Positions 1 to 64,000 of a stretch of DNA of 64,000 nt are shown here, piece after piece. Position 1 is the stretch's first letter. Each line of letters opens with the position of its first letter. A program made the position numbers and the translations under genes. The stretch is from Peptococcaceae bacterium SCADC1_2_3 (GTDB taxonomy: Bacteria; Bacillota; Desulfotomaculia; Desulfotomaculales; Nap2-2B): assembly GCA_000681355.2 (NCBI GenBank), contig JJNX02000001.1:1555-65554 (forward strand). Direction: 5' to 3'. The notes below the pieces were generated by a model. It was not told where the DNA came from. It searched no databases and was given only the letters and a program-made list of their open reading frames with translations.

Positions 1-44
1 GTACATTATGCTGGTATAAAATGCAACCATTATTATCTTTTCAT

Positions 45-176
45 TCAGAATCAAGGCTTAGTGGAGCAGGCATCTTGCCTGCATTATAAGAATCAGAATC
101 AAGGCTTAGTGGAGCAGGCATCTTGCCTGCATTATAAGTAATCAGAATCAAGGCAGACACACAGGTCTGCCCCTAC
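45..176. repeat. REP-like cluster: two tandem ~46-bp units each with a GCAGGCA-tct-TGCCTGC hairpin, then a GTAG-type REP on the minus strand (GTAGGGGCAGACCTGTGTGTCTGCC)
   Basis: Direct repeats at 45-90 and 93-138, a partial third unit at 142-154, and a palindrome GGCAGAC/GTCTGCC ending in CCCTAC at 152-176. Confidence 0.8.
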
Positions 177-193
177 AGCCTACAGCCTGGTTC

Positions 194-308
194 CTTTCAG
201 TCCCCTTGTCATCGGGTCAATTGGTGCAACTGACCGTGAAAGGTCTTAAAAAAACCAGTTGTATTGCGGTCCTTTCAGTCCTATTGTCATTGAGTAAAGG
301 GTTATTTT
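194..308 (-). CRISPR. Minimal or degenerate CRISPR array: one intact 37-bp repeat, a ~41-bp spacer and one degenerate repeat
   Basis: 194-230 reverse-complements to GTTGCACCAATTGACCCGATGACAAGGGGACTGAAAG (GTT...GAAAG ends, typical of CRISPR repeats). A similar sequence starts again at 272 (ctttcagtcctattgtcattgagt). cas6 and csx14 fragments lie within 1.6 kb. Confidence 0.7.
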
Positions 309-428
309 TCCGAAAATAAATCTATTTTGAAATTCTAGACAACATTGATCTCTGGTGGCCTCTTGCTTATATAAATTATGCATGTTATAATTTTACAAAA
401 CAAAAAGGAAAGGAAAAGAGATGTAATT

Positions 429-626
429 ATGCAGAACATACAGGATATCTTTCACGGAATCATTAAGGACTTACCAGAGCTGACACCGAATCAACTAGAT
501 ATTCTTATTACAGAAGCAAGCCGAATTAAAAATGAGAAGCTAAAAAGGAAACATAACCCACTACTTGATATAATCGGGATAGCTGAAAAATGTCCTGAGG
601 ATGGAGCCAAGAATCGTCCAGATTAG
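429..626 (+). CDS. Small putative antitoxin (VapB-like), probably C-terminally truncated and without a toxin
   Basis: ATG at 429 inside ORF 378..626. The C-terminal PLLDIIGIAEKCPEDGAKN resembles antitoxins found beside PIN toxins. No toxin gene follows. Confidence 0.4.
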   Translation: MQNIQDIFHGIIKDLPELTPNQLDILITEASRIKNEKLKRKHNPLLDIIGIAEKCPEDGAKNRPD

Positions 627-789
627 GCAAGATTGAAACGCAAACCTTCGGCCCGGCGCAGGAGGGTGGTGATATCAGTTGTGTATTTGGCTTTATCCCA
701 ATTGCCACCCCGGCGTTCTAGTTCAGCAAAATCAACCACCCATTCGCTGGGGAGTGAAGTGCGGAAAGTATTGAGGTCTCAATAAACTG

Positions 790-1359
790 TCAACCATTTA
801 TAGCTGAAATTACCCTGGCGTGCTTTGCGTACGTAGTTTGGTAATGGATTTGTTCCGCTACGTCGGAGCGAAAGCGCCGCCATTCCCGAAATTTGTCGTA
901 AATACTGGTGAACTGGTTAGTAACGGTCTTTACACTTTTGTTTAGCCGGCGGGCAATGGCGGTGCTGTCTAAACCCTCACAAGCCAGGCGCACCACTTCC
1001 CGCTCTGCCGGTGTAAGCTTGTATTCGATAAACTCCCGTTTGCGCTGCCATTCTTCCCTTTGCCGCATCATTTTCTGGAATTGGATAGCCTCCCAGGGGT
1101 TTTCCCGCAGGGCCAGTCCGGTTAGGGCCGGCGACACCGCACTCCAATACAAAACGGGCACCGGAACCAGCCAAGTGCGGTCCCCGGGTGAAAGATGCAT
1201 TACCCGCTCACTCCCCGGCCGCCATCCTTCGGAAAGCAGGTGCCAGAGGCGGTCATCTTCATCAAATAAAAGCTGGGCTGTCACCATTCCGTATACGGCC
1301 ATGGGCTTGCGTCCCCCGGCAATGCAAAGATGAATCAGGTTTTCAAGCACCCTATTCAA
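790..1359 (-). pseudogene. C-terminal part of a CRISPR-associated Csx14/NE0113-like CARF protein fused to a LuxR-type HTH
   Basis: HLCIAGGRKPM is a CARF GGRK motif; LTPAEREVVRL...AIARRLNKSVKTVTNQ is a LuxR HTH. The N-terminal half of the CARF domain is missing. Confidence 0.65.
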
Positions 1360-1469
1360 ACGTCATACAAGAATGAATCCAAAAAACTAAGATAGGAGAA
1401 ACGTCTGTAATTAAGACAAGTATTCTTTAAAATTTCAAGGTATAATAAACCATATATATCTATTTCTTG

Positions 1470-1820
1470 CTAAACGATATAATTCCTTCCGTAAAGGGTT
1501 TCTCCGGGCAGATAATCCGTTTTTTGCTCCTGTGGCGGTTCCAGCACAAAAGGGCGGGGGATGTCGGAATAATTGCGCAGTGCTTCTGCCTTGGGAGGAG
1601 GGGAGGTTTCAAAAACAAAGTGGTAAGGACAATTTTCTTTAAGCAGGCAGTCCCCGCAGGTTTCCTTTTTTTTTACGCAAACCAGTTGTTTAAAAACCCG
1701 GGCAAAACCCCCTCTTAAGGTGGAACCCTTGTAGGGAGGTAAAACCAGCCCCTGTGGGCCGGCCGCCAGGACAATTTCGTATCCGGTGCAGGAAAAATCT
1801 TTCGGGCAGTTAATGAGCAT
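1470..1820 (-). pseudogene. cas6: Truncated Cas6 (DUF2276-type RAMP pre-crRNA endoribonuclease), N-terminal third only
   Basis: LPPYKGSTLRGGF...C..C.L...CPY..VFE...PRPFVLEPP is the typical N-terminus. The ORF ends at 116 aa with no Gly-rich C-terminal loop. RBS GGAGG upstream. Confidence 0.8.
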
Positions 1821-2295
1821 GAGAAGACCTCCCGTTAAATTTTAGACCCCAATACGCTCCTTGGCTAAAATATGATTACAAATATCAACACGAGCTTCAA
1901 TTACAACTATAAGATAATATTTAATGCTTCCTTTTGTTGAAGCAAACTTTATTGATTAATTATAGCATGGTAGGCTAAATAAGGAAACAACCATACCTGA
2001 CAAAAATAACTTAATTTTCCAGAGAGCAAAAAACTGCTGCCAAAGTCCTATTGACAAGGATTATCTGCTGGCCTTATAAATTTTAAAGAAATACAGCATA
2101 CCTGTATATCTATTAATTGTAACGTTTGATCCAAATTGTCCTGCCAGCAACTTGCGGGTATGACGAATCCATTTTGGCTTTCACTTTCCTGAAAAACCTT
2201 TCTTCTTTTTTACTTTTTATCTAAGGATCCTGCAATTATTACTTTGACAGCAAGTTATTCTGTTGCTACAATAAAAAGGAAATTTTAATGTTATT

Positions 2296-2772
2296 TTGCC
2301 AAAGGTGAGCTATATGCACCGCTCTCGGATAATTGAACATGACTTTCGCAGATATATTTCCCTACTTATTGAAAAACTTGAGAAAGATCAAGCTATAACA
2401 GCTATTTTTCTCTTTGGCTCTTATGCTCAGGGAAAACAGACCAGGTTAAGCGATATTGACCTGGCAATCCTGCTTGAACCAGATTACCCCCAGGAGGACT
2501 TTTTTAAAAAAAAGCTGGAATTACTGCCGGTGATAACTTCTATACTAAGAACAGATGAAGTTGATCTGATCATCCTTAACTGTGCTCCTTACTCCCTGGC
2601 ATACCGGGTTTTAGGCCAGGGGAAACTTCTTTATGAAAAAGAGGAAAGAAGAAGCCACCGGGTAAATTTTCAGGCTCAAGTTTATGTTGGCTACTTCGAC
2701 TTTCAACCGGTAGAGAAAGTAATTCACCAAGGATTGCGCCAAAGGATTAAGGAGGGCAGATTTGGTGGCTGA
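2296..2772 (+). CDS. Type VII TA antitoxin, MntA-family minimal nucleotidyltransferase
   Basis: GSYAQGKQTRLSDIDL matches GSX10DXD; overlaps the downstream HEPN gene. Confidence 0.9.
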   Translation: MPKVSYMHRSRIIEHDFRRYISLLIEKLEKDQAITAIFLFGSYAQGKQTRLSDIDLAILLEPDYPQEDFFKKKLELLPVITSILRTDEVDLIILNCAPYSLAYRVLGQGKLLYEKEERRSHRVNFQAQVYVGYFDFQPVEKVIHQGLRQRIKEGRFGG

Positions 2773-3175
2773 CAAAGATGTTCTTGAAAAACGCCTCCTC
2801 AAGCTTGAACATGTTTTACGCAAATTAAAAGTTCTTTCCGAAATTCCCCTGGAAAAATATCTGAAAGATGAAGGTATTCAAGACCGCGCCGAAAGAAATC
2901 TGCAGATTGCAGCTCAGGTTTGTATTGATATCGGTAGTCATGTTATTGCCGAAAAGGGATACCGGCCTCCTTACAGTTATGCAGACATTTTTAAAGTTTT
3001 AGAAGAGGAAGGTTGTTTACCCGAAGAACTGGCAAATACCATGCAGCAAATTGCCGGTTTTCGAAACATTCTCGTCCATGAATATCTGGAAGTAGATAAC
3101 AAAATAGTGTACGAGTGCCTTCAAAAAATAGAAGACTTCAAAAGGTTCGCTGCACATGTACTAACGTGGATATGA
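2762..3175 (+). CDS. HepT-family (DUF86) HEPN RNase toxin
   Basis: FRNILVHEY matches RX4HXY; coupled to the MNT gene. Confidence 0.9.
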   Translation: MVADKDVLEKRLLKLEHVLRKLKVLSEIPLEKYLKDEGIQDRAERNLQIAAQVCIDIGSHVIAEKGYRPPYSYADIFKVLEEEGCLPEELANTMQQIAGFRNILVHEYLEVDNKIVYECLQKIEDFKRFAAHVLTWI

Positions 3176-3476
3176 TTGAGCAAGCACCGCTTTAAATAAT
3201 TTCATGGTCGCAGGGTCAGGGTAACCACTTGGGGTTCCACCCCCATCACAGAATAATCACAAATTTTCAAAACTATTTGTTGTTATAATTGCATATTTAT
3301 GTTAGAATAATTGAAACTTATAAGTTGTGTTTTTGTATTTTGCAATTAGTCCTTATGTCAGGGGGTACGGCTAAGGAGTTTAAGGTGGCTAATTTTTATT
3401 AAAATTGGGGGTACAAGCAGGCTTCTCCTAAATTTTTAAAGAGTAAATTACAAAAAAATAAAAAGGAGGTTCAAAA

Positions 3477-3764
3477 ATGGCTTACTATATAATGTTGACA
3501 ACCCTTACAGACGAGGGAAGGAAAACTATTAAAGAGAATCCGGACAGGGTCGGAGAAGTCAATTATGAAGTCGAGGCCTTGGGGGCAAAAATAATTGCTC
3601 AGTATGTGGTTTTAGGCCAATACGACTTTGTAAACATTTTGGATGCTCCTGATAACAAGGTTGTGGCTAAAGTGGCGATGGAATTGGGTTCCAGAGGCAC
3701 ACTTAAGACTATAACCATGGCCGCCATGACTACCGAGGATTTTATTAATAGCATTAAAAAGTAG
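3477..3764 (+). CDS. GYD-domain protein
   Basis: LGQYDFV motif, 95 aa, RBS AGGAGG. Confidence 0.85.
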   Translation: MAYYIMLTTLTDEGRKTIKENPDRVGEVNYEVEALGAKIIAQYVVLGQYDFVNILDAPDNKVVAKVAMELGSRGTLKTITMAAMTTEDFINSIKK

Positions 3765-3870
3765 CATTTTATTAAGTATTGAATATAGTGGCTCTTCCAG
3801 ATTTTAAAAGTAACGACCCTCTGGCAGCTTGCTTGGGCCTTATTTTTGTCTCATCAGAAGGGGGATTTTA

Positions 3871-4791
3871 ATGTACGAGCTAATTATCATAGGCGGCGGG
3901 CCGGCGGGCATGACCGCCACGGTATACGCCGCCCGGAAAAAAATAAACACCCTTTTAATCAGCAAGGACATAGGGGGACAGCCCTTAGTTACCGCTAACA
4001 TTGAAAATTATATGGGCTACCAGTTTATAGAAGGACCGGAGCTAATGCAAAAATTTGAAGCTCAGATCCGGCAGTTTCCGGTAGAAATAAAAAACGGAGT
4101 TGAGGTAAAGAATCTGGCTCAAATAAAAAACGGTTTTACGGTAAAGACGGCAGAAGAAGAAGAATTCCAGGCCAAAACAGTGATTATTGCCACCGGTAAA
4201 AAGCCCCGGCCGTTAAACGTACCTGGTGAAGAAAAACTAAGGGGCAGAGGAGTAACATATTGTGCTATTTGCGATGGTCCTCTTTTTGCCGGGGAAAATG
4301 TGGCGGTAATTGGCGGCGGCAATTCTGCCCTGGAAGCTACAGACGACTTAATTAAAATAGCCTCCCATGTTTATCTTATTTCCAGAAGCTCTCTAACGGG
4401 TGATGCCGTAATTATTGAGCGGGTTAAAGGCGCTCCCAACCTGACCATACTTTTGAACTACCAGCCAACTGCCGTAGGGGGAACTGCTAGGGTAGAAAAT
4501 ATAACCGTCAAAAATTTAAAAACCAGGGAGCAACAGGATTTAACGGTAAGCGGTATTTTTGTAGAGATTGGGCTTATTCCTAATTCTGATTTAGTCCGTG
4601 AAATTGTCCCCCTTAACGAACTAGGGGAAATTAAAGTAAATTGCGCTAACGGAACAGAGGTGCCGGGTTTATTTGCCGCCGGTGATGTGACTGATGTTCC
4701 GGAAAAGCAGATTATTGTATCCGCGGGGGAAGGAGCAAAGGCTGCGCTGCAGGCCCATCGCTATCTGCAGCGGTTGAACGAGGCAAGTTAA
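3871..4791 (+). CDS. trxB: Thioredoxin reductase/AhpF-like FAD-dependent disulfide oxidoreductase
   Basis: GGGPAG, CAIC redox disulfide, GGGNSA and AAGD motifs; ATG at 3871 after AGGGGG. Confidence 0.85.
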   Translation: MYELIIIGGGPAGMTATVYAARKKINTLLISKDIGGQPLVTANIENYMGYQFIEGPELMQKFEAQIRQFPVEIKNGVEVKNLAQIKNGFTVKTAEEEEFQAKTVIIATGKKPRPLNVPGEEKLRGRGVTYCAICDGPLFAGENVAVIGGGNSALEATDDLIKIASHVYLISRSSLTGDAVIIERVKGAPNLTILLNYQPTAVGGTARVENITVKNLKTREQQDLTVSGIFVEIGLIPNSDLVREIVPLNELGEIKVNCANGTEVPGLFAAGDVTDVPEKQIIVSAGEGAKAALQAHRYLQRLNEAS

Positions 4792-4819
4792 CTGCCTGCA
4801 TCTGCATTTTCCCATTTTA

Positions 4820-4848
4820 GGAAGCAGGGGGACGTTCTTTTTGCTTCC
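4820..4848 (-). repeat. REP-like palindrome flanking the RAYT gene (left)
   Basis: Reverse complement GGAAGCAAAAAGAACGTCCCCCTGCTTCC matches the copies at 5672-5733. Confidence 0.8.
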
Positions 4849-4852
4849 TTGT

Positions 4853-5623
4853 CTAGGCCTTAAAGACCATATTTTGACTTAATCCAGTTACCCGGGCAAT
4901 CTGCCGCTGTGTTGCCCCTTCAATAACCTTGACTCGCCTAAGTATCTCATCTCGCTTTTGTTTCTCAATGGTTCGCAAAATTGTTACTGGCGCCCCATTT
5001 AACATAGCTTCAATCTCTGCTTTTAATTCACCATCGGGTTTCCTTTGTTTGATTCCATCACCAAGGCATGTATCCTGAATTTCCATTTTCATATACTCGT
5101 GAAATCTGTGTATCGCCTCAGTCCGCTCTTCGGCGAAAATCCCTAAAACGAAACCATCATCGGTCAGTCCAATTGGATTTTCAGGCCGGCCATAATATGC
5201 CTGGATGCTGCTCCAGCAATATTCTTCCGGTTTGCTTACCATCCCCGCTTTTACCGGATTGTTATGAATGTATCTGATAACGGTCAACAAATATCCATCA
5301 TCTTTAACACATTCACTTCTATAGCGACCCTGGAATACATGGCCGTTTCTTTGATATTTCCGGTTATACCACCAGGCATAACTGGTTCCTATGCGTTTCA
5401 TGATTTGGTGGATCTCTTCATTTTTTTCATGAATAAGCAAATGGATATGATTACTCATCAGGCAATATCCATACACTTCAAACTTGTCAGTCTTCACCCG
5501 GCCAAGAGTTCCCAGAAAACGCTGATAGTCATCTTGGTCGCAGAATATGTCCTGCCGGTTGATTCCTCTTGTCACGATGTGGTAAACTCCGCTCTCACAC
5601 CGCTCCCTTGCTTGTCTTGCCAT
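4853..5623 (-). CDS. REP-associated tyrosine transposase (RAYT; IS200-like HUH Y1 nuclease) with C-terminal HTH
   Basis: YHIVTRG, YCLMSNHIHLL (HUH), GHVFQGRY and RYIHNNPVKAG (catalytic Tyr); flanked by inverted REP copies. Confidence 0.9.
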   Translation of the reverse strand: MARQARERCESGVYHIVTRGINRQDIFCDQDDYQRFLGTLGRVKTDKFEVYGYCLMSNHIHLLIHEKNEEIHQIMKRIGTSYAWWYNRKYQRNGHVFQGRYRSECVKDDGYLLTVIRYIHNNPVKAGMVSKPEEYCWSSIQAYYGRPENPIGLTDDGFVLGIFAEERTEAIHRFHEYMKMEIQDTCLGDGIKQRKPDGELKAEIEAMLNGAPVTILRTIEKQKRDEILRRVKVIEGATQRQIARVTGLSQNMVFKA

Positions 5624-5671
5624 CTATCATCACGCTTTCAGATTTTCTTTATTATATCGAACAATTGCTAA

Positions 5672-5733
5672 GGAAGCAAGAAGAACGTCCCCACGCTTCC
5701 ACAAGGAAGCAAAATGAACGTCCCCTTGCTTCC
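5672..5733 (+). repeat. Two tandem REP-like palindromes (GGAAGC...GAACGTCCCC..GCTTCC) flanking RAYT (right)
   Basis: 5672-5700 and 5705-5733, inverted relative to 4820-4848. Confidence 0.8.
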
Positions 5734-5900
5734 ACCTTTGCTTCCAACGGAATGGCGGGTGCAAAGGGCGTCCCGACCGAATTGCTCGAAGGAAGCCCCT
5801 TCCGCAAACAACAGGGAAAAACCCCCAAAGTAGCAGTGGTAGTTCTGATGAAACCGTGTTATAATTCAAGTAGGATTTTCCTACAAGGAGGTAATTCCAA

Positions 5901-6224
5901 ATGGCCAATCAGATAGCCGTGCGGATAGACAATAAGGGCCGGGTTACCCTGCCCAAAAACATACGGCAGGCTTTAGGGGTGGATACGGGCGACACCGTAT
6001 TCCTCAAGTATGAGCCTGAAGGAAACTTGGTACGGATGAGCCGAGCCGTAGAAGACCCTATTGCAGTTTTATGGGAGCATGCTGAAAAGGAATACCAGGC
6101 GGGGAAAACGAAGGACTTGAGGGATTACGCCCGGGAGCAAGGATTAACCGATGTCTTAGAGGTTTTCGGTTCAGAACAAGGGCCATGCCCTAAAAGGGTT
6201 GCTACGGGACCTTCGGTCGCTTGA
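5901..6224 (+). CDS. AbrB/MazE-family antitoxin
   Basis: IDNKGRVTLPKNIRQALGVDTGD swapped-hairpin signature; RBS AGGAGG. Confidence 0.85.
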   Translation: MANQIAVRIDNKGRVTLPKNIRQALGVDTGDTVFLKYEPEGNLVRMSRAVEDPIAVLWEHAEKEYQAGKTKDLRDYAREQGLTDVLEVFGSEQGPCPKRVATGPSVA

Positions 6225-6375
6225 GTTTTTCCTGCCAGGAGGAGCCTGCCGGGCCGTTTATGCAGTTAAGACTGGGGAGCAGGTTTGTCTAGTGATTATT
6301 GTTGGCATCACGAAGGCCTTTACGAAAGAGCTGAGCGCATGGTAAGGGCGATTAGGCGACAGGGACTGCTGAAGT
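6151..6375 (+). pseudogene. Degenerate RelE/ParE-family toxin
   Basis: Manual translation gives GHALKGLLRDLRSLEFFLPGGACRAVYAVK...VCLVIIVG, then a frameshift into HEGLYERAERMV. There is an early stop after ATG 6151; the remnant sits directly after the antitoxin. Confidence 0.6.
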
Positions 6376-6434
6376 GGAAGTGCGCTAAATGTTTCGCCAG
6401 GTCAGGAGAAGGAAAACAGGCCAAAGCCACCAGG

Positions 6435-6560
6435 AAAATGTGGTTGATTGAAACCAAGGGCTGGGAAAAAGAAGATACTCTTTTAAAAGACGCCAGAGCA
6501 AACAAATGGTGTAAAGATGCCTCAGCTTATTTCAAGTCTTGGTCATTGAACACCTGGTAA
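6435..6560 (+). pseudogene. Fragment of the C-terminal nuclease domain of a type III restriction (Res-like) enzyme
   Basis: WLIETKGWEKEDTLLKDARANKWC resembles the ExKG...K...A..W motif of Res C-termini. Confidence 0.5.
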
Positions 6561-6707
6561 CAGGCTAAAGCATTAGAAATAATAATTTTAATTTTTTGGT
6601 TAGAAGTTAGGAAAAAAACTTATTTTGCATGGTTTTTAGGTGCTAATTTTTACGCCTGGATACAGTTTTTAGAGACATTTCAGTGATAAAAAGGGGGTGC
6701 AAAATCA

Positions 6708-7157
6708 ATGAAAACAAATTCCAAAGGTTATGTTATCACTGCGGATGTTTCATCTATTAGGGATATTATTTGTGATGAAGTTTGGCAGATTACCAGGTCC
6801 AGTAAGCATATTTCGGGTACTGTATGGGTTCCAGAGCTCGCCCCAAGTTCTCAATTATTCGAAAAATATCTTAAGGAGTGGAAGGATAATCCGGTAGAAG
6901 AGTGGTGGTACCTTTACAAAGATGCATTTAATAAAGAATTAAAATCAGCTAAAAAACTCGGCGCATTGAAAAAGCTGGGGAGATTAGTGGAATCGGGAAG
7001 AATTATTGCCTTGATTTGCTTTTGCAGAGACAGTGATCATTGCCACAGGGCTTTAGTAGGAGAACTTCTTAAGCAATGTGGGGTAGAGGTGGAAGAATAC
7101 GTTAAAAAAAAGAAAACCGAAACTCATACTTACGTTGAACAGTTGACTTTGTTTTAA
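6708..7157 (+). CDS. DUF488-family protein with C-terminal QLTLF motif
   Basis: ELAPS...LF, Y...F..EL and ALICFC...HCHR motifs; ends in EQLTLF; RBS AGGGGGTG. Confidence 0.75.
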   Translation: MKTNSKGYVITADVSSIRDIICDEVWQITRSSKHISGTVWVPELAPSSQLFEKYLKEWKDNPVEEWWYLYKDAFNKELKSAKKLGALKKLGRLVESGRIIALICFCRDSDHCHRALVGELLKQCGVEVEEYVKKKKTETHTYVEQLTLF

Positions 7158-7176
7158 GTAAAGGAGGAAATTTAGT

Positions 7177-7623
7177 TTGACAATTTATACTATCGGTTTC
7201 TCTAAAAAAAATTTAAGAGAATTTATTGCCAAATTACAAAACGCAGGGGTTAAAAAAGTAATAGATGTGCGTCTTAATAATACTTCGCAACTAGCAGGAT
7301 ATGCCAAGAAGGAAGACCTGGAATACATTCTTGATTTGGTGGGTATTGGCTACGAACATCACCCAGAACTAGCACCAACAGAAGAATTGTTGAAAGGTTA
7401 TAAACAGAAAAAGATTCCATGGGATCAATATGAGAGCGAATTCAACAAAATATTGCCAAAAAGGCAACCCCTCAAGAGTATTGATTTTGAAAATCAAAAT
7501 GGCTCTATTTGTTTACTTTGTTCTGAAGATAAACCTGACCGGTGTCACAGAAGACTTTTAGCAGAGTATTATAGCAGAAATTTACCAGGGGCAGGAGCAA
7601 GGGTAGAAATTAAACATTTGTAA
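7177..7623 (+). CDS. DUF488-family protein
   Basis: IYTIGFS, IDVR, ELAPT and CLLCSE..PDRCHR; RBS AGGAGG. Confidence 0.9.
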   Translation: MTIYTIGFSKKNLREFIAKLQNAGVKKVIDVRLNNTSQLAGYAKKEDLEYILDLVGIGYEHHPELAPTEELLKGYKQKKIPWDQYESEFNKILPKRQPLKSIDFENQNGSICLLCSEDKPDRCHRRLLAEYYSRNLPGAGARVEIKHL

Positions 7624-7693
7624 AAAGAGAATGGCGGATAAAACAGATACTTATTGTTTAATGGATCAATTTCTTTGGGGAGAGGAAGTTAAT

Positions 7694-8344
7694 TTGGAAA
7701 CAATTAGAATAGTTTGCCTGGCTAATTCGAGGAAATTGGGGGAGCGTTGTATAGCAGGAGTCGATTTGGAGACAGGAAAGTGGGTGAGACCAGTCAATGA
7801 AGGTGGAGCCGAATTGTCCTTAAAAGACATAAATTACGAGGATGGGTCAACGCCGCAGGTACTAGACATAATAAATATGCCGGTTATAAAACGACAACCG
7901 CTTTATTATCAGCCAGAAAATTGGGTTATAAATAGAAAAAATTTTTGGTCAAAGGTTGGAAGGCTTCCGGTAAGTAAGTTGCAACAATATTGTGAGAATT
8001 TACCCTTTATTTTTTATAACTCTAGTGATCGTTTGCCTCAAGATTTTATTTTGTCAAAAGGAATCGAACAATCTTTAATTTTGGTGGAAGTCGAAGGAAT
8101 ATGTATCGAAAAAAAATTACCCCCATGGAGAGCCAACTCTCAGGTGCGGGCAAAGTTCAAATATAATGGTATTTTCTACGACTTGGCAGTAACCGATATA
8201 CAGTGGGAACAGAAATTTTCGGGCCAACAAATAGAGATTGGGGAGTATCCTTGTAAAGGACGATTCTTGTTGACTATTGGCCTCGGAAAAGAGTTTAAAG
8301 GGGAACATTATAAACTGATAGTTAGTATTATAAAACTTGATTAG
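7694..8344 (+). CDS. Dual OB-fold domain protein
   Basis: IVCLANSRKLGERCIAG...WVRPV, QPENW, YDLAVTD and YKLI motifs. Likely start is TTG at 7694 after GGGGAGAGG (ORF track start 7631). Confidence 0.75.
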   Translation: METIRIVCLANSRKLGERCIAGVDLETGKWVRPVNEGGAELSLKDINYEDGSTPQVLDIINMPVIKRQPLYYQPENWVINRKNFWSKVGRLPVSKLQQYCENLPFIFYNSSDRLPQDFILSKGIEQSLILVEVEGICIEKKLPPWRANSQVRAKFKYNGIFYDLAVTDIQWEQKFSGQQIEIGEYPCKGRFLLTIGLGKEFKGEHYKLIVSIIKLD

Positions 8345-8514
8345 AGTAGACTAAAATGTTGGGTCAATGATAAATAAAAAAGGTGTTTTTGACCCAACTA
8401 TGGAAATACGCTAATATAGAAAAAGTTATAAAATTACCTAAGTTAGAGATGGTTTTACGATGGAAAAAGCAATTAATCCTATGAATTAGCAAAGTTAAAG
8501 GAGATGTTAACTTC

Positions 8515-8820
8515 ATGGCACGTAAAAAGAAAAGTGCAATTAACCAAACCAGAGGTATCCTGTACGGACTGGGTAAATTTTTAGGCGATGTTTTATCAGT
8601 ACAAAAGGGTACGGTAGGCAAGCGTGTAGCCAGAAGAGCAGCAGGTAAGGTGTCAGGCAGGTTATTGGGGAAGTTGTTTAAGTTAAGGATAGAAAAAATG
8701 TCAGAGCGATTTAAACCAACTGCACACTCCATTTTTACTTTCCATAAAATTACCCCCCTGCATCTGCATTTTCCCATCTTAGGTGGGCGAGGCAGGTGTT
8801 TAACTTTCTTCTTTCTTTAA
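8515..8820 (+). CDS. Small very basic hypothetical protein
   Basis: LYGLGKFLGDV..V.KG.VGKRVARRAAGK..GRLLGKLFK core; RBS AAGGAG. The tail runs through the islet boundary repeat. Confidence 0.55.
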   Translation: MARKKKSAINQTRGILYGLGKFLGDVLSVQKGTVGKRVARRAAGKVSGRLLGKLFKLRIEKMSERFKPTAHSIFTFHKITPLHLHFPILGGRGRCLTFFFL

Positions 8821-10371
8821 TAATCCGTATGCAATGCTGTCTACCAGGGCTTGCCAACTAGCTTCAATAATGTTAGGCGAAACTCCCACTGTTCCCCAGG
8901 AACGTTGACCGTCGCCGGTTTCAATAAGCACCCTTACCATCGCGCCGGTTCCGTCTTTTTCATCCAGCACCCGTACTTTGTAATCAGTAAGGTGCATTTT
9001 TTTAATTTCCGGGTAAGCTTCTTCTATAGCTTTACGCAGGGCATTATCTAAAGCGTTTACCGGCCCGTTTCCTTCGGCCGCGGTGTGAACGGTGTGGTTA
9101 TTAATAGTAATTTTAATGGTAGCCTCAGAATAAACGGTCCCATTTTCTCTTTTTTCAATTATGACGCGTAAATTTTCTAACTTAAACCGTTCCTTATGGC
9201 CCTGGTAAATTTTGCGTAAACGTAATTCCAGGGAGCCTTCTGCTCCTTCAAACTGGTAACCCTGGTGCTCTAATTCTTTAATCTCTTTTAAAATTGTGCG
9301 GTTTTCTTCTCCTGTTACGGGAGGAATAAAATTAAATTCTTTATATTTATATAAAAGATTTGAAGTTCCGCTAAGTTCTGAAACCAAAATCCGCCGCTGG
9401 TTGCCTACTATTGCCGGGTCAATATGTTCGTAAGTACTTGCCTCTTTTAAGATGGCGCTGGCGTGAACACCTCCTTTGTGGGCAAAGGCGCTTGACCCCA
9501 CGTAAGGCTGGGAGGACAGCGGATGCATGTTGGCCAGTTCACTAACGTAACGGGCCAGTTCGGTCAGCCGGACCAGGTTGTTAAAAGGAATGGTAATAAC
9601 CTTGCATTTTAAAGTTAAATTAGGAATAACAGAACAAAGGTTGGTATTGCCGCAGCGTTCCCCGTAGCCATTAATTGTGCCCTGAACCTGACTTGCGCCG
9701 GCCTGGACAGCGGCTACGGTATTGGCTACCGCTAATTCCCCGTCGTTATGGCAGTGAATACCCAGAGGAAGGTTTATCTCTTTCTTCACCTGGTCAATTA
9801 TAGGCCCCATTTCATGAGGCAAACTCCCGCCGTTAGTATCACATAGCACAATCACTTTTGCGCCTCCCTCCCGGGCTGCTTTTAAAGTAGCCAGGGCGTA
9901 TTCGGGATTTGCTTTAAAGCCATCAAAGAAATGCTCGGCGTCGTAAAAAACAGCTAACCCATTTTGACTTAAATAAGCAACAGATTGCTTAACCATGTTT
10001 AAATTTTCGGACAAAGAGGTAGCCAGGGCCCGGGTAACGTGAAAATCCCACGATTTTCCCACTATGGCAGCGGTAGACACTTTTGCCTCCAGAATACTCC
10101 GGATGTTTTTGTCTTCCGCGGCCTCCATACCAGGTTTTCGGGTACGCCCAAAAGCTACAATTTTTGTATTTACCAGGCGGTGCTCCTGTATGCGCTTAAA
10201 GTAAGTAATGTCTTTGGGATTAGAGCCTGGCCAGCCGCCCTCGACATAATGAAAACCTAATTTATCCAGTTTTAAAGTTATTTTTATTTTATCTTCAACC
10301 GAGAAGGAGATGCCTTCTCCTTGCGTCCCATCGCGTAACGTGGTGTCGTAAATTTCTACCGTAGTCAACAT
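8800..10371 (-). CDS. cimA: Citramalate synthase (LeuA family)
   Basis: DTTLRDGTQGEG, EGGWPGSNPKD, YDAEHFFDG, GERCGN, AFAHKGGVH and LeuA regulatory domain. Confidence 0.92.
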   Translation of the reverse strand: MLTTVEIYDTTLRDGTQGEGISFSVEDKIKITLKLDKLGFHYVEGGWPGSNPKDITYFKRIQEHRLVNTKIVAFGRTRKPGMEAAEDKNIRSILEAKVSTAAIVGKSWDFHVTRALATSLSENLNMVKQSVAYLSQNGLAVFYDAEHFFDGFKANPEYALATLKAAREGGAKVIVLCDTNGGSLPHEMGPIIDQVKKEINLPLGIHCHNDGELAVANTVAAVQAGASQVQGTINGYGERCGNTNLCSVIPNLTLKCKVITIPFNNLVRLTELARYVSELANMHPLSSQPYVGSSAFAHKGGVHASAILKEASTYEHIDPAIVGNQRRILVSELSGTSNLLYKYKEFNFIPPVTGEENRTILKEIKELEHQGYQFEGAEGSLELRLRKIYQGHKERFKLENLRVIIEKRENGTVYSEATIKITINNHTVHTAAEGNGPVNALDNALRKAIEEAYPEIKKMHLTDYKVRVLDEKDGTGAMVRVLIETGDGQRSWGTVGVSPNIIEASWQALVDSIAYGLLKKEES

Positions 10372-10451
10372 TTTCGCTCCCTCAAATGCTTCATAAAGTC
10401 TAATTTAATCTAAGATAGTTTAACTTCTTAATCCTCTTACTACGTTATTTT

Positions 10452-11021
10452 TTATTCTTTTGATATTTGAACTTCTAACTCATGTTTTAAAGGATTTAAT
10501 TTTTCCTCGTACGACTGCTTTAAAAAAGCCAGGTCTTGTTGCCATTCATCTTTTGCCGCGGGATTAATTTCTATAATTGCCTCTCCGGAAATTTTAAGGG
10601 CTGTTAACCTTTTTCTTCCTTCTATTGCTAACTCCTCTTTTTTCTTTTGGTTTATTTGGTCGTACTGTTCAAAAAGGGCCTTTATTTTTTCAATTATTTC
10701 TTTAAAGGCTGTCTGTTCCTCAAAGATTACGGAAAGGGCTTGCTTGACAGCCGTTAATCTTTTTTGGTTACCTGTTTCAATGGCCTGGATAAGTTTTATG
10801 GCCATGGCCTGTTTAACTACTTCTTTTTCCTTACCAAAGTATCTTTTTAGTTCATGTTCTAATTGACGCGGGTCAGCTTGCTCTAAATATCTAACCGCTA
10901 AATTACTTCCAATCATTGAGCATTTTTCAACGTTATATTTGTCTATCTGGTCTTTAGGTAATTCCTTAATATTTTGGGCTTTTTCCATGGCTATTTCCCA
11001 GGCTTTTTTTATTTCGTCCAT
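10452..11021 (-). CDS. Hypothetical helical protein
   Basis: 189-aa ORF, RBS AAGGAG, IKKAWEIAMEK N-terminus. Confidence 0.7.
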   Translation of the reverse strand: MDEIKKAWEIAMEKAQNIKELPKDQIDKYNVEKCSMIGSNLAVRYLEQADPRQLEHELKRYFGKEKEVVKQAMAIKLIQAIETGNQKRLTAVKQALSVIFEEQTAFKEIIEKIKALFEQYDQINQKKKEELAIEGRKRLTALKISGEAIIEINPAAKDEWQQDLAFLKQSYEEKLNPLKHELEVQISKE

Positions 11022-11129
11022 ATTTTTTCTCCTTAACGCTATACTTTTTGTTTACTTCCTTATATAATAACTTATAATTTTTCTAAAAAAAATGTTTTTT
11101 AAAGAAATTTTTTAAGAGGAGGACTTATT

Positions 11130-11861
11130 ATGTTTCATGAAAATGCTGATTACCAATCGGTAAAAGTACTTGAAAATCTATACGGCTACCTTTGGCAAGG
11201 TATAGGCAATAACTGCAATACTTATCTTTTTGCCCATCTTCTTGAAGGAAAATGTCCCCACGTGCTCATTGATCCAGGACATATTTCCAATGAATTTGGT
11301 AGTCCGTGTTTTGACCAGCTTTTGGTCGCCTTGCAAAAAGACGGGTTTGATGCTGCCTCCATTGGTTTAATTATAAACACCCATGCTCACCCGGATCACT
11401 GTGAAGCAAACCAGGCCTTAAAACAAAAAAATGGGGAAGTGCTTATCGCCCTTTCCCAAATAGAAGATGAGTTTCGTAAAACAGTGGGTGAAAAATTATA
11501 TGCTCTGCTAGGAATGACCGCTCCAGTCTTTGAGCCACTTTTGCTTTTAAGGGAAGGCCAGTTAAATTTGGGCGAAATTTCTTTACGTTTAATTCACACC
11601 CCCGGCCACTCACCAGGTTCTATATCTATGTATTGGGAGGAGAAGAAAGTCCTGATTACCGGCGATGTTCTATTTGTAGGCAGTATTGGCCGTACAGACT
11701 TTCCCAGCGGGGACATATCTCTTTTAGAGCAAAGCATCAACAAACTGGCCTCCTTAGAAATTGATTACTTGCTTACCGGCCACGCCACAGAATACGGGAG
11801 CATTTTAACTGATCAGGATAAAATTAAACGTAATTTTCAAATGGTCCGGTTATTTTTTTAA
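11130..11861 (+). CDS. MBL-fold metallo-hydrolase
   Basis: THAHPDH, HTPGHSPG, TGD and GH motifs. Confidence 0.88.
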   Translation: MFHENADYQSVKVLENLYGYLWQGIGNNCNTYLFAHLLEGKCPHVLIDPGHISNEFGSPCFDQLLVALQKDGFDAASIGLIINTHAHPDHCEANQALKQKNGEVLIALSQIEDEFRKTVGEKLYALLGMTAPVFEPLLLLREGQLNLGEISLRLIHTPGHSPGSISMYWEEKKVLITGDVLFVGSIGRTDFPSGDISLLEQSINKLASLEIDYLLTGHATEYGSILTDQDKIKRNFQMVRLFF

Positions 11862-11869
11862 AGTTATTT

Positions 11870-12505
11870 TCATTTTGGCGCGGTTTCCTTGGCCATTCTT
11901 TCCTGCAATTTTTCTCTTTGCCAGCGGTGAATATCGTCTAAAGCAGGTGGGGCAACGTAAAATACCTGAATTGAAGCAGGAAATTGCACGGCGTGTTCTT
12001 CACGGATAAACAAAGCCCCTACCTCGCTTTCTTTTAAAGTTGCGTCAATTTGTTGGGCCATAAAGTTATATCTTTTTTGACCGGCCTCCTGATAAAATTC
12101 GGTAACTTTTTGAAACACTTTTTCCGTCATAATTACCTGCAAACAATTGCCCCAATCAACAAATTCATAAAATAAATTAACATCCTCGGTGGTCTGGATT
12201 TCTGCCCCCTTATCATACTTGCTTTTGATAAGCTGGTAGCCTTTTTCATTTAACTCTTTGATTATATTTAAGCCTTCTTCGCCATTATGTAAATTGGTTT
12301 CACAATAAATCTTATTTATTATCCCAATTTTTAGCTCTAGTTTATTTATCTGTTCTGCTACTTGTTGCCAGTAATGCTCAATTAATTTTAAATAATCCTG
12401 GGGGAAATTATCCCTGGCGTAAAATAAAGGCACCAAAAATAATTTCCTCCCTTTTTTAAATTCTTCTACGTTGGGTTTTTCAATTTTGCCCAGTATTTCC
12501 GACAT
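11870..12505 (-). CDS. Hypothetical protein
   Basis: 211-aa ORF 3 bp downstream of the cupin gene. Confidence 0.7.
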   Translation of the reverse strand: MSEILGKIEKPNVEEFKKGRKLFLVPLFYARDNFPQDYLKLIEHYWQQVAEQINKLELKIGIINKIYCETNLHNGEEGLNIIKELNEKGYQLIKSKYDKGAEIQTTEDVNLFYEFVDWGNCLQVIMTEKVFQKVTEFYQEAGQKRYNFMAQQIDATLKESEVGALFIREEHAVQFPASIQVFYVAPPALDDIHRWQREKLQERMAKETAPK

Positions 12506-12508
12506 ATT

Positions 12509-12898
12509 TTATTCCTCACTAATCCCTTCGTAAAAACCAATAAGCTTTCCTTCTTCAGTGTAAGGAGTCATTGTTGTCGGTGGTGTATTAACGGTAAGGT
12601 AAACGGCATTTCCCTCTCCAATATTTTCTATGGCGTGAGGGGTGGTGGATTTATGCCACAGAATATCCCCTTCTTCTAGTTCATATTCTTTATCACCAAC
12701 GCTGCATTTAACTTTGCCTTTTAACATAATACGCAATTCTTCCCCTTCATGAGCGTAAAATCCCGTCCCATTTCCAGGTTCAAATTCTACTTCTACTCCA
12801 ATTAATTTATTAGACCTTGCCACCACCCGATATGTTTTACCTTCAATCTTTCTTTCTTCCTGGTACTTGCCTTTTTTTCTTAAAATTGCCTCCTCCAT
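12509..12898 (-). CDS. Cupin-domain protein
   Basis: HEGEE...GD.L....PH cupin motifs. Confidence 0.85.
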   Translation of the reverse strand: MEEAILRKKGKYQEERKIEGKTYRVVARSNKLIGVEVEFEPGNGTGFYAHEGEELRIMLKGKVKCSVGDKEYELEEGDILWHKSTTPHAIENIGEGNAVYLTVNTPPTTMTPYTEEGKLIGFYEGISEE

Positions 12899-12999
12899 TA
12901 TTGTTATCTCCCTTTCTTATTTTTTACTGCAATATTAATTTAGTTTACTTTACCATAAAAGTCAATCATAAATCAGGATATATTTAATATGGAGGTTTC

Positions 13000-14049
<1,050 letters not shown>

Positions 14050-14177
14050 TCACTCTCCTTTAAGTAAAATTAAATAAAATCTTTATAAACAGTATATTTG
14101 GCCTATGAAATAATGTTATAATTAAGGTATCCATTTTTTTATTGAATATTAGTTATAGAAAAGAGGAACGCAGGGCT

Positions 14178-14705
14178 ATGAATGCTTTAATGGTTATTGA
14201 CCTGCTTAAAGATTTTCTTGAACCCCAAGGTGCCTTATACTGCGGGGAGGCAGCCCGTCAAATTATTCCTTTTGTCACCGCAAAAGTAACGGAATTCAGA
14301 CAAAAGGAGCAGCCCGTTATTTTTATTATGGACGCGCACCAGAAGGATGACCTGGAATTTAACCGTTTTCCGGTCCACTGTCTTGCGGGTAGTTGGGGGG
14401 CGGAGCTAATTGATGATCTGGCTGACCAGGCCGAAGAATACGCCCTGGCTAAAAAAATTTTTAAGCAACGCTACAGTGGTTTTTACGGCACTCCCCTGGC
14501 GGAAAATTTAAGAGAACTTGCTCCTGAAGAAGTGCAGGTGGTGGGTGTTTGCACAAATATTTGTGTTCTTTATACCGTAGAAGAATTGTGCAACCGTGAT
14601 TATAAAGTTGTCGTTTACCGGCAGGGGGTGGCCAGTTTTGACCTCCAAGCGCATAATTGGGCTCTGGCCCAAATGGAATCTGTTTTAGGAACAAATGTCT
14701 TGTAA
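14178..14705 (+). CDS. Isochorismatase/nicotinamidase-family cysteine hydrolase
   Basis: VIDLLKDF, D.H, PVHC, K.RYSGF and GVCTNICV. Confidence 0.88.
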   Translation: MNALMVIDLLKDFLEPQGALYCGEAARQIIPFVTAKVTEFRQKEQPVIFIMDAHQKDDLEFNRFPVHCLAGSWGAELIDDLADQAEEYALAKKIFKQRYSGFYGTPLAENLRELAPEEVQVVGVCTNICVLYTVEELCNRDYKVVVYRQGVASFDLQAHNWALAQMESVLGTNVL

Positions 14706-15555
14706 CATGTACTATGTAGACTATCATATTCACCCGGGTTATTCGGTGGACGCGGAAGACGTTAGTCTTTTTGCTTACTGTCACCGGGCGCTGCAACTAG
14801 GTTTAAAAGAAATTTGCTTTACCCCCCATCTTGAAGTAGATCCCGCAAGGCGGCATCTGGATTGGTTTGTAAGGGTTGATGGCTGTCGTTATCCTATGGA
14901 GCATAGTTACTGGTTAGATAAATATTTTCTTGAACTGGATCAGGTTAAGCAACAGTTTAAAACCGCCCAATTAAAGATTAAAGCAGGTATAGAAGTTGGC
15001 TTTGAAAAAGGATACGAAAAGGAAATTGAAAAAAAACTGGTTAATTATCCCTTTGATTTTGTTTTGGGGGCGGTTCACTGTCTGGAACACAAAGCCATAT
15101 CTTCAGCGAGTGAATGTGAGGAATATTTTGCTTCGCGTAGCTTAACCCACGTGATTAAAGAGTATTTTACCACACTTGAATTAGCTGTCAAGACCGGCCT
15201 TTTTGATTGTATGGCCCATTTTGACCTTTACCGGCGTTTCGGCGAAAAATATTTTGGCCCCCAAATTTTAGAGGCCCACCATGGCTTAATAGAGTCTGTC
15301 CTGACTGAAATGGCAAAAAAACGAATAGGATTGGAACTTAACACCTCCGGTATTCGCCGGGGTCTGACGGAATTTCACCCTGGCGGGGATATCCTTTTAT
15401 TAGCCAGGGAAAACGGAATAAATATTTTTACCATTGGTTCTGACGCTCACCAGTTAAAAGATTTAGGAGACCACGTGCCCCGGGCAGTAGCTCTTTTATA
15501 TAAATTAAAACTGCCGGTGCATATTTTTACCGCACGCCATCCGTTTGAGATTTAA
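14695..15555 (+). CDS. PHP-family histidinol phosphatase (HisJ/HisK type)
   Basis: DYHIH, FTPH, GAVH, AHFD and GSDAH. Confidence 0.82.
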   Translation: MSCNMYYVDYHIHPGYSVDAEDVSLFAYCHRALQLGLKEICFTPHLEVDPARRHLDWFVRVDGCRYPMEHSYWLDKYFLELDQVKQQFKTAQLKIKAGIEVGFEKGYEKEIEKKLVNYPFDFVLGAVHCLEHKAISSASECEEYFASRSLTHVIKEYFTTLELAVKTGLFDCMAHFDLYRRFGEKYFGPQILEAHHGLIESVLTEMAKKRIGLELNTSGIRRGLTEFHPGGDILLLARENGINIFTIGSDAHQLKDLGDHVPRAVALLYKLKLPVHIFTARHPFEI

Positions 15556-15636
15556 GAAGAAATTTGTTTCTGATTACTTAAAAATTTACCCTAAACAGTT
15601 TTTTCGCGCCTGGACAAACCTCCCCGGGTTACATTA

Positions 15637-15726
15637 CAGTAGGGGCTAGGATGTAGGGGAAACGAAAACGTAGGGGCTAGCTAAATCCTAAATCCTAAAT
15701 CCTAAATCCTAAATCCTAAATCCTAA
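15637..15726 (+). repeat. Dispersed GTAGGGG-rich element followed by a (TAAATCC)6 tandem repeat
   Basis: Six exact 7-mers at 15682-15723; an inverted copy of the element lies at 21596-21659. Confidence 0.85.
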
Positions 15727-15740
15727 GTGGAGGGCAGCAC

Positions 15741-16541
15741 ATGACCTTAAAGGTTGGAAAAACGGTTAAAAGATACGATAAAGGTAACATTACGGCTGCT
15801 TTTGGCGCTGACTTATTTATCCGGGGAGTTACCAGCATCCCAAATTTACTGCTACGTTATTACCCCATCATTGGTCTTAGTGATGCAGAAATGATGCTTT
15901 TAATTCAATTACTTCGTTTACGAACCGAAGAAAAAGAATATTATCCTTCTCCAGAGGTATTAGCCGAATGCCTAACCCGGGATTACCGTCAAATAGAACA
16001 TGATTTAGCCAGCCTTTTAGAAAAAGAAATGCTTTCTACCACCCAATATTATAATGAAGAACGAAAGGAAGTTTTTCTCGGGTATGATTTTGAACCTTTA
16101 TATGAAAAAATATCAGAAATATGGGCCTGTACTAAAGTAAAAGAAATTGAAAAAATTCGTCAAGTCTCGGATGGTCCTAGCTTGACAGACGAAAGTAAGT
16201 TAGTCGTTTTGGTTAAAACCTTTGAAAATGAATTTGGCCGCCCTTTATCGCCTATTGAAATAGAACAAATTGAAAAATGGGCCTTGGAAGCAGACCAGGG
16301 AATAATTTTAGAGGCTTTGCGACGGGCCGTCTTAATGGGAAAGCATAACTTTAAATATATTGACCGCATTCTTTTGCGCTGGCAAAAAAATAATTTACGG
16401 AACCTAGAGGCTATTACGGCGTACGACCAGCAATTTTTAACCCAAAAGGACAAAAAAAACACAACCCCTCCCCGCAATGAGGGTAAAAAGAACACAAACA
16501 CCAAGAAAAAGGAGTTAATCAAGAATCTTTATTTGAGCTAA
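15741..16541 (+). CDS. dnaD: DnaD-domain replication protein
   Basis: IPNLLLRYY N-terminus; FENEFGRPLSPIE...EAL..AV....NFKYIDRIL..W. Confidence 0.85.
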   Translation: MTLKVGKTVKRYDKGNITAAFGADLFIRGVTSIPNLLLRYYPIIGLSDAEMMLLIQLLRLRTEEKEYYPSPEVLAECLTRDYRQIEHDLASLLEKEMLSTTQYYNEERKEVFLGYDFEPLYEKISEIWACTKVKEIEKIRQVSDGPSLTDESKLVVLVKTFENEFGRPLSPIEIEQIEKWALEADQGIILEALRRAVLMGKHNFKYIDRILLRWQKNNLRNLEAITAYDQQFLTQKDKKNTTPPRNEGKKNTNTKKKELIKNLYLS

Positions 16542-16572
16542 ATAAAAAAAGTAAAAAACTTAACCATCAGTA

Positions 16573-16600
16573 GTAGGGGCGTTAAATTTAACGCCCCTAG
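16573..16600. repeat. 28-bp REP palindrome GTAGGGGCGTTAAATTTAACGCCCCTA(C/G), copy 1
   Basis: Near-perfect palindrome; other copies at 27471, 29300, 48944 and 49394. Confidence 0.85.
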
Positions 16601-16633
16601 CTGAAAAATATTTTCTTAAAAAGGAGTAATTAA

Positions 16634-17365
16634 ATGGCTTTCTGCAGTAAATGCAACGACCGGGGGGTAATTGTCCAAAATGAGCTGGCGGTAATATGCA
16701 GTTGCCGGCAGCAAAGAACATTAGTTAACCGGCTTAAAGAATCGGGATTGCCCTTACGAATGCAAGCCTATACTTTTGCTGATTTTAATTTTAAGTATTA
16801 CTCTCGTAAAAATATTGACCCGGCAAAAGGAACAACCTTTTACGAACTGGCTAAAATTACTTTTAAGGCGGCAAAAGATTTTGTGGCCCATTTTAAACAA
16901 AACAACTACCTTGACGGATTATTTCTTACCGGTCCGGTAGGGAGCGGAAAAACTTTTTTAGCCTGTAGTATAGCCAATGCCCTCATAAAAGAAGGATACC
17001 AGGTTTTATTTATTGTGGTCCCTGATTTATTGGACCAACTGCGCGCCACTTACGAACCAGGACGTTTACCCGGTGAGGATACGGAAGCCGACATTTTAGC
17101 CAAAGCCCAGAAAACCCCGTTATTAATTTTAGATGACCTCGGCGCCCACAATTACACCGAATGGACGCGCAATAAGCTTTATTCTATTTTTAACTACCGG
17201 CTTAATCACTGTTTACCATTAGTTATCACCAGCAATATAAAATTAGAAGATTTAGAGGATTATTTAGGTGAACGTACCACCTCACGACTCTATCAAATGT
17301 GCCGGCCATACAGGTTACTGATCGAGGTAGATATTAGAATGGTTCAGCGGGGAGAAAAAATTTAA
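16634..17365 (+). CDS. DnaC/DnaI-like (IstB-type) AAA+ helicase loader
   Basis: N-terminal Cys cluster, GPVGSGKT Walker A, LILDDLG Walker B, TSN; follows dnaD. Confidence 0.85.
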   Translation: MAFCSKCNDRGVIVQNELAVICSCRQQRTLVNRLKESGLPLRMQAYTFADFNFKYYSRKNIDPAKGTTFYELAKITFKAAKDFVAHFKQNNYLDGLFLTGPVGSGKTFLACSIANALIKEGYQVLFIVVPDLLDQLRATYEPGRLPGEDTEADILAKAQKTPLLILDDLGAHNYTEWTRNKLYSIFNYRLNHCLPLVITSNIKLEDLEDYLGERTTSRLYQMCRPYRLLIEVDIRMVQRGEKI

Positions 17366-17402
17366 GTGGACCGTTAATGGCTGACAACTGTCCGCCAAAT
17401 AG

Positions 17403-18815
17403 CTATAAATATTTTTTTACTACCTTTGTTCCGCTGCAAATAAAAAGAACGTTTCTTTTATCAACAACTGTTTCTAAATTTACCGGCTTACCCCATATAA
17501 GATAAACATAGGGGAGGGTATTTTCTAAATAAAAAACATCCAGCTCAGACCCTTCAAAATGGTGTTTTAAATACAACTCTCCTTGGTTATTATAATCTCC
17601 GTTTTCTAAGGTAAGGTAAGGGTATCCGCCATTGGTTAAATTAACTACTATGTTATCCCGTACCATTTCCCAGTTTTTATCTGTAATTCGCCATTCCTGA
17701 CCCTTTTTTTCGTAAACGTAAAGATCACATTCTTTAATCAATTCTTTAGTTAAATAATTTCGCAAAAAAGAAATGTCATTTTCCGTTGCCCGCACTTCAA
17801 ATATTTTTTCCCGGCCTTCTCCTCCAGGGCGGCGGAATTTTTCCTTTTCTTTATCGGTGGGGTTATTCCACCGCTTTTCAATGTCTTCAAATATTTTTAA
17901 ACCCAAATAGTAAGGATTTATATGCCAGGGAGAAGATTGGGTTACCTCGGCATGCATTTTAGCAAAATCTATTACCTCTTTTTCCGCAAGCTCTATTTCG
18001 CGTAAAATACGAAGGTGCCAGTAAGTGGCCCATCCTTCATTCATAATTTTGGTTTCCAGTTGGGGCCAAAAATACAGCATATCCTGACGAACAATAGAAA
18101 TAACATCACGTTGCCAGTCCTCAATACCTTTGGCGTGTTCCATTAAAAAAAGAAGTAAATCCTTTTGTGGTTTAACAGGAAAAGTTTTAGGCTTACTATC
18201 TTTATCTTTGTCTTTTGCTTTTAGGTCAAGTTTCCATAAATCATCATAAGGAGTTTCTTTTTCTTTTTCCTTTTCCATAACGTTCATAGAGCCAGGTTTC
18301 TTTTTTTCAAGGTAATAATAAGGGTCAATATGCTCCTGAATGGAGAGAACAGCATCTAAAAATTTTTCTACTTTATCCTTACCGTATCGAAATTCGTAAG
18401 CGCGTAGCCTCTGGGCAGCGCTGGCCATAGAATCTAAAATATACTCCGAAGGTGTTTGCTTAAAATGAACATTGTTTTTAAAAAAGTCGCTATGGGCCAG
18501 GACATGAGCAATGACTAATTTATTTTGAATTAAAGAATTTCCTTCCAAAAGAAAGGCGTAACAAGGGTTAGAATTTATTACCATTTCGTATATCCGGCTA
18601 AGATTATAATCATACTGAGTTTTCATTTTATGGTATGCCTTGCCATAAGTCCAGTGGGTATATCTGGTAGGCATTCCGTAAGCGCCAAAAGTATAAATTA
18701 TTTCCACCGGACAAATTTCAAAGTGCATGGCGTAAAAGTCCAAACCAAACTCACTGGCTTTAGCCGTAATATTTTCTACTGCTTTTTCCAGTAAGAACAA
18801 TTCGTCTGACTTCAA
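17403..18815 (-). CDS. spoVR: Stage V sporulation protein R
   Basis: GMPTRYTHW, IYEMVINSNP, AHVLAHSDFFKNN and KIMNEGWA. Confidence 0.93.
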   Translation of the reverse strand: MKSDELFLLEKAVENITAKASEFGLDFYAMHFEICPVEIIYTFGAYGMPTRYTHWTYGKAYHKMKTQYDYNLSRIYEMVINSNPCYAFLLEGNSLIQNKLVIAHVLAHSDFFKNNVHFKQTPSEYILDSMASAAQRLRAYEFRYGKDKVEKFLDAVLSIQEHIDPYYYLEKKKPGSMNVMEKEKEKETPYDDLWKLDLKAKDKDKDSKPKTFPVKPQKDLLLFLMEHAKGIEDWQRDVISIVRQDMLYFWPQLETKIMNEGWATYWHLRILREIELAEKEVIDFAKMHAEVTQSSPWHINPYYLGLKIFEDIEKRWNNPTDKEKEKFRRPGGEGREKIFEVRATENDISFLRNYLTKELIKECDLYVYEKKGQEWRITDKNWEMVRDNIVVNLTNGGYPYLTLENGDYNNQGELYLKHHFEGSELDVFYLENTLPYVYLIWGKPVNLETVVDKRNVLFICSGTKVVKKYL

Positions 18816-19017
18816 CTTCTCTCACCTCTATTTAACGGTTTAAAATATCTGCGGTAGGCATATTCTAAAATATTCTAATAATATATATTTATGTATAGGA
18901 TGAATAAAAGATTTATGGAAATTTAAAACTCGGGCACCGTGAAAAGGTTTAAGTTTAAATCATGGTGCTCTTTGTTTAAGAGCCAAGAGCTAAAATTTAA
19001 AAGGAGGTCAGCATAAA

Positions 19018-20133
19018 ATGCCTAAGGGTAAACTAAAAAAAGTTTTTCCAGGAGGCAACACGGCTAGGGGATTTTATTCTTTTTATGATTACATCATTGA
19101 ACCTGATGCAGCCCGGATTTTTGTCATAAAAGGAGGGCCTGGGGTCGGTAAGTCAACCTTCATGCGCAAAATTGGCGAAGAAATGCTCAGCCGGGGATAC
19201 GACACAGAATTTCACTTATGTTCCTCCGATAATGCATCTTTAGACGGCGTGGTATTCCCATCCTTGCGGGTGGCCATAATTGATGGTACGGCCCCCCACA
19301 TTGTAGACCCCAAAAATCCAGGAGCGGTAGATAAAATCATTCATCTGGGGGACTATTGGAACGAGCAAGGTTTAAAAGCCCATAAAAAAGAAATTTTAAA
19401 TTTAAACCAGGAAATAGCCAGATTATTTCGGCGGGCTTATAGTTATTTATTTGCGGCAAATCTGTTTTTAGAAGAAGTCAGGTCATATTATAAGGAAACC
19501 GGGGCCTTAAGCGTAGGTGGTTTTGACCGGGTAGTGTTGGCCCTGGTGCATGAAGTATTTACCGGCAAGCCCCGGCAAACTGATTCTCCCAAAATACGCC
19601 ATCTTTTTGGCACGGCAAATACGCCTGATGGGACAATAAGCTACCTGGACACCATTGTCAATCATTTAAAGAAACGGTATATTATTAATGGTGATGATGG
19701 TACCGGTAAAACAACGTTGGTCAGAAGAATCATGGAAGCTGCCCAAATGCGAGGTTTTGACGTAGAGGCTTATCACTGTGCTTTAAATCCGGACCGGATT
19801 GAACATTTGGTTATTCCGCGTTTGGATATAGCTGTGGTCAATTCGGTGGAGCCTCACTACTACAAACCCCAAAATGGCGATACGGTGGTTGATACCATGG
19901 CCTGGGTAATAGAACTGGCTAACGAAACTATTGCCACCGAAAGAAATATGGCGCGGCAAATGTACCGGCGTTGCATGGAAGAAGCAACTGAATTTCTTAG
20001 CCGGGCTAAAAAGACCCATGACGAAATAGAAGCTTATTATGTACTCAATATGGACTTTACCGCGATTGAAGCCAGGCGCCAACAAGTACTAAGGGAGATA
20101 CTAAAACTTACGGGCAAAATTGACGAAAAGTAA
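19018..20133 (+). CDS. PRK06851-family tandem P-loop ATPase
   Basis: FPGGNT, GGPGVGKST, DGTAPH and a second GTGKT. Confidence 0.85.
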   Translation: MPKGKLKKVFPGGNTARGFYSFYDYIIEPDAARIFVIKGGPGVGKSTFMRKIGEEMLSRGYDTEFHLCSSDNASLDGVVFPSLRVAIIDGTAPHIVDPKNPGAVDKIIHLGDYWNEQGLKAHKKEILNLNQEIARLFRRAYSYLFAANLFLEEVRSYYKETGALSVGGFDRVVLALVHEVFTGKPRQTDSPKIRHLFGTANTPDGTISYLDTIVNHLKKRYIINGDDGTGKTTLVRRIMEAAQMRGFDVEAYHCALNPDRIEHLVIPRLDIAVVNSVEPHYYKPQNGDTVVDTMAWVIELANETIATERNMARQMYRRCMEEATEFLSRAKKTHDEIEAYYVLNMDFTAIEARRQQVLREILKLTGKIDEK

Positions 20134-20162
20134 AATTTTACTTTAAGAAAGGATGAAGATTA

Positions 20163-21395
20163 ATGCAATCATTGTCAGAACTTCTCCAAGATTTAACCCG
20201 GGCCAACAAAACAAAAATACTGTTGGTGGTGTTAGACGGTCTGGGAGGTATACCCTTACCTGAACTTAACGGTCAAACCGAATTAGAAGCAGCCCGCACC
20301 CCTAACCTTGACGGCCTGGCCCGACGTTCATCTTTGGGTTTAACCCACCCGGTACTTCCCGGTATTACCCCGGGAAGCAGCGCCGGACACCTGGCTCTTT
20401 TTGGCTATGAACCTTTAGAGTGGATAATTGGACGCGGCGTTTTAGAAGCTTTAGGTATTGGCTTCTCTTTGCAGTCTCAAGATGTAGCTGTGCGGGGTAA
20501 TTTTGCTACGGTAGCTTACCAAAACGGAAGTCCGGTAATAATTGACCGGCGGGCCGGCCGCCCCGCCACAGCGGAAACAGAAAATATTTGTACTTGCTTG
20601 CAGCTTGCCATCCGTCAGATTAACGGAGTGGAAATTATTATCCGCCCGGTAAAAGAACATCGCTTTGCAGTCATTTTCCGGGGAGCAAATTTGGATGCCC
20701 GGCTGTCCGATACGGATCCCCAAAAAGAGGGGGTTGCCCCTTTATCTGTGCGTTCTTTGGCCCAAGCAGCAGAATCTACGGCTGAAATAGCGGCTGAATT
20801 TATCCGGCAAGCAGCCACCGTTTTAATAGGAGAAAAAAAAATTAACTATCCTTTGCTGCGCGGGTTTTCCCAACTGCCAAACCTGCCCTCTTTTGCCAAC
20901 CTTTATGGCTTAAAGGCCGCGGCCATTGCTGTGTACCCCATGTATCGTGGTCTGGCCTCTCTGGTAGGAATGAAGGTATTGGACTGTCCGGGTGAGACAA
21001 TTGAAGCTGAATTAACTATTTTAAAGAACCACTGGTCTGATTTTGATTATTTTTTCCTTCATATTAAAGGCACTGATTCAAAAGGTGAAGATGGCGATTA
21101 CCAGGGTAAAATGGCGGTGCTGGAGGATTTTGACCGGCAGCTTCCGCATATTTTATCTCTTAAACCTGATGTTTTGGTAATTACCGGGGATCATTCTACC
21201 CCGGCCCGGTTAAAGAACCATAGTTGGCACCCGGTGCCTTTTTTACTTCATTCACCTTTTGTTCGCTGTGACCATGACGTCACCGGATTTCACGAGCTTG
21301 CCTGCCGCCAGGGAAGCTTGGGGCACTTTAGGGCAGTACATACGATGAGCTTAATGTTGGCTCACGCCGGAAGACTAAATAAGTTCAGTGCGTAA
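20163..21395 (+). CDS. apgM: 2,3-bisphosphoglycerate-independent phosphoglycerate mutase, archaeal type
   Basis: LDGLGG, PGSSAGHL, DRRAGR, TGDHSTP and HSWHPVP. Confidence 0.9.
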   Translation: MQSLSELLQDLTRANKTKILLVVLDGLGGIPLPELNGQTELEAARTPNLDGLARRSSLGLTHPVLPGITPGSSAGHLALFGYEPLEWIIGRGVLEALGIGFSLQSQDVAVRGNFATVAYQNGSPVIIDRRAGRPATAETENICTCLQLAIRQINGVEIIIRPVKEHRFAVIFRGANLDARLSDTDPQKEGVAPLSVRSLAQAAESTAEIAAEFIRQAATVLIGEKKINYPLLRGFSQLPNLPSFANLYGLKAAAIAVYPMYRGLASLVGMKVLDCPGETIEAELTILKNHWSDFDYFFLHIKGTDSKGEDGDYQGKMAVLEDFDRQLPHILSLKPDVLVITGDHSTPARLKNHSWHPVPFLLHSPFVRCDHDVTGFHELACRQGSLGHFRAVHTMSLMLAHAGRLNKFSA

Positions 21396-21595
21396 AAGTA
21401 ATCTTAAGAGGGCATTCAACACGGAAAAAAACTTTTTAATTTAAAGAACCTTGTCTTCTTGTGCCGAGTTTCCCCTTGGGTCAATAGCAGGAAAAGAAAA
21501 GTTTTTAGAGAAATAAATAAAATAAAGTAACTACTCAGGTTCAAAGGGGCAAAGGCACAGAGGCACAAAGTTTTTTTGCCAGACTTGCAGATCTC

Positions 21596-21659
21596 TTTAG
21601 GATTTAGGATTTAGCTAGCCCCTACGTTTTCGTTTCCCCTACATCCTAATCCCTACTGT
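21596..21659 (-). repeat. Second, inverted copy of the GTAGGGG-rich/TAAATCC element
   Basis: Reverse complement matches 15637-15700 but with fewer 7-mer units. Confidence 0.85.
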
Positions 21660-21914
21660 TTGGACCTCTATACCTACTTGAATAGTTAAAAAGCTTGATT
21701 TTGCTTATCTGGACGAATTAAGGGGAGCCTGAATGACAGATATTGGTATTGACCTTAAGGCCCTACAAACAGAAACATTTATGCGTATTACCGGCCTAGA
21801 GGAAAAATAAAAGCCGAAAAATTCAAGGAAACAGCCCGGAAGACGGTAAATTATCTGGTTAATACTTATGAGGGTACAAACTAAAAATGGTATTATTGGT
21901 CCGTGAGGTAAGTA

Positions 21915-22847
21915 ATGGCAGTAGTAGTAACCGCGGAAAATCTTACTAAGGAATATAACGGTTTGCGGGCGGTAGATAATATAAGCTTTCAAGTGCTGGA
22001 AAAAGAGTGTTTTGGTTTTTTAGGACCAAACGGAGCCGGTAAAAGCTCAACAGTGAAAATGATTTATTGTCTGTCCCCGGTTACAGCAGGAAAGCTAATT
22101 GTCCTAGGAATGGATGTAAAACAAAAAGCACGCGAAATTAAGCAAAAAATTGGCGTAGTCCCGCAGGAAAATAACCTGGACCCCGACCTAAAGGTAAGTA
22201 CAAATTTAATTGTTTACGCCGGTTTTTTTGGCCTTCCAAGGAAAGAGGCAGTATGGCAGGCCCAATCTTTATTAGAATTTTTTGGCTTAGAAGATAAAGC
22301 CAACGAAAGAATAGAGAACTTATCCGGGGGAATGAAACGACGTTTGGTGATTGCCCGGGCTTTAATGAACAACCCAGACCTGCTTATTTTGGATGAACCA
22401 ACAACCGGTTTAGACCCCCAGGCACGCCATCTTGTCTGGCAGCGTTTACGCCGGCTTAAAATGCAGGGAGTAACTTTAATCTTAACCACCCACTATATGG
22501 ATGAAGCCTACCAGCTTTGCGACCGCCTGGTAATTATGGACCAAGGAAAAATTATTGAAGAAGGTAAACCTCTTGAATTAATAGCTAAACACATTGGCCG
22601 GGAAGTTCTAGAGTTGGGCTGTGCTAAAGATTGCCACCAGGAAGTTTTAACTTGGGTTAGCTTCCTGATTGGCGGTCACCAGGTGGTTGGAGATAATCTT
22701 TTTCTTTACCCCTACGAGGGACAAAAATTATTGGCCGTTATTCAAAAAATGCCCTTTGAATTCTCTCCTTTACTTTTACGCCCCGCAAATCTGGAAGATG
22801 TCTACCTTAAACTAACCGGCCGCGGCTTAACTTTTAGCCCGGGTTAA
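21915..22847 (+). CDS. ABC exporter ATP-binding protein (NodI/DrrA-like)
   Basis: GPNGAGKS, LSGGM, LDEPTTGLD and TTHYM; no adjacent permease gene. Confidence 0.9.
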   Translation: MAVVVTAENLTKEYNGLRAVDNISFQVLEKECFGFLGPNGAGKSSTVKMIYCLSPVTAGKLIVLGMDVKQKAREIKQKIGVVPQENNLDPDLKVSTNLIVYAGFFGLPRKEAVWQAQSLLEFFGLEDKANERIENLSGGMKRRLVIARALMNNPDLLILDEPTTGLDPQARHLVWQRLRRLKMQGVTLILTTHYMDEAYQLCDRLVIMDQGKIIEEGKPLELIAKHIGREVLELGCAKDCHQEVLTWVSFLIGGHQVVGDNLFLYPYEGQKLLAVIQKMPFEFSPLLLRPANLEDVYLKLTGRGLTFSPG

Positions 22848-22880
22848 GAAAAATTCGTAAGTATTCACTAAACCAGCATT

Positions 22881-23423
22881 TTATAGTATGGTGATGATCC
22901 CGTCTTTATGTTTCAGTTCCCGATACTCTTCGTTAAATCCCCTCCGTGCACCGCTGCCAAAAGTAACATTGTAGGTATACAACAAGCTGTCATAAATGAT
23001 CTTCCCTTCAAAAGGAAGAAGTGTCACCCTCGAATATTGAGGCAGATCAAATGAAGGAAACACATCCTCAATGGGGCTGGCAAGACCGGCCACACCGTAA
23101 AGGGCGCCGTTGCCCATGAAAACAGTATATTTTTTCAGGTGTTTGTAGATCAAGAATATTCCAGTTATCCTTCTTTTCCAACTCGCTACAAGCGACAGTT
23201 CACGTTCGGCAAAGCAAAACGGGTTATCGCTGACTATGCAGTTGATGACATCATCGCTTTCCCAGAGCTTATCACGAACCGGTGTGATCGCGATTGGATT
23301 GACATCCTCGGCGCCTGACGCTTTTTCAAGCCCGGGTACCACTTGGTATCTATCATTGGTGTAATCGATCAATTTAAAGAATATGTCATAGAAAAGTGCT
23401 ACATCATCCTGTGACAGTTTCAT
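22881..23423 (-). CDS. Hypothetical passenger protein inside the IS66 element
   Basis: 180-aa ORF inside the inverted repeats; TLLPFEGKIIYD motif. Confidence 0.75.
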   Translation of the reverse strand: MKLSQDDVALFYDIFFKLIDYTNDRYQVVPGLEKASGAEDVNPIAITPVRDKLWESDDVINCIVSDNPFCFAERELSLVASWKRRITGIFLIYKHLKKYTVFMGNGALYGVAGLASPIEDVFPSFDLPQYSRVTLLPFEGKIIYDSLLYTYNVTFGSGARRGFNEEYRELKHKDGIITIL

Positions 23424-23528
23424 CGTCTAAGCATCTCCAATCCAGGAAATTTCAAGTGAATTGCCGCCTCGATCACTATAACAAAAAAAGGCGTCCCCTG
23501 GAAATAGGTGCCGGCAAAAGAGGCAAGA

Positions 23529-24398
23529 TTAAACCAGAAACATACGGAAGTCTTTGTCGAGAGGATATAGATAGATGTCCTTAACCGGCAGCTTGTATTT
23601 TTTAAACCGATCCAGCTTACCCCGGCCCTGGGTGGAACCTACGAAGGCCCAGTTGGCAGCCTTGTAACAAGTTCCGGCAAAGCGATCCTTCTCGACAAAA
23701 GTTTCCATAAGCACCGGCTTGTAGCCATAAACTTTCAGCCAGTCATTGGGCAATTGTTTTAAACAGAGAGACAAGATCTTGGAGGCAAGGTGTTTGCAAC
23801 TGACCCAGGGCAGGATCAAAAAGCGGGAGTTATTGACCACCAGGTGAAGATTTTGCACCCTGCGCTCTGCGTTCCAGCCGATAAAGACATCCCTGGGCGC
23901 CACCTTCCAGGCTGCGGCCGAGAAACCGATAGCGCAAAGATAGCCTGCCGCGGAGTTGATCAGATACCGGATCTGGGCGCCCGGAAGGGGAGTATAGCCG
24001 AGATAGTGATAACGGTCGACAAATTCGTTCCAGAGATAGGAATCCTTCTTGGAGGTGACGCGTATTAGCTCCAGAGGAAGCAATGACTTCAACGGTCCGG
24101 AGATTTCCTTCCCCGCTTCGCCATGCTTTGTCCGTCGGGAAAACTTCCGGCCATTGGCGTTAGATCTCCTGGGCTCCGGCAATGTGATCATACCACAGCG
24201 ATGCAACCTGAGGAGCAATACCTTGCAGCTCATGTTTTTGAGGCCTCCGTCCGGCTTGAACCAGGACCAGGCCTGACAGACCTCGCGGGAAATCCATTCC
24301 CGGGTGGCTTTAGGATCGGAGGCGATAATCCGGCGGATCATCTCAACGTCGTCAATTATGAGAGACCGGCCGCAGATGATGAGCGGAAAATCAGCCAG
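23529..24398 (-). CDS. DUF4338 (Druantia DruA-like) protein
   Basis: HYLGY, RD.FIGW, VVNNSRFLILPWV...LAS, ETFVE and GTCYKAANW..G.T.GRG. Probable start is CTG at 24398 after AGGAGG (ORF track start 24506). Confidence 0.85.
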   Translation of the reverse strand: MADFPLIICGRSLIIDDVEMIRRIIASDPKATREWISREVCQAWSWFKPDGGLKNMSCKVLLLRLHRCGMITLPEPRRSNANGRKFSRRTKHGEAGKEISGPLKSLLPLELIRVTSKKDSYLWNEFVDRYHYLGYTPLPGAQIRYLINSAAGYLCAIGFSAAAWKVAPRDVFIGWNAERRVQNLHLVVNNSRFLILPWVSCKHLASKILSLCLKQLPNDWLKVYGYKPVLMETFVEKDRFAGTCYKAANWAFVGSTQGRGKLDRFKKYKLPVKDIYLYPLDKDFRMFLV

Positions 24399-25995
24399 GA
24401 TGCTCCCTCCTAATATTGTACTTACGGATGATTTCGTCCGGAATCTTCCAGGGCAGGAACCGTTCCAGATCCTGCGGGGGACCGCCTTCCTTGGCGCAGG
24501 CATCAAGGTAATACCGAAGGTACGCCTCTACATTCAGGTTGTGTTTGGCTGCGGTCTGCAGGATGGACATGGAGGTTGCCAGCAGATTGCCGCTCCACTC
24601 GGAATGAGTACCGTAGTAGCTCTTGCGCCCCAAAGCGCCCGGCCTCAAGCACCGCTCGGCCAGATTATTGTCCATGGGCACGAACGGATTTTTGACAAAG
24701 ACAGTCAACCCGTCCCAGTGCTTCAGGGCGCTGGAAAGCACCTTTTTCTTCTGCCAGTGCAGGCCGGGATCTGAAAGTTCTAAACGGATCGACCGCAGCA
24801 TTGCCTCCAGTGCGCTCTCCAGTGCTTCTTGGGCAACCTTGAAGAGTTCTGCCTGATCCGGCACGGCCAGTCTCTCCTCATTCAGGCGGTAGATCTCAGC
24901 GATCCTATTCACCCAGAGATCCGCCCAGTCCTTCAGGCAGTTAAGAGATTTGCCGGCATTGAGAAAATCACGGCGATAATGTGCCCAGCAGAGAGCTCTC
25001 ACTAACCCCTCGATCAGGGCCATCAGTTTGCCATAGGCGGAGAAACGGTCGCAATTCATGATGCCCCTGGCGTCTTTCCCGAAATGTTTCAGGGGAACAT
25101 TGCTGGAGCGGGAAGGATCCAGCACGAACACCACTGTCAGTGGTGAAACGAAGACCCACAGCCACCAGTGCCAACCCTGCTTATCAGGTACCTGGACAAA
25201 GTGCATCCAGCCGGTCTCGTCTACATGCCAGTGGTTCTCGCTGCGATTTACTTCTGTCAGCAAAAGATAGAGGGGAAGAAGGAGCGGCGCCAGCTTCTTT
25301 AACATTCCCGTGAGGGCGCCCTCGTTGACAGCCAGTCCCTGCATTCGCATGATCATGGCCATCCGATGCAGGGGGATCTGGAAAAAGAATTTCATGACCA
25401 GGATATGGGCAAGAAAAGCGTTGGAGAACATTCCCTTGGGTATGACCTGAGGCTGCTTAGGAGCAGTGACAGATCTCGGACCGGGGCAATTGCAGGTATT
25501 GAAGGTCTTCTTGCGAATATGCTTTTTGCGCACGAATCTTATTTCATAATCGATCTCATAAGAGACTTCTGCGAAGCCGGAGAGCGACCGGAGTTTACCA
25601 CAGTTGGGGCAATACATTTCGTCATTCGGTATATCATGAATCACTGTGATTTCGGGAAGGTCGGGGATTTTGCGTCCGTAACCCTGATGGCCGAACCTGG
25701 CGCCCCGCTTCCCGCCTTGAGCCGGGGCACAATCACCGGCACTTTCGGGAACCTCTGTTTGTTGAACAGCTTGAGGTTCCAGTTGCTTTTCAGAAGAGCG
25801 GCCAAAAATGGAGCTGTTACGTTTATTGATTAATGCCCTAAGGCGCTCATTTTCCTCCGTCAATTTTTGTTTCTCTTGATTGGCTTGCTCGAGTTCAAAA
25901 TCCTTCTGTCTGACTATCGGGCAATCAGGAAAAGAACAAGCGGCGCTTAAAGACCATATTGGATTTTCTTCAAGGGCGGTTGATAGAGTACTCAT
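24391..25995 (-). CDS. IS66-family DDE transposase (TnpC)
   Basis: Coiled coil, FGRSSEK, CPNCG Zn finger, VDETGW, CWAHYRRDF and DNNLAER.LR...GRK. Confidence 0.95.
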   Translation of the reverse strand: MSTLSTALEENPIWSLSAACSFPDCPIVRQKDFELEQANQEKQKLTEENERLRALINKRNSSIFGRSSEKQLEPQAVQQTEVPESAGDCAPAQGGKRGARFGHQGYGRKIPDLPEITVIHDIPNDEMYCPNCGKLRSLSGFAEVSYEIDYEIRFVRKKHIRKKTFNTCNCPGPRSVTAPKQPQVIPKGMFSNAFLAHILVMKFFFQIPLHRMAMIMRMQGLAVNEGALTGMLKKLAPLLLPLYLLLTEVNRSENHWHVDETGWMHFVQVPDKQGWHWWLWVFVSPLTVVFVLDPSRSSNVPLKHFGKDARGIMNCDRFSAYGKLMALIEGLVRALCWAHYRRDFLNAGKSLNCLKDWADLWVNRIAEIYRLNEERLAVPDQAELFKVAQEALESALEAMLRSIRLELSDPGLHWQKKKVLSSALKHWDGLTVFVKNPFVPMDNNLAERCLRPGALGRKSYYGTHSEWSGNLLATSMSILQTAAKHNLNVEAYLRYYLDACAKEGGPPQDLERFLPWKIPDEIIRKYNIRREHPG

Positions 25996-26179
25996 GTATT
26001 AATTATGCAATAAAAAATACTACGTGTCCAGTCCCATTAATCAAATTTTTAAGTCAAACTACAAATTATTAGGAAAACGTAGGAAGCAGCAGGGTTATGG
26101 GGTTAAAGCGGGTTCACTGAATACTTACAAAAATTCTAACCATACCCTTGACTAAAATAAAAGCTTTTCTTTCTGAAGG

Positions 26180-26208
26180 GTATAACTTTGTTTTTGCGTT
26201 ACATACTA
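26180..26208 (+). promoter_or_regulatory. Putative sigmaG/sigmaF forespore promoter of dacF
   Basis: GTATA-17-CATACTA; dacF is forespore-expressed in Bacillus. Confidence 0.5.
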
Positions 26209-26251
26209 GAAAGAAAAAACAAAGGTTATAAAAAAGGAGAGAAAAATAAAA

Positions 26252-27427
26252 ATGTTAAAATACCTTCGAAGAATAAGGTCCTTATTTCTGGTAAGCATAA
26301 TTTATGTTTTAATTTTAAATTTTTCTATCCCGGCTACTTCTTCCGGTGCTTTTTCTGCTTCTTCCTTAGAAACTACGTCTGAATCAGCCGTGCTTATGGA
26401 AGCTTGTTCCGGTCAGGTCTTGTTGGCCAAGGAAAAAGATAAGGAGCTACCTATGGCCAGCGTTACTAAGTTAATGAGCTTGCTGGTGGCCCTAAAAGCA
26501 ATTGAGGAGGGTCGCTTAAAGCTAAATGATATTGTTATAGCCAGTGAAAATGCTTGGGAAATGGGGGGCTCGCAAATTTATCTGGAGCCAGGTGAAGAAT
26601 TTACCCTGGAAGAAATACTTATTGCCGTGGCTGTGGGCTCCGCCAATGACGCGTGCGTAGCCTTGGCTGAACAAATTGCCGGAAGCGAAGAAGTTTTTGT
26701 CCAGGTGATGAACCAAGAGGCGAAAGAATTGGGACTTAAACATACTCATTTCGTAAACAGCACCGGTCTGCCTGTAAAAGGACATTATGCTTCTGCTTAC
26801 GATATGGCTTTAATTTTAAGAGAATGTTTAAAGTACCCCCTTTTTATAAAATATTCTTCCATTTACGAATATGATTTGCGGGGAGGTCAATTTAAACTTT
26901 GGAATACAAATAAACTCCTTAAGTGGTATCCAGGTACAGATGCCGGTAAAACAGGCTGGACAGAAGAAGCAAAATATTGTTTGGCTTCTTCGGTAAAGAA
27001 GGATGGATTATGCTTAATTGCCGTAGTCTTGGGAACACCTGAACCACGCAGTCATTTCCGGGAGTCAATTAAATTATACCAATACGGCTTTGCCCGTTAC
27101 AAAGCAGTATATTTAGCCCAGCAAGGAGAAAAAGTAAAAAGACTACCGGTTAGTAAGGGCAACCTGGATTACGTGGAAATTATAATCAAAGAGCCGGTTT
27201 GTTTGGTGGTCCTAAAAGGCGAGGATAAAGGCTTTAAGACACGCCTAGATTTACCTTTACGGGTGGTGGCGCCCGTTAAAAAAGGACAGATAATCGGGAC
27301 TTATTATGTGGATAAGGAAGGACAGAAGGTTTTACAGGTACCTTTGATAGCCCAAAATCAAGTGGAAAAAGCCAGCGTGTTTCGTCAGATAAATAAAATA
27401 TTTACTCATTTATACAATTTCTATTAA
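26252..27427 (+). CDS. dacF: D-alanyl-D-alanine carboxypeptidase
   Basis: Signal peptide, ASVTK (SxxK), SAN, KTG and MGGSQIYLE. Confidence 0.85.
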   Translation: MLKYLRRIRSLFLVSIIYVLILNFSIPATSSGAFSASSLETTSESAVLMEACSGQVLLAKEKDKELPMASVTKLMSLLVALKAIEEGRLKLNDIVIASENAWEMGGSQIYLEPGEEFTLEEILIAVAVGSANDACVALAEQIAGSEEVFVQVMNQEAKELGLKHTHFVNSTGLPVKGHYASAYDMALILRECLKYPLFIKYSSIYEYDLRGGQFKLWNTNKLLKWYPGTDAGKTGWTEEAKYCLASSVKKDGLCLIAVVLGTPEPRSHFRESIKLYQYGFARYKAVYLAQQGEKVKRLPVSKGNLDYVEIIIKEPVCLVVLKGEDKGFKTRLDLPLRVVAPVKKGQIIGTYYVDKEGQKVLQVPLIAQNQVEKASVFRQINKIFTHLYNFY

Positions 27428-27470
27428 CCTTAAAATTTAAAGTAATTCTATAATGAATGGTCAGCTATTA

Positions 27471-27498
27471 GTAGGAGCGTTAAAATTAACGCCCTTAC
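27471..27498. repeat. 28-bp REP palindrome, copy 2 (degenerate)
   Basis: GTAGGAGCGTTAAAATTAACGCCCTTAC between convergent genes. Confidence 0.8.
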
Positions 27499-27571
27499 TA
27501 AAAAAGCGAAAGTAATACAAAAGGCTGAATGTTAAAGAGTAAATGCTTGAAAGTAAAGATTTTACATTACC

Positions 27572-28213
27572 TTAAGGTATCTGATCAATAGTGTTATTTA
27601 CCAGTTTAAAAACCTGCTCCTTTAGTTCCGGCGGAGCTAAAACAATTAAAATATCTGTAGCCTGAATAACCGTACTGGCCTGGGGAGAGAGGATTTCTTC
27701 TCCATCACGGTAAATTGACAACACCGTGGCCCCCATTTTTCGCCGAAATTCCACTTCGGCCAACGTTTTTCCTACTAACAAAGAAGAGGGCAACACTTTA
27801 ATTTCTTCAATTCGCTGTAAGCTTCCGGCCATCTTAAAAGTATAATCCAGTAATTCATTCATTAATTTTTCTATCTCCGCGTTTATTTTATCTCTTTTTC
27901 TTAAAAGAAAGTGTAGCCTTTCCTGCATTTCCCTTAAAACCTTGCGTTGTCCATATTCAGCTAAAAATACCTCGGCGGCTTTTTGCGACTTAACAATTAC
28001 TCCCACCCCAGGGACTACTTGAACGATATCAGTATCTTGAAGTATAGTTAGGGCGCGTCTTATTGTTTCTGGGGAAACGTTATATTTCCCGGCTAAAGTG
28101 GAGCGGCCAAAGAATTTTTGTCCTTCTCTATATTCTCCCCGCACAATACGAGTAGCAATATCCACGGCAATAGTCAGATACCTGGCCGGTAAATAGGTAT
28201 TTTGTTCCTCCAT
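27572..28213 (-). CDS. GntR-like HTH regulator with TrkA-C (RCK-C) domain
   Basis: IAVDIA..I..GEY..G..F.GRSTLAGKYNVSPETIRRA; C-terminal GATVLSIYR...SP. Confidence 0.85.
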   Translation of the reverse strand: MEEQNTYLPARYLTIAVDIATRIVRGEYREGQKFFGRSTLAGKYNVSPETIRRALTILQDTDIVQVVPGVGVIVKSQKAAEVFLAEYGQRKVLREMQERLHFLLRKRDKINAEIEKLMNELLDYTFKMAGSLQRIEEIKVLPSSLLVGKTLAEVEFRRKMGATVLSIYRDGEEILSPQASTVIQATDILIVLAPPELKEQVFKLVNNTIDQIP

Positions 28214-28308
28214 TTTTATCGTCTCCTCTTAGGTTGATAAAATAGTTACATATTTATAATACCCTTTTATAATACCCTAAACTTATTAATAATTAAAATA
28301 AATTTTAA

Positions 28309-28338
28309 GCAGGATTTTTATGTTCAAATCTAGAAAAG
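28309..28338 (+). promoter_or_regulatory. Putative sigmaH-type promoter of hbd
   Basis: GCAGGA-18-GAAA. Confidence 0.45.
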
Positions 28339-28386
28339 TAATATAAATTAAAAATTTATAAAAAAACAGGAGGGAGATTTTTAAGC

Positions 28387-29235
28387 GTGACTATAAAGAC
28401 AATTGGGGTTATAGGGGCAGGAACAATGGGGGCCGGTATTGCTCAGGTCTGTGCCCAGGCAGGCTTTAAGGTAGTTATGCGGGATATTGCGGAAAAATTT
28501 GTTAACAATGGCTTGAACATGATTAGTAAAAATCTTGATCGGGAAGTGAAAAAGAACCGTTTATCCCAAGAAGATGCTAATGCTATAACAGGACGTATCC
28601 TAGGCACGGTTAATTTAGCTGGTCTAGCTGAATGTGATTTTATTATTGAAGCGGTAATTGAACAGATGAGCTTAAAAAAGGAATTATACCAGGAATTAGA
28701 TAAAATTTGCCCGGCAAGAACTATTTTTGCTTCCAATACTTCTGGGTTAAGCATTACTGGAATGGCTTCTTTTACCGGTAGAGCAAATAAATTTGTAGGT
28801 ATGCATTTCTTTAATCCTGCTCCCGTGATGAAACTGGTTGAAGTAGTTAAGGGAGCAGTGACTGATGAAGAAACATATCAAATCACGATTGAACTGGCTA
28901 AAAAACTAGGAAAGGACCCAATTACGGTCAATGAAGCTCCTTTATTTGTCGTTAACCGTATTCTTATCCCCATGATCAATGAAGCCATTTATACTCTTAT
29001 GGAAGGAGTAGCTAGTGCGGAGGATATAGATAAAGGAATGCGGTTAGGGGCTAACCATCCCATTGGCCCTTTGGCCTTAGCTGATTTAATTGGCTTAGAT
29101 GTTACCCTTCTTGTTCAGGAAACTTTGTATCAGGAAACCGGTGACTCGAAATATCGTCCCTGTCCTTTACTTCGTAAAATGGTGCGTGCCGGCCACCTGG
29201 GCCGGAAAACCGGGCGGGGATTTTTTAACTACTAG
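28387..29235 (+). CDS. hbd: 3-hydroxybutyryl-CoA dehydrogenase
   Basis: [21 protein letters not shown] and [15 protein letters not shown]. Confidence 0.93.
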
Positions 29236-29299
29236 GGAGAAAGTAAATAACCGCTAAAAGATAAATATTTTTTATAAGAATAAGAAGATTACTAAAATT

Positions 29300-29327
29300 G
29301 TAGGGGCGTTAAATTTAACGCCCCTAC
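29300..29327. repeat. 28-bp REP palindrome, copy 3 (consensus copy)
   Basis: GTAGGGGCGTTAAATTTAACGCCCCTAC between convergent hbd and crt. Confidence 0.9.
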
Positions 29328-29365
29328 TTGAGTCTAAATTTATTAGTAGGTAAAAATACTGAAAA

Positions 29366-30151
29366 TTACTGATTTTTAAATTCCGGCTTGCGTTTATTTA
29401 TAAACGCTTCCATTCCCTCCTGGTGGTCAGAAGTGGTAAATACCAGGCCAAACAAGTCAGCTTCGTGGATTAAAGCTTTTTCCACATCCATTTCCAGGCC
29501 TTCATTAATTGCTTCTTTGGATAGTTTCACCGCTACCGGGCCACGTGCCGCAATCCGCTTGGCCATATCTTTGCAATAGCTCAATAATTCATCTGCCGGT
29601 ACAATGTGGTTAACTAACCCAATTTGTTGCGCAAACTGGACATCGTACGTATCGGCGGTAAATATTATTTCTTTAGCCAAACCGGGGTTGACCAACCGGG
29701 TTAACCTTTGGGTCCCCCCAAAACCAGGAAGAAGACCCAGGTTTACTTCTGGTTGACCAAATTTAGCTTTATCAGAAGCAATGCGTATATCACAAGCGCA
29801 AGCCAGTTCGCAACCGCCGCCCAAAGCAAAACCATTAATGGCGGCGATTACGGGAATAGGTAAATTCTCAATTTTACTGAATACTACCTGACCTAAGCGA
29901 GAAAAGTCCTTTGCTTCTAAAGGGGAAAGTTTGCTCATGTATACAATGTCCGCACCGGCAATAAAAGCCCTGTCTCCTGCCCCGGTAATAATGAGGGCTC
30001 TAATTTGGGAATCTCTTTTCATCTCCTCTAAAGCCGCGTCTATTTCCGCAAGGGTTTCTGCGTTAAGGGAGTTTAAAACCTTTGGCCGGTTAATAGTTAA
30101 TACGGCAATTTTATCTTCCTTTTCTACGGTAATATTACTCCAATGATGCAC
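29366..30151 (-). CDS. crt: Enoyl-CoA hydratase (crotonase)
   Basis: AFIAGADI, GFALGGGCEL, GQPEV and PGFGGTQRL. Confidence 0.92.
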   Translation of the reverse strand: MHHWSNITVEKEDKIAVLTINRPKVLNSLNAETLAEIDAALEEMKRDSQIRALIITGAGDRAFIAGADIVYMSKLSPLEAKDFSRLGQVVFSKIENLPIPVIAAINGFALGGGCELACACDIRIASDKAKFGQPEVNLGLLPGFGGTQRLTRLVNPGLAKEIIFTADTYDVQFAQQIGLVNHIVPADELLSYCKDMAKRIAARGPVAVKLSKEAINEGLEMDVEKALIHEADLFGLVFTTSDHQEGMEAFINKRKPEFKNQ

Positions 30152-30172
30152 TTATTTTCACCCCCGGTATTT

Positions 30173-31459
30173 TTAACTTCCTTGACTCAAGACCATGGCA
30201 ATACCCTGTCCGCCCCCAATGCACATAGACGCAAGGCCAAGATTAACATTTCTTCGCTTCATCCCGTAAAGTAAACTTACTACCAGGCGTGCTCCCGTAC
30301 AACCTATGGGATGCCCTAAAGAAATACCGCTGCCATTTACATTGGTTTTGGCTAGATCAAAATTTAATTCCCTCATACAAGCAATCGCTTGTGAGGCAAA
30401 GGCTTCGTTTAATTCAATAAGCTCAAAATCAGTTAGGGCAACGCCGGCTTTTTGCGCGGCTTTCTTTACGGCCGGAATGGGACCTAATCCCATAAAAGCC
30501 GGGTCTACCCCTCCCGATGCATAAGACTTTATAGTTCCTAGCGGAGTAAGGCCTAACTCGGCTGCTTTTTCCTTAGCCATTACCACTACCGCCGCCGCAG
30601 CATCATTTATTCCCGAAGCGTTTCCGGCGGTAACCGTTCCTCCTTTTTTAAAAGCCGGGGCTAGTTTACCCATTTTTTCCAGGCTTGTGTCCATAGGACG
30701 CTCATCCGTATCAAATACTAACGGTTCCCCTTTTTTTTGAGGGATAATTACCGGCACAATTTCTTCTTTAAAAAGACCATTTTTGATCGCAGCCCGAGCC
30801 CTTTGGTGGCTTAAAAGCCCTAGTTCATCTTGTTCCTGGCGGGTGACGTTAAATTTCTCGGCTATATTTTCCGCGGTAATGCCCATGTGGTAACCGTAAA
30901 AAATTTCCCATAATCCATCATGAACCATTAAATCTACCATTTCCGCGTTAAACATCCGGGCGCCCCACCTGGCTTTAGGCATAAAATAAGGGGCCATACT
31001 CATATTTTCCATCCCGCCCGCAATAATAACGTCGGCTTCACCAGTCATAATCGCCTGGGCCGCCAAAGCAATAGCCTTTGCCCCTGAACCGCAAATTTTA
31101 TTTATCGTAAAGGCGTTTGTTTCTTTGGGTATACCCGCGTATATTGCTGCTTGCCGGACCGTATTTTGACCTTGCCCTCCTTGAAGGACATTACCCATGA
31201 TAACTTCATCTACGTAAACTTCTTTTAAAGAACTGTCCCAATCCGCCTGTTTTTTTTCCAGTTCTACTAAACCAACATCTCTAAAAGCCTCCGGACTGCA
31301 CGCCCGAACATCCTCTCTAACCACCGGCCTTAAACCGGCTTTTTTCATCGCTTCTTTAATAACCAATGCCCCCAACTTTACCACAGAAACATCTTTCAAT
31401 GCACCGCCAAAGCCCCCAATGGCAGTCCTTACTCCACTTACGATTACCGCTTCTCGCAT
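30173..31459 (-). CDS. Acetyl-CoA C-acetyltransferase (thiolase) with a ~35-aa N-terminal insertion
   Basis: NKICGSG, NEAF, GHPIG and CIGGGQG. Confidence 0.93.
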
Positions 31460-31490
31460 TCTTGCCGGATACCCTCCTTTTTGTTTTTTA

Positions 31491-33560
31491 TCATATTGTC
31501 CTGGCTAATAATTCAGCCACATCGTAGGTCTTAATGGTTTCGCTTACTTCCTTATCCTTTAAACCGTCTTCAAACATGGTTAAACAAAACGGACAATTAA
31601 CCGCAATAGCTTGAGGATTAACGGCTAAAGCTTGCTCTGTCCGGGCGGTGTTAATACGTTTACCGTGCTCTTCCAGCCACATCCGCCCTCCCCCGGCTCC
31701 ACAGCAAAAACTTTTATTAAGGTTTCTTTTCATTTCTATAATTTGTAAACCTGGGATAGCCCGGAGAATCTGACGCGGGGCAGTATACTCATCATTGTAA
31801 CGACCCAGGTAACAAGAATCGTGGTAAGTAATTTTTAAGCTTTCTTCACCTGAACCAATTTTTACCTTACCTTCTTTAATTAAGCGGATGATTAACTGGG
31901 TATGATGAATAACTTCAAAATTACCTCCAAACTGCGGGTATTCATTTTTCAGGGTGTTAAAGCAGTGCGGGCAAGCCGTAATAATTTTCTTGACCCCATA
32001 ATTTTTCATGTTATCAATATTTTCCTGAACCAGGCTTTGGAATAAGTATTCGTTCCCTAGCCTGCGGGCAGAATCACCACAACATTTTTCCTCTGCTCCT
32101 AAAATGCCGAAACTAATCCCTGCCGCCCGGAGAATCTTTACCAGCGAGATAGATACTTTTTTAATCCGCTCGTCAAACGAACCGGCACAACCTACATAAT
32201 ATAAATACTCCACGTTGCTATCTTCACTTAATTCCTTTACCCCTAAACCGGCTGCCCAATCGCCGCGTGTTTGCCACCCGATCCCCCAGGGGTTAGAATT
32301 ACGTTCCATATTGGTAAAGGCTAACTGAGCCTCCCCGGGAAAATCACTTTCGTCTAAAACTAAAGCCCGTCTCAAACCAACCACTTTCACAATGTGCTCG
32401 TTAAAAACAGGACATTCTTCCTGGCAAGCCCGGCAAGTAGTACAGGCCCAAATTTCATCCGTACTGATTCTTTCACCAACTAATTTTTTTACTTCCTCTT
32501 CTTCACTACCTTCCCCTTCGGCTGCCTCAGCCTTTTTGGTAACCGCAAAGCTAATGTGTCCGCCCGCTGTACTTACGGCTACTTTAGGGGCCACAGTTTC
32601 TTCTATTTGTTCTTTTATTTCGGCTAAAATCTTCTTAGGTGAAAGAGGCTTTTCGGTTAAGTATGCCGGGCAGTTATCCTGGCAGCGGCCACATTCAGCA
32701 CAGGCATAGGAGTCCATTAAGTCTTTCCAGGTAAAATCAGCAATTTTATTAACCCCGAAAGTTTCTCTTTCTTCATCTTCAAAGTTAATGGATTCAATAT
32801 TTGCTCCCTTTGGCCCCAGGTGCCTCATGAAAATATTTAAGGGGGCAATCGCGGGATGAATTACCGGTGAATAACGGAAGGAAACCAAGAGTCCAAAAGC
32901 AAAAATCATTTGAATCCACCAAAATGCAAACTCCCAAAAACGGGCGGAAACGGGGTTAAGACCAGCAAACCAACCGGCAACCCAACTACTGATAAAAGCC
33001 AGGGTATAACGTTCCGGTTCTCCGGGAATGGAAGCAGTAGCCACTATTTTACAGCCGTAGGAAAGGAAATAAAACACAACCATAAAGGTAATCATTGATA
33101 TAAGCAAAACAATAAGCCGTTCTTCTTTCCAGCCGCCGGTATCTAAACGGGGTACTTTTTGGACGTACCGGCGAAAACCTGAATAAATAATTCCCACTAA
33201 AGCAAAAAGCCCGACAATATCGGCAATTAAATACCAAACAGGGCTCCTGAAGAGAACGGCGCCAAACAACCGCTCGCACATTAAGTGAACAATAGCTAAG
33301 GCAAAAATGGCAATGCCCCAAAAATGAAGAAAATGCATTACCCCGCCCTCAGCCTGACGGAGAATTTTTGGCTGACCTACCGCGTGGGTGATTGTTCCCC
33401 ACAAGCGTTTATCTAACCGGTCATTACGGCTGGTGGATTGACCTAAAGTAACTTTAGTAAATAATTCCAACGCTCCCATGGCAAAAAAGTATAACGCTAT
33501 GGCGCCAACAATTGCGAAAATTACAATTCCCAAGGTGCTGAGCATTGATGGGTTAATCAT
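31491..33560 (-). CDS. Membrane FeS oxidoreductase (DUF224/FadF; ETF:menaquinone oxidoreductase type)
   Basis: N-terminal TM helices, two 4Fe-4S motifs (CAECGRC..CP, CTTCRAC..CP) and two CCG domains; follows etfBA. Confidence 0.88.
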
Positions 33561-33587
33561 ATCACCTACCCCTTCCTAATTAAACTC

Positions 33588-33619
33588 GGGGACACTCAAC
33601 TATGGGGTTGAGTGTCCCC
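33588..33619. terminator. 13-bp stem-loop between etfA and the FeS oxidoreductase (partial terminator or mRNA stabiliser)
   Basis: GGGGACACTCAAC / GTTGAGTGTCCCC; only a weak U-tract on the coding strand. Confidence 0.55.
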
Positions 33620-33630
33620 TTGTTTAAAGT

Positions 33631-34611
33631 TTAAGCCTTTAGCTTTTTAATTTCTTGAGTTAACACTGGTAAAACCTCAAATAGATCACCAACAACCCCA
33701 TAATCAGAGCTCTTGAAGATATTGGCTTCAGTATCTTTGTTTACAGCTACAATAACTTTAGAGGAACTCATCCCTGCCAAGTGCTGAATAGCTCCAGAGA
33801 TACCGGCCGCAATATAAAGATTAGGGGAAACAGTTTTACCTGTTTGTCCTACCTGCATGCTTAATGGTACCCAACCAGCATCAACGGCCGCGCGGGATGC
33901 ACCTACGGCTGCTCCTAAAACATCGGCTAAATCTTCCAAAAGCTTGTAATTCTCCGGTCCCTTCATTCCCCGTCCACCAGAAACAATAACGTCAGCCTCC
34001 GTAAGTTCGGGACGGGCACTTACCTGCCGGATAACATCTTTCACTGTTATACGGATGCTACCCACATTAGCCGGGACATTAATTACCTCAGCACTTTTTC
34101 CGGCTTGCGGTTCGTCTACCGGTAAAACATTAGGCCGGATAGTAGCCATAACCGGTCGTGCTTCAGGAATCGTTGCGGTAATCACTGCTTTGCCGGCGTA
34201 TATAGGCCTGGTAAATACTATCTGGCCATTTTCTACCGCCACATTTATACAATCAGTTAATAAGCCGGTGCCTAGTCTTTGCGCTACCTGAGCCGCCAGA
34301 TCCCGGCCGGTAATAGAACAACCCAGTAAAAAAGCCGTTGGTTCGTTTTGTTTAACCAGATCAGCAACCACATTTGTATAGGCGTCGATAGTATAATTTT
34401 CCAAGGCGTCATTTTCAATCACGTATACTTTATCTGCCCCGTATTCACCTAAAATACCGGCTAGCGAGCTTACGCCTTTACCTACCAGGACAGCACTCAC
34501 CTCTTCGCCTAATTGACTGGCAATTTTTTTCCCTGCGCTTAACAATTCGTAAGTTACTTTTTTAATTTTTCCATCCCGTTGTTCCGCAAAAACTAATATT
34601 CCTTTGGCCAT
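33631..34611 (-). CDS. etfA: Electron transfer flavoprotein alpha subunit
   Basis: [21 protein letters not shown] and GISGAIQH. Confidence 0.95.
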
Positions 34612-34623
34612 AATTTTCCCTCC

Positions 34624-35397
34624 TTAGATGATTTTTGCTTCTTCACGTAATGCCTTGGCTAAAGCTGCCGCGGCTTCAGCCGGTTCGCCAGGAATAATCT
34701 TTCCGGCCGCGCGTGCCGGAGGTAAAGAGTAATTTAATACTTTTACTTTTGCCGCTACCTGACTTGCATCCAGACCCAAGTCACCAAGCCCTATCTTTTT
34801 TAAAGGTTTTTTCTTAGCCTGCATTATCCCTTTCATTGAAGGATAGCGCGGCTCATTTAAACCTTTTTGGGCTGTAATTACAACCGGCAAAGGCACTTCC
34901 ATTACGGCACTGCCACCTTCAATGTCAGACGTAGCTACCGCCTTACCCCCGTCTACCTCTAACTTGGTTACCATATTTACCACCGGAAGATTAAGAATTT
35001 CCGCTACCCGTCCGGCTACCTGGGCTGAACCATCATCAATAGCCCGAAAGCCGCCTATAATAAGATCATATTCCAGGCCGCTAACTGCTTTAGCTAAAAT
35101 TGTGGCGGTGGTATATTCGTCAATATCTTCTGTCCCAGGGTTAACTAAAATGCTCTGATCAGCGCCCATGGCTAGAGCTTGCCGTACGGCTTCTGTTGCT
35201 TCATCGGGTCCCACCGTAACCACGGTAACCTCTCCGCCATGTTTTTCTTTAAGCTTAAGAGCTTCTTCTACGGCGTATTCATCATAAGGGTTCATAATCA
35301 AACTAATTCCCTGCCGGCTAATCTTACCCCCCCCTAGGACAACTTTTGCCTCCGAGTCAAAGGTTTGTTTTACTAAGGCGACAATTTTCATGCTCAT
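34624..35397 (-). CDS. etfB: Electron transfer flavoprotein beta subunit
   Basis: MNPYDEYAVEEAL, ALAMGAD and NEPRYPS. Confidence 0.95.
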   Translation of the reverse strand: MSMKIVALVKQTFDSEAKVVLGGGKISRQGISLIMNPYDEYAVEEALKLKEKHGGEVTVVTVGPDEATEAVRQALAMGADQSILVNPGTEDIDEYTTATILAKAVSGLEYDLIIGGFRAIDDGSAQVAGRVAEILNLPVVNMVTKLEVDGGKAVATSDIEGGSAVMEVPLPVVITAQKGLNEPRYPSMKGIMQAKKKPLKKIGLGDLGLDASQVAAKVKVLNYSLPPARAAGKIIPGEPAEAAAALAKALREEAKII

Positions 35398-35425
35398 CCT
35401 CCTTGTATTATTAATTAATTATTAA

Positions 35426-36565
35426 TTACCTTAGAATACTATTGGCAATAACAATCCGCTGTACTTCACTGGTACCTTCGTAAATCTCCGTAATTTTAGC
35501 GTCTCTCATCATTCGTTCTACCGGATACTCCCGGCTATATCCGTAACCGCCAAATATTTGCACCGCCTTGACGGTAACCCACATTGAACACTCGGCCGCG
35601 TAAAGCTTGGCCATAGCCGATTCCTCTGTATGAGGTTGCCCTGCATCCCTTAAATAAGCAGAATGAAGGGTTAGCAGGCGGGCAGCTTCAATGCGGGTAT
35701 GCATATCAGCCAACATCCATTGGATCCCCTGGTTGGCCGAAATTGGCCGGCCAAATTGCTCCCGTATCTTACTGTATGCCAGTGCCTGTTCATAAGCTCC
35801 CTGCGCAATGCCAACTGCTTGGGCCGCAATACTAATTCTGCCTCCATCTAGAATAGCCATAGCAATTTTAAAACCTTCACCATCTGAACCCAGCATATTT
35901 TCTTTAGGGACACGACAATTTTCAAAAACAAGCTCATATGTATAAGAAGCACGAATACCCAATTTGTGCTCTTTTTTTCCAAAAGTAAAACCAGGGGTAT
36001 CTTTTTCTACTACAAAAGCAGCTGTGCCGCGGTGTTTTTTTGCTTTATCCGTACTAACTATGATCACATAAATATCGCCTTTACCGCCATTAGTAATAAA
36101 AGCCTTGGTACCATTTAAAATATAGTCGTTACCATCGGGTACCGCTGATAATTTAACAGCGCCTGCATCTGAACCGGCAGAAGGCTCGGTTAGACCTAAA
36201 GCCCCAAGCTTTTTTCCTTCGGCCAGGGGCACCAAAAACCTTTGTTTTTGTTCTTCATTTCCAAAGGCATAAATGGGCCAACTGCAAAGGGAAGTATGGG
36301 CAGCAATTACTACGCTGGAAGAAGCGTCAACCCGGGCTAATTCCTCGGTAGCAAGGGCATAGCTTATGTAATCCATTTCCGCCCCGCCATATTTTTCAGG
36401 GAAAACAATCCCCGTTAGCCCCATTTCCGCCATCTTGTCCCATAATGACCAATCATAATCTTCTTTTTCATCCATTTCCGCTGCTTTGGGGCCTATTTCA
36501 TTTTCAGCAAAGTCCCGGACTGTTTTACGGAGTAATTCTTGCTCCTCGGTGAGCTTAAAATTCAC
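35426..36565 (-). CDS. bcd: Butyryl-/short-chain acyl-CoA dehydrogenase
   Basis: LTEPSAGSD, FITNG, REQFG, GGYGY and IYEGT. Confidence 0.88.
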   Translation of the reverse strand: MNFKLTEEQELLRKTVRDFAENEIGPKAAEMDEKEDYDWSLWDKMAEMGLTGIVFPEKYGGAEMDYISYALATEELARVDASSSVVIAAHTSLCSWPIYAFGNEEQKQRFLVPLAEGKKLGALGLTEPSAGSDAGAVKLSAVPDGNDYILNGTKAFITNGGKGDIYVIIVSTDKAKKHRGTAAFVVEKDTPGFTFGKKEHKLGIRASYTYELVFENCRVPKENMLGSDGEGFKIAMAILDGGRISIAAQAVGIAQGAYEQALAYSKIREQFGRPISANQGIQWMLADMHTRIEAARLLTLHSAYLRDAGQPHTEESAMAKLYAAECSMWVTVKAVQIFGGYGYSREYPVERMMRDAKITEIYEGTSEVQRIVIANSILR

Positions 36566-36719
36566 TAATTCATCCTCCTTGTTTTTAATTTTTTACTTCT
36601 AGTAAAGTAACCCAAATTAGTAGCTTAGACTTATCACCTTCTTTAAATTATTTTAATAAAGACTACCTCTATCTAAGGTTAAAAAAAAGGTAAATTATTT
36701 AACTTAAATTTTGTTAGTT

Positions 36720-36750
36720 ATATTCGACATAGAAGATAAAAAACCCTGCT
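36720..36750 (-). promoter_or_regulatory. Putative sigmaH-type promoter of the bcd-etfBA operon
   Basis: GCAGGG-18-GAAT on the minus strand. Confidence 0.5.
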
Positions 36751-36808
36751 ATGTTTAAAAAGATTATTAAAAACTTTTTAAAAAAATTATAAGACTCCCT
36801 TAGTTATT

Positions 36809-38302
36809 TTAAATGGTTTCGGCGAGCTTTTTATTCCTTGATAGGGCATCCTGATACAATTGAAGATATTCAACTGCGGAACGCGCCCAGGAAAAATCTA
36901 ACTCCAGGGCTGTCTTAGATAATTTTTGCCATTGAGCATAATTTTCCCGGTACATTTTTAAAGCCCGCTCAATTACAAAATAAAAGGCTTTTGAGTTATA
37001 CTCGGTAAATGTAAAACCATTTCCTGAACCGGTAAGAGGATTATAGTTATTAACCGTATCAGTCAGACCACCGGTAGCCCGGACTACAGGTATAGTTCCG
37101 TAACGCATGGCAATCAATTGGCCTAAACCGCAGGGTTCATATTTAGAAGGCATTAAAAATATATCGGCTCCCGCATAAATACGTTGGGCTAATATAGCGT
37201 TAAAGCCAATATAAACCCCTAATTTTTCCGGAAAACGATTTTTTAATTCTTTAAATAAATCCTCGTAGTAACGTTCCCCGCTCCCTAAAATTAATAATTG
37301 AACCTCTAATTCCATTAGTTTTTCTATAACCCCGGCAATTAAATCCAACCCTTTCTGGTCCACCAGTCGTGAAATTATACTCAGTATGGGTACGTCTTTT
37401 ACCGGCAAATTAAATTCCTTTTGAAGGTAATACTTATTTTCTTTTTTATTTTCAAAATTATTTTGGTCGTAATTCCGGTAAATACGAGGGTCCGTTTTAG
37501 GATTAAATTCATGATAATTAATGCCGTTAACAATACCGTATAAATCACGAGAGCGCTTACGCAAAAGACCATCCAGCCGTTCCCCTGTTTCGGGCTGCTG
37601 AATTTCTGCCGCGTAAGTTTTACTTACCGTATTTATTACGTCTGCAAAAAGAATTCCGGCCTTAATATAGCTGACGGTACCGTAAAACTCAAGTAAATCC
37701 GGGGTAAAATAACTATCGTTAGCTCCCAATAAAGATAAAGTTTCTTTAGGAAAATTACCTTGGTATTGCAAGTTATGAATAGTAAATAAGGTAACTATTT
37801 TACGGTAAAAAGGGTGATGGAAAAGGTACGTTTTTAAAAAAAGAGGGATGGGGCCGGTTTGCCAGTCGTTGCAATGAATAATATCCGGTTGCCAGTTTAA
37901 CTTGGGTAACATTTCTAGTGCAGCGCGACAGAAAAAAGCAAAACGGGCGGCCTCATCAGCAAACATATACATTCCGTCACGGTAAAAATAATAATGGTTG
38001 TCTACCAGGTACACTGGGATAAAACGGTGCTCACCATTATACTTTGCCTCAATGGCAGCTTCCCGTACAATTGCTGATTCTGTCCGGGTAATCATGTTTA
38101 CCGGAAAGTCAATTAAATACTTGGCCCCTTCGATACCTTTATAATGGGGTAAGGTTATCCTTACGTCATTACCCGAATGATTATTACTTACGGTAGCCAA
38201 AGCCTTAGGAAGAGAACCGGCTACATCGGCCAGTCCTCCTGTTTTGGCAAAAGGCACTGCTTCAGAAGCCACAAATAAAATTTTTAAAGGCCGGTCAAAC
38301 AT
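36809..38302 (-). CDS. glgA: Glycogen synthase
   Basis: KTGGLADV, HCNDWQ and EPCGLGQ. Confidence 0.95.
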   Translation of the reverse strand: MFDRPLKILFVASEAVPFAKTGGLADVAGSLPKALATVSNNHSGNDVRITLPHYKGIEGAKYLIDFPVNMITRTESAIVREAAIEAKYNGEHRFIPVYLVDNHYYFYRDGMYMFADEAARFAFFCRAALEMLPKLNWQPDIIHCNDWQTGPIPLFLKTYLFHHPFYRKIVTLFTIHNLQYQGNFPKETLSLLGANDSYFTPDLLEFYGTVSYIKAGILFADVINTVSKTYAAEIQQPETGERLDGLLRKRSRDLYGIVNGINYHEFNPKTDPRIYRNYDQNNFENKKENKYYLQKEFNLPVKDVPILSIISRLVDQKGLDLIAGVIEKLMELEVQLLILGSGERYYEDLFKELKNRFPEKLGVYIGFNAILAQRIYAGADIFLMPSKYEPCGLGQLIAMRYGTIPVVRATGGLTDTVNNYNPLTGSGNGFTFTEYNSKAFYFVIERALKMYRENYAQWQKLSKTALELDFSWARSAVEYLQLYQDALSRNKKLAETI

Positions 38303-38476
38303 ATTCTTATCCCCCTTTTATATTTTTAATCAAGCTAAAGCCCTTAAGGTAAAGTTACCGCAAAATAATCTTTTTTATGCAAATCTGACTAATTTCAAGA
38401 TAATATTTTTAATCTAAGCAGGAAAATGTCAACGAAGGGCGAAAATTGATACAAAAGGGGAGAAGGAAGTTAATTT

Positions 38477-39154
38477 ATGTTAACTAAAGAAATAGTTAGT
38501 ATTAAGGGTACTCGCGAGGGATTGGTTATAGTTTTTGATCCCAACTATGAATTTGAGGAAATAAAAAAAAGCTTACGAAATAAAATGGAAGCAGCCAACA
38601 ATTTTTTTAAGGGGGCAAAATTTACCTTTGGGCGGGCAGTTCAAGCTATTTCCAGTCAGCAGCGTTTAGAAATTGAAAATATTTGCCAACAGTACGGTTT
38701 GGTTCCCTTCCCTAAAGCCTCTTCCTTGGCCTTTGAAGGAAAAAATATTAAACTTTTTTTAAAAGATCCGGTATTAAACAATGGTCTATCAGAGCAAGCC
38801 TGGCTGGTGCCGTGCCCGTTGCGTTCAGGACAAGAGATAAACTGCCCTGGTCACTTAGTTGTAATCGGTGATGTTCACTCTGGGGCAAAAGTTGCGGCGG
38901 CAGGAAATGTAGTGGTTATGGGCACCTGTGCCGGTACTGTCTGCGCCGGGGAAAAAAATAATTACCAGGCCGTTATTATAGCCCTGAGTATTGATAAAAA
39001 AAGTTGTCTTGTTATTGCCGGGGTAAATGCCGAGCCTGGGGTTAATTCCAATAGTCTAAAAAAACAAGCCCAAATCGCCTTTTTAGAAGGTCAAAAAATA
39101 GCTATTGAACCTTATCCTAAAAATAAGTTAATATTTGTCGAAACCACAGAATAG
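38477..39154 (+). CDS. minC: Septum site-determining protein MinC
   Basis: IKGTREGL N-terminus; LRSGQ and GDVHSGA.V.A.GNVVV.G. Confidence 0.85.
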   Translation: MLTKEIVSIKGTREGLVIVFDPNYEFEEIKKSLRNKMEAANNFFKGAKFTFGRAVQAISSQQRLEIENICQQYGLVPFPKASSLAFEGKNIKLFLKDPVLNNGLSEQAWLVPCPLRSGQEINCPGHLVVIGDVHSGAKVAAAGNVVVMGTCAGTVCAGEKNNYQAVIIALSIDKKSCLVIAGVNAEPGVNSNSLKKQAQIAFLEGQKIAIEPYPKNKLIFVETTE

Positions 39155-39234
39155 TGGTTTTTTTAATTGATTTTTTAAGTATAAAATAATATAATTTTCT
39201 ATAAATATGAAATTCATTAAAGGGGTGATTTTAA

Positions 39235-40932
39235 GTGAGCGGCTTGAAAGTGGAGGATTTGATTCTGGCCGGCGACGAAAAGCTTGCCGAAATTAAAGCA
39301 AACCAGGAAAAATGGTTAGAAGAGCGCCAAAAAATAAAAGACCGGCCGGATAAATTTGAAACAGTTTCCGGTATGTCTGTTAATGATCTTTATACTCCTT
39401 TAGATCTTAAAGATTTTGATTACCAAAAAGATTTAGGTTTTCCAGGTCAATATCCTTATACCCGGGGAGTACAACCCAATATGTACCGGGGACGTTTATG
39501 GACTATGCGTCAGTTTGCCGGTTTTGGAACAGCCAAAGATTCGAATCAACGTTATAAATATCTTTTAGCCAAAGGGCAAACGGGGCTCAGTGTTGCTTTC
39601 GACATGCCTACAATTATGGGTTATGATAGCGACCACCCGCGTTCCCTGGGAGAAGTTGGACGGGTAGGGGTGGCCATTGATTCTCTCCAGGACATGGAGA
39701 CTCTTTTTAGCGGTATTCCTTTGGATAAAATCAGCACTTCCATGACTATTAATGCCCCGGCGGCTATTTTATGGGCCATGTACATTGCCACCGGAGAAAA
39801 ACAAGGGGTTCGTTCGGAGCAACTTACCGGAACCATTCAAAATGATCTTTTAAAAGAATACATCGCCCAAAAATCTTGGATTTTTCCTCCCGAACCTTCT
39901 TTACGAATTATTACTAACATTTTTGAATATGCCTGCCGGCATGTTCCCCTCTGGAACACCATTAGTATTAGTGGCTACCACATTCGGGAAGCAGGCTCCA
40001 CCGCAGTGCAGGAATTGGCCTTTACTTTAGCTGATGGTTTTGCTTATGTCGAAGCTGGTATTAAAGCAGGTTTGAACGTTGACGACTTTGCCCCCCGTTT
40101 ATCCTTTTTCTTTAACGCCCACATGGATTTTTTTGAGGAGATAGCTAAATATAGAGCCGCCCGCCGGATTTGGGCCCGCCATATGAAAGAAAAACACGGA
40201 ACCAAGAACCCGCGTTCCTTGATGCTGCGTTTTCACACCCAAACCGCCGGCTGCAGTCTTACCGCCCAACAACCCGAAAACAATATTATCCGTACGGCTT
40301 TCGAAGGCTTAAGTGCCGTCATGGGCGGAACGCAATCACTGCACACTAACTCCATGGATGAAGTATTAGCCCTGCCTTCGGAAAAAGCCGTGGAAATTGC
40401 TTTACGCACCCAACAAATTATTGCTCATGAAACAGGAATAGCTAACGTTATTGATCCTTTGGCCGGCTCCTATTTCGTGGAAGCTTTAACTAATAAAATG
40501 GAGGAAGAAGCGGAAAAATATTTTGCGGAAATTGAGCGGCGGGGCGGTGTTTTAGCCTGCATTGAACAGAATTTTTTCCAACAAGAAATTGCCGATGCTG
40601 CTTACAGTTACCAAAGAAATATTGACGCTAAGGACCGTATTATGGTAGGGGTTAATGAATTTGTTAATCCTGACGAAAAAATAGAAATGGACCTTTTAAA
40701 AATTGATCCCCAGGTGGAAAAAGAACAGGTAGCGCAGATCCAAAAATTACGACGCGAAAGGGATAATCTTAAGGTTAACGAAACATTGGATGCCTTGCGC
40801 CGGGCTTTTCAGGACAGTGAGAACGTTATTCCTTACATTTTGGATTGCGTAAGAGCTTATGCTACGGAAGGCGAAATAATTCAGGTAGGACGGGAAGTTT
40901 TTGGTGAATACAGAGAAAAACCTGTTTTTTAA
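39235..40932 (+). CDS. icmA: B12-dependent acyl-CoA mutase large subunit, isobutyryl-CoA-mutase type
   Basis: [10 protein letters not shown] (Phe where MCM has Tyr) and KEYIAQK (Gln where MCM has Arg); GYHIRE. Confidence 0.75.
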
Positions 40933-40961
40933 GTACAGAAGAAGAAAGGAAAGATATTTTA

Positions 40962-41366
40962 ATGGCTAAGGTTCGGGTATTAATGGCTAAGCCGGGCTTG
41001 GACGGTCACGACCGGGGCGTAAAAGTAGTGGCCCGTGCTTTAAGAGATGCCGGGATGGAAGTAGTTTATACGGGCCTGCACCAAACCCCGGAAGAAATTG
41101 TTGAAGCGGCAATCCAGGAAGACGTAGATGTAGTTGGACTAAGTATTCTTTCCGGAGCTCATATGACTATAATCCCGCGGGTTAACGAACTCCTTAAGGA
41201 AAATGGGGCCGCTGATATTGCAGTCATAGGAGGAGGGACCATACCGGAAGAAGATGTTTTGGCTTTAAAAGAAGGTGGTTGGGCAAAAGAAATATTTACC
41301 CCCGGTACACCTTTAGAAACTATTGTAGAATGGATTAATTCTCATTTAAAGACCGAAAATAATTAA
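40962..41366 (+). CDS. icmB: Acyl-CoA mutase B12-binding small subunit
   Basis: [10 protein letters not shown] (DxHxxG), SILSGAH and GGGTIP. Confidence 0.8.
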
Positions 41367-42772
41367 GCGGTTTGTTTTAAATGCCGCTGGAAAAAGGAAA
41401 ATATCATTAGAATAAGTTTAACTAAAGGATTTTTAAGCAGGGCTTTGTGTTTTTGATTTTCTTTTTTAAAAAAAGTTAATTCTTTTTGGATTAAAAGAAG
41501 GGAACGTTGCTGTTCCTGTTCTTTTTCTAAAACCTCCTTTAGCGAGTTATTTAAAAAATCAATTTCAGACTGGTACTGACGCTCTTGTTGAATTGTTTTT
41601 TCTTGAGATCGCTCCAGTTTTTGACGCAACTCAACAATTTCATTTTGCAATTCCGCAATACGGGTAGTATAATGCTCCTTTAAACTAGTCATTTCTATTT
41701 TATTCCTGCGCTCATTATCTTCCTTATCTTGAATTTTAGTAGCTAATAAGGCTATATTACCTAAGCTATCCTTTAAGGCTTTCCGTAACTCTGTTCTTTC
41801 GTTTTCACCGGTACGGGTTCGTTCTACCCAAAGCCTGCACTGGCAAAGAATGCTGTTGGCTTTAGCTTCCAGTTTATTAATGTGCTCCCGGTAGCGAAAT
41901 ATTTCCTTTTTGCGCAAAGATAAAAGTAAATCTTTCTCAGCCATTTGAGTAACCAGGTATTCTTGCCGGTAATTATCTTCCGTCTTTTGGGCCAAAGCAG
42001 CAGCCACTTCCTGGTGGGATATATTTACCTCGTGAAGTTGTTTTTTCAGTAAAATTAATCTGTTTCGCCAGTACTCTCTTTCTTTATTACGGCGATCCCT
42101 TTGTTTTTTTAAAGCCCAAAGATAACGGTCAATCAGCCTTTCGTAAGCCACCCGGATGGCAGATTCATACACCCAAAGTTCTTGTTCTCTAAGTTCAAAG
42201 TAAGGGTACTTTTGCAATACCTCCTTTACGGCAGGTAAGTTTACCTTTCGCCAGGAATATATAAATTCAAAAATTTGGGGTAAGCTTAGACCCGCCGGAT
42301 GCTTTTTTAAAGCATTAATTACTAGATGTTTTACCGAATAATTTGCGGCTTTCACAACCCATTGGGTAAGACCCCAATAATCATTATCCAACTGAATAAA
42401 ACGACCATCAGAAATTAAACTTGCCTCTTCAGCCACTAAACGGCGTATTTTTTTATTTTTATTTTTTCCGTTAAACTTATTGTTAAATATTTCTTTAATG
42501 TTTAAAGGTTGCCCGTGTTTTAAAAATAACGTATAAAAATCATCGTTGCAACGTAATCCCTCGGTATTAAGGTGCCACATATTTTCCGAAACCAGATAAA
42601 AACAAGGGTGCTGTTGCAAACAAAGGCCAATTCTTTCTTTAACCTGCGCTAAACTATAATCTTTTAACATTTTCTGATGAATATAGGGTGTTAATTCCGC
42701 TACCGTCATGCTCTCAAAAAAATATAAATTTTTTTTAAGTTCATCGGTTAAGGAAAACAGTTCTCCGTTCAC
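41363..42772 (-). CDS. Hypothetical protein with N-terminal winged-helix-like repeats and a long C-terminal coiled coil
   Basis: DGRFIQL...WGL..W resembles RNAP-delta/HARE-HTH; heptad-rich C-terminal half. Confidence 0.7.
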
Positions 42773-42961
42773 TTTAAGTCTACCTTCCTTTTTATGGATT
42801 ATATATTTAATTATTCACTGGAAATAACTGTTTTCCTTCTTGTATAGGTAAGAAAATTCCACAATATTCCTACACGCATCACCAATATTATGGCTAATAT
42901 TACTGTATATAATTTTGGGCGACCAAATATACCAGAATATGTCAATAAATTCTCCCGAAGA

Positions 42962-43032
42962 CAAGGGGTCGGTTCAAGCGTCCCCGAAACGGAGCGAAGG
43001 GCCGAAGGGAAGACGATGGAACCGTCCCCTTG
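42962..43032. repeat. REP-like inverted repeat (CAAGGGGTCGGTTC ... GAACCGTCCCCTTG)
   Basis: 14-bp imperfect inverted arms; the core resembles the GAACGTCCCC REPs flanking RAYT. Confidence 0.6.
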
Positions 43033-43066
43033 GCATAAAGGAGGTGAATTTACCTTCCTACGAAGG

Positions 43067-44557
<1,491 letters not shown>

Positions 44558-45574
44558 TTAACAAATGCGAGGTAAAGGGGCGCCGGTTAGCATATTTATT
44601 TTTCTGGTGCCGCCAAAGGCGGTTTTTAAATATACATTACCCCGGGTGTTTTTTGCCGCCACTTCACCAACTATATTGGCTTGACTTCCCAATTCATCTT
44701 TTTTTAAAAGCTGAACGACTTTTTCTGCTTCTTCAGGGGCAACCACAACTAAAAATTTCCCCTCATTAGCCAGATACAAAGGGTCTAAACCTAGAAAATC
44801 AGCTATAGTACGCACTGTTTCGTTTACCGGTATGTTTTCTTCTGCCAGCCAAAAATCAACCCGGGCTGCCTGGGCAACTTCTTTTAACACGGTGGCCAGA
44901 CCGCCCCGGGTTAAGTCCCGCATAAATTTAATCCCGGTTGTTTCATTTAAAAGCTTACCTATAAGCTGGTGGAGAAAAGCACAATCGCTTATTATTTGAT
45001 TATTTAAACCCAGCCCTTCTCTTTGGGTTAGAATAGCTAAACCATGATCGCCTAAACTCCCGTTAACAATTAATTTATCTTTTTCTTCTATGCGGTGGTA
45101 GCCTAAATCTACTCCTGCCGGAAGATAACCAATACCGGTGGTATTAATAAATATTTTGTCGGCCTGATTACGGGGGACTACTTTGGTATCGCCGGCAATA
45201 ATTTTTACGCCGGCCTCCTCACAGGTATGAGCCATTGAAGCAACTATCTTTTCCAAATCCGCCATTAAAAGACCCTCTTCAATAATAAAGGCGGCCGTCA
45301 GGTAAAGTGGAATGGCGCCGCTTACGGCTAAATCGTTAATTGTACCGCAAATGGCGAGCTTACCAATATTCCCTCCCGCAAAAAAAATTGGGTCAACCAC
45401 AAAAGAATCGGTGGTTAGCGCTAAGTTTTCCGACGCGCCGGGAAAAATAGCCGCGTCAGAAAAAGTACCTAAAATTTCATTGTAAAAATAACGGGAAAAA
45501 AGCCCTTCAATAAGTTCATGGGTTAAAAGACCACCATCTCCGTGGGCCAACAAAATACTTTGGTTGTTTTGCAC
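44558..45574 (-). CDS. hypE: Hydrogenase maturation protein HypE
   Basis: LAHGDGG, TTDSFVV, GDTKVV, RDLTRGG, ANEG and C-terminal PRIC. Confidence 0.93.
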   Translation of the reverse strand: MQNNQSILLAHGDGGLLTHELIEGLFSRYFYNEILGTFSDAAIFPGASENLALTTDSFVVDPIFFAGGNIGKLAICGTINDLAVSGAIPLYLTAAFIIEEGLLMADLEKIVASMAHTCEEAGVKIIAGDTKVVPRNQADKIFINTTGIGYLPAGVDLGYHRIEEKDKLIVNGSLGDHGLAILTQREGLGLNNQIISDCAFLHQLIGKLLNETTGIKFMRDLTRGGLATVLKEVAQAARVDFWLAEENIPVNETVRTIADFLGLDPLYLANEGKFLVVVAPEEAEKVVQLLKKDELGSQANIVGEVAAKNTRGNVYLKTAFGGTRKINMLTGAPLPRIC

Positions 45575-45653
45575 TGCTTGCTCCTTTTCCTAAAGGTAAA
45601 TTTTTTTTATTTTATCACGGAAAAACTTTAAAGAAAAGACCAGGCAATAGACA

Positions 45654-47063
45654 TTAAAAATATAAATCACGTTCCCCTTGCTCCAGCCGCTTTAATCTTT
45701 TTTCCGTTTCCCGGCGTACCGCCGGATTAGGAATTTCTTTTAGGTGTTCGGCAATTGTTTTCTCCCCTAATTCCTTTGTTTCTGGCGAGGCATAATCAAG
45801 CAAAAATTCTTTAAAAGTTAGAATAGCGTTAGGTTGACAAACATTTTGAATCTGACCACTCTTAGCTAAAGGCATAAACCGGTCCCCCGTGCGCCCTTTA
45901 CGGTAACAGGCCGTACAAAAACTAGGAATGTAGCCTGCCAGGCAAATACTCCGCAGTACTTCATCTGGGCTGCGTTGATCCTCGATCTGGAATTGACCTG
46001 TTAACGGTCCTTCTATTTCTTTATGATACCCTCCTACCCCCGTACAGGAACCGGCACTTAACTGGGAAATACCCAAAGATATTATTTCATCCCTAAATTC
46101 TGCCCGCTCCCTGGTGGATAAAATCATCCCCGTATAAGGAACCGCCAGACGAATAACCGCAACTAGCTTTTTAAAATCCTTATCGCTTACTAAAAAAGGA
46201 AAATATGCCAGGTCTACTCCAGCCGCCGGACGAAGTCTGGGAACAGATATGGTATGGCACCCAACCCCGAAACGTTCCTCTAAATGTAAGGCGTGAAAAA
46301 GAAGCCCTAAGACCTCAAATTTATAATCATACAAGCCAAACAACACCCCAAAACCTACGTCATCTATACCGCCCTCCATAGCCCGGTCCATAGCCGTAAG
46401 ATGCCAGTCATAATCTTTTTTTGGCCCGGAAGGATGCACCATCTGGTAAGTAGGGCGGTGGTAAGTTTCTTGAAATAAAATATAGGTGCCAATGCCTGCT
46501 TCTTTTAATTTACGGTAGTTCTCTACCGTAGTAGCGGCAATATTTACGTTAACCCGGCGAATGCTCCCCCTTTTTTCTTTGACGGCATAAATGATTTTTA
46601 TTACCTCTAATATATAGTCAAGAGGACAATTTTTCGGGTCCTCCCCTACTTCTAAGGCCAGACGTTTATGGCCCATGGCTTCCAAGGCAATTACTTCTTT
46701 TTCCAACTCATCTAAATCAAGCCGGCAACGCTTTATTTCTTTATTATCTTTCCTGTATCCGCAGTAAACACAGTTGTTAATACAATAATTGCTAATGTAC
46801 AAAGGGGCAAAAAAGACCATCCTTTTACCGTATATACTCTTCTTTACTTCATAGGCAGCCTCATAAATTAACCGTAAGGTATCTTCGTCCTCATTTTGGA
46901 GCAGTACGGCAGCCTCAAAAGGAGTAAGTCCTTTAGCATCTTTACCTTTGGCAATAATTTCCCGGACTAGGGCCACCGGTGCTTCTTTAGCTTTATCAAG
47001 TAAATCATAAATCACCTGCTCGTTAATAAAATCGGTTGTTTGGCTTAGTTCTTTAACTTTCAT
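45654..47063 (-). CDS. hydG: FeFe-hydrogenase radical SAM maturase HydG
   Basis: CINNCVYC, YILFQETY, HTISVPR and the C-terminal CTACYR cluster motif. Confidence 0.96.
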   Translation of the reverse strand: MKVKELSQTTDFINEQVIYDLLDKAKEAPVALVREIIAKGKDAKGLTPFEAAVLLQNEDEDTLRLIYEAAYEVKKSIYGKRMVFFAPLYISNYCINNCVYCGYRKDNKEIKRCRLDLDELEKEVIALEAMGHKRLALEVGEDPKNCPLDYILEVIKIIYAVKEKRGSIRRVNVNIAATTVENYRKLKEAGIGTYILFQETYHRPTYQMVHPSGPKKDYDWHLTAMDRAMEGGIDDVGFGVLFGLYDYKFEVLGLLFHALHLEERFGVGCHTISVPRLRPAAGVDLAYFPFLVSDKDFKKLVAVIRLAVPYTGMILSTRERAEFRDEIISLGISQLSAGSCTGVGGYHKEIEGPLTGQFQIEDQRSPDEVLRSICLAGYIPSFCTACYRKGRTGDRFMPLAKSGQIQNVCQPNAILTFKEFLLDYASPETKELGEKTIAEHLKEIPNPAVRRETEKRLKRLEQGERDLYF

Positions 47064-47065
47064 TG

Positions 47066-48124
47066 TTACTCACATCCTTCTTTGTATTTTGGGCTGTGAC
47101 CATAATCTTGCGCCACCCCTCTTCCTAACTGCCGGATAATATTAGAAATATTTGCCACGGATTCGGTTGTTTCCTCCGTAAGACAAATTTTATTAGGGTA
47201 TATCTGGTAACGTTCTCTGTATTTAACCGGCGTTACATTGGGCATAACTACATTAGCCCCGCATTGTAGGGCCATTTGCCGGCCTTGGGGGTGAATGCTG
47301 GCCAGTGCCGTGGTTGCCGGCAAATGCGTTAAAGGTAGAACAAGACGCGTAATGGCCAGTACCTTTAAGGTAGTTTTTACTTCACCACCGACGCAATTTT
47401 TTAAAGGAGTTTGGTGATGGGGAATGAAAGGACCAATTCCGGCCATCTCCACATCCAGTTCCCGCAATAAAAGAATATCGTCAGCCAGCGTCTCACAAGT
47501 CTGTCCAGGCAAACCAACCATATTTCCTGCCCCTACCTGAAACCCTAACTCTTTAAGCCAGTAAAGCCGTTTTATCCTACCGGCAAAAGTTGTACCGGGG
47601 CGCAGGCGGGAAAATAAATTGGCGTCAGTTGTTTCGTGTTTTAAAAGATAACGGTCAGCCCCGGCTTGTTTCATTAAACGGTAATCTTTTTTGGACCGGT
47701 CCCCAACAGATACGGTAACGGCTACGCCGGTTTCTGCCTTAAGGCGGGCTATAATTTGGGCCAGCATTTCTCCGGTATAAAAAGGATCTTCTCCCGACTG
47801 CAAAACTATCGTTTTAAGACCCAGCTTTGCCGCCTGATTGCCAGTTTTTATTATTTCTGACTCACTCAGGCGGTAACGGTCGAGTTTTTGGTTATCCCTT
47901 CTCAGGCCGCAATACAAGCAGTTCTTTACGCAATAATTAGAAAATTCAATGATTCCTCTTAAGTGCACCTCGTCTCCCACGTACTGGTAACGAACCTGAT
48001 CAGCAAGCTTAAAAAGTAAAGAATCTTCTTCCTTACCAAGACTTAAAAGAGAGAGAATGTCTTCCCGGAGAAGGTTTTCGCCTCTGGTGGCCTTATTTAA
48101 GGTCTCCGGCATAACAACGTTCAT
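47066..48124 (-). CDS. hydE: FeFe-hydrogenase radical SAM maturase HydE
   Basis: RGIIEFSNYCVKNCLYC, GIGPFIPH, PATTA and GANVVMPN. Confidence 0.95.
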   Translation of the reverse strand: MNVVMPETLNKATRGENLLREDILSLLSLGKEEDSLLFKLADQVRYQYVGDEVHLRGIIEFSNYCVKNCLYCGLRRDNQKLDRYRLSESEIIKTGNQAAKLGLKTIVLQSGEDPFYTGEMLAQIIARLKAETGVAVTVSVGDRSKKDYRLMKQAGADRYLLKHETTDANLFSRLRPGTTFAGRIKRLYWLKELGFQVGAGNMVGLPGQTCETLADDILLLRELDVEMAGIGPFIPHHQTPLKNCVGGEVKTTLKVLAITRLVLPLTHLPATTALASIHPQGRQMALQCGANVVMPNVTPVKYRERYQIYPNKICLTEETTESVANISNIIRQLGRGVAQDYGHSPKYKEGCE

Positions 48125-49379
48125 CCTTTTCCTCCTCTGCTTCTTCCAAATTCTGGGCCGCCTCGGGAAATGGTGCCAGTGCCCGTTTTAAGATTCCGTG
48201 GACGTAAGCAATAAGCACCCCGTAGTTAACGATAGGCACCCCGGTGGCTTTAGCTTGCATAAGCCGGTGCAGCATTTCCTTGCGGTTAATCATACAAGCG
48301 CCACAATGGATGATTAGCTTATAATCCTTTAGGTTAGCCGGTAGTTCCAAACCACTCGCCCAGTTGAACTCTAGCGGTCCCCCCACAACTTGTCTTAGCC
48401 AGCGGGGAATTTTTACCGTGCCAATATCATCTTCCACCCGGTGGTGAGTACAGGCTTCGGCAATTAAAACCTTATCTCCCGGTTCTAGCTCTTCAATGGC
48501 TTTTGCACCGGCTACCAATGTTGGTAAATCCCCTTTGTAGCGGGCAAATAATATGGAAAAGGAGGTTAAGAGCACATCCTTGGGTGTGTCCGCGGCTACC
48601 TTTAAAAAAGCCTGAGAATCAGTAACCACCAGACGCGGTTTGCTTTTTATACCGGCCAGAGCTGCTTTTAATTCTCTTTCTTTAACCACTATAGCCAGAG
48701 CATCATGGTCTAAAATGTCCCGGATTGTTTGAACCTGAGGTAAAATTAACCTTCCCTTAGGGGCAGCCAGGTCAATAGGCACCACCAGGACCACTGTATC
48801 TCCCGGTGAAATTAAGTCACCTAAAATGGTGGGAGTTACCCAATCCTTTGGTGCGGCTTTAATCATAGCTAATTTAAGCGCCTCAATTCCCTGTTTGGTT
48901 GAAGCACTGACGGCAACGACAGGCAAAACTAATTGTTTGCTTAGTAGGGGCGTTAAATTTTGCGCCTCTTGCGGATAAAGGTCTATTTTATTGAGCACCC
49001 CTATTACGGGTACGTTATTTTCTTTGGCCCGGGCAATAACCTCTTCTTCATAAATCCCGGCTTCTAAAGCCGGGTCTATAACCAGCAACATCAAATCTGT
49101 TTTTGCCAACACGGCTAAAGCTTTTTCAATGCGCAAAGCACCTAGTTGGCCCACGTCATCAATCCCGGCCGTATCAATAAGCACTACCGGGCCCAGGGGA
49201 AGTATTTCCATTGATTTATAAACCGGATCGGTGGTTGTACCCGGAATAGCCGAAACAATTGCTATATTTTGGTTAGTTAAGGCGTTAATTAAACTGGACT
49301 TACCCGCATTACGGCGGCCAAAAATAGCAATATGCAAGCGGCTGCCCCGCGGCGTTTGATTTAAAGTTGTATCTGCCAT
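48093..49379 (-). CDS. hydF: FeFe-hydrogenase maturation GTPase HydF
   Basis: GRRNAGKSS, DTAG, NKID, EACTHH and HCGACM. Confidence 0.96.
   Translation of the reverse strand: MADTTLNQTPRGSRLHIAIFGRRNAGKSSLINALTNQNIAIVSAIPGTTTDPVYKSMEILPLGPVVLIDTAGIDDVGQLGALRIEKALAVLAKTDLMLLVIDPALEAGIYEEEVIARAKENNVPVIGVLNKIDLYPQEAQNLTPLLSKQLVLPVVAVSASTKQGIEALKLAMIKAAPKDWVTPTILGDLISPGDTVVLVVPIDLAAPKGRLILPQVQTIRDILDHDALAIVVKERELKAALAGIKSKPRLVVTDSQAFLKVAADTPKDVLLTSFSILFARYKGDLPTLVAGAKAIEELEPGDKVLIAEACTHHRVEDDIGTVKIPRWLRQVVGGPLEFNWASGLELPANLKDYKLIIHCGACMINRKEMLHRLMQAKATGVPIVNYGVLIAYVHGILKRALAPFPEAAQNLEEAEEEKDERCYAGDLK
48944..48972. repeat. Degenerate REP palindrome copy lying inside the hydF coding sequence
   Basis: GTAGGGGCGTTAAATTTTGCGCCTCTTGC; the first 17 nt are identical to the REP consensus. 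Confidence 0.7.
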
Positions 49380-49393
49380 TTAAAATCCCTCCT

Positions 49394-49421
49394 GTGGGGG
49401 CGTTAAATTTAACGCTCCTAC
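49394..49421. repeat. 28-bp REP palindrome between aspA and the hydF RBS
   Basis: GTGGGGGCGTTAAATTTAACGCTCCTAC. Confidence 0.8.
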
Positions 49422-49437
49422 TTGCTCTATAATTTAC

Positions 49438-50874
49438 CTAAACCTCATTCTTTCTTTTTAATTTATCCTTAAGCTCACGCGCCCCGGCAATTCCCGGCCG
49501 GGTAAGTTCAGCCGGGGAAAATATAGCGGCCAGTTCTTCGGCTTTAAATAATCCGTTTTCTACCGCTACTTCCTGAATTGTCTTTCCCGTGGCGGCTGCT
49601 TGTTTATATAAATTCGCAGCCTTACCATAACCAATATAAGGGGCTAGAGCCGTAGTCAAACATAAGCTTTCTTCCAGCCAGTGCCGGCAGCGTTCTTCAT
49701 TTGCCCGGATTCCTTCCACACAATGGGTGCGCAAAATATTGACGGCATTAATAAGCAGTCTCAAGGTGGTTAAAATATTAAAAGCAATTAAGGGCAAAAA
49801 AGCATTTAATTCTAGTTGTCCGGAGGCAGCAGCCAGGGTAGTTGCCTGATCAAAGCACATTACTTGAAAAGCCACCTGGGTAACCATTTCCGGAATTACC
49901 GGATTAACTTTGCCTGGCATAATGGAAGAACCCGCCTGTCTTTGGGGTAAGGCAATCTCGGCTAACCCCCCGCGTGGTCCGGCCGAAAGCAACCTTAAAT
50001 CACCGGTTATTTTTGCCAGGTTTACCGCCGCGGCCTTAACTAATCCGGACACTTCAACAAAGACATCTGCATTTTGGGTAGCATCCACCATATTCTCCGC
50101 CCTGGCTATCCCCAAGCCGGTAATGTTCTGCAATTCTTCAATGGCGGTGTAAATGTACTCCCGTTGGGCGTTTAAGCCTGTACCTACTGCTGTGCCCCCT
50201 AAATTTACCTGCCTTAACCGCTCCTCTACTTTAAATAGTCGCCAGCGGTCACGGGCAATGGCCTCCGCAAAAGCACCAAATTCCTGACCCAGTGTAATGG
50301 GTACCGCATCCTGCATTTCCGTGCGGCCCAGTTTAAGAAGGTGGGCAAAAGCTGCCTCCTTTTCCTGCAGGGCCCCCTGAAGCTGGGCTATAACTTCGCT
50401 TAAAGTTAGAACCAGCCTGATGGCCGCAATTTTTAAGGCCGTCGGGTAAACATCGTTGGTAGACTGGGATAGATTAACGTGGTCTAAAGGATGCACCAGG
50501 TGATAATCGCCCTTCTTTCCCCCTAAAATCTCAATGGCCCGGTTAGCCAGCACTTCATTCATGTTCATATTGGTGGAAGTGCCGGCTCCCCCTTGAAAGG
50601 CATCGGTAATAAACTGGTCCCCCAATTTTCCTTCCGCCACCTCAGCGGCGGCTTGAACAATGGCCTTAGCTATTTCCGGAGCTAGTAAATTTGCGCGTTC
50701 ATTAGCCAACGCGCAAGCCTGCTTAACCTGAGCCAGCGCCTGGATCAACTCTGCGGGTACCTTAAACCCGGAAACCGGAAAATTATGGACGGCCCGCATA
50801 GTATGAATACCATAATAGGCTTCGGCAGGAATAGGCAGCTCTCCTAAAAAATCTTCTTCCAACCGGTAGGACAT
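49438..50874 (-). CDS. aspA: Aspartate ammonia-lyase (hydrogenase-maturation associated)
   Basis: GGAGTSTNMN, SQSTND and GSSIMPGKVNP. Confidence 0.9.
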   Translation of the reverse strand: MSYRLEEDFLGELPIPAEAYYGIHTMRAVHNFPVSGFKVPAELIQALAQVKQACALANERANLLAPEIAKAIVQAAAEVAEGKLGDQFITDAFQGGAGTSTNMNMNEVLANRAIEILGGKKGDYHLVHPLDHVNLSQSTNDVYPTALKIAAIRLVLTLSEVIAQLQGALQEKEAAFAHLLKLGRTEMQDAVPITLGQEFGAFAEAIARDRWRLFKVEERLRQVNLGGTAVGTGLNAQREYIYTAIEELQNITGLGIARAENMVDATQNADVFVEVSGLVKAAAVNLAKITGDLRLLSAGPRGGLAEIALPQRQAGSSIMPGKVNPVIPEMVTQVAFQVMCFDQATTLAAASGQLELNAFLPLIAFNILTTLRLLINAVNILRTHCVEGIRANEERCRHWLEESLCLTTALAPYIGYGKAANLYKQAAATGKTIQEVAVENGLFKAEELAAIFSPAELTRPGIAGARELKDKLKRKNEV

Positions 50875-50898
50875 TTTTACCCTCCTTTAAAATAGATT

Positions 50899-51159
50899 TT
50901 ACTTGGAAACAAGGGCGGTTTTTACTTGTACGCCTTTTAAACTACCTAACTTACCCGTCATGGCCCCAATTTCATCTGTGTTTCCTTCAAGGATTAAAGC
51001 TATTACTCCCAGGTTTTTTTCCCGGTAAGGAATACCCATCCGTCCAATAATAATTTGAGCATATTCACTTAAAATATTATTAACGTTAGCCGCCTGGTTT
51101 TTGCGGTCAGTTATCACCACGCCTACTACCCCAATTCGTGTTTGGGTCAATTTATCCAA
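50899..51159 (-). CDS. TM1266-family iron-only hydrogenase system regulator (ACT-like)
   Basis: IIGRMGIPY and GKLGSLKGVQVK; first gene of the maturation operon. Confidence 0.88.
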   Translation of the reverse strand: MDKLTQTRIGVVGVVITDRKNQAANVNNILSEYAQIIIGRMGIPYREKNLGVIALILEGNTDEIGAMTGKLGSLKGVQVKTALVSK

Positions 51160-51185
51160 TTCCTCCCCTTGTCTGCCCCTAAATC

Positions 51186-51295
51186 AAAAAGGTCTACTTT
51201 TCACTACGAGAAAAGTAGACCTTAAACAAAAATAACCTTTCTTTTTCCCTAACCCCTTGGTATCAGGCCATCCCTTCTCGCAGGGCTTACTTTGA
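51186..51295 (-). promoter_or_regulatory. Leader with an intrinsic terminator and a complementary upstream hairpin loop (candidate riboswitch/attenuator)
   Basis: 14-bp stem AAGGUCUACUUUUC/GAAAAGUAGACCUU plus U-tract at 51223-51186. Upstream CUGCGAGAA can pair with UUCUCGUAG across the terminator loop. Confidence 0.6.
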
Positions 51296-51329
51296 TTTAA
51301 ATTAATTATAAAACAAATCTTTTACTTTT

Positions 51330-53099
51330 TCAAGTACTTAAGACCTGTTCCTTATGCGGCAACTCCAAACCTCTTTTGGTATAATGGGTATGGAGAAGCT
51401 TATGAGATTTGTGCCCTAGCGGTTCCTTCAGAAATTTATCATAGGCTTCTTTAATAGCGGGATTTTCATGAGATTGACGGAATTCCCGTACTTCAGCGTC
51501 ATCTAAATAAAGAGCCTCCGCACGAAGTATCCGGATTTCATTATTTGTAGGGATGGGTTCTCCACCGCCGGCTACACATCCTCCCGGGCAAGCCATAATC
51601 TCAACAAAATGATAACCGCTCTTTCCTTCCCGAATTTGGTCCATGATTTTGCGGGCGTTCCCCAAACTATGGGCTACAGCCACCTTAACATTCCCTAGTT
51701 CTCCCACGGGAACTGTAGCTTCCTTCACTCCCTCCAGCCCACGTACGGGCTTTATGTTAAGATCTTTCAGGTTTTCCCCTGTGACCACGGCATAAACGGT
51801 GCGCAGGGCTGCCTCCATAACACCACCTGTGGCACCGAAGATTGTGGCCGCACCCGTATATTGACCCATAGGAGCATCGTAAGCTTCATTAGGAAGATTG
51901 ATAAAATCAATCCCCGCTTCTTTAATCATCCGGGCCAGTTCCCTAGTGGTTAACACGTAATCTACATCGCGGTACCCGCTATCGCACATCTCGGGTCTTT
52001 GAGCCTCAAATTTTTTTGCGGTACAGGGCATAATGGAAACCACCACCATGTCTTTTGGATCAATGCCGGCATATTCGGCGTAATAAGTTTTCGCCATAGC
52101 TCCAAACATTTGCTGCGGAGATTTGCAGGTTGATAAGTGCTCCAAAAGGTCGGGATAAAAGTGCTCACAAAACTTTATCCATCCAGGACTACAGGAAGTA
52201 ATCATAGGAAGTACTCCCCCTGTTTTGACTCTTTTCAGAAGCTCGTTTCCTTCCTCTATAATGGTGAGGTCGGCAGCAAAGTTTGTATCGAAAACCTTAT
52301 CAAACCCGAGCCTGCGAAGGGCGGCAATCATCTTCCCTGTAACCAAAGAGCCGGGAGGCATCCCAAATTCCTCTCCCAAGGCAGCGCGTATAGCCGGGGC
52401 CTCTTGCACTACCACGTGCTTTGAGGGATCCTGAAGTACCTTACAAACCTCGTCCACATCGTCTTTCTCGTAAAGGGCACCGACGGGACAGACCATAACG
52501 CATTGACCACAGTTAGTACAATTTGTCTCGTTAAGAGGAAGATTAAAGGCTGGCACCACTCTTACATCACTTCCTCTCCAGGCAGCAGTCAGGACATCAA
52601 CTGTCTGAATAGATTCACAGACGGTAATGCAACGATGACAGTTAATACATTTTCTGCTATCCCGAACAATAGAAAGGCTAGACCGGTCAATCATTTCTTC
52701 GACGTTGAAAACAGGATATTCGAACCTCACTGTTTTTACGCCAACCTGCTCCGCCACCTTTTGAAGCTCACAATTACCGCCTCTGATGCAAAAATTGCAC
52801 TCTGGTGGATGGTTTGCCAAAAGAAGCTCCACAGTCATTCTTCTTGCCTTGCGGACCCGCTCCGTGTTTGTCCGGACAACCATACCCTCATTAACAGGGT
52901 ATACACAAGACGCAACCAGGTTAGGCATTTTTTCAACCTCTACAACACAAACCCGGCAAGCGCCAGGGGTGTGTTCAATCTCAGGATAGGCACACAAGGT
53001 TGGTATTTTAATGCCTGCTTTTTTTGCCGCTTCTAACACGGTGCTGTCCGGTTCCGCTTCTACTTTGATATTATCTATAGTTATGTTTACTGATGACAT
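51330..53099 (-). CDS. hydA: FeFe-hydrogenase catalytic alpha subunit (group A, multimeric)
   Basis: 2Fe-2S, His-ligated and 2x4Fe-4S domains; H-cluster motifs TSCSPGW, MPCTAKKFE and EIMACPGGCVAGGG. ATG at 53099 after GGAGAGGAG. Confidence 0.95.
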   Translation of the reverse strand: MSSVNITIDNIKVEAEPDSTVLEAAKKAGIKIPTLCAYPEIEHTPGACRVCVVEVEKMPNLVASCVYPVNEGMVVRTNTERVRKARRMTVELLLANHPPECNFCIRGGNCELQKVAEQVGVKTVRFEYPVFNVEEMIDRSSLSIVRDSRKCINCHRCITVCESIQTVDVLTAAWRGSDVRVVPAFNLPLNETNCTNCGQCVMVCPVGALYEKDDVDEVCKVLQDPSKHVVVQEAPAIRAALGEEFGMPPGSLVTGKMIAALRRLGFDKVFDTNFAADLTIIEEGNELLKRVKTGGVLPMITSCSPGWIKFCEHFYPDLLEHLSTCKSPQQMFGAMAKTYYAEYAGIDPKDMVVVSIMPCTAKKFEAQRPEMCDSGYRDVDYVLTTRELARMIKEAGIDFINLPNEAYDAPMGQYTGAATIFGATGGVMEAALRTVYAVVTGENLKDLNIKPVRGLEGVKEATVPVGELGNVKVAVAHSLGNARKIMDQIREGKSGYHFVEIMACPGGCVAGGGEPIPTNNEIRILRAEALYLDDAEVREFRQSHENPAIKEAYDKFLKEPLGHKSHKLLHTHYTKRGLELPHKEQVLST

Positions 53100-53118
53100 C
53101 AATATTTTCTCCTCTCCA

Positions 53119-56100
53119 TTAAATTTCTGCATCACATCGCAGGCAGCGACACGCTTCCCGGATGGCCTCTTCCCGGATGAAACCAAGTTCTACTTCATCG
53201 AAACTATTTCGCCTGGCAGCACCTTTTATTTCCGGCATTTTTGTTTGAGGACATTCCTTTACCTCTTCATCGATGATAAGCGGGATGTCAATCTCCTTTT
53301 CCGAAGGTGCTTCATATAATGGTTCTCCATTGCTTATCCTGATAGTGTTATCAATATCTTTTGCCGCCCTATGTCCCGCGGCAATCGCCCCAATCACCGT
53401 ATCCGGCCCTGTAACGGCATCTCCGCCCGCAAAGAATTTAGGATTTGTTGTTTGGGATTTACTCCCGCTTGCCAACTCAAAACAGTCCCATTTATTAACT
53501 TTCACGCCGCTATTATCAGGAACAAAAGTCAGATCTGATACCTGACCGATGGCAGCGATGACAGTATCCACACTAAGCGTGAATTCGGAACCTTCAATAG
53601 ATACAGGTTTTTTTCTTCCGCTTCGGTCAAAATCACCAAGCTTCATCCGTTGACAGGTAATCCCACTTACCTTTCCATTGTCTTCGTCAATCTTAACAGG
53701 AGCCACTAAGTACTCAATCTTGACCCCCTCTTCTTCCGCCGCTTCAATTTCCTCTATTGCCGCAGGCATATCTTGCCTTAGACGACGGTAAAGAATAGTA
53801 ACTTCAACACCTAAACGAACGGCACAACGGGCGGCATCAATAGCTGAATTTCCACCACCAATTACGGCCACTCTTGCGCCAAGTGTTTTTTCACCTTTCA
53901 ACCAGGCGTCTTCATAGGTATTAAAATCCCTTAGAAATTCAACCCCACCATAAACGCCCTTGATGTCCTCTCCTTCAGCTCCCATTTTCTGGCTCTTATG
54001 CGCGCCAGGAGCTAAGTAAATATAATCGAATTCTTCGTTAACTTTTTCAAAAGAAATATTTTTTCCCACGCGCGTGTTGCACTTGATCTCCACGCCTAGC
54101 GCCCGAATGTTGTCAATCTCTTGACTCAAAATGTTGCGGGGAAGCCTGTAAGCAGGGATTGCCCAGCGAAGCATCCCCCCGGGTTCTGAAAGTTCTTCAA
54201 ATACAACCACTTTATAACCCCGCTGCGCCAAGTCTCGCGCTGCTGTCAAACCGGCAGGGCCCGCGCCAACCACGGCAATCCTTTCTTTTCTGGTTACAGG
54301 AACCGGTTCTATTTTAGGTCTTGCCGCATTATCGGTAATAAACCGCTTTAGATGCTTGATGGCAACCGGCTCGTCCACCTGTCCCCTTCGACACTTTGAC
54401 TGGCATTTGTGGTCACAAACCCTTCCGCAAACAGAAGGAAAAGGATTGGTTTTTAGGAGAATCTTGTAAGCCTCTTCAAAACGTTCTGCCCGCACTAAAG
54501 CAATGTAAGACGGGATATCCATTTCAACCGGACAGGTATGCTGACAGGGCGACTTAAATAAAGCAGCACAAACTGCCGCGGGACAACGCTTATCCCTTAT
54601 ATGGGCCTCATATTCATCCCTGAAATAACGGATGGTACTCAAAACAGGATTAGGAGCCGTTTGACCAAGTCCGCAAAGGGCGGAATCTTTAATGGTTCTA
54701 GCCAGTTCTTCGAGAAGCTCAATATCCCCTTCTTTACCCTTTCCTAAAGTAATGTCGGTGAGGATCTCAAGCATTCTTTTTGTTCCCTCGCGACAAGGAG
54801 TACACTTTCCACAGGATTCCTCCTGACAAAATTCCATAAAGAAACGGGCCATATCCACGGCGCATTTGTCCTCATTCATGACAATCAAGCCACCAGACCC
54901 CATAATGGCTCCCAATTCTACTACGTTTTCATAATCAACCGGTGCATTTAAATGCTGAACGGGAATACAACCGCCTGACGGCCCGCCCAATTGAGCGGCT
55001 TTAAACTTCTTTCCACCAGGGATACCCCCTCCGATATCATATACGATACTTCCCAGGGTGGTTCCCATGGGAACTTCTACCAAACCAATATTATTTACAT
55101 CGCCTGTCAAGGCAAAAACCTTGGTCCCTTTGCTTTTTTCCGTACCCACACTGGCATACCAGGCACTACCCCTTAATATGATCTGACCAATATTAGCTAA
55201 AGTTTCTACATTGTTTAAAACACTTGGTTTCCCCCACAGTCCTGAAACAGCCGGAAAAGGGGGCCTTGGCCTGGGCATTCCTCTATTTCCCTCAATGGAA
55301 GTCATTAAAGCCGTTTCTTCCCCACAGACAAAGGCTCCCGCCCCCTGGTAAATTTCAAGATCAAAATCAAAACCGGTTCCTAAAATATCCTTTCCCAAAA
55401 GTCCATATTCTTTTGCTTGAGTGATGGCAATATTCAAACGTTGAATAGCCAGTGGATATTCGGCACGACAGTAAATGTAACCTTGATGAGCATCAATAGC
55501 TTTAGCGGCAATAACCATACCCTCAATAACAGCATGGGGATCAGCTTCAAGGACACTTCTGTCCATGAAGGCACCAGGGTCACCCTCATCGGCATTACAA
55601 AGGACATATTTTACATCCCCCTTGGACTGGAAGGCAAACTTCCACTTAAGACCGGTGGGAAAACCTGCTCCGCCTCTTCCTCGTAATCCTGAGTCCAAAA
55701 CTTCTTTGATAATTTCTTCTGAGGACATGTCAGATAAGGCCTTAGCCATCCCGGCATAACCATCCCTGGCAATGTACTCATCAATTTTTTCCGGGTCGAT
55801 AAGACCTCTATTTCTCAATACCCTTAATTCCTGAAGAGCAAAAAAGGGTATCTCCTGCATGGTGGGAATGACTTCTTCTGTGGTTGGTTCTTTATAAAGG
55901 AGCCTCTGTAAAAGCCTTCCTTTAACGAGATGTTCTTCAACTAATTCCGGAATATCCTCTGGCTTGATCAACGTATAAATGACGCCTTCCGGATAGACCA
56001 CCATAATAGGACCCAAGGCACAAAATCCATTACAACCAGTTTCGACAATTTTAATTTCTTCTGAAAGATTTTTTTTATCCAGCTCGGCAATCAAAGCCTT

Positions 56101-56175
56101 CTTTACGGCAAGACTTCCAGAAGCATGGCAACCTGTTCCTCCGCAAAGCAATAAATGTGCACGAAACACCTTCAA
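53119..56175 (-). CDS. Hydrogenase beta subunit (NuoF/HydB) fused to a C-terminal GltD/NfnB-like FAD-NADP(H) module
   Basis: Trx-like 2Fe-2S domain, GRGGAGFP, NADEGDPGAFMDR, GGPSGG and ESCGKCTPC; then CPVEMDIP, CGRVC, GAGPAG, GGGNSA.D and YRR. Confidence 0.9.
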   Translation of the reverse strand: MKVFRAHLLLCGGTGCHASGSLAVKKALIAELDKKNLSEEIKIVETGCNGFCALGPIMVVYPEGVIYTLIKPEDIPELVEEHLVKGRLLQRLLYKEPTTEEVIPTMQEIPFFALQELRVLRNRGLIDPEKIDEYIARDGYAGMAKALSDMSSEEIIKEVLDSGLRGRGGAGFPTGLKWKFAFQSKGDVKYVLCNADEGDPGAFMDRSVLEADPHAVIEGMVIAAKAIDAHQGYIYCRAEYPLAIQRLNIAITQAKEYGLLGKDILGTGFDFDLEIYQGAGAFVCGEETALMTSIEGNRGMPRPRPPFPAVSGLWGKPSVLNNVETLANIGQIILRGSAWYASVGTEKSKGTKVFALTGDVNNIGLVEVPMGTTLGSIVYDIGGGIPGGKKFKAAQLGGPSGGCIPVQHLNAPVDYENVVELGAIMGSGGLIVMNEDKCAVDMARFFMEFCQEESCGKCTPCREGTKRMLEILTDITLGKGKEGDIELLEELARTIKDSALCGLGQTAPNPVLSTIRYFRDEYEAHIRDKRCPAAVCAALFKSPCQHTCPVEMDIPSYIALVRAERFEEAYKILLKTNPFPSVCGRVCDHKCQSKCRRGQVDEPVAIKHLKRFITDNAARPKIEPVPVTRKERIAVVGAGPAGLTAARDLAQRGYKVVVFEELSEPGGMLRWAIPAYRLPRNILSQEIDNIRALGVEIKCNTRVGKNISFEKVNEEFDYIYLAPGAHKSQKMGAEGEDIKGVYGGVEFLRDFNTYEDAWLKGEKTLGARVAVIGGGNSAIDAARCAVRLGVEVTILYRRLRQDMPAAIEEIEAAEEEGVKIEYLVAPVKIDEDNGKVSGITCQRMKLGDFDRSGRKKPVSIEGSEFTLSVDTVIAAIGQVSDLTFVPDNSGVKVNKWDCFELASGSKSQTTNPKFFAGGDAVTGPDTVIGAIAAGHRAAKDIDNTIRISNGEPLYEAPSEKEIDIPLIIDEEVKECPQTKMPEIKGAARRNSFDEVELGFIREEAIREACRCLRCDAEI

Positions 56176-56272
56176 CTGGGTATCATCCTCCTTATCTCAA
56201 TTTTTTGGAGTCATTCTCGTATAAAAGTCTGATAAAACTAAGGGCATAATGCCGTGATGCATCACATTTTTA

Positions 56273-56656
56273 CTACTTTATAATTTCTGCCCCTTTGGCC
56301 AGAACAAATGGGGTTTGAACCTCTCCCTGTAAAATATGTCTTTTGAAAACCTGTCTCATCTTGTTTGCATTCATATATTCGTACTTAATTGGCTCCTGTT
56401 CCATAGCTTCCACAGTAACCAAAGGTTCCCTGCTGCACAACCCCATGCACCCAGATGTTGTCACCATAACATCCGTTACGCCTGCCTCCTCAATCTCCTG
56501 TATCAGCGCGCTCATAACCTCCCTTGCCCCGGAGACAATACCACAAGTTCCCATATGAACGGTCACCTTTACTCTCCAGGCACCATCTCTCAAGGAGGTT
56601 TCGGCGTGAACTTTTTCCTTGATCTTTCTTAAATCTTCTATCGTTAGCTTTGCCAT
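56273..56656 (-). CDS. Thioredoxin-like 2Fe-2S hydrogenase subunit (HydD/HndB type)
   Basis: MGTCGIVSGAR and GCMGLCSREP. Confidence 0.88.
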   Translation of the reverse strand: MAKLTIEDLRKIKEKVHAETSLRDGAWRVKVTVHMGTCGIVSGAREVMSALIQEIEEAGVTDVMVTTSGCMGLCSREPLVTVEAMEQEPIKYEYMNANKMRQVFKRHILQGEVQTPFVLAKGAEIIK

Positions 56657-56680
56657 AGTTACTTCCCTCCTTTTTGCTTA

Positions 56681-57175
56681 TCAATTATATTGATTTAATA
56701 TCTCCTTGATTTTTGTTGGTTTTACCCTTCCGTGAACATTGTCATCCACAAGAACCATCGGTCCTAATCCACAAGCACCAACACATCTAACTGTTTCATA
56801 AGTAAACATTCTATCAGCGGTCGTTTCACCTTTTTTCACCCCATACTCCTTCTCTATTTTTTCAGCAATAGCTTTACCCCCTCGAACATAACAGGCCGTT
56901 CCCAAGCACACGCGTACCAAATGCTTACCCCGGGGAGTCATTGTGAAAAATGAATAAAAAGTCACTACTCCATAAACACGACTCAACGGAAGATTTAATC
57001 CTTCAGCGATTCTTTTCTGGACAGAAATAGGCAAATATTCAAGGGCTACCTGAACTTCTTCCAAGACCGGAATTAATCCTCCCGGTTTACCTTTGTACTT
57101 GTTGATAATTTCATCCATTTTTGCAATATGTTCCGAAGTAAATTCTTTCAGTAGATCACCGTCGGTTGCTTTCAC
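56681..57175 (-). CDS. hydC: NuoE-like 2Fe-2S hydrogenase subunit
   Basis: TFYSFF, CLGTAC and CVGACGLGP. Confidence 0.9.
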   Translation of the reverse strand: MKATDGDLLKEFTSEHIAKMDEIINKYKGKPGGLIPVLEEVQVALEYLPISVQKRIAEGLNLPLSRVYGVVTFYSFFTMTPRGKHLVRVCLGTACYVRGGKAIAEKIEKEYGVKKGETTADRMFTYETVRCVGACGLGPMVLVDDNVHGRVKPTKIKEILNQYN

Positions 57176-57254
57176 GTGCTTATTCCTCCTTTATCCAAAA
57201 TATAACTCACGTTTCTGCCCCTTTCTTAATTTCTTAATAATAAATTTATCTAAA

Positions 57255-57785
57255 TTATAAATTTTCGTCAAGATATATACGTAAAAACTTTATTATTTCT
57301 GGATGGTTTATGGGTACATCGCCCAACTGGGCCTTTATTTCTTTAGTATCCAGGATAAATCTATTACCATTTATTGTATAATGAAATTTAAAATCTACCT
57401 CTGGATTACTTATAACTGATACCAGGATGGTTTCTTTAATATTTCCCAATAATGGTAAATCAGGATGGTTCAAAACAAAGGAAGAATAAATTTCTGTACC
57501 TTTCCTCACCTTGCTTTTTAAATAAAAATTACCTCCGCAATGTTCTGCCGTACCCTTTAAAAGAGGAACACCTAGTCCTGTTTTCTTACCAGTTTTAGTT
57601 GAAAAAAAAGGGTCAACTACTTTTTTAGCCATCTCTTCTGACATCCCTTTTCCGTCATCCACTATCTTCATGGAAAGAAAATTTTTCTTGTTATCCCGCG
57701 TGATAAAAATACAAATATTTTTTGCTTCTGCCGTTAAAGAATTGGCTACAATGTCCATAATATGAACACAAATTTCATTTACCAT
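57255..57785 (-). CDS. HATPase-like ATP-binding protein of the hydrogenase regulatory cluster
   Basis: DIVANS, DDGKGM, DPFFSTK and GLG. Confidence 0.85.
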   Translation of the reverse strand: MVNEICVHIMDIVANSLTAEAKNICIFITRDNKKNFLSMKIVDDGKGMSEEMAKKVVDPFFSTKTGKKTGLGVPLLKGTAEHCGGNFYLKSKVRKGTEIYSSFVLNHPDLPLLGNIKETILVSVISNPEVDFKFHYTINGNRFILDTKEIKAQLGDVPINHPEIIKFLRIYLDENL

Positions 57786-57821
57786 AATTAATTAATCCTA
57801 TCTTAAAATAAACACCTTAAG

Positions 57822-58559
57822 TTATTGAAACTCCAGATAACGCCCTTCTTCAAATTTTAAGGCTCTGGCTATTTCTTTAAAGCTCGGCTCTTTAAGATAA
57901 AAAACAGTTCTTCTTTTACCTATATCTATAAGGTAATGAGCATCAGAAAATGTAACAAAAGGAATACCTTTCGGGTTGACCAACGGTAAAAGTTCCTCTA
58001 TTTTTTGCTTATTACGTACTTCTAAAGCATCAAAGGAAAGATTATCCGGTACATAACCCAGTTGACTGATAATACTAAAGGTCTGGCTATCTATATGAGA
58101 AGGAATTACCAGCCCCTCTTTTAACTTAACCCTGGAAACAGCATCTTCAAGTGAAATCTGGACGGAATTTAAAAGCAGCCTTTCTTCAAAGCGAATAATG
58201 TTACCATTTTCATCCACTACTACCTGGTCGCCAAAAAAAACCGGGTTATTTTTAACCGCTGGTAGGAATTCATAAATTTCTCTTTGAAAATCTAGAGCGG
58301 TCTTATAATTATCAAATAAAACTAAGAGATGAATTTCTTCCCTGGTTTGTATTTCCATACCAAATAGCACCACTAAACCAAGTTTTTTCCCTAACTCATG
58401 GACATAAATAGTATTTTCTACCATGTTATGATCGGTAATGGCAATAATATCCAAGCCCACCTCTTTGGCCTTTTTAATAACATTTTGAGGAGACATTTCC
58501 AGGCTGGCACATGGTGAAAGGGTTGAATGGATATGAAAGTCACAAAAAAAGCCGGTCAC
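57822..58559 (-). CDS. PHP-domain phosphoesterase
   Basis: DFHIHS, TDHN, HID and SDAH. Confidence 0.87.
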   Translation of the reverse strand: MTGFFCDFHIHSTLSPCASLEMSPQNVIKKAKEVGLDIIAITDHNMVENTIYVHELGKKLGLVVLFGMEIQTREEIHLLVLFDNYKTALDFQREIYEFLPAVKNNPVFFGDQVVVDENGNIIRFEERLLLNSVQISLEDAVSRVKLKEGLVIPSHIDSQTFSIISQLGYVPDNLSFDALEVRNKQKIEELLPLVNPKGIPFVTFSDAHYLIDIGKRRTVFYLKEPSFKEIARALKFEEGRYLEFQ

Positions 58560-58565
58560 CTCTTA

Positions 58566-58904
58566 TTAACCTCTTTTTAAAGCATTATAAATAAGACCGC
58601 TAATTTCAAAGGCCGGGCGATAATCTCTTAAAATAGCAATATTTTCACTTTTAGCTCTTTCAATAACTTCTTGTTCTAATTCAAGCTTACGCGGAATAAT
58701 GATCGCGAGAATATCTCTGAGTTTGGCCACGCCTAAAACATTTACATGTCTTTGGATGGTAATCCAGACGGAACCTTCTTCAATATTGGCGATAACATCA
58801 GACAAAAGGTCAGAAACGTATCCCGACTTTATTTCTTTGTCCAAGTTAACCTCACCGGTTAAAGTTTCAAAACCCAATAAATTAACCAACTCGCCAAGAG
58901 TCAT
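58566..58904 (-). CDS. DRTGG-domain protein
   Basis: GYVSDLLSDV, WITIQ.H.N. Confidence 0.85.
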   Translation of the reverse strand: MTLGELVNLLGFETLTGEVNLDKEIKSGYVSDLLSDVIANIEEGSVWITIQRHVNVLGVAKLRDILAIIIPRKLELEQEVIERAKSENIAILRDYRPAFEISGLIYNALKRG

Positions 58905-58957
58905 TATTTTCCTCCTAAGCAATATTTATTTATGACTATTTAGGGGCCCTCTTTTGT

Positions 58958-60328
58958 TTATTCGTTAACCTTTTCTTTTTTCTTTCCCTTTGCTTTTGAT
59001 GAGTTACTAACCATTGCCGGAGGCATTTTACGCGCTAAATCAAGTACTTCTTCGGCTAAGGTTTGTACTCTTTCCCTTAACTTAAAAATACAATCAGTGT
59101 CAACAGCCAAACCCCGGATAACGTCCTCGGCCAAGGCCCGGCAGCTTGGTGCGCCACAGGCGCCACAGTCCAGACCAGGTAGTTCGTTAGTTATTTTATC
59201 TAAACGTTCCATTTTAAGCAGTGCTTTGGATACGTCTTCATCAAGCATCATTACTGGTCTGGGCAGGATAGGTTCGGTAGAAAAAAACCTGCCTTGTTGG
59301 TAAAAATCCAACATATCTTTTTCCTGGTAATACGGCGTTTTTGCCCGGTACTTTTCAACAAAATATTTTAACTTTACCCTTCCTACAAATGGATTTTGTA
59401 TACTTAAGGGACCGCCTACGCACCCCCCGGTACAAGCCCGGAGTTCAAGAAAATCAACATCTCTTAATTCGCCCCTTTCTATTTCTTCCAATAAACTTAC
59501 CACATTATGAATACCGCAAACTGCTAAAATTGAACCATAATTCAACGCTTTAGCCTCTCCGGTAATGTAACCCCAGGACATTCCAAGGCCAGTTGCTTTT
59601 TGTAAATTCTTATTTTTCTCTTTTTTATGATTTTTAGCTAATTGCTTAAGTATATCTTTGTATACCAAAGACATATTAATAACTCCATCAACGGCGGAAT
59701 TTTTTATACCCGTAGGCTGTGTCATCTCGGTCACTTTAGCCGGACAAAGTGAAATAGCAAAAGCACCAATATCTTCATAAGGAATACCCTTTCTTTTTAC
59801 GGCCTCTTCCTTAGCTATCCTGGCAGCTATTTCTCTAGGAGTCATAAAAGGAGATACTTGGCTTAAAAGATCGGGAAATTTAATTTGCATTAAACGTAAA
59901 ACAGCAGGACAGTATGAAGAAATAAGCGGTTTTTTATACTTATTTGTACTTAAGTAATGACGGGTCATAAAAGATACTACTTCTTCTGCCAAAGCAACCT
60001 CAAAAACATCATCAAAACCGATGTTTAAAAAAGCGTCAAGAATGTTTTCCACGCTTTCCTCTTCTTTAAATTGGGCGTAAAATGTAGGACCTGGAAGAGC
60101 AATCTTATACTTAAATTCGGAAAGTTTGTCCAAGGTATCGGTAACCGCAATTTTAGCGTTATAAGGACAAACCCGGATACAATCGCCGCAATCAATGCAT
60201 CGTTCTCCTATTATATGGGCTTTACCGTCGTGAACGCGAATAGCTTCTGTAGGGCACCTTTTAATACAATTTGTACAACCCATACATTTTTCATAATCAA
60301 GGGTTATTGAATGAAAGTAACTAGACAT
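58958..60328 (-). CDS. Putative sensory/regulatory FeFe-hydrogenase-like protein (group C/D type)
   Basis: N-terminal 2x4Fe-4S; divergent H-cluster motifs SSYCPAV, SLCPAKVTE and ELRACTGGCVGG; C-terminal DCGACG..C FeS domain. Confidence 0.85.
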   Translation of the reverse strand: MSSYFHSITLDYEKCMGCTNCIKRCPTEAIRVHDGKAHIIGERCIDCGDCIRVCPYNAKIAVTDTLDKLSEFKYKIALPGPTFYAQFKEEESVENILDAFLNIGFDDVFEVALAEEVVSFMTRHYLSTNKYKKPLISSYCPAVLRLMQIKFPDLLSQVSPFMTPREIAARIAKEEAVKRKGIPYEDIGAFAISLCPAKVTEMTQPTGIKNSAVDGVINMSLVYKDILKQLAKNHKKEKNKNLQKATGLGMSWGYITGEAKALNYGSILAVCGIHNVVSLLEEIERGELRDVDFLELRACTGGCVGGPLSIQNPFVGRVKLKYFVEKYRAKTPYYQEKDMLDFYQQGRFFSTEPILPRPVMMLDEDVSKALLKMERLDKITNELPGLDCGACGAPSCRALAEDVIRGLAVDTDCIFKLRERVQTLAEEVLDLARKMPPAMVSNSSKAKGKKKEKVNE

Positions 60329-60352
60329 TAAACTACTCCTACCTTAACTTAT

Positions 60353-60814
60353 TTAATCTTTGGAAGACAAATAAACTATTGCCTCCAAAACCGTACCTAC
60401 TCCTACCTGAGACTTAATATTTAATTTATGGGAACATTGTTTAATATTAGGTAAACCCATTCCTGCTCCAAAACCCATTTCCCGTACCTCATGGGTCGCA
60501 GTTGAGTATCCTTCCTTCATGGCCATTTCTAAATCAGGAATTCCCATTCCTGTATCTTCCGTTAAGACAACCACCTTCTCGGGAACAATAATTACTTCAA
60601 GCTCTCCGTGGGTAGCGTGAATAATAACATTCATTACGGCTTCATAAACGATGATGGCTATATTTCTAACTTCCTCCGGCCTTAAACCCAACTGTTGCAG
60701 TGTTTTTTTAACCTTTGAAGCTGCCTCTCCGGCTACACTAAAATCTTTTTCTCCTATCTTAAACTCTAGCTTAAACTGCGGTTTGCTATCTGCTTCTTTG
60801 TCCGGGTGGTTCAT
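60353..60814 (-). CDS. RsbT/anti-sigma-like Ser/Thr kinase
   Basis: YEAVMNVIIH, DTGMGI, GYST and GAGMGL; ATGA overlap with the upstream gene. Confidence 0.85.
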   Translation of the reverse strand: MNHPDKEADSKPQFKLEFKIGEKDFSVAGEAASKVKKTLQQLGLRPEEVRNIAIIVYEAVMNVIIHATHGELEVIIVPEKVVVLTEDTGMGIPDLEMAMKEGYSTATHEVREMGFGAGMGLPNIKQCSHKLNIKSQVGVGTVLEAIVYLSSKD

Positions 60815-61170
60815 TGAGTAGAGTCCCTCATGCATCCCTGAAGTCCGTTCGTAAAAAGCAAACCGCAACACTTAAACATTAAAAAGGGGGTAGATAAAAG
60901 AGGAATATAGCTTGCTTCAGCTTTTTTAATTATTTCTTTTGCCGGTCGTTTCCCTCCTACAAACACTACTCCCACGGCATCCATTATTTCGGCGGTATGA
61001 ATTACATGTTCATTAATAAGGGAAGTAATTAAGAGAGTATGAGAACCGGCAAAAGCCAACATTTCACTCATCAGGTCACAACCAAATCCGGTCTCTGCTT
61101 CCCGCTCCAGTAAGTGCTCGCCACAAAGCACTTCAGCCTTAAGAATCTTTTGGATGTCTTTTAAATTCAT
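60811..61170 (-). CDS. DRTGG-domain protein
   Basis: GCDLMSEML, LLITSL and VFVGGKRP. Confidence 0.85.
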   Translation of the reverse strand: MNLKDIQKILKAEVLCGEHLLEREAETGFGCDLMSEMLAFAGSHTLLITSLINEHVIHTAEIMDAVGVVFVGGKRPAKEIIKKAEASYIPLLSTPFLMFKCCGLLFTNGLQGCMRDSTQ

Positions 61171-61233
61171 AATTCTAGCCTTACTTCCCTAATTACTTTA
61201 TATTTTTATTAATTCTATAAATTTATTATATGC

Positions 61234-62652
61234 TTAAGTATTCTTACCTGCAAGGTACTGGTGAATTGCATTTGCCGCCACGCGCCCGGCTCCCATGGCC
61301 AGGATAACCGTAGCCGCACCGGTAACAATGTCGCCACCCGCGTATACCCCCGACTTAGAGGTAGCCCCGGTTTTTAAATCCGCTACAATATTGCCTTTCT
61401 TGGTTACGGCCAAGCCCGTTGTAGTACGGGGTACAAGAGGATTCGGCCCTTGGCCGATAGCCATTACCACTGTATCTACTTCCATGATGTATTCTGAGCC
61501 TGAAATAGGCACAGGCCTGCGCCGGCCGGATTCGTCAGGCTCACCTAATTCGTAGCGTAAACATTCCATTCGTTCTACCCAACCTTGCTCATTGCCAAAA
61601 ATTTGGGTCGGGCTGGTCAAAAAGGCAAATTTGACCCCTTCCTCTTCGGCGTGCTCTGCCTCTTCAATCCGGGCCGGCATTTCTTCTTTTGAACGCCGGT
61701 AGACAATCCAAGACTCTTCCGCCCCTAAACGCAAAGCGGTACGGGCTGAATCCATCGCCACATTGCCTCCCCCAACTACGGCTACCTTGCGGCCAATTCT
61801 AATCGGGGTATCGTATTCAGGAAATAAATAGGCCTTCATTAAGTTTGTCCGGGTAAGAAATTCATTGGCTGAATATACGCCGCAAAAATTTTCCCCCGGT
61901 ATATTCATAAAGTAAGGTAAACCGGCCCCTGTACCAATAAAAACAGCCTGGAAACCTTCGTTTAAAAGTTCGTCTACCGTAGCTAACTTGCCAACTACGG
62001 AATCAACCTGAATATCTACCCCTAGTTTCCTAACGTTGTCTATTTCTGTTTGCACTACTTTTTTTGGTAAACGAAACTCAGGAATACCATACATTAAAAC
62101 ACCGCCCGGGACATGCAAGGCCTCAAAAATAGTTACTTGGTAGCCTAACTTTGCTAAATCGGCCGCACAAGTAAGCCCTGCCGGACCGGAACCGACAATG
62201 GCTACTTTTAACTTATTAGGAGGAACCACCTCAGGTAAAGTTACGCCATGCTCCAACTCCCAATCAGCACAAAAACGTTCCAGTCTGCCAATAGCTACCG
62301 GTTCGTGTTTTTTACCCAAAGTGCAATACATTTCGCACTGGCTTTCCTGCGGGCATACCCGTCCACAAATAGCCGGTAAAGCATTTTTTTCTTTAAGTTT
62401 CTTAATTGCACCGGCAAAATCTTTTTCCGCCATAAGCTTAATAAAGGCCGGGATATCCACCTCTACCGGACATCCCGCGAGACAAGGACTTTTTTTACAC
62501 TGGATACAACGCTCCGCTTCTGTCACCGCCGTCTCAATTGCATATCCCAGAGCCACTTCGTTAAAATTCTTAACTCTTTCTCCGGCATCCTGAGTTGGCA
62601 TAGGATGTTTTTTAGGAATAATTACTTTTTTTGTTTTGGCGGTTTCGGCCAT
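61234..62652 (-). CDS. nfnB: NADH-dependent reduced ferredoxin:NADP+ oxidoreductase, large subunit
   Basis: ERCIQC, CGRVCPQE, GSGPAG, GGGNVAMD and YRR; TAATG coupling with nfnA. Confidence 0.88.
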   Translation of the reverse strand: MAETAKTKKVIIPKKHPMPTQDAGERVKNFNEVALGYAIETAVTEAERCIQCKKSPCLAGCPVEVDIPAFIKLMAEKDFAGAIKKLKEKNALPAICGRVCPQESQCEMYCTLGKKHEPVAIGRLERFCADWELEHGVTLPEVVPPNKLKVAIVGSGPAGLTCAADLAKLGYQVTIFEALHVPGGVLMYGIPEFRLPKKVVQTEIDNVRKLGVDIQVDSVVGKLATVDELLNEGFQAVFIGTGAGLPYFMNIPGENFCGVYSANEFLTRTNLMKAYLFPEYDTPIRIGRKVAVVGGGNVAMDSARTALRLGAEESWIVYRRSKEEMPARIEEAEHAEEEGVKFAFLTSPTQIFGNEQGWVERMECLRYELGEPDESGRRRPVPISGSEYIMEVDTVVMAIGQGPNPLVPRTTTGLAVTKKGNIVADLKTGATSKSGVYAGGDIVTGAATVILAMGAGRVAANAIHQYLAGKNT

Positions 62653-63497
62653 TAGGATGCACCTCCACACGTACATTTATGGTAGTCAAGAGCTTCTCTT
62701 TCCTTTTCTAGATAAATAGCGCTTCGTTTAGCTAATTCGGTAAAATCCACTAAATGACCATCAAATTCAGGGCCATCAACACAAACAAACTTTGTTTGCC
62801 CACCCACCGTTACCCGGCAGCAACCACACATTCCCGTTCCGTCTACCATTAAGGAATTCAAACTAACAATGGTTTTAATCCCGTACTCTTTAGTAACGTT
62901 ACAAACAACCCGCATCATTGGCTGAGGGCCGATAGCCAAAATCAGGGCAATATTATCTTTCCCCTTGTCTTCAATAATCTCTTTCATTACGTCAGTAACA
63001 AAACCTTTCCGCACGTACGAACCGTCATCGGTGGTAACCTTTAGTTCGTCACAGGCGGCCCGCATTTTTTCTTCCCAAAATAACAAATCTTTAGTCCGGG
63101 CCCCAATTATTCCCGTAACATTATTACCAATATCTCTTAAAGCACGGGCAATAGGAAAAACAGGAGCAATACCTACCCCCCCGCCAATGCAAATTACGTT
63201 GCCAAATTTTTCAATATGGGAAGGCAAACCTAACGGACCGACAAAATCTACAATTTGATCCCCGGCCTCCATTTTCCCCAACTCCCTGGTAGATTTGCCA
63301 ACCTCCTGAAAAACAATGGTTATAGTTCCTTTATTCCGGTCAAAATCAGCTATGGTTAAGGGAATTCTTTCTCCTTTTTCGTGAAGGCGCAAAATAACAA
63401 ACTGGCCTGCCTGACACTTTTTAGCAACTCTTGGGGCCTCAATTTCCATTTGTTTAATCACCGGTGAGAGAATGTCTTTTTCCAGAATTTTAAACAC
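62652..63497 (-). CDS. nfnA: NADH-dependent reduced ferredoxin:NADP+ oxidoreductase, small subunit
   Basis: ERIPLT, GPLG, GGGVG and DGTGMCGCCRV...CVDGPEF. Confidence 0.88.
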   Translation of the reverse strand: MFKILEKDILSPVIKQMEIEAPRVAKKCQAGQFVILRLHEKGERIPLTIADFDRNKGTITIVFQEVGKSTRELGKMEAGDQIVDFVGPLGLPSHIEKFGNVICIGGGVGIAPVFPIARALRDIGNNVTGIIGARTKDLLFWEEKMRAACDELKVTTDDGSYVRKGFVTDVMKEIIEDKGKDNIALILAIGPQPMMRVVCNVTKEYGIKTIVSLNSLMVDGTGMCGCCRVTVGGQTKFVCVDGPEFDGHLVDFTELAKRSAIYLEKEREALDYHKCTCGGAS

Positions 63498-63634
63498 TTT
63501 ACCCCTCCCTTTTAAAAAAAATTCTTACTTAATTGCTTTCTCTATTCATTAGACAAATTCCTGCCTAAAAAAATTATTTTTTAATTTTAAGATCAATAAA
63601 TATTTCTTATTTTCTTAATATTTCTTAATATTGC

Positions 63635-64000
63635 TTAAATATTTAACTTAAGAGATACTTCCTTTAATTGTTTACTAGATACTGGAGCAGGTGCATTTAG
63701 CATTAAATCTACCGCGTTTTGCGTTTTAGGAAAGGCAATAACGTCACGAATAGTTTTTTTGTTAGCCAGAAGCATAAGCAACCGGTCAAAACCCAAAGCT
63801 ATTCCTCCGTGAGGAGGGGTACCGTAATCAAAGGCTTCTAACATAAAACCAAATTTTTCTATAGCTTCCTGAGGGGAAAGCCCAATAGCCGCAAACATTT
63901 TTTCTTGAATATCCCGCCGGTGAATCCGGATGCTTCCACCGCCAATTTCCACTCCGTTTAAAACCAAATCATAACTTTGGGCGCGGGCTAAAACAGGATT
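63635..64000 (-). CDS. aspS: Aspartate--tRNA ligase, C-terminal part (continues beyond the window)
   Basis: [26 protein letters not shown] and IAFPK. Confidence 0.95.

What the first reader, a model, noticed from the sequence alone, without database searches (positions are those of the whole stretch)
6708..8344. Intact DUF488 + DUF488 + dual-OB operon: candidate uncharacterised DNA-acting conflict/repair system
Seen: three co-oriented, closely spaced genes, each with an RBS, are intact while neighbouring cargo (RelE, type III Res) is decayed. They sit in a direct-repeat-bounded islet near a CRISPR remnant and TA pairs. Both DUF488 paralogues keep the C-x-[CE/SE]...CHR catalytic-type motif but differ strongly at the N-terminus (one has IYTIG/IDVR, the other lacks it). 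Known: comparative genomics places DUF488 in the rhodanese/Cys-phosphatase superfamily, often next to dual-OB proteins and DNA ADP-ribosylation or damage-repair genes. I know of no experimental function for this module. Inference: an OB-fold ssDNA sensor plus two Cys-dependent enzymes act on modified or damaged DNA, either as anti-phage defence or as counter-toxin repair.
Basis: partly seen in the sequence, partly recalled or inferred. Interest (0 to 1): 0.82.

Follow-up and report, generated by a model that had tools for sequence, protein, structure and literature searches.

The report
DuOB plus two DUF488 gene cassette
Three intact neighbouring genes encode a double DNA-binding (OB-fold) protein and two cysteine-phosphatase-like enzymes; this cassette is widespread and mobile, is already listed as an untested phage-defence candidate, and has an unknown biochemical job.

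Summary
Window 6708-8344 carries three intact co-oriented genes: a DUF488-N3a protein (D1), a canonical short DUF488 (D2) and a DuOB tandem-OB protein.

It is not a new kind of system. DuOB and D2 match PADLOC's untested phage-defence candidate PDC-M45, components A and C (1e-51 and 2e-50). In 77 of the 80 best DuOB loci from other genomes, DuOB sits beside two DUF488 genes or a fused pair.

The window differs in one slot. The usual ~210-aa "B" DUF488 is replaced by a separate DUF488 clade. The same variant recurs in other genomes of the phylum. In a Pelotomaculum MAG it lies inside a BREX-like operon. On plasmids and viral contigs this slot holds DUF4326, fused to mSLOG on the viral contigs tested.

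DuOB is elsewhere fused to RecQ helicases, ABC ATPases and DUF488.

The cassette lies in a 3.99-kb islet bounded by direct repeats. The islet is absent from a same-genus genome.

Best reading: a mobile, conflict-associated module that processes DNA ends or adducts. No experimental function was found in the searchable literature.

The parts
6708..7157 (+). D1: 149-aa DUF488 of the N3a type. It fills the slot held by the ~210-aa 'B' DUF488 in most relatives and keeps C104, C106 and C112-H-R.
   Evidence: PF22751 3.6e-22; only 3.5e-5 to PDC-M45B; invariant columns in 18 D1-like sequences. D1-like rows form their own clade (SH-aLRT 98).
7177..7623 (+). D2: 148-aa 'C-type' DUF488, the conserved core enzyme candidate. 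Motifs: YTIGFSKK, DVRLNNxSQ, LAPT, LLC115-S-E117 ... C123-H-R-R.
   Evidence: PF04343 3.1e-27. PDC-M45C 2.3e-50; 27 invariant columns in 28 sequences, 43-76% identity to the window protein. AF2 pLDDT 89. PTP/DSP-fold matches, Z up to 8.4.
7631..8344 (+). DuOB: tandem OB-fold protein. The longest ORF is 237 aa; the likely true start is TTG 7694, giving 216 aa.
   Evidence: PF22557 3.1e-57. PDC-M45A 1e-51; pLDDT 91.9, residues 1-22 at about 53..
6557..6586 (+). Promoter-like site (9 of 12 consensus positions) in the 147-nt AT-rich spacer upstream of D1. This is a consensus match only.
   Evidence: The region gave 8 promoter-like hits against 6.5 expected, so it carries no weight alone. All 8 terminator-like sites in 5500-9000 are on the - strand.
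4785..4821 (+). Left copy of the 37-nt direct repeat bounding the islet.
8747..8783 (+). Right copy of the 37-nt direct repeat bounding the islet.
4853..5623 (-). IS200-like Y1 transposase (256 aa) inside the islet. It is flanked by inverted 31-33-nt hairpin-like repeats at 4820-4852 and 5670-5733.
   Evidence: Y1_Tnp 9.1e-16. (inverted repeats I1, I3). (33-nt tandem repeat).
5901..6224 (+). MazE/AbrB-type antitoxin-like gene inside the islet. The expected partner toxin is not intact.
   Evidence: MazE_antitoxin 3.8e-10. (AbrB family 9e-8). (stops in the downstream frame). (no Pfam hit for 6199-6342).
6405..6524 (+). C-terminal remnant of a ResIII-domain (type III restriction-like) protein, within ORF 6285-6560.
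   Evidence: 26 of 40 residues identical to residues 846-885 of a 935-aa PF04851 protein.

Best explanation
The three genes form one horizontally mobile cassette of the DuOB + paired DUF488 kind, listed in PADLOC as candidate PDC-M45. In the window's version a separate N3a-type DUF488 clade replaces the usual 'B' subunit.

Likely working (inferred, not shown):
1. The tandem-OB protein DuOB binds single-stranded DNA, or a DNA end or junction.
2. DuOB brings in the two Cys-phosphatase-fold DUF488 enzymes.
3. The highly conserved short DUF488 (D2; C115, E117, C123-H-R) does the chemistry. This would be removal or transfer of a phosphate, or of a phospho-sugar group, at a DNA terminus or adduct.
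4. The variable second subunit (B-type DUF488, N3a-type DUF488 or DUF4326/mSLOG-DUF4326) tunes substrate or ligand specificity.

The biological role is most likely in conflicts between hosts and mobile elements: defence against phage or plasmid DNA, possibly as an accessory to BREX-like systems.

Shown: gene content, conservation, linkage, fusions, mobility and folds. Inferred: DNA binding, catalysis, complex formation and the defence phenotype.
For: LINKAGE. 77 of the 80 best DuOB loci carry DuOB with two DUF488 genes or a fused pair (L011 has a B-C fusion; L062 a DuOB-DUF488 fusion). The gene order is A-B-C in 55 loci.

CATALOGUED CANDIDATE. PDC-M45A/C match at 1e-51 and 2e-50. PDC systems are untested candidates found embedded in BREX, DISARM or type I RM systems (Payne et al. 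preprint, passages read).

EMBEDDING SEEN DIRECTLY. In L005, the N3a variant in a Pelotomaculum MAG, the triad lies between DUF6079 + DNA methylase and SNF2 helicase + PglZ. In L121 it lies between an Eco57I-type methylase and PglZ.

DNA LINK. DuOB is fused to full RecQ helicases, to RQC/HRDC/HTH_40 domains and to AAA_13/SMC-like ABC ATPases. The DuOB model (pLDDT 91.9) resembles tandem-OB DNA binders: HIN-200 at E 5e-4, TM 0.35; OB1 against TEBP-alpha at Z 7.5.

ENZYME LINK. The D2 model (pLDDT 89) resembles Cys phosphatases: laforin DSP Z 8.4, archaeal PTP 8.0, baculovirus RNA 5'-phosphatase 7.1, RapZ-C 6.4. The Cys/CHR motifs are invariant in the C-type and D1-like alignments, and all 77 B-type ORFs carry a CHR motif.

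MOBILITY.
- DuOB occurs in 18 of 401 sampled genomes of the phylum (18 of 278 genera) and in 5 of 41 relatives.
- The islet is absent from congener G403.
- Decayed copies exist: L006, L156, L136 and the genome's own second locus L003.
- DuOB is on 23 of 72,556 plasmids and 14 IMG/VR contigs.
Against: - No experiment on DUF488, DuOB, DUF4326 or PDC-M45 was found, so every functional step is inference.
- Most neighbours of chromosomal copies are ordinary genes. In 148 neighbours (two genes either side) from 38 loci, the commonest Pfam families after AlbA_2/HATPase_c_4 (5 members) were ABC transporters and hydrolases. PADLOC hits at 1e-10 were few: mad3 5, pAgo 5, REase_II 2, and one locus with PglX/PglZ.
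- No classical effector such as a nuclease or pore is present.
- Carriage on small plasmids beside rep/par genes, and on viral contigs, fits a function that serves the mobile element equally well.
- The fold matches are modest (Z <= 8.4; Foldseek E >= 0.018 for D2).
- The islet's G+C (0.355-0.368) is not distinctive, because other parts of the window are as low.
Confidence: 0.55

Rival explanations
1. The cassette serves mobile elements or repairs DNA rather than restricting invaders. DuOB coats or recognises ssDNA, for example entering or replicating plasmid or phage DNA. The R-P-fold enzymes then remove a blocking group put there by a host defence or toxin: an ADP-ribose-derived adduct, a 3'-phosphate or another terminal block.
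For: On plasmids (3 of 3 inspected: Acinetobacter, Citrobacter, Klebsiella) the order is DuOB, C-type DUF488, DUF4326, beside rep/par, TA and RM genes. On 7 of 14 IMG/VR loci the third gene is a ~196-215-aa protein; it was mSLOG+DUF4326 in 4 of 4 tested, and one such locus lies next to a terminase large subunit. Iyer et al. 2022 (PMC9503650, passages read) propose that viral DUF4326, often fused to SLOG/Macro/NADAR, processes phosphates on ADP-ribose derivatives. The RecQ fusions suit repair.
Against: The cassette is embedded inside BREX-like defence operons. There were 0 matches in 50,697 cultured phage genomes. No macrodomain, NADAR or DarT-like gene appeared among the Pfam hits for the islet genes or for the recurrent neighbours. 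The window's own copy is chromosomal and carries DUF488-N3a, not DUF4326.
Confidence: 0.25
2. The cassette is an accessory, non-conflict DNA-maintenance module. It would be a RecQ-associated end-processing factor used at stalled forks or breaks, and it spreads sporadically because it is dispensable.
For: RecQ-DuOB fusions occur in 9 of the 80 loci, judged by ORF length (901-979 aa). One of them was domain-checked, and one partial fusion lies at a locus edge. Further fusions appear among the library representatives. Most chromosomal neighbours are housekeeping genes.
Against: The distribution is patchy even within a genus, and the islet is an indel between congeners. Copies sit on plasmids, viral contigs and inside BREX-like operons. 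Copies are frequently pseudogenised.
Confidence: 0.12
3. In this genome the cassette is inert hitch-hiking cargo of a decaying islet, and its intactness is incidental.
For: The adjacent islet genes are decayed: a Res remnant and no intact toxin next to MazE. The genome's second DuOB locus has a 5'-truncated DUF488. No RNA data were available.
Against: All three ORFs are full length. They keep every column that is invariant across their families. The same three-gene variant is intact in other genomes (L004, L005, L133, L150).
Confidence: 0.05

Closest known systems
PADLOC phage-defence candidate PDC-M45 (components A = DuOB, B = long DUF488, C = short DUF488)
   Same: DuOB matches PDC-M45A at 1e-51 and D2 matches PDC-M45C at 2.3e-50. 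The genes are adjacent and co-oriented. Relatives with the A-B-C set are embedded in BREX-like operons.
   Different: The B slot is filled by an N3a-type DUF488 of 149 aa. It matches PDC-M45B only at 3.5e-5 over residues 98-145 and forms its own clade. The gene order is [N3a]-C-A rather than the commonest A-B-C. PDC-M45 is itself untested. I infer that it is one of the 145 candidates of Payne et al. from its name only: the main text has 0 occurrences of 'PDC-M', and the supplement tables were not seen.
DuOB/DUF488 systems of the RapZ-C-DUF488-DUF4326 clade (Burroughs & Aravind 2023, NAR Genom Bioinform lqad029)
   Same: [quoted passage not shown] The Pfam family names DuOB, DUF488-N3a and DUF488-N3i appear to derive from that work.
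   Different: The paper is not held. I saw only its entry in another paper's reference list. I therefore cannot say which of the variants described here it already covers.
HIN-200 tandem-OB DNA sensors (AIM2, IFI16, p202) and RPA/Cdc13/TEBP tandem OBs
   Same: Two consecutive OB folds. These are the best Foldseek matches (p202 HIN1 at E 5.2e-4). OB1 aligns to TEBP-alpha, RPA and PriB at Z 6-7.5.
   Different: TM scores are only about 0.35 and sequence identity is 6-14%, so this is shared architecture, not shown homology. DuOB has its own invariant polar set: CLANSRK, WxRPV, QxENW, TD, YKL.
Cys-dependent PTP/dual-specificity phosphatases, including the RNA 5'-phosphatases (BVP, PIR1), and the RapZ C-terminal domain
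   Same: The D2 model aligns over most of its length: laforin DSP Z 8.4, Sulfolobus PTP 8.0, BVP 7.1, RapZ-C 6.4. A Cys lies at the end of the strand before the active-site loop, followed by a helix that starts with C-H-R.
   Different: The loop is C-x7-C-H-R rather than the classical C-x5-R. Sequence searches against the PDB found nothing. Foldseek E-values are >= 0.018. The substrate is unknown.
Genes embedded in BREX systems (e.g. BrxU, as named in the Payne et al. preprint)
   Same: In L005 and L121 the triad lies between the methylase and the PglZ/helicase genes of BREX-like operons.
   Different: No BREX-family match was found among the ten window ORFs scanned (793-8341), and the ORFs listed to 16 kb show none on inspection. 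The cassette stands alone there in a small islet.

Membership tests
PADLOC PDC-M45 | Component A (DuOB protein) | tested here: met
   PDC-M45A (PDLC04653) at 1e-51, residues 24-235 aligned to profile positions 4-224 of 230.
PADLOC PDC-M45 | Component C (short DUF488) | tested here: met
   PDC-M45C (PDLC04658) at 2.3e-50, residues 1-136 of D2.
PADLOC PDC-M45 | Component B (long, ~205-225-aa DUF488 with a C-terminal extension) | tested here: not met
   D1 matches PDC-M45B only at 3.5e-5 (21.5 bits, residues 98-145). It is 149 aa and lacks the TIGHS/DVRS motifs of B. D1-like rows form a clade apart from B (SH-aLRT 98 for each).
PADLOC PDC-M45 | Anti-phage activity | not testable with these tools
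   The preprint calls the PDC systems untested. No later test was found.
Pfam DuOB (PF22557) | Profile match over the curated cut-off, and two OB folds | tested here: met
   194.4 bits against a cut-off of 27. The AF2 model has two beta-barrel halves at pLDDT 91.9. Tandem-OB matches.
Pfam DUF488 (PF04343) / DUF488-N3a (PF22751) | Profile match over the curated cut-off | tested here: met
   D2: PF04343 96.1 bits (cut-off 22.2). D1: PF22751 79.3 bits (cut-off 27) and PF04343 42.5 bits.
Rhodanese-phosphatase (Cys-phosphatase) superfamily | Rossmann-like fold with a Cys at the end of the strand before the active-site loop and an Arg at the start of the following helix | tested here: inconclusive
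   Fold matches to DSP/PTP/RapZ-C reach Z 6.4-8.4 but Foldseek E >= 0.018. The motif C-x7-C-H-R is conserved, but it is not the classical C-x5-R. No coordinates were available to check the geometry.
DNA ADP-ribosylation reversal systems (DarTG-like) | A macrodomain or NADAR hydrolase next to a DarT-type transferase | tested here: not met
   No such Pfam family appeared among the hits for the islet proteins or the recurrent neighbours. The only indirect link is DUF4326/mSLOG in the plasmid and viral variants.
BREX (as an embedded accessory) | Location between core BREX genes (PglX/PglZ/BrxC) | tested here: not met
   Not met in the window: the islet holds only a transposase, MazE, remnants and the triad. 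Met in relatives L005 and L121.

The most novel reading that the evidence does not exclude
The cassette is a new type of nucleic-acid immunity, or counter-immunity, whose effectors are Cys-phosphatase-fold enzymes acting directly on DNA. A HIN-like tandem-OB sensor would load a heteromeric DUF488 pair onto ssDNA ends. There the pair would remove or transfer phosphate-linked groups. These could include the phosphotyrosyl or phosphoseryl links that tie relaxases, rolling-circle Rep proteins or terminal proteins to invading DNA. The swappable third subunit (B, N3a or mSLOG-DUF4326) would set which end chemistry or nucleotide signal is recognised.
Probability: 0.15. Interest if true: 0.85.

Novelty: new variant of a known kind. 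Interest (0 to 1): 0.5.

Why it matters
The DuOB/DUF488 cassette is widespread. The DuOB profile finds 4,312 protein clusters at 50% identity. A pattern scan finds 510 loci in a collection holding one genome for each of 185,579 species. It occurs in bacteria, archaea, plasmids and viral contigs, yet I found no experimental function for any of its three parts.

If the enzymes act on DNA ends or adducts, this would be new chemistry for the Cys-phosphatase fold, and a new accessory or stand-alone layer of prokaryotic immunity or DNA repair.

- the invariant residues of each protein;
- the three interchangeable forms of the third subunit;
- natural fusions (DuOB-DUF488, B-C, RecQ-DuOB) that argue for physical association;
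- a natural BREX-embedded copy of the exact variant found here.

Tried and rejected
- Complex prediction for DuOB(23-237) + D2 + D1, with D1 as partner, scored 0.01 in both runs. This is 'no answer' and counts neither for nor against binding.
- Sequence searches of the PDB with D2 and with the DuOB profile found nothing meaningful; best E-values were 0.31 and 0.074.
- NCBIfam has no model for any of the three proteins.
- Rfam found nothing in 1-12000.
- tblastx of the islet's non-triad parts (5560-6710, 8340-8800) against all fetched loci found no match at 1e-4.
- Pfam at E<=5 found nothing for the putative RelE piece, for ORF 6285-6557, for ORF 8515-8817 or for ORF 1473-1820. The Res piece also gave no plasmid match.
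- Sequencing runs: no RNA holder was listed, so expression was not examined and read laying was not used.
- The G+C argument for foreign origin was dropped, because equally low values occur elsewhere in the window.
- Burroughs & Aravind 2023 could not be read. The supplement tables of Payne et al., which should define PDC-M45, were not available.
- I considered DuOB as an SRAP/HMCES-like Cys enzyme because of its conserved CLANSRK motif. I dropped the idea for lack of any supporting fold match.
Full report
WHAT IS THERE

Window 6708-8344 holds three intact + strand ORFs:
- D1, 6708-7157, 149 aa;
- D2, 7177-7623, 148 aa, TTG start;
- a third ORF, 7631-8344, 237 aa.

Pfam assigns them clearly. 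D1 is DUF488-N3a (PF22751, 3.6e-22), with weaker hits to DUF488 and N3i. D2 is DUF488 (PF04343, 3.1e-27). The third is DuOB, the 'Dual OB-containing domain' (PF22557, 3.1e-57). NCBIfam has no model for any of them.

The gaps between the genes are 19 and 7 nt. GGGGG (6693-6697) and GGAGG (7163-7167) precede the first two starts (read). DuOB probably starts at TTG 7694, behind GGGGAGAGGAAG. Two things point that way: homologues start about 4 residues before the conserved RIVCLANS, and residues 1-22 of the model are disordered (pLDDT about 53).

The motif claims hold. D1 has C104-F-C106...C112-H-R. D2 has C115-S-E117...C123-H-R. Only D2 has YTIGFS/IDVRLNN.

THE ISLET

A 37-nt direct repeat lies at 4785-4821 and 8747-8783, with 86% agreement. 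Its 21-nt core occurs at only these two places in the window (0 expected by chance), and its 20-nt core only there in the 2.59-Mb assembly.

In the same-genus genome G403, window 3263-4791 and window 8784-10381 are contiguous, about 63 nt apart. The 3,992 nt at 4792-8783 are therefore an insertion/deletion difference between congeners.

The islet holds:
- an IS200-like Y1 transposase with inverted hairpin-like repeats;
- a MazE/AbrB gene;
- a C-terminal remnant of a ResIII-domain protein, 26 of 40 residues identical to residues 846-885 of a 935-aa protein;
- the triad;
- a small unassigned ORF.

The 'RelE remnant' could not be confirmed. Upstream of the islet lie a nucleotidyltransferase (Polbeta/NTP_transf_2)+HepT pair and a Cas_NE0113-domain protein. 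There is no CRISPR array in 1-9000.

IT IS A KNOWN, UNTESTED KIND

PADLOC-DB matches DuOB to PDC-M45A (1e-51) and D2 to PDC-M45C (2.3e-50). The Payne et al. preprint (passages read) describes 145 untested 'phage defence candidate' systems. They were found as genes embedded in BREX, DISARM and type I RM systems and were added to PADLOC. The name PDC-M45 does not appear in its main text, and its tables were not available to me.

I recall, but could not read, that Burroughs & Aravind 2023 define a RapZ-C-DUF488-DUF4326 clade and predict DNA-end processing in conflict systems.

HOW CONSERVED IS THE LINKAGE

A DuOB profile finds 4,312 clusters at 50% identity (E<=1e-3; 3,429 at <=1e-10) among 1.84 billion representatives. 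A pattern scan of a collection holding one genome for each of 185,579 species found 510 DuOB-encoding loci, and the best 80 were fetched. They span many bacterial phyla and archaea.

Among those 80 loci:
- 76 have DuOB plus two separate DUF488 genes within 3 kb;
- 1 (L011) has DuOB plus a B-C fusion;
- 2 (L052, L079) have RecQ-DuOB plus B only;
- 1 (L073) is cut by a contig end.

The gene orders are: A-B-C in 55; B-C-A in 9; A-A-B-C in 4; A-B only in 3; N3a-C-A in 2; A followed by C and B on the opposite strand in 2; five others once each.

'B' is a ~205-225-aa DUF488 with a C-terminal extension. 'C' is a ~145-aa DUF488 that is 43-76% identical to D2 across phyla, with 27 invariant columns. 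All 77 B ORFs and 75 of 77 C ORFs carry a CHR motif.

WHAT IS DIFFERENT HERE

D1 is not a B protein. It matches PDC-M45B only at 3.5e-5. Its close family is small: 8 clusters in the 5.8-billion-protein word-indexed search.

In a quick maximum-likelihood tree, the B, C, D1-like and stand-alone N3a proteins each form their own clade, with SH-aLRT of 98, 94, 98 and 100. The join of D1-like with stand-alone N3a is unsupported at 49 (the sampling is described in steps_to_tell).

The N3a-C-DuOB arrangement recurs:
- the named MAGs L004 and L005, and L006 with a split DuOB;
- G296, G050, G285, G080 (split DuOB), G395 and G410;
- G122, with a different order and a divergent DuOB;
- a decayed remnant in congener G402.

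In the even sample of the phylum, DuOB occurs in 18 of 401 genomes, in 18 of 278 genera. Eight of these genomes carry B-C-DuOB. Six, including this one, carry N3a-C-DuOB. Among 41 relatives, 5 have DuOB.

A THIRD FORM OF THE VARIABLE SLOT

DuOB is absent from 50,697 cultured phage records. It is present on 23 of 72,556 plasmids. In the 3 plasmids inspected the order is DuOB, C-type DUF488, DUF4326, beside rep/par, RelE and NotI-type RM genes.

Of 14 IMG/VR loci, 6 are A-B-C, 7 are A-C-X and 1 is a fragment. X was an mSLOG+DUF4326 fusion in 4 of 4 tested. One such locus lies beside a terminase large subunit. One A-B-C locus (L121) lies between an Eco57I-type methylase and PglZ.

So the constant core is DuOB plus the C-type DUF488. 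The second enzyme is interchangeable among members of the same clade.

FUNCTIONAL LEADS

- DuOB is fused to full RecQ helicases (DEAD, Helicase_C, RecQ_Zn_bind, RQC, HRDC, HTH_40). Nine loci with ORFs of 901-979 aa show this by length. One was domain-checked (L069), and there is a partial one at a locus edge.
- DuOB is also fused to RQC alone, to AAA_13/SMC-like ABC ATPases and to DUF488.
- The DuOB model (pLDDT 91.9) is two OB barrels. The best matches are HIN-200 domains (E 5e-4, TM about 0.35), Teb1, Cdc13, RPA and CST. OB1 aligns to TEBP-alpha, RPA and PriB at Z 6-7.5. These are modest scores.
- The invariant polar residues of OB1 (N32, S33, R34, K35, R39, W51, R53, Q94, E96, N97) lie on strands and hairpins. 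From general knowledge of OB folds these form the usual ligand face; that step is inference.
- The D2 model (pLDDT 89) resembles Cys phosphatases and RapZ-C (Z 8.4 to 6.4), although Foldseek E-values are weak.

NEIGHBOURHOODS

Apart from the triad, little is conserved. One family, AlbA_2 + HATPase_c_4 (about 435 aa), sits directly upstream in 10 of 80 loci, and SNF2 helicases occur in 3.

I scanned 148 neighbours (two genes either side) from 38 loci. Ordinary transport and metabolic families dominate, and defence-model hits at 1e-10 are few.

Against that, the closest well-assembled relative of the window's variant is L005, a Pelotomaculum MAG with 55% DuOB identity. It has the triad between DUF6079 (BrxC-like) + methylase and SNF2 helicase + PglZ.

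READING

Membership of the DuOB/paired-DUF488 kind is secure. The role is inferred. I favour a conflict-associated module that processes DNA ends or adducts (0.55). The alternatives are a function serving mobile elements or repairing adducts (0.25), non-conflict maintenance (0.12), and inert cargo (0.05).

The complex prediction gave no verdict, and no RNA data were listed. The few DUF488 or DUF4326 mentions I read are incidental.

Noticed in passing
L003 (own genome, contig C37) 1-3866 and 9337-10436: ORFs that look like a pyrrolysine gene set (PylS C-terminal part, PylB, PylC, PylD), identified by eye and not profile-tested. They lie a few kb from a second DuOB gene (232 aa, intact). The DUF488 upstream of that DuOB is C-type but 5'-truncated, and it sits at the contig end. 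The organism may read some TAG codons as pyrrolysine. The window's DuOB ends in TAG, and the next in-frame stop is 33 nt further on.
   Followed up: partly
window 4820-5733: An IS200-like Y1 transposase (4853-5623, - strand) is bracketed by inverted 31-33-nt repeats (4820-4852 against 5670-5700 and 5701-5733) that are themselves hairpin-like. This resembles a REP-associated tyrosine transposase arrangement.
   Followed up: partly
L005 821-13459: A Pelotomaculum MAG has a BREX-like operon: DUF6079, DNA methylase, SNF2 helicase and PglZ. The N3a-DUF488 / DUF488 / DuOB triad is inserted between the methylase and the helicase.
   Followed up: yes
L011 1941-2882; L062 1780-3033; P0188: Natural gene fusions: an archaeal 313-aa protein joins a B-type and a C-type DUF488, and DuOB is fused to a DUF488 in L062 and P0188. 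These fusions argue that the three proteins act together.
   Followed up: partly
L045 6564-7868 and 9 other loci: A ~435-aa Schlafen/AlbA_2 + HATPase_c_4 protein lies directly upstream of DuOB in 10 of 80 loci. In the 148-neighbour sample, PADLOC models mad3 and pAgo each match 5 neighbours, the same number as carry the AlbA_2/HATPase_c_4 domains; whether they are the same proteins was not checked.
   Followed up: partly
window 45-154: A 48-nt unit is repeated 2.3 times in tandem at 98% identity, at the very start of the window. Its nature is unknown.
   Followed up: no
window 790-3175: A 189-aa protein with a partial Cas_NE0113 domain plus a GerE/LuxR HTH (790-1359, - strand), and an intact nucleotidyltransferase (Polbeta/NTP_transf_2)+HepT pair (2296-3175). 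ORF 1470-1820 (- strand) looked Cas6-like by eye but had no Pfam hit at E<=5.
   Followed up: partly
L136 (G402, same genus): Short fragments of a D1-like DUF488 and of DuOB lie side by side with no C-type gene between them. This is a decayed copy in a congener.
   Followed up: no
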